From: Gemmatimonadales bacterium
GTDB lineage: Bacteria; Gemmatimonadota; Gemmatimonadetes; Gemmatimonadales; GWC2-71-9
Length of the DNA stretch: 24,865 bases
Assembly (NCBI GenBank): GCA_041613315.1
Contig: JBFJHJ010000038.1
Location: 1 to 24,865 of the forward strand
Reading direction: 5' to 3'
How positions within the stretch are numbered: position 1 is the first letter of the stretch; the number at the start of each line of letters is the position of its first letter. Of this stretch, positions 1-24,865 are shown in pieces. Below the pieces are notes generated by a model. It saw nothing but the letters and a program-made list of their open reading frames with translations, made no database searches and had not been told where the DNA came from. Made by a program: the position numbers and the translations under genes.

Positions 1-3
1 GCG

Positions 4-9
4 TAGATT
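4..9 (+). promoter_or_regulatory. Putative -10 element (TAGATT) of the met leader promoter
   Basis: TAnnnT hexamer about 20 nt upstream of the riboswitch aptamer. The -35 would lie outside the window. Confidence 0.4.
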
Positions 10-28
10 CCTCACCGACAATCGTGAT

Positions 29-76
29 CCGTGGTGATTTGCGCCTATTGCAGCCACGTTAAACAAGTCGCTAAAA
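29..76 (+). ncRNA. SAM-II (SAM_alpha-like) riboswitch aptamer
   Basis: CCGTGGTGATTTG...TTGCAGCCACGTTAAACAAGTCGCTAAAA matches the SAM-II consensus. P1 is CGTGG-TG (30-36) paired with CA-G-CCACG (51-58). Pseudoknot pairings are TTG(48-50)/CAA(64-66) and GCG(41-43)/CGC(69-71), with the conserved AUUU and CUAAA segments. It lies directly upstream of metH. Confidence 0.9.
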
Positions 77-81
77 CGCCC

Positions 82-110
82 GCCCCGGCGCCTCGCGACC
101 GGGGTTTTTT
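82..110 (+). terminator. Intrinsic terminator/attenuator in the metH leader
   Basis: CCCCGG(83-88)/CCGGGG(99-104) stem followed by T6 (105-110), between the aptamer and the metH start. Confidence 0.85.
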
Positions 111-155
111 CGTTTGACGTGAGGTGTGAGCGGTGAGCGGGCTAGGAGACGTGGT

Positions 156-3874
<3,719 letters not shown>

Positions 3875-3878
<4 letters not shown>

Positions 3879-5713
3879 GCGACCGGCTGCGCACGCTCAT
3901 TGCCGACCGCCGTATCCACGTCCTGGACGGCGCGATGGGCACGATGCTCTACACCAAGGGCGTTTTCGTCAACGTGTGCTACGACGAGTTGACCGTGTCG
4001 CAGCCGGCGCTGGTCCGGGAGGTGCACGAGGCCTACGTGCGCGCGGGGGCCGAAGGGATCGAGACCAACACGTTCGGGGCGAACCCGGTCAAGCTCTCGA
4101 GCTTCGGTCTCGACGCCCGCACCGAGGAGATCAACCGGCGCGCCGCGGAACTCGCCCGGGAGGTGGCGGGGGACCGGGTGGCCGTGTTGGGCGCGATCGG
4201 ACCGCTCGGGATCCGGATCGAGCCGTTCGGGCCGACCGCCCGCGCCGAGGCGATCGCGTACTTCACCCGGCAGGCCACGGGGCTCGCGGGTGGCGGGGTG
4301 GACGGGTTCATGCTGGAGACCTTCAGCGACGCCGAAGAACTGTGGGCCGCGCTCCTCGCCGTGCGGGCCGTGTCCGACCGACCGGTGATGGCCCAGGTCA
4401 CGATCACCGAGGACGGGAAGACGGCCTACGGCGCCGAGGTGGAACGGGTCACGGAGCAGATGACCGAGTGGGAAGCGGACGTGGTGGGCCTCAACTGCTC
4501 GGTCGGCCCCGCGTTCATGCTCGAGGCGCTGGAACGGATGGCGGCGGTCACCGACCGGCCACTCTCGGCCCAACCCAATGCCGGCATGCCGCGCGTCGTG
4601 GGCGACCGGAAGATCTACCTCTCGAGCCCGGAGTACATGGCGAATTACGCGCTTCGCATGATCGACGCCGGCGCGCGCTTCGTCGGGGGATGCTGCGGCA
4701 CGACGCCCGAGCACATCAAATGCATTCGCGATCTCGTGGCGACACGGGAGCCCCGGCAGGTCACGGCGGTGGTGGAGCGCACGCGGGTGCGGGCGGCCTC
4801 GGGTGTGCAGCCCACGCCACTGGCGGAGCGCTCGCGATGGGGCCGCAAGCTGGCGGCGGGCGAGTGGGTCACGAGCGTCGAGATTCTCCCTCCCAAGGGG
4901 GCGTCGGCGGAGAGCTTGGTGCGACAGGCGAGAGCGCTCGAGGCCGCCGGCGTGGATGCGGTGAGTTTGTTGGACGGCTCTCGGGCCCAGAGTCGCATGG
5001 GCGTGATCCCGGCGGCGATCCTCGTGCAACGCGATGCGGGGATCGAAACGATCGCGCACTACAGCTGCCGCGACCGTAACATGCTGGGGATGATCAGCGA
5101 TCTCCTGGGCGCCGCCGCGGCCGGGATTCGCAACCTCCTGATCGTGACCGGCGACCCGCCGCGCACGGGGCCCTACCCCGACTCGACGGCGGTGTTCGAT
5201 ATCGACTCGATCGGCCTGACCAACGTCGTCTACCGCCTGAATCACGGCGTGAACCCCGGCGGGGACGCCGTCGGCGACCCCACGCGCTACGTCATCGGTG
5301 TGGCGCTCAACTACGCGGCGGCGGACCCCGAACGGGAGCTGAGCCGCTTCCACTGGAAGGTGGACGCCGGCGCCGACTTCGCCGTGACCCAACCCGTGTT
5401 CGATCCCGAGCGGCTGGCGCGCTTCCTCGAACGGGTGTCGGATACCCGCATCCCGGTGATCGCCGGCATCTGGCCCCTGCTCTCACTCCGCAACGCCGAG
5501 TTCCTGGCGAACGAGGTGCCGGGGGTCCACGTGCCGCGACGGGTCATCGAGCGCATGCGCGCGGGACAGGCGCGGGGGGACGACGCTGCCCGAGCGGAGG
5601 GCATCGCCATGTCGCGGGAGATGCGCGATGCGATGGCGCCTCTGGTGCAGGGGATGCAGGTGAGCGCGCCGCTGGGGCACGTAGAGCTGGCGCTCGCGGT
5701 GGTGGGAGACTGA
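3875..5713 (+). CDS. yitJ: Bifunctional homocysteine S-methyltransferase / 5,10-methylenetetrahydrofolate reductase (YitJ type)
   Basis: N-terminal HMT domain (DGAMGT, GLNCSVG, GGCCGT) and C-terminal MTHFR domain ([30 protein letters not shown]). ATGA overlap with the metH stop. Confidence 0.93.
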
Positions 5714-5721
5714 CGGTTCGC

Positions 5722-6591
5722 CTATTCCACGATCTCGAGCACGTTCCGGTACCGCTCGTCCGGCCGCCGGTACCCCAGGTTGCTCACGTACACCTTGTCC
5801 ACCCCGAGCTCGCGCAGGGCGCGGATCGTCCGCGCACAGATCTCCTCGCTCGACGCCCCCGCCTCGAATTCCCGCGTGAGCGCCTCGGCGGGAACGGGGA
5901 AGAAACGGTGCAGGCTCGCGAGCGTTCCCGGCGTGGCCGACCGGTAGTAAAACACGCCGAACACACCGGGGTACGGCACGCCGCGGCGCCTCGCCTCCCG
6001 GAGAAAGCCCTCCACTTCCCGCAGGCTGTGGTGCGAGACGACCTGTGTCAGGTAGAACTCGGCGGTGAACCCGTCGCGCAGCAGATAGTCCACCTGCCGC
6101 ACCGGATCGCGATGCGGGTTCGCCCACCCGCCCAGCCCGAGCGCCGGGACGCGCTCGCGGATCAGCTCCCGCAACACGTACGCGAACTCGACGCAGCGGG
6201 GAGGTCCCACCGAACGGTCGCCGCCCAGGACCGTGAGAGCCTCGAACCCGTGCGAGGCCGCCCGGGCCGCGTACAGGAGGCAGTACTCCAACGTGTGCTT
6301 GGCCGTGAGAAACGGCACGACCCGCGCGGGGTCCACCTCGCCCGCCAGGTTCGCGGTGAGGTGCCAGAGGTTCTCCTCTTCGGACTGGCCCACGGCATTG
6401 TCCGTGAGGAAGACCACCGTATCGGACCGGATCAGCCGGCGGATCGCATGGTACGTGTCGATCCAGGTGTCCATGCTCTCGCTCGCCCGGAGTCCCGTGC
6501 GGGGCGGACGCAGCTCCACCGCCACGAGCGGACGCGGTGCCCGCAGGCGATCGAGCAATCCGGACTGGCGCAGACTCCCGAGATTCACCAT
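5722..6591 (-). CDS. Divergent MTHFR-fold (FAD-linked oxidoreductase-like) protein, 289 aa
   Basis: Ordered MetF-like motifs VELRPPR, FLTDN, FLTAKH, VLGGD, WANP, LTQVV and PGVFGV. ATG at 6591 follows a plausible promoter. It is adjacent to the met genes. Confidence 0.7.
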   Translation of the reverse strand: MVNLGSLRQSGLLDRLRAPRPLVAVELRPPRTGLRASESMDTWIDTYHAIRRLIRSDTVVFLTDNAVGQSEEENLWHLTANLAGEVDPARVVPFLTAKHTLEYCLLYAARAASHGFEALTVLGGDRSVGPPRCVEFAYVLRELIRERVPALGLGGWANPHRDPVRQVDYLLRDGFTAEFYLTQVVSHHSLREVEGFLREARRRGVPYPGVFGVFYYRSATPGTLASLHRFFPVPAEALTREFEAGASSEEICARTIRALRELGVDKVYVSNLGYRRPDERYRNVLEIVE

Positions 6592-6595
6592 TAGT

Positions 6596-6631
6596 GTTGC
6601 GCAACCTACTGAGTGCGTGAATTGGCGTCCA
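6596..6631 (-). promoter_or_regulatory. Putative sigma70 promoter of the MTHFR-like gene with an overlapping palindrome
   Basis: Minus-strand TGGACG(6631-6626)-17 nt-TAGGTT(6608-6603). A perfect palindrome GTTGCGCAAC lies at 6596-6605. Confidence 0.5.
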
Positions 6632-6689
6632 CTGAACTTGACCGCTGCGCGATGATCTTGGGGAGACCCCGGCGGCTCGGGAGCGCACC

Positions 6690-7616
6690 GTGCTGACGCC
6701 GCCACGCGGCGACTGGCGGCGGCGCCCTGGGATCGTGCTGGCGGCGGGGATCGCGCTCATCGCCGCCATCGGGGGCCTCGACCTGGCGACCGGCGTCGAG
6801 CTCTCCTTCTCGGTCTTCTACCTGGCACCGGTGGGCGTCGTGGCCTGGGTCGCCGGCCGGGGCGCCGGCGTGGCGCTGTCCCTCCTCGGCGCCGCTGTCT
6901 GGATGCTTGCGGACCGGGCGGGCGGCCACAGCTACACGGCCGCGTGGATTCCGTTCTGGAACGCGGGCGTCCGGCTGGCGTTCTTCGTGATCGTCACCGA
7001 CCTCCTCGCCCGCCTGCGGGACGCGCTCGATCGACAGCAGCAGTTCGCCACGACCGACTATCTCACCGGCGCGGCGAACCTCCGCGCCATCTTGGCGGCC
7101 GCCGACGCGGAGTTGCAGCGGCTGCGCCGCTACGGCCGCCCCCTCACGATCGCCTACACCGACCTGGACAACTTCAAGGAGGTGAACGACCGAGACGGAC
7201 ACGCGGCGGGCGATGCGCTCTTGCGGCTGGTCGCTCGCACGATCCGGGCGAACGTGCGAGCCGTGGACACCCTGGCTCGACTCGGGGGCGACGAGTTCGC
7301 CGTTCTGCTGCCCGAGACCGACGCCGACGCGGCACGAGCCGTATTCGACAAGGTGCACCGGCTGCTGACGATCGAAGCCCGCGAGTGGGGATACCCCGTC
7401 ACGTTCAGCACGGGGGTGGTGACGTGCTTCCGTGCCCCCTCGTCGGTGGACGAACTGATGCGCCTGCCGGACAAACTCATGTACCGGGTCAAGCAGAGTG
7501 CCAAGAACGCCGTGCGCTACGAGACCTTCGGTGCGGAACGGCCCGACGCCCGGGACGAGCGGTACCCGGAGTCCGTTCCCGACCGCGCCCGGAGGCCGCC
7601 GGCGCCCGACGCGTGA
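6690..7616 (+). CDS. Membrane-anchored diguanylate cyclase (GGDEF)
   Basis: About four N-terminal hydrophobic helices, then DYLTG, DLDNFKEVND, GHAAGD and an intact RLGGDEF with an RxxD I-site (RAVD). GGGAG lies upstream of the GTG start. Confidence 0.92.
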   Translation: MLTPPRGDWRRRPGIVLAAGIALIAAIGGLDLATGVELSFSVFYLAPVGVVAWVAGRGAGVALSLLGAAVWMLADRAGGHSYTAAWIPFWNAGVRLAFFVIVTDLLARLRDALDRQQQFATTDYLTGAANLRAILAAADAELQRLRRYGRPLTIAYTDLDNFKEVNDRDGHAAGDALLRLVARTIRANVRAVDTLARLGGDEFAVLLPETDADAARAVFDKVHRLLTIEAREWGYPVTFSTGVVTCFRAPSSVDELMRLPDKLMYRVKQSAKNAVRYETFGAERPDARDERYPESVPDRARRPPAPDA

Positions 7617-8458
7617 ACCAGCGCCGCGGAGCCACAGTCCTGATCACCGGGGCGTCGAAGGGCATCGGTGAGGCCGCCGCCCTCCACCTCGCCGAACAGG
7701 GGTTCCGCGTCTTCGCCGGCGTCCGCGCCGAGGCCGACGCCACCGCCTTACGCACGAAAGGGCCCGAGCGGCTCACCCCCGTCCCGCTAGACGTAACCGA
7801 CGCCGCGTCCATTGCCGCGGCGGTCCGGACGCTCGAGGAGCGCTCGCCAGCCGGCCTACACGGGCTCGTCAACAACGCGGGTATCGTCATGGCAGCGCCG
7901 CTCGAGTTTCTCCCGCTCGAGCAGTTTCGCCGCCAGCTCGAGGTCAACGTGGTCGGGGTCCTCGCGGTGACGCAGGCCGCGCTGCCGCTGCTCCGGGTCG
8001 GCCAGGGACGCATCGTGAACGTGAGCTCGATCAACGGCCGAATGGCCACCCCGTTCGCCGGCGCGTATGCGGCGTCCAAGTTCGCACTCGAGGCGCTGAG
8101 CGACGCCCTGCGCATGGAGCTTCGCCGCTGGCACATCGGGGTGTCGGTCATCCAACCGGGCGCGGTCCAGACCCCGATCTGGGCGACGTCCACCACACGC
8201 GCGCTGGCGATCGCGCAGGCGATGCCGCCGCGCGCGAAGGAGCTCTACGGCGGGATCTTCCGCATGATGGCCGAGCGGGCCGGAGAACCCCCGAAGCGGG
8301 CCATCCCGCCGCTCAGGGTCGCCCGGACGATCGCCCGGGCCCTCACGGCCCGACGCCCCAAGACCCGTTACCTCGTCGGGAACGATGCGCGGCTGGGGGC
8401 CCTGCTCGTCGCCCTCCTCCCGGACCGGGTTCGGGACCGGATCCTGACGGGTCGCTGA
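7613..8458 (+). CDS. Short-chain dehydrogenase/reductase (classical SDR)
   Basis: TGASKGIG, NNAG and catalytic S...YAASK. GTGA overlap with the cyclase stop; the upstream extension in the ORF track is spurious. Confidence 0.92.
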   Translation: MNQRRGATVLITGASKGIGEAAALHLAEQGFRVFAGVRAEADATALRTKGPERLTPVPLDVTDAASIAAAVRTLEERSPAGLHGLVNNAGIVMAAPLEFLPLEQFRRQLEVNVVGVLAVTQAALPLLRVGQGRIVNVSSINGRMATPFAGAYAASKFALEALSDALRMELRRWHIGVSVIQPGAVQTPIWATSTTRALAIAQAMPPRAKELYGGIFRMMAERAGEPPKRAIPPLRVARTIARALTARRPKTRYLVGNDARLGALLVALLPDRVRDRILTGR

Positions 8459-8569
8459 CGGGGGGTGCCCGTTCTGGCCCGCGACGTGTTACCGTTCCCC
8501 TCACGGGACGGTCGGTTTGAACGGAGCCCGCCGCCACGTCGGCGCGGGCGAGTGAAGGAGGTAACGACC

Positions 8570-9073
8570 ATGCGCGTCCGTTGGATCGCGGCCAGCCTCG
8601 GGACGTTGGCGCTCGCCGGCTGTGCCGAATCGACCGACGTCGAGTGGCCAACGCTGCCTGCCGGCCTCTCGGCCGCGGGATTCACCGTGATCGAACAAGT
8701 CCACACGACGTTTTCGAGCGGCATTCAGGAGAAGCGCCGCCAGGTGATCCGCGACGAGGCGGCGTGGACGGCATTCTGGGACGCGTTCGTGGGCCCGGTC
8801 ACGCCAAGGCCGGATCCGCCGGCGGTCGACTTCGGCCAGTCGATGGTCATCGTCGCCGCGATGGGCCAGCGGCCGACCGGGGGATACGCGATCTCCATCG
8901 AAGAGGTGTTCCTGGGGGACGGACTCGTCGTGGCTCGTGTGCTCGAGCAATCTCCCGGGGCTAACTGCCTAACGACGCAGGCCCTCACGGCACCGGTCAC
9001 GGCGGTCATCGTGCCGCGAGTGGAGGGCGAAGTTCGGTTCCAGGAGGCGGCGCGGGCCGTTACGTGCGGCTGA
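8570..9073 (+). CDS. PrcB C-terminal domain lipoprotein (protease complex subunit PrcB family)
   Basis: AAGGAGGT RBS, signal peptide with LAGC lipobox, and family-like motifs VDF...MGQRPTGGYAISI...PG..C.TTQALTAP. Confidence 0.8.
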   Translation: MRVRWIAASLGTLALAGCAESTDVEWPTLPAGLSAAGFTVIEQVHTTFSSGIQEKRRQVIRDEAAWTAFWDAFVGPVTPRPDPPAVDFGQSMVIVAAMGQRPTGGYAISIEEVFLGDGLVVARVLEQSPGANCLTTQALTAPVTAVIVPRVEGEVRFQEAARAVTCG

Positions 9074-9104
9074 GCCCAGGGCCGACGCGGACACACAGGT
9101 CACG

Positions 9105-9135
9105 GGGGCTCGGACAGACCGAGCCCCTCGTTCGT
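9105..9135 (+). terminator. Probable terminator hairpin after the lipoprotein gene
   Basis: Perfect 9-bp stem GGGGCTCGG(9105-9113)/CCGAGCCCC(9119-9127) with a weak T-tract (TCGTTCGT). Confidence 0.55.
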
Positions 9136-9140
9136 CGCCC

Positions 9141-9170
9141 TTGACTTTGCATTACAAAGTACTTTATCTT
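9141..9170 (+). promoter_or_regulatory. Sigma70 promoter with an overlapping palindromic operator
   Basis: TTGACT(9141-9146)-18 nt-TATCTT(9165-9170). Inverted repeat ACTTTG-N5-CAAAGT at 9144-9160, inside an AT-rich patch in GC-rich DNA. Confidence 0.75.
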
Positions 9171-9208
9171 GGCGGTCATCCAACCGTCCCCTGGTGGAGG
9201 CCGCCGCC

Positions 9209-9898
9209 ATGGACTTTCCCTACGCTGTTCCGCTCCAGCTCCTGACGGGCCTGGTCGCCGTGACCCTCGCCGGCATCATCGTCCACGCGCTGGCGAAGGG
9301 CCGGCCCCGCCGGGCTCGGCGGGCCGGCTGGGTCGCCGGCGCGTGGGGCGCCGCCTACCTCGCGACCGTCCTCGCGTTCTCGATCGCCAGCACCGAGCGG
9401 GTGCTCGACCTGCATCAGCCGAAGCGGTTCTGCGGCTTCTACCTCGACTGTCACGCCATGGTCGAAGTCGTGGATGTCCGAACCGCTCCGGTCCTGGGCG
9501 CCGGCCCCGACAGCGTGGGCGCGGAGGGACGCTTCTACATCGTGACGGTGCGCCGGAGCAGCGACGCCGGCCGCGTCCCGATCGGCATCGCCCACCCCAT
9601 CGCCACGGTGGCGGACGGCGTCGGGCGGCACTTCCGGCCCTCGGCCGCCGGTCAGGAGGCGCTGGTCCGCCTCGAAGGCGACCAGCCGCCCCTGGGACGG
9701 GCCATCCTGGCAGGGCAAGCGTATACGACCAAGCTCGTCTTCGATCTCCCGGCCGACCTCAGGGACCCGAAGCTACACATCGCGGAAGGCGACTGGCTCG
9801 CGAAGCTGTCCGAGCTGCTCCTCATCGGCGACGAGGACAGCCTCCTCCACAAGCGAACGGTCTTTCGCATCGCACCACCCCCGAACGTGACCGGCTGA
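9209..9898 (+). CDS. Hypothetical membrane protein with a DUF4352-like extracytoplasmic domain
   Basis: GGAGG RBS and two N-terminal TM helices. The pattern FYIVTVR...DGVGRHF...GQAYTTKLVFDLP resembles the DUF4352 beta-sandwich. Confidence 0.65.
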   Translation: MDFPYAVPLQLLTGLVAVTLAGIIVHALAKGRPRRARRAGWVAGAWGAAYLATVLAFSIASTERVLDLHQPKRFCGFYLDCHAMVEVVDVRTAPVLGAGPDSVGAEGRFYIVTVRRSSDAGRVPIGIAHPIATVADGVGRHFRPSAAGQEALVRLEGDQPPLGRAILAGQAYTTKLVFDLPADLRDPKLHIAEGDWLAKLSELLLIGDEDSLLHKRTVFRIAPPPNVTG

Positions 9899-9917
9899 GA
9901 CGCGCCGGAGTCCTCCC

Positions 9918-11420
9918 ATGGCGCTGCCCACCCGCACCGCGCTCGTCGTCTTGCTCGGCGGAGCGTCCTTAGGGATCGTCGGGGACGCCTTCCTCCGGCG
10001 CCTCCCGTGGGGGCTCAACTTCCCCCTGTGGGTTCTCCTCCTCGCCGGCCTCGCTTGGGTAACCCTCCGCGCCGTGCGGCACCACCCCCCGGAGCGGCCC
10101 GCAGCACTCGCGCTCGGCCTCGCCGTGCTCTTCGCCGCGGGCTTTGCCGTGCGCGACTCCTGGTTCCTGCGCGCGTGGGATGTGCTGGCGGTGCTCGCCG
10201 CTCTGTCCATCGCCGTGCTGGCGACGCAGGGCACGCGCCTCGCCACCGGAAGGATCCGGGACTACGCCGGTGGCGCGGCGCTGGCCGGGATGGGCCTCGC
10301 CGTCGGTGCCGTGCCGTTGCTCGCGACCGACACCCCGTGGGCGGAGATCACCGGTAACGGGAGGCGGCGCCGGATGGGGTCACTGCTCGTGGGTTCGATC
10401 CTCGCGATTCCCGTGGCCCTCGTCTTCGGCGGGCTGTTCGCGTCCGCCGACCCCGTGTTCGAAACTGTCGTTGAGAGCCTCTTCCATTGGACCGCGGACA
10501 CGATGGTATCCCATCTGTTCGTGGTCGGAGTCTGCACGTGGGTCGCCGCCGGCTACCTCCGGGGGCTCATCGTACGCGCTCGGATGCCGTCGAGCGACTC
10601 CTCGGCGTCCCGGGCATTCGGCATGCTCGAGCTGGGGATCCCGCTCGGGCTGCTGCTGTTCCTCCTCGTCGTGTTCGTCGCGATTCAGGTTGGGTACTTG
10701 TTTGGCGGCAACGAGTTCGTGCAGCAGGCGACGGGACCGAGCTACGCCACGTACGCACGGCGGGGCTTTTTCGAGCTCGTCGCCGCGTCAACCCTGGTGC
10801 TGCCGATCCTGCTCGGGGCGTGGTGGGCGCTGGACGCCGAACGCCCCGGCGCGATGCAGAGCTTCCGCGCGCTCGCGGTAGCCATCCTCGTGCTCGTCGG
10901 CATGGTGATGATCTCGGCCCTGACCCGGATGCGCCTCTACGTGATCGCCTACGGCCTCACGGAGGACCGGCTCTACGCCACGGCGTTCATGCTGTGGATC
11001 GGCTTCGTGCTCGGATGGTTCGGGTGGACGGTCCTGCGGGCGCGCCCCGCGCCGTTCGCCTTCGGAAGCGTCGTGAGCGGTTTCCTGGTACTCGCGGGAC
11101 TCAACATCGTGAATCCGGACGCCCTCATCGTGCGGACGAACATGGAGCGAGCCGCGGCGGGGATGGCCTTCGATGTGGCGTATATCGACGGGCTGAGCGC
11201 CGACGCCGCACCCGCGCTTCTCTCGAGATGGCCCGCGTTGACCGAATCGGACCGGTGCCGTCTGCGCCAAGGCTTCCTCGCTCGTGAGGTGCGCGCCGAC
11301 GGTGACTGGCGGAGTTGGAACATCGCGCGCTGGCGAGCCCGACGCGAGATGGAACGGAGCGGGGTGACCCCGGGCGAAGCGGTGGCCTGCGCGACGGCCT
11401 CACCACCGCCCACGGACTGA
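9918..11420 (+). CDS. DUF4153/DUF4173 family multi-pass membrane protein
   Basis: Many TM helices and family motifs LFASADPVF, YARRGFFEL, RMRLYVIAYGLTEDRL, LSADAAP and DWRSWN. Confidence 0.85.
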   Translation: MALPTRTALVVLLGGASLGIVGDAFLRRLPWGLNFPLWVLLLAGLAWVTLRAVRHHPPERPAALALGLAVLFAAGFAVRDSWFLRAWDVLAVLAALSIAVLATQGTRLATGRIRDYAGGAALAGMGLAVGAVPLLATDTPWAEITGNGRRRRMGSLLVGSILAIPVALVFGGLFASADPVFETVVESLFHWTADTMVSHLFVVGVCTWVAAGYLRGLIVRARMPSSDSSASRAFGMLELGIPLGLLLFLLVVFVAIQVGYLFGGNEFVQQATGPSYATYARRGFFELVAASTLVLPILLGAWWALDAERPGAMQSFRALAVAILVLVGMVMISALTRMRLYVIAYGLTEDRLYATAFMLWIGFVLGWFGWTVLRARPAPFAFGSVVSGFLVLAGLNIVNPDALIVRTNMERAAAGMAFDVAYIDGLSADAAPALLSRWPALTESDRCRLRQGFLAREVRADGDWRSWNIARWRARREMERSGVTPGEAVACATASPPPTD

Positions 11421-11506
11421 CGGGTCGGACGCGACCGCGGCGCGAATCGCGCGGCGGCCGACGGCGGGTTACCGAGCGCCTCCACGCACGGAGAACGGGA
11501 AGACAC

Positions 11507-12820
11507 TCACAACCGCCCCCGCCGCTTGAGCTGCAGGTATTGCTCCACGACCGCCGGGCTCGCGTGGCTCGGCTGGACGTCGAGCACGAGCGCGCCCGCA
11601 CGGCGCATCTCGGCCAGCGCTTCCGCGCGGGCCGCCAGCAGCTCCTCCGCCGCGGCCTTCCGGTAGGCCTGCGGCACCGTCTGCGGCCGCGTCGACGCCG
11701 TGCCGTCCAACTCCGGGTTCCGGAGCGTGACGACGAGCGGCAGGTGCCGCGGCCGCAGCGACGCCACGTGGCTCACCAACGCCTCGGACGCCAGTCGATC
11801 GATCACATCGGTGAAGACGATCGTCAGGGCGCGCTTGCGGTTGCGAATGGCGAGGTAGCGGAACGCATTCGGATAATCGGGCTCCACCAACACCGGCTCG
11901 ACCACGGCCAGAACGTCGAGGACGCGCCGGAGTCCGCGGCGGCCGCGCTGCGGCATCACGTAATGGTGCACGCGGTCGGAGAACACCATCACTCCCACGT
12001 TGTCGTCGTGGTAGGTGGCGGCGAACGCGACCCACAGGGCGGCCCGCACCACGTGCTCCATCCGTGCCTCGCCTGCGATGTCCGCCGTGAGGAGCCGACC
12101 CGCGTCCAACACCAAGAGCACTTGTTGGCGTCGCTCCTCCTCGAACTGCCGGGCGATCAGTGTGCGCCGCCGCGCGCTCGCTTTCCAGTCGATGTGACGC
12201 GGGTCGTCGCCGGGAACCCATTCGCGCAGGCTCTCGAACTGGCGACCCTCTCCCAATCGCCTGGCGCCGCGCAGTCCCGCCTCGGGCCGCCGCACCGCTG
12301 CCGCAATCGAAGCCTTGAGCCGCGACGCCGGCAGGCCCGGATACACGATCACGCTCCACGGCAGGTCGAGCCGCCACTGCCGCTGGCCCAGCCCAAGGGC
12401 GCCTCGGCTGCGCACGACGAGCGAGCCGGCGGCGTCGCGTCCCCGCCGGCGCGGCAGGACCTCGATCTCGTCGCGCGCCGACGCCTCAGGGGGCACCACA
12501 AGATCGCGCGGGGGCTGCACCCCCCCCAACAGAGCCGGCCGGGTTTCCCGAATCCGGAGCCGGGCCGCTCTCGAGCGGCGATTCGCCCATACGTAGGCGC
12601 CCGTCGTGGGACGACCGACGGAGAAGCTCCCCGGCGCGTCGCGCTGCACGTCGAGGCGTCGCGCGCCCGGTGCGAAGTAGCCGTCGGCGATCACGAGCAG
12701 GATCAAAGCAGCATCCAGTCCCACCACGACGTCCAGCGCGACCGGCGTCACGTACCCGAGCACCGCCACCGGCGCCACCACGGCGATGAGCCATAACGCC
12801 CGTCGAGTGGGGAGGATCAC
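11507..12820 (-). CDS. DUF58 / vWA-like MoxR-associated protein
   Basis: FESLREWVPGDDPRHIDWKASAR motif, LDAGR and VFTD vWA-like elements, and an N-terminal hydrophobic hairpin. GTG 12820 overlaps the moxR stop (GTGA). Confidence 0.9.
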   Translation of the reverse strand: MILPTRRALWLIAVVAPVAVLGYVTPVALDVVVGLDAALILLVIADGYFAPGARRLDVQRDAPGSFSVGRPTTGAYVWANRRSRAARLRIRETRPALLGGVQPPRDLVVPPEASARDEIEVLPRRRGRDAAGSLVVRSRGALGLGQRQWRLDLPWSVIVYPGLPASRLKASIAAAVRRPEAGLRGARRLGEGRQFESLREWVPGDDPRHIDWKASARRRTLIARQFEEERRQQVLLVLDAGRLLTADIAGEARMEHVVRAALWVAFAATYHDDNVGVMVFSDRVHHYVMPQRGRRGLRRVLDVLAVVEPVLVEPDYPNAFRYLAIRNRKRALTIVFTDVIDRLASEALVSHVASLRPRHLPLVVTLRNPELDGTASTRPQTVPQAYRKAAAEELLAARAEALAEMRRAGALVLDVQPSHASPAVVEQYLQLKRRGRL

Positions 12821-13773
12821 GTTGCCGGGGCCTCGGTCTGCTCGAGGATCGCTCTGAGCGCGACGTCGGGTGAGACACCCTCGAGCTCGAGCTCCGGCGC
12901 TACCTGCACACGGTGCCGCAGCACGGCGGGGGCGAACCGCTTCACGTCGTCGGGGATCACGAAGTCGCGGCCCTCGAGAAAGGCGTGCGCCCGCGCCGTC
13001 TTGAGCAGTGCGACGCCGGCGCGGGGGCTCCCGCCCAGCGTGAGCGACGCCGCGTCCCGGGTCGCCCTGACGATGGTGGTGATGTAGGCGGTGATGCGTT
13101 CGTCCACCCGCACGCGGCGCACGGCTTCCCGGAGCGCGCCCACGCCGTCCGCGTCCAGCACCGGCGTGATGCCGTATGTCTCGGGCTCGTCCGCCTCGAA
13201 GCCCTCGAGGTAGCGCCCCAGGATGCCCTGCTCGACGTCGGCCGCCGGGTAGTCGATCGACACCTTCACCAGGAAGCGATCCAGCTCCGCCTCGGGCAAC
13301 GGATACGTGCCCTCGAACTCGATGGGGTTCTGCGTAGCGAACACGGTGAAGGTCGGCGGCAGCGGGTGGCTCGTGCCGTCCACGGTGACCATGCGCTCTT
13401 GCATCGCCTCCAACAGCGCGGCCTGCGTCTTGGCCGGCGCCCGGTTGATCTCGTCCGCCAGCACCAGGTCGTGGAACACGGGACCCGGTCGAAACAGGAA
13501 TTCGTAACGGTCCGTGAGTACGGAGATGCCGGTGATGTCTCCCGGCATGAGATCGGGCGTGAACTGGATGCGCGCATAGCTCACGTTGATCGCGCGGGCG
13601 AGGGCCCGCACCAGGAGCGTCTTGGCGGTGCCGGGCACCCCTTCCAGCAACACGTGGCCGCGTGCCAGGAGCGCCACCAGGCACTCGCGGAGAGCGTCGT
13701 CCTGTCCCAGCACGACCCCGCGGAGCGACGCTAGGACCGCCCGGGCCTGGTCGATGGTCGCAGTGCTTCCCAC
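12817..13773 (-). CDS. moxR: MoxR family AAA+ ATPase
   Basis: Walker A GVPGTAKT, RIQFTPDLMPGDITG, Walker B LADEINR, ATQNPIE and PLPEAELDRF. GGAGGA RBS. Confidence 0.95.
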   Translation of the reverse strand: MGSTATIDQARAVLASLRGVVLGQDDALRECLVALLARGHVLLEGVPGTAKTLLVRALARAINVSYARIQFTPDLMPGDITGISVLTDRYEFLFRPGPVFHDLVLADEINRAPAKTQAALLEAMQERMVTVDGTSHPLPPTFTVFATQNPIEFEGTYPLPEAELDRFLVKVSIDYPAADVEQGILGRYLEGFEADEPETYGITPVLDADGVGALREAVRRVRVDERITAYITTIVRATRDAASLTLGGSPRAGVALLKTARAHAFLEGRDFVIPDDVKRFAPAVLRHRVQVAPELELEGVSPDVALRAILEQTEAPAT

Positions 13774-15041
13774 ACATCCTCCACGGCTAGGGCGGCCGCG
13801 AGCACGTCTGCGTGGCCGCCGGGTTCACGCACGAGTCGGCGGAGCTGCTCCACCGCTCGCCGCGCTTCCGGACGTTCCGTTGCGAGCGCGAGGGAGCCGA
13901 GCCAGGCGTCGAGGTTACCGCCTCCCCGGCGCAGCGTGCCGCCGGCGCGACTCAGCCGCCGCCGCAGCCCTTCGGCGATGCGCTGGACCGAAATCTCCTT
14001 CCCCTGTCCCCGCTCCAGCCCGACCGCGAGGGCCTCGAGGTGCTCCATCGGCGAGCGGCGGCGGCGTTCCACGACCCGCAACGCCGGGCCGAAGCGTACC
14101 GCCGCCGCGGCGAGCGCGAGCAGCCCCGCGAAAGCGAGCTGGAGCATCGCCCACCCCGCCGGCGAGTGCACCGACCACCGCCAGGCAGCGGCGAAGATCG
14201 AGCCACCCGTGCCAAACCCCTGGTGATACTCGTCCACCACGACCCGCGCGGGACCTTCGTCCAGCAGCCACGAGAGCACCAGCACTCCGGCATCCGTCGT
14301 CCGCATCTCCCGGTTCGTGACGTATCGTGAGTCGGCGAGCACGACGGCGCGCCCGCCGCTTTCCGTGGTGAAGCGAACGGCGACCGGGGCACCGTCGCGC
14401 GTCGCCAACAACTCGTCGCGTGACGCGCCACCCCGCACCGCGCACGACTCCTCGTCCGACGTCCGCACGAACCGGGAGCGGCGGCGCTCTGCCGTGTCCG
14501 GTACCAACACGACGCGCGGGGCCGGCAGCGAGTCGAAGCCACGTGGTATCACCACCGGACGTCCTTCCTGCTCGTCCCAGGGGTCGCGCACCGTCTCGAG
14601 ACGGAGGCCGAAGCACCGCTCGACACCGGTCTCGCCCGCGCTGAGCACCGCACCCCCTCGCTCGATGTACCGCGCCACCTCCCGGACCTCGACGTCGGAG
14701 GGTGGGGCGGCGCCGGTGCGGACGCTCCCGAGTGCCGGACTGAACGTCACGGGCGCGAAATCCAGGAGCAGGAGCCAGCTGTCCCGATCCACCTCGGTGC
14801 TCTCCGCCGCGAGCCCGAACAGCGAGCGCCGACGGCGCTCGACCGGGATCCGCAGTGCTTCCAACGCCTCCGCGAGACCGCTCGAGCCCCAGGGCCCGGT
14901 GATCGCCACTGAGCGGCGAGGGTCGAGCATCCGGCGGTCCGGCGCCGCGCGAAGGCCGGCGAGCGCGGCCAGGACCACCGCAGTCGCCGAGAGGACGAGC
15001 GCGACGACGATCAGCGGACGTGCCGCCGATTCACGCGCCAT
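13731..15041 (-). CDS. DUF4350 domain membrane-anchored protein
   Basis: N-terminal TM, large soluble domain (GRAVVLADS...N), VVDEYHQG, second TM followed by RFGP, in the canonical position upstream of moxR. Confidence 0.75.
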   Translation of the reverse strand: MARESAARPLIVVALVLSATAVVLAALAGLRAAPDRRMLDPRRSVAITGPWGSSGLAEALEALRIPVERRRRSLFGLAAESTEVDRDSWLLLLDFAPVTFSPALGSVRTGAAPPSDVEVREVARYIERGGAVLSAGETGVERCFGLRLETVRDPWDEQEGRPVVIPRGFDSLPAPRVVLVPDTAERRRSRFVRTSDEESCAVRGGASRDELLATRDGAPVAVRFTTESGGRAVVLADSRYVTNREMRTTDAGVLVLSWLLDEGPARVVVDEYHQGFGTGGSIFAAAWRWSVHSPAGWAMLQLAFAGLLALAAAAVRFGPALRVVERRRRSPMEHLEALAVGLERGQGKEISVQRIAEGLRRRLSRAGGTLRRGGGNLDAWLGSLALATERPEARRAVEQLRRLVREPGGHADVLAAALAVEDVWEALRPSTRPGRS

Positions 15042-15651
15042 GCGTCACGAGGCCGGCCGCCCGCTCGCGGAACCGGCGGGCGTCCTCCGCGGTGCAAGGC
15101 GCGCCGCCGAAGAGATGCCGGTATAGCGTCCCCACCAGTTCGGCGAGAACGCCGACGCCCTCGCCGTCGAGCCGCGCTTCGCCGACGTACTCCGCCGGCG
15201 TCTTGGAGGGGTGGAACACGAGCGACTTGCGTCGGTCGAGCTCGAGCAACGTCGCGGTGAAGCGGTGGCCCAGCGCTTCCGCGTAACGGCCGTCGGCCTC
15301 CAGCCGGTCCGCCCGCTCCCGGTACCAGCCCGCGCCGCGTCCCTCGGCAGCCGCAGTCGGCGCGGCGGCACCCGGGTCGCGCCGTGGCCGCAGCGCACGC
15401 GTCACGAGATACACGAAATGGGCGAGTATGGCGACCACGGCGGCGGCGAGCACGGCGACGACCACCCAATGCACGATGGGGTGCTCCTGCTCGAGTCTGG
15501 CGAACCACTCCAGGACCGCCTGCCACAGCTCCACCAGCACCACGAAGGGGTTGGCCGGCATCGAGCGCCACTCGTATGCCGGCGTGCCGTATACGTGGTC
15601 GAGGACCGCTCGGAGGGAATCGGGGGAAACGTGCTGGGCCGGGTCGATCAC
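15031..15651 (-). CDS. DUF4129 domain protein
   Basis: One TM helix, then A...GRYAEAL...L..LD...SKTPAEY...LY..LFGG, in a canonical operon position. Confidence 0.8.
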   Translation of the reverse strand: MIDPAQHVSPDSLRAVLDHVYGTPAYEWRSMPANPFVVLVELWQAVLEWFARLEQEHPIVHWVVVAVLAAAVVAILAHFVYLVTRALRPRRDPGAAAPTAAAEGRGAGWYRERADRLEADGRYAEALGHRFTATLLELDRRKSLVFHPSKTPAEYVGEARLDGEGVGVLAELVGTLYRHLFGGAPCTAEDARRFRERAAGLVTHGA

Positions 15652-16415
15652 GCGCCGGCAGGTTCGGAGCCGAACCCCAACTGCTCGCTCAGGTGCACGA
15701 GATCGAAGGCTTCCTTACGGACGCGGAGGTCGTAATAGAACAGCGTGAACGCGCACGCGATGAGGGGATAGAGCATGAACCCCACGACGCGACCGACGAG
15801 GTCGAGCGGCATCGCGAGCGACGGCACAAAGATCGCGAGCACACCCATCGCAGCACCGGGGAGGGACGCCAAGACGTAGATCACGAAGCCGAGTCCCAGC
15901 GCCTTGCCTTTGAATCCCTTCGTCAGGCTCCAGGAGCGCCCCAGGGCATCGATCGCCGAACCGCCCTCGAGCACGACCACCTGGGCGACCACCGCGTAGC
16001 CGCACGCGACGATGATGCCGGGCACGATGAGGAAGATGCTCGCGAAGATGATGAGGAGGTACTTCACGAGCCCCGACACCAGGAGTCCCCACATCTTGCC
16101 GAGCGCGAAACCCAGCGCCTCCCCGACGGTTGGCGAGCGTCCGAGGTAGCCTTCCGATACCACGTGGACGATCGCCCCGGCGGCCCAGAGCCCGCCGATC
16201 ATGAAGAGCAGCAGGCTCAAGGAAAACAGTCCGAGGTACATCGGCTCGAAGGCGACGCCCCCGATGGCGAGCACGGAGTACATCATCAGGGCGAAGGGGA
16301 GCCCCTCGGAGACGAGCAGGATCCCCATGAGCACGGGGAACTGGCGCCCGAAGATCGTGAAGGCGCCGTCGAGGATCTCCCCGAACGACATGGCGCGGAG
16401 TTGATACGTAGCCAT
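15648..16415 (-). CDS. Conserved multi-pass membrane protein (GDPD membrane-anchor/YciC-like)
   Basis: LRAMSFGEILDGAF N-terminus, ALGRSWSLTKG and YYDLRVRKEAFD C-terminus, about six TM helices. GAGGGGG RBS before ATG 16415. Confidence 0.8.
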   Translation of the reverse strand: MATYQLRAMSFGEILDGAFTIFGRQFPVLMGILLVSEGLPFALMMYSVLAIGGVAFEPMYLGLFSLSLLLFMIGGLWAAGAIVHVVSEGYLGRSPTVGEALGFALGKMWGLLVSGLVKYLLIIFASIFLIVPGIIVACGYAVVAQVVVLEGGSAIDALGRSWSLTKGFKGKALGLGFVIYVLASLPGAAMGVLAIFVPSLAMPLDLVGRVVGFMLYPLIACAFTLFYYDLRVRKEAFDLVHLSEQLGFGSEPAGA

Positions 16416-16446
16416 AGGCCCCCCTCGGCGATAAGATGGTCCTCCG

Positions 16447-18279
16447 ATGCCGCCGACGCGAGCCCCGAGGACGCCCGAATTCTCCAGACGGATCTCCGTC
16501 GAGACCCCCGAGCACGTCACGCTCAAGTTCGAGCTCGCGGGCCTGGGATCGCGTGCCGCGGCGGCAATCTACGACATCGTCGCGCTCGGCTTCATCGCCA
16601 TCGCCGTCGGCGTGCTATTCGCCGTCGTCGCGGGTGGCCTCATGAGCGCCACGAGCGGGGCCGGCGGCGGGTGGGTGAGCGCGGGCCTCATTCTCCTCTT
16701 TTTCGGCGTGGTGTGGGGCTACTTCGCGCTGTTCGAGGCCTTTTCCGAGGGCCGCACGCCGGGCAAGCGACGCATGGGCATCCGCGTCGTGATGGACACC
16801 GGCCATCCCGTCACCTTCCAGGCGGCGATGGTGCGGAACCTGGTGCGGATCGTGGACGTCCAGCCGGGTTTCTCGTACGTCGTCGGCATCCTGTTCGCCG
16901 CGTTTCACCCGGCGAACAAGCGTCTGGGCGACATCGTGGCCGGTACGATCGTCGTCCGCGACCGCCCCGAGGACCTGACGCTGGCGCTGCCGGCGACCGG
17001 TGAGGCCGAGCCGATCAATGCCGGGCCGCCCCGGCTGTCCGACGACGAGTTCCGGTTGCTCGACCAGTTCATGGCCCGGTACGTGGAGCTCCCGGCGGCG
17101 GTGCGCGACCGCTTCGCCGCCGAGCTTGCCGGCCGGCTGGCCGACCGGTTCCCGGACCGGGATCCGCGCCCCGGCACATTCTTGATGCACCTCCATCGCG
17201 ACGAGCGCGACCGGCGCCGTGCCCGCACGGCCGTGCGCCGCGGGGCGGGCGGGGCCGCGGCGTTGGCGAGCGGCGACCGCTTCGTCGCGCTTCGCCAGCC
17301 GGTGTGGGAACGTTTCCGGGAGCGCGCGAGCGCCGCGGAGCGGCGGGGGCTCAAGAACTTCACGGGCCGGGAGCTCACCGCGTTCGCCGCCGACTACCGG
17401 ATGGTCGCCGCCGACCTCGCGCGCGCCCGTACGTACGCGGTGGACCCTCGTGTGCTCGCCTATCTCGAGCGGGTGGTGAGCAGCGGTCACAATGCGTTGT
17501 ACGGACTCCGCGGAGTCTCACGCCTGCCGATCGGCCGGCTGCTCTTGACGGAGCTTCCCGCCGCAGCGTACCGCGCCCGGCGCTACGTGCTGGCCGCGTG
17601 TCTGATGTTCGTCCTTCCGGGCATTGCCGGGTACGTGCTGATCCGCGAGCAGCCGGAGGTGGCGCGCCAGGTGCTGCCGGACGAGATGATCGCCCGGGCC
17701 GAGGCGGGGCTGTATCGGCAGCAAGAGGGCGTCGGCTATGCGCAGTCCCCGGACCCGTTCCTCCCGATCGTGGCATCCACGATCATCGCGAACAACGTGC
17801 AGGTGGCGTTCGGCGCGTTCGCCTTCGGGATCACCGCCGGCGTGGGCACGGTCTTCGTGCTGGTCTTCAACGGCCTCTTCTTCGGCGCCATCCTCGGGAT
17901 GTTCGCGAACTACGGGCTGGCGGGATGGATCCTGACGTTCGTGGCGGGGCACGGGGTGCTGGAGCTGACGGCGATCTTCATGGCGGGCGGGGCCGGGCTG
18001 CTGATCGCCCGGGCGTTGGTGGCGCCCGGCGATCTCACGCGCCGGGATGCGTTGGTGACCGCGGGGCGGACGGCGGTGCGCGTTGTTGGGGCGGCGGTGT
18101 GCCTGCTCCTCCTCGCCGGGACGATCGAGGGGCTCCTGTCGGCGAGCGGCGCGCCCGCCGCGTTCAAGCTGGGCGTGAGTGCGGCGAGCGCGCTGCTCGT
18201 GGTGCTCTACTTCGAAGCCGGCCGCCGGGCGGCGGCTTCATTCAGTTCACCGGAAACCGGACGCGCTAGCCCTTCGTGA
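16447..18279 (+). CDS. RDD domain - SpoIIM (stage II sporulation protein M-like) domain fusion membrane protein
   Basis: N-terminal RDD (ETPEHV...LAGLGSR...GRTPGKR...RNLVRIVD...KRLGDIVAGT) and C-terminal SpoIIM/DUF95 (YR.VAADLARART, NNVQVAF, FNG, HGVLEL, AGTIEG), in one uninterrupted frame. Confidence 0.9.
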   Translation: MPPTRAPRTPEFSRRISVETPEHVTLKFELAGLGSRAAAAIYDIVALGFIAIAVGVLFAVVAGGLMSATSGAGGGWVSAGLILLFFGVVWGYFALFEAFSEGRTPGKRRMGIRVVMDTGHPVTFQAAMVRNLVRIVDVQPGFSYVVGILFAAFHPANKRLGDIVAGTIVVRDRPEDLTLALPATGEAEPINAGPPRLSDDEFRLLDQFMARYVELPAAVRDRFAAELAGRLADRFPDRDPRPGTFLMHLHRDERDRRRARTAVRRGAGGAAALASGDRFVALRQPVWERFRERASAAERRGLKNFTGRELTAFAADYRMVAADLARARTYAVDPRVLAYLERVVSSGHNALYGLRGVSRLPIGRLLLTELPAAAYRARRYVLAACLMFVLPGIAGYVLIREQPEVARQVLPDEMIARAEAGLYRQQEGVGYAQSPDPFLPIVASTIIANNVQVAFGAFAFGITAGVGTVFVLVFNGLFFGAILGMFANYGLAGWILTFVAGHGVLELTAIFMAGGAGLLIARALVAPGDLTRRDALVTAGRTAVRVVGAAVCLLLLAGTIEGLLSASGAPAAFKLGVSAASALLVVLYFEAGRRAAASFSSPETGRASPS

Positions 18280-18841
18280 TAGGGATCTTCACGCGCGTCC
18301 GCTCCCACTCGAGGATCAGGGTCGCCCCTTTCCCCGCCGATTCGGCCCGAATCGTGAACTGCTCGATGGGCGTCTCGATGGTCCCGCTCTTGACCGTGCC
18401 GCGACCCAGCTCCTGCGCCTCAACGTCCTTGGTGTAGTAGCGCTCGTGGCCCCACTGGCTGATCGAGCGATTGACGATGACCTGCCACTCGGTCTCACCG
18501 GGCACCGTGTACAACGAATACGAGCCTGGCGGCACGGCAACGCCCGCGATGCGCATCGCCGCCGTCGTGTGGATCATCGTGGGCTCGTTGGCGCCTGTCC
18601 GCCACACCTTCGCGAACGGCACCGCGCCCCCGCCGATCATGGTGCGGCCCCGCGCCGCGGGGCGACCGTAGCACACCTTGACGGGACTGCCGTCGACCGT
18701 GAACGACAGCGAGTCGAGGGGGCTGCGCCGCCCCTCGGCGGCCATGTTCATCACGATGCAGGCGGTGTCGGAAGCCGCAACAGGCGGGGCCCACGTGGGC
18801 GCCGCCGCACTCAAGAGCAGCCCGGTAGCGATCGCAATCAT
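18266..18841 (-). CDS. DUF2911 domain secreted protein
   Basis: Signal peptide, then SP...V.YGRPAARGR, VWRTGANEPT, GSYSLYTVP, QWG and LEWE motifs. GGAGGA RBS; alternative start TTG 18844. Confidence 0.88.
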   Translation of the reverse strand: MIAIATGLLLSAAAPTWAPPVAASDTACIVMNMAAEGRRSPLDSLSFTVDGSPVKVCYGRPAARGRTMIGGGAVPFAKVWRTGANEPTMIHTTAAMRIAGVAVPPGSYSLYTVPGETEWQVIVNRSISQWGHERYYTKDVEAQELGRGTVKSGTIETPIEQFTIRAESAGKGATLILEWERTRVKIPITKG

Positions 18842-18983
18842 CAATCGTTCCTCCCGCTGACGTTCGTAGCGATGGTGACAACGGCTACCAATCTACCCAG
18901 CGGACACGCCCGATGCACCCTCGGCTCCGGCTCCCGGTATATTCTCTCCCCCCGGGGCCTCGCCACACTGACGAGGAGGAGGC

Positions 18984-19523
18984 ATGACGCGCGTCGCTCT
19001 CATGGTCCTGATGTGTACGGTGTTCGCGCCGACGGCTCTGCCCGGCCAGCACGACCCGTCTCCCTATGCTGGCGAGGAGCGGCGCGACATCAAGGCGCTG
19101 TCGGACCGGGAGGTGGCCGCCTATCTGGCGGGCGACGGGTTCGGGTTCGCCCTGGCCGCGGAGCTCAACCACTATCCCGGGCCGCGCCATGTGCTCGATC
19201 TCGCCGACTCGCTCGCGCTGACGCCGGCACAGCGGGCGGAGATCGAGCGGATTCAGGAGAGGATGCGGCGCCGGGCGACGGCGCTGGGCGCCGAACTGAT
19301 CGAGCGCGAGCGGGACTTGGACCGCCTGTTCGCCACGAACGTTATCACCGGCGCGCGCCTCGATGTGCTCCTCGGTGAGATCGCGGCCTTGCAGGGCCGC
19401 ATCCGCGGGACGCACCTGCATGCCCATCTCGAGACCCGCCACGTGCTGACCGCCGCGCAGGTCCACCGTTACGACACGCTGCGGGGCTACGGCGCGGGGG
19501 CGCACGAGCACCCGCGGCAGTAA
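18984..19523 (+). CDS. Periplasmic Spy/CpxP/heavy-metal-sensor-like helical protein
   Basis: Strong RBS GAGGAGGAGG, signal peptide, two LTxxQ motifs (LTPAQ, LTAAQ), AELNHYPGPRHVL and a His-containing C-terminus. Confidence 0.75.
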   Translation: MTRVALMVLMCTVFAPTALPGQHDPSPYAGEERRDIKALSDREVAAYLAGDGFGFALAAELNHYPGPRHVLDLADSLALTPAQRAEIERIQERMRRRATALGAELIERERDLDRLFATNVITGARLDVLLGEIAALQGRIRGTHLHAHLETRHVLTAAQVHRYDTLRGYGAGAHEHPRQ

Positions 19524-19556
19524 CCGCGGCGCGCGACGCAGCGACCGCCGAGCACG

Positions 19557-20780
19557 ATGCGGAGCATCGATTATCTGCTGATCGGGGGCGGCCTCGCCTC
19601 GAGCCGTGCCGCGCGGCAGCTCCGCAAGCACGACGACGCCGGCTCGATCCTCTTGGTGAGCGACGAGCCGCACCCGCCGTACGACCGCCCCCCGCTCTCC
19701 AAGGAGTTCCTCCGGGGCGAGAAGGCCCGCGACGCCCTGTTCTACGACTCGCCGACGGAATTGCATGCGCGGAGGGTGGAGACCCTGTTGGGCGTGCGGG
19801 TCGAGTCACTCGACCCCGAGGATCGGGTGGCGCGCCTCTCCGAGGACGGCCCCGTCCGGTATCGCCGCGCCCTGCTCGCCACCGGCGGGCGCCCGGCGCG
19901 GCTCGACGTGCCGGGCGCGACGCTCGAGGGCATTCACTACCTCCGCACACTGGATGACGCCCAGGCGATCGCCGGCGCCGCACAGTCCGGGCGACGCGCC
20001 GTGATCGTCGGGGCGGGATTCATCGGGCTCGAGGTGGCGGCCTCGCTCACCACGCTCGGCCTCGGTGTGACGGTCCTCGAGGCGGCGCCGCGCGTGTGGG
20101 CGCGCTTCGCGCCGGAGCCGCTCTCGGCGTTCGTCGCCGAGCACTGCGCCGCGCGTGGCATCGCGTTCCGCACCGGCGCCACGGTGATGGGGTTCGCGGG
20201 CCACGGCCGAGTTGCCGCCGTCAACACGGCGGATGGCGTGGTCCCGTGCGATTTCGCGCTCGTGGCCGTCGGCATCAGGCCCGGCACGACACTGGCCGCG
20301 GCAGCCGGTCTCACGCTCGACGACGGGATCGTCGTAGATGCGCGCATGGAGACTTCCGCCCCGGGGCTCTATGCCGCCGGTGACGTGGCCGCCTATCCCG
20401 ATCCGCACTTCGGGAAGCGCCGGCGGGTCGAGCACTGGGGCCACGCGGAGCACTCGGGACAGATCGCCGGGGCGAACATGGCGGGCGCCGAGACGCCGTA
20501 CGGCCTGCTGAGCTACGTCTGGTCCGACATCTTCGACCTGCACCTGGAGTTCGCGGGCGACGAGACCGAGCACGACCGGGTCCTCATCCGCGGAGCGCCG
20601 GAGACCGGCGTGTTTACCGTGCTCTACCTCAAAGACGACCGCCTGACGGCATACTTCTCGGTCAACGGGCCGGCCCGTGAATTCGCCACCCTCCGGACGC
20701 TCCTCAAGCGCCGGGTGGATCTGGCCGATAACGTGTCGCAGGTCACCGACCCTGGATTCGCCCTCAAGCAACTTCTGTGA
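19557..20780 (+). CDS. NAD(P)H/FAD-dependent ferredoxin-reductase-type oxidoreductase
   Basis: IGGGLA FAD motif, PYDRPPLSK, LATG, GAGFIGLE, YAAGDVA, RVEHW and WSD of the reductase C-terminal domain. Confidence 0.92.
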   Translation: MRSIDYLLIGGGLASSRAARQLRKHDDAGSILLVSDEPHPPYDRPPLSKEFLRGEKARDALFYDSPTELHARRVETLLGVRVESLDPEDRVARLSEDGPVRYRRALLATGGRPARLDVPGATLEGIHYLRTLDDAQAIAGAAQSGRRAVIVGAGFIGLEVAASLTTLGLGVTVLEAAPRVWARFAPEPLSAFVAEHCAARGIAFRTGATVMGFAGHGRVAAVNTADGVVPCDFALVAVGIRPGTTLAAAAGLTLDDGIVVDARMETSAPGLYAAGDVAAYPDPHFGKRRRVEHWGHAEHSGQIAGANMAGAETPYGLLSYVWSDIFDLHLEFAGDETEHDRVLIRGAPETGVFTVLYLKDDRLTAYFSVNGPAREFATLRTLLKRRVDLADNVSQVTDPGFALKQLL

Positions 20781-20941
20781 GGCCCGGAAGGCGGGGGCAT
20801 CCCCCTCCTCCCAGTGTGCAAGCAACTGCGTGGCAGGCAATCACTTGCGCTCAGCGGCGGGCATGGCCGGCGGTGCTCCGAGGGGCATCGCCGGCCCGGT
20901 CGCTCCTAACGGACTGAGCAGCAAGGAGTTATGTTAGGCAG

Positions 20942-21421
20942 ATGACGCGCCCTAGATTCCGGCCCACCCCGGCCGGCAGCATCGCTGCCGGCTACACCCT
21001 GATCGAGCTCGCGATCACGCTGACCCTCGCCGGCCTGCTCTCGGGGATGGTGTTCTGGGGACTGGGCTCGTCCCTGGGCCGGGCCCGCGTCAACCGGGTG
21101 GCGTCGACCTTGGCCTCCGACCTCCAGTACGCCCAGGTCACCGCCGCCCGTCAGCGCCGCCCGGTCGTCGTCATCGTGGATCCGTCCGTGAGGATGTACC
21201 TGATCCGCGACCGGGCGAACGCCAGCCTGGTGTTCCGGCGCCGCTTCCTGGGGGCCGGCTCCGAGCACGGACTCGATTCCCTGGCGGCGACCCCTGCCAC
21301 GTCCGTCGAGATCTTCCCCAACGGCGTGGCGCGGGAGACCACCACCTTCACGGTGGGACTCGGGGGCTACGCGCGGCAGGTCAAGCTCACCCGCGCGGGC
21401 CAGGTGCGGCTCGGTGGCTAG
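20942..21421 (+). CDS. Type IV minor pilin, FimT/FimU/GspH-like
   Basis: Prepilin motif AG|YTLIEL, hydrophobic helix, L.SDLQYAQ.TA, and C-terminal F.PNG...V.LT.AGQV. Confidence 0.82.
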   Translation: MTRPRFRPTPAGSIAAGYTLIELAITLTLAGLLSGMVFWGLGSSLGRARVNRVASTLASDLQYAQVTAARQRRPVVVIVDPSVRMYLIRDRANASLVFRRRFLGAGSEHGLDSLAATPATSVEIFPNGVARETTTFTVGLGGYARQVKLTRAGQVRLGG

Positions 21422-21812
21422 CCGGTCGCGGGAGGCGGGCGTCTCGCTGATCGAGATCATGCTCGCGCTGAGCATTCTCTCGACGGTGCTCGTCGCCTTG
21501 GGGGGCCTCATGTTCCAGGCGGCCTCGCACACGCGCCGCTCGGCCGCCATCGCCTTTCGCGGCGCGGCCAGCGAGCGGGCCGCGGCGTGGGTCCAGAACC
21601 TGCCCTGGGACAGCCTCACCTCCGCGGTGGGGTGCGCGACGGACACGTCGGGCCAGCTCGTCTACACGCGGTGCGTCACCCTACAGACCACGTCGCCCCA
21701 ACTCCGGCGCATGTCGGTGGTGATCACGCCCACCGGGCCCGTCGTGATCAAACCGGACACCGTCGTGATTGACCGCAACCGGCCGCGCCAGCGGTCCACG
21801 CTCAGCCCATGA
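21414..21812 (+). CDS. Type IV minor pilin, PilV/GspI-like
   Basis: Prepilin motif AG|VSLIEI, small size, second position in the cluster and overlap with its neighbours. Confidence 0.8.
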   Translation: MASRSREAGVSLIEIMLALSILSTVLVALGGLMFQAASHTRRSAAIAFRGAASERAAAWVQNLPWDSLTSAVGCATDTSGQLVYTRCVTLQTTSPQLRRMSVVITPTGPVVIKPDTVVIDRNRPRQRSTLSP

Positions 21813-22633
21813 ACCCACGGGGGTTCACCCTGGTCGAGCTGCTGATCGCGCTGACGGTGTTCGCGATCCTGGGCGTCGCGCTCGCGCGCATGCTGGTGAG
21901 CGACTCGCGGTTCGTGAGCGAGCAGGAGGCGATGATGCTGGCGCGCCAGACCGCCCGGGCCGCGCGGAACGCGATGACGGTGGAGCTCCGGATGGTGGGC
22001 GACAACGGGCTCCTCGCCGCGGCGGCAGAGAGCGTGGCGGTTCGCGTGCCCTACGCGTTCGGGATGACCTGTCAGAGCGGGATGGCCGGGACGGTCGCCA
22101 CCCTGATGCCGCCGGATTCTCTCATGTACGCGTCCGCGGTCCCGAGCGGCATGGCGTGGCGCGGGACGACCGGCACGTACACGTTCGTGACCGGCGTGAC
22201 GGTCACGTCCTCGACGGTCACGTCCGCCTGCACGGCCGACAGCATCCGGACCGTGCCCGGCAGCATGCTGATCAACATCAGCGGCATCCCGGGGCCGCTG
22301 ATCCCCCCGTCGGGGCGCATCTTCCACCTCTACCAGAACGTCACCTACCGTTTCGGAGCCTCCACCGAGTTCCCGGGGCGGCGTGCGCTGTGGCGGCGGC
22401 GGGGCACCGATCCGGTGGACGAACTGGTCGCGCCGTTCGACACCGCCGCGCGGTTCGCGTTCCTGGTCGGCCCGAACTCCACGATGCAAGAGGCCCCGCC
22501 CTTCGACCTCACGACGGTGCGCGGCCTCGAGCTGCGGCTCGTGGGCGCCAGCGTGTCCCCGGCTCAGGGCCGGACGAGCCCCGAAACGTTCCCGCTCGTC
22601 ACCCGCGTCGCCTTCGCCAACCGGTTGAACTGA
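21809..22633 (+). CDS. Type IV minor pilin, PilW/GspJ-like
   Basis: Prepilin motif RG|FTLVEL, ELRMVG motif and ATGA overlap. Confidence 0.85.
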   Translation: MNPRGFTLVELLIALTVFAILGVALARMLVSDSRFVSEQEAMMLARQTARAARNAMTVELRMVGDNGLLAAAAESVAVRVPYAFGMTCQSGMAGTVATLMPPDSLMYASAVPSGMAWRGTTGTYTFVTGVTVTSSTVTSACTADSIRTVPGSMLINISGIPGPLIPPSGRIFHLYQNVTYRFGASTEFPGRRALWRRRGTDPVDELVAPFDTAARFAFLVGPNSTMQEAPPFDLTTVRGLELRLVGASVSPAQGRTSPETFPLVTRVAFANRLN

Positions 22634-22634
22634 C

Positions 22635-23705
22635 GTGCGCCGCGCGTTCCGCGAAGACGGCATGGCGCTTCCCGCGACGCTCCTCCTCGTCGCGCTCATC
22701 ACGGTGATGCTGGCCACGGCGTTCGTGCGGGTGGAGGCGGACCGGCGGATCGCTGAATCGGCCGGCGACTTGGTGGACGCGCTGACCGTGGCACAGAGCG
22801 GCCTGCACACCTATTTCGCCACCGCGAGCTTCGACGCGTGCGACCGCGCCGTGCGGCCGCCCGACGGCGACTCGGTCCGCATCAACGTCACGGGCGGGTA
22901 CGCGGACGTCGTGGCGCGGGTCGTGCGAAAGCCGCCCGACACTCTGACCGCGTGGACCTACGTCGTGCGCGCGACCGGCCGCGTGATCGAGCCGGTGATG
23001 GGGAGCGACCCGCAGGCGTCGCGCACCGTCGCACAGTTCGCCGAATGGCAGCGCGCGCGGTTGACCGCCCCGGCGGTGTTCAGCGCGGCGAACGGGTTGG
23101 TCCGCACCGGCAGCACCGCCGAGTTTAGAGGCACCGACTACGCGTCGGGAGGCTGCGCCGTCTCGACGATTGGCGCCATGATGTTGCCGGTGGCCGAACA
23201 GCCGGCGTCGTATTCCGGCTGGACGATCAGCGGTTCCATCCTCACGGGCGCCGACGGCCCTGCCGTCGCCAACGCCACCGGCATCGACTGGGCCGGCACG
23301 ATCACGCGCACCATCCCCGACTACACCACCGTGCAAATGGGCGACCCATCGTACCCCGTGATGCTCGTGACGGGCGACGCCACGATCAGCAGCGGCGTCA
23401 CGAGCTACGGAGCCTTGATCGTGACCGGCAACCTCACGTTCAGCAACAGCGCGGAACTCAGGTGGTACGGCGTGATCTTGGTGGGCGGGCAGCTCAGCTT
23501 TACAGGCGGTGGTGAGCTCCACATGCACGGTCTCGTGGCGGGCGGTCTCAATGAGCAGCTCGGCTCGAATCCGCCCCTGACCGGGGTGGGGACGAAAGAC
23601 GTGAAGATCCACTACGACTCGCGAGAGCTCCGACGCGCGCTCCGTTCCTGGGCCGGGTGGGTACCGATCCGGAACGCGTGGGTGGACAACTGGGCCACCT
23701 ACTAG
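22635..23705 (+). CDS. PilX/GspK-like minor pilin
   Basis: EDG|MALPA N-terminus lacking Glu5, A...AQSG, VRATGRV, and a beta-rich C-terminal region (GALIVTGNLTF, GVILVGG). Confidence 0.75.
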   Translation: MRRAFREDGMALPATLLLVALITVMLATAFVRVEADRRIAESAGDLVDALTVAQSGLHTYFATASFDACDRAVRPPDGDSVRINVTGGYADVVARVVRKPPDTLTAWTYVVRATGRVIEPVMGSDPQASRTVAQFAEWQRARLTAPAVFSAANGLVRTGSTAEFRGTDYASGGCAVSTIGAMMLPVAEQPASYSGWTISGSILTGADGPAVANATGIDWAGTITRTIPDYTTVQMGDPSYPVMLVTGDATISSGVTSYGALIVTGNLTFSNSAELRWYGVILVGGQLSFTGGGELHMHGLVAGGLNEQLGSNPPLTGVGTKDVKIHYDSRELRRALRSWAGWVPIRNAWVDNWATY

Positions 23706-23765
23706 ACCCCCACGGACTCCGGCGCCGCATCGGCAGCACCTGACGGACGCCACACCGGCATTCCG

Positions 23766-23774
23766 TGTTACATT
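23766..23774 (+). promoter_or_regulatory. Extended -10 element (TGnTACATT) of a probably leaderless sco transcript
   Basis: Ends 7 nt before GTG 23782, with no SD sequence in between. Confidence 0.5.
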
Positions 23775-23781
23775 CCCCACC

Positions 23782-24495
23782 GTGCTCGCCCCCATACCGC
23801 GTTCCATCACCCGCACGGCCCGTCGCCCGAAGGCGCACGCGCCTGCTGCGGTCGCGACAGGGCTTCTGGCCCTCGCGATGCTCCTCGCGGCGTGCGGACC
23901 GGCGCCGACTCCACGGGATCTCCGTGGCACCGTGCTGGCGGAGCCGTGGGAAAAGCCGGCGTTCACCCTGGCACGGACTGACGGCTCACCGTTCGACTTT
24001 GGCCGCGAGACCGACGGGTCGGTTACCCTCCTTTTCTTCGGCTACACCCACTGCCCCGACGTTTGTCCGGTGCACATGGCGAACCTGGCCGCGGTGCTGG
24101 CCAGATTGCCGCCCGACGTGGCGAGCCGCGTCATGGTTGTATTCGTCACGACGGACCCCGCGCGAGACACGCCCGAACGGCTCCGGCGGTGGCTCGCCGA
24201 GTTCGACCCGCGGTTCGTCGGCTTGCTCGGCCCGCTGGAGAAGGTGAACGCAATCCAGCAGCGTATCGGGCTGGCACCGGCCGTGCCGCAGGAGCCGGCC
24301 ACACCGGGCGCGGACTATCTCGTGGGGCACGCGGCGCGAGTCATCGCCTACGGCGCGGACGGGCTCGCCCGCGTCGTCTACCCCTTCGGGACTCGGCAGG
24401 CGGATTGGGCGCACGATCTCCCGATCCTGGTGCGCGCGCGATGGGAGCGCGGAGCGGGACCGCCGACAACACGCCGCGGCACCGACGGACCGTGA
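23782..24495 (+). CDS. SCO1/SenC family copper chaperone lipoprotein
   Basis: FFGYTHCPDVCP (CxxxC), DPARDTPE, conserved His (VGHAA) and LAAC lipobox. The exact start is uncertain. Confidence 0.93.
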   Translation: MLAPIPRSITRTARRPKAHAPAAVATGLLALAMLLAACGPAPTPRDLRGTVLAEPWEKPAFTLARTDGSPFDFGRETDGSVTLLFFGYTHCPDVCPVHMANLAAVLARLPPDVASRVMVVFVTTDPARDTPERLRRWLAEFDPRFVGLLGPLEKVNAIQQRIGLAPAVPQEPATPGADYLVGHAARVIAYGADGLARVVYPFGTRQADWAHDLPILVRARWERGAGPPTTRRGTDGP

Positions 24496-24865
24496 TCTGG
24501 TGGTGTTCGGCCCAGGGGACCCCCTGGAGTTGGTCGTGGCAGGCGTATCCCGGAGCGTGGCTCTTCGTGGCGGCGCTCGTCGCGGGCTACGTGCTCGCCG
24601 CGCGGCGATTGGGCGACCGGGGAGGCGGGGCCGCACCGCACCGGGTCCTGTCGTTCGCGGCGGGCGCGGTCCTCCTCTGGATCGTCGTGGACTGGCCCGT
24701 CGGGCCCCTCGGCGCCGGCTATCTCGCCAGCGTCAACATGGGGCGCTACCTCGTCTTCGCCCTGATTGCGCCGCCGCTCCTGATCCACGGCCTGCCGCCG
24801 CACGCGCTCCGCGCGCTTCTCGCGCCACGCTGGGCGATGCGGGCGGCCCGGCGGCTCAGCCACCC
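24492..24865 (+). CDS. Caa3_CtaG-like cytochrome c oxidase assembly protein (5' part, runs off the window)
   Basis: Not in the ORF track; translated by hand from GTG 24492 (GTGA overlap with sco): MIWWCSAQGTPWSWSWQAYPGAW...DWPVGPLGAGYLASVNMGRYLVFALIAPPLLIHGLP. APPLL motif and sco adjacency support the call. Confidence 0.75.
   Translation, partial: MIWWCSAQGTPWSWSWQAYPGAWLFVAALVAGYVLAARRLGDRGGGAAPHRVLSFAAGAVLLWIVVDWPVGPLGAGYLASVNMGRYLVFALIAPPLLIHGLPPHALRALLAPRWAMRAARRLSH

Follow-up and report, generated by a model that had tools for sequence, protein, structure and literature searches.

The window, by which we mean the whole stretch of 24,865 nucleotides analysed here, begins with a short leader that carries a likely promoter element, a SAM-II aptamer and an intrinsic terminator, followed by two methionine-pathway genes, metH and a yitJ-type gene. 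The features discussed below are:

4..9, plus strand: likely -10 hexamer TAGATT, at the position of a TAnnnT conserved in related leaders
30..79, plus strand: SAM-II aptamer (RF00521), with its pseudoknot assigned by homology
30-34/54-58, plus strand: P1 stem CGUGG/CCACG, folding probability 0.90-1.00 at all transcript lengths from 90 to 109
36-40, plus strand: L1, GAUUU, part of the aptamer
41-52 and 68-79, plus strand: 5' and 3' strands of P2, part of the aptamer, pseudoknot by homology
41..91, plus strand: pairing 41-45/87-91, present and probably a by-product
67..99, plus strand: predicted antiterminator, outer helix 67-71/95-99 closing inner helix 77-80/87-90 (folding, homologs)
82..110, plus strand: intrinsic terminator, in which A98 bulges from the stem 82-91/95-105 and T6 follows at 105-110 (folding, homologs)
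144..149, plus strand: SD-like AGGAGA, separated by 6 bases from the probable GTG start codon of metH
156..3878, plus strand: metH, cobalamin-dependent methionine synthase (NF007024 and TIGR02082 above cut-off)
3875..5713, plus strand: yitJ-type bifunctional homocysteine S-methyltransferase/methylenetetrahydrofolate reductase (NF006396; PF02574 and PF02219)

That metH and the yitJ-type gene lie behind the aptamer, as the initial annotation of this DNA proposed, is borne out by NCBIfam scores well above the cut-offs (metH, NF007024, 2105.7 bits against 1497; yitJ-type gene, NF006396, 689.1 against 453). The start of metH was chosen by the SD-like sequence and by the NCBIfam match, which begins at residue 9, and the ATG of the yitJ-type gene overlaps the metH stop codon (ATGA). 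The aptamer stands in the leader of methionine-pathway genes and just behind a likely promoter, the setting expected of a SAM-II member. Between terminator and metH, at 121-159, GAGGTG is followed by an eight-codon frame (GTG at 133, VSGLGDVV) whose TGA overlaps the metH GTG. The word GTGAGCGGTGAGC (window 126-138), a short dispersed motif, has 7 matches in the genome against 0 for the reversed control; one match is duplicated by a contig overlap, leaving six distinct sites (the window and contigs C9, C16, C19, C21 and C22). Elsewhere in the window, 11507-18279 contains DUF58, weak DUF4350 and RDD-SpoIIM genes, of types usually found beside MoxR ATPases, and 20942-22633 contains GspH/N-methyl pilin-like genes. 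The phylum suggested earlier, Gemmatimonadota, is probable: the best of 80 listed MetH relatives is a Gemmatimonadales record (71%) and, for another window protein, the best of 8 relatives is titled Gemmatimonadota (48%). A search of the 83% complete genome returned no 16S gene.

A promoter scan confined to the window found none because the -35 element lies outside it; a -35-like TTCCCA stands 17 bases upstream of TAGATT on contig C45, the end of which overlaps the window start by 141 bases. This overlap repeats the locus and accounts for the second RF00521 match in the genome, on C45. Six contig pairs of this genome overlap by exactly 141 bases and appear to mark assembly break points, so that features at those contig ends are counted twice. 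Further upstream on C45 are two genes that we take, from their translations, to be a DUF167-like and a YggT-like frame, followed by the promoter. Of 134 related leaders, 120 have a TAnnnT located 12-24 bases before P1, compared with 4 of 132 leaders at a site 100 bases further upstream, so transcription probably starts near 14-18. ACA[AT] (window 18-22) is found in the 16 bases ahead of P1 in 116 of these 134 leaders and probably belongs to the transcription start region. A fold of 1-125 in which 1-20 pair with 22-45 was rejected because it draws on 1-13, which precede the likely start; transcripts beginning at 14 or 17 retain P1.

The identification of the aptamer as SAM-II held up against the Rfam covariance models. 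RF00521 (SAM-II, SAM_alpha) matches 21-94 over the full model (1-79) with 50.7 bits, a gathering cut-off of 36 and an E-value of 7.3e-9, and is the sole gathering-level Rfam match within the window. The long-loop model RF01726 reaches 21.6 bits on the aptamer against a cut-off of 44, and no further Rfam family appears there at E <= 1, so neither SAM-V nor a second aptamer was found; a search of the 83% complete genome for SAM-I was likewise empty. In the metX SAM-II structure (PDB 2QWY), the pocket residues are U10-U12, U20, U21, G22, U44, A45 and A46 in crystal numbering (PMC3303485, in its accessible text). By alignment these would correspond to U38-U40, U48, U49, G50, U72, A73 and A74 of the window, all of which are present and agree with the RF00521 consensus, and we infer that the aptamer binds SAM. 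The P2b strands are complementary, and the register of P2a is ambiguous: among aptamers with 7-base linkers, 43-79 and 44-78 pair in 69 and 76 of 80, and the alternative 41-79, 42-78 and 43-77 in 69, 77 and 76 of 80. Pairs 52-68 (114 of 136 leaders) and 52-69 (113 of 136) are likewise indistinguishable. The aptamer was said to end about 5 nt before a GC stem, in agreement with a pseudoknot A-run that ends at 76 and a stem that begins at 82; the gap shrinks to two bases when 77-79 are included as P2a-paired.

For comparison, 61 genomes from this family and order were searched, and 53 of them, the window genome included, carry RF00521. The window locus, 29 loci from these genomes and at least 119 loci from a pattern scan, the pattern of which was built from these same aptamers, were pooled; among the 80 scan matches listed, 75 are titled Gemmatimonad-. 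From 149 loci, 4 missed by the pattern and 9 duplicates were removed to give 136, and two were too short, which left 134. The genes behind the 136 aptamers, assigned by short motifs, are 86 metH, 26 yitJ-type, 1 metF and 23 unassigned. An alphaproteobacterial set comprised 116 leaders from at least 120 loci, of which 90-93 had terminators. All leader counts ignore relatedness.

A terminator-like hairpin, defined as -8 kcal/mol or better followed by at least 4 T in 8, stands behind the aptamer in 126 of the 134 related leaders, most of which have Gemmatimonadota in their record titles; an earlier, rougher definition gave 92 leaders with 5 or more T. On its own terms, the window hairpin (82-105, -18.2 kcal/mol) is unremarkable, as shuffled versions of 77-115 fold equally well in 14 of 200 cases and positions 1-600 contain one terminator-like site against 0.5 by chance. 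Of the 8 leaders lacking a terminator, 5 have coding sequence directly 3' of the aptamer, so this group looks to have translational SAM-II alongside the transcriptional platform; leaders in which the aptamer runs into coding sequence without a terminator include the yitJ-type leaders L012, L017, L122, L161 and L201. In the window, AAACG (74-78) can pair with CGTTT (111-115) past the U-tract, which would lengthen the terminator in a read-through transcript, and similar pairings were seen by eye in several homologs. In the one metatranscriptome consulted, 101-150 had no cover, a gap that is uninterpretable as termination given a word share of 0.04 and contigs of other organisms; 324 of the 563 pieces placed on the window were less than 90% alike.

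The terminator is predicted to be mutually exclusive with an antiterminator that draws on the aptamer itself. The initial annotation pointed to two perfect complements, GUCGC/GCGAC (67-71/95-99) and GCGCC/GGCGC (41-45/87-91). Both are exact and, among the 48 aptamer 5-mers in 29-80, they are the only two with a perfect complement in 82-105. A control set of 35 other terminator-like hairpins from this genome (70% G+C) has GCGAC in 3, GGCGC in 9 and both in 1, so neither 5-mer says much by itself, the second least of all; in 2 of the 35, pairing with 67-80 equals that of the real terminator. We find in addition an inner helix, 77-80/87-90, that was absent from the earlier account and that 67-71/95-99 would close. 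Together the two helices come to -13.2 kcal/mol (outer -5.4 and inner -5.9 apart).

The related leaders uphold the pairing of 67-71 with the terminator. With the last five stem bases absent, G70 and C71 in the 3' strand of P2 pair into the unfinished terminator (probability >0.5) in 103 of 126 leaders, against 25.2 expected from shuffles; with the last three absent the count is 93 against 25.2, and with the stem complete it is 24 against 25.4. In a duplex test against its own terminator, the P2 3' strand outperforms shuffles (p <= 0.05) in 63 of 126 leaders and the 5' strand in 7, with p = 0.03 for the 3' strand of the window leader (60, 6 and p = 0.09, respectively, under the rougher terminator calls). 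The 3' arm of the terminator, folded alone, starts with GC in 79 of 126. When this GC, which lies within -3 to +5 in 124 leaders, is set against G70-C71, the paired share of cells at positions 72-78 is 0.77, compared with 0.31-0.57 when the register is slid by 1-3, and typical homologs carry GCUAAAACG opposite CGUUUURGC. TTT[AG]GC is present in 79 of 126 terminators and in 0 of the 35 control terminators, and a complement of 70-75, with G-U allowed, in 81 of 126 against 14.4 ± 3.4 expected.

The outer pairs of the window leader appear to be this conserved helix between pocket strand and terminator, extended leftward. The window leader pairs all three outer positions (67-69), 1 of the 5 central ones (72-76) and 77-80/87-90, whereas most homologs pair 72-76; over 124 rows, leaders with more outer pairs tend to have fewer central ones (Spearman -0.35). 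Across the set, pairing at 67-69 is not general (0.33, against 0.22-0.51 slid), yet where an aptamer has GTC there, GCGAC is found in the terminator in 16 of 19 cases, compared with 3 of 107 for other aptamers; in 4 of the 16 GTC leaders it is placed in the 5' arm. A pocket-strand complement in the 5' arm, not in the loop or 3' arm, is seen in L115, L151, L159 and L171, as in many alphaproteobacterial leaders. The association of GTC with GCGAC sits in a related group and may reflect shared descent: in a tree of 270 columns built from those 70 metH rows, among the 126 leaders, that had sufficient coding sequence, each trait at 67-69/97-99 changes 5 times, and the 2 independent pairs on well-supported branches are too few to test.

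Taken together, we consider it probable that this SAM-II riboswitch turns metH-yitJ off through intrinsic termination under kinetic control, an OFF logic that is predicted from the terminator and the conserved competing helix and that agrees with the initial annotation. P1 would fold first. Without SAM, the emerging terminator would catch the loose 3' strand of P2, with 77-80/87-90 forming before 67-71/95-99, and the antiterminator would occupy the top of both terminator arms as polymerase crosses the U-tract, allowing read-through. With SAM, the pseudoknot would hold 68-79 so that neither antiterminator helix forms, the hairpin 82-105 closes and transcription ends with the release of a roughly 95-base RNA. 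In folds predicted by transcript length, 77-80/87-90 has a probability of 0.88-0.98 at transcript lengths from 90 to 102 and the full antiterminator 0.97-0.99 at lengths 99-101, before the terminator takes over at 103-104; blocking the P2 strands to mimic bound SAM shifts this takeover to 101-102 only. Once the stem is complete, the probability of the antiterminator without SAM is 0.01 in the window leader. The switch must therefore be kinetic, since the finished terminator wins by 5 kcal/mol even without SAM, and the persistence of the antiterminator while the U-tract is crossed is the weakest link of the mechanism. Kinetic control is usual for transcriptional riboswitches.

The initial annotation went further and had both pseudoknot strands captured, with 41-45/87-91 and 67-71/95-99 together forming a pseudoknotted antiterminator. 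This we regard as improbable. The match at 41-45 is an exact 5 bp (-6.7 kcal/mol alone), and complements with G-U allowed exceed shuffles in the group (49 of 126 against 30.6 ± 4.2), as do Watson-Crick complements in alphaproteobacteria (39 of 93 against 12.8 ± 3.3), although self-complementary GCGC/CCGG in P2a may account for these excesses, as may, in alphaproteobacteria, the search pattern, which fixes RCCG there. Watson-Crick matches in the group are at chance (14 of 126 against 11.6 ± 3.0), GGCGC is found in the terminators of 6 of 13 GCGCC aptamers and 28 of 113 others (Fisher p 0.11), and 9 of the 35 control terminators pair with 41-47 as well as the real one does. The pairing also crosses P1; its folding probability is 0.00 with a program that excludes such pairs, a value that is hence no test of the pseudoknotted form. 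Both 42-45 and 77-80 read CGCC, the local helix 77-80/87-90 would take 87-90 first, and 41-45/87-91 is probably a by-product of this repeat with no separate device behind it.

It is unlikely, if less so than capture of both strands, that the terminator is constitutive and leaky and that the aptamer acts otherwise, through RNA stability or a released small RNA, as reported for Sinorhizobium meliloti metA. The stability of the terminator, 5 kcal/mol beyond that of the antiterminator, and its success at full length without ligand speak for such an arrangement, and Scheuer et al. 2022 (PMC9373788, in the text available) validated a terminator that has no predictable riboswitch-driven antiterminator. 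A constitutive terminator would not need complementarity between its top and the pocket strand, however, and this complementarity is conserved far above shuffles. The metA aptamer, moreover, holds an SD, whereas window 72-80 (UAAAACGCC) has none. The absence of an SD from the aptamer also bears on the least probable of the readings, that control is translational, either at a distance or through the eight-codon frame (133-159) overlapping the metH start. GAGGTG (121-126) does precede the GTG at 133, SD action 74 bases away has been reported for metA (PMC9373788, same text), and the 5 of 8 terminator-less leaders point to translational SAM-II in the group. Against this, the minimum free energy fold of 21-165 (z -0.57) has no convincing pairing of the aptamer with 144-149, and the word at 126-138 is not specific to the leader, as 5 other genome sites carry it.

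Returning to kinetic termination, the homologs permit a wider proposal, for which we see about even chances: that in a Gemmatimonadota-type SAM-II the terminator loop and first 3'-arm bases are antisense to the SAM-pocket strand, a conserved platform peculiar to these leaders where many alphaproteobacterial ones rely on the 5' arm, that the decision is purely kinetic, and that the window leader is a variant without the central pairs, compensated by 67-69/97-99 and 77-80/87-90. If true, this platform would provide a worked-out strand-exchange mechanism for transcriptional SAM-II. Because the homolog set names specific pairs, the mechanism is directly testable; a leader of 100 bases and 126 terminator-bearing homologs supply named pairs to mutate. 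Class, ligand, target pathway and logic were known already and no concept is changed; what the homologs add is support for the assignment of the switching strands. As a translational switch SAM-II has been studied in depth, and most alpha- and beta-proteobacterial copies carry terminators (PMC2258182, in its accessible part).

A SAM-II aptamer and a terminator before methionine-synthase genes are thus a mostly ordinary arrangement, and the surprise implied in the initial annotation is misplaced. Already in the founding paper (Corbino et al. 2005, PMC1273637), many representatives have terminators between P2 and the open reading frame, and Barrick and Breaker 2007 (PMC2258182) describe a terminator as the commonest SAM-II arrangement in alpha- and beta-proteobacteria, with a mechanism not yet established. 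A Gluconobacter SAM-II leader shows a 20-fold drop in coverage behind it, with a predicted terminator and antiterminator (PMC5756330). Our literature search, which covered openly accessible papers, returned no paper that combines 'Gemmatimonad' with 'SAM-II' and no dedicated study of a transcriptional SAM-II antiterminator or strand exchange. In their accessible portions, PMC4239095 names metY, metA and metX as SAM-II targets, and the families listed in a recent whole-riboswitch covariation study (PMC12667848) include SAM-I and not RF00521.

With the metA motif (PMC1273637, PMC2258182), the window locus has in common the aptamer, a likely promoter before P1, a terminator between P2 and the open reading frame, a methionine target and the predicted OFF logic. 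It differs in its host, which lies outside the alpha-, beta- and gamma-proteobacteria and Bacteroidetes named there, and in its target, metH-yitJ and not metY, metA or metX; the accessible text of those papers gives no antiterminator helix. The original 120 examples of tandem SAM-II/SAM-V always have SAM-II before an intrinsic terminator (PMC9481103, in the text available), as in the window, which has no SAM-V or second aptamer. The metX SAM-II (PMC3303485, PMC10907184, both in part) has the same pocket residues by homology but acts by direct occlusion of the SD, whereas the SD of the window is about 65 bases downstream, behind the terminator; the initial annotation was right to place it far downstream, though not at about 70 nt. 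Within S. meliloti the accessible text of Scheuer et al. (PMC9373788) offers two precedents: metA shows that SAM does not necessarily control a terminator placed behind SAM-II, and at metZ, as in the window, a SAM-induced terminator is predicted with an alternative fold when SAM is absent (their Fig. S1), and a riboswitch RNA of about 100 bases rises on Northern blots under high-SAM growth. In the alphaproteobacterial leaders, the complement of 67-71 is enriched (25 of 93 against 7.5 ± 2.3), the duplex test on the whole strand gives no more than chance (4 of 90) and a complement of 70-75 is found in 0 of 93. In 59 of 75 cases the complement of 68-71 falls within the 5' arm or loop of their terminators, whereas in the window it forms the start of the 3' arm.
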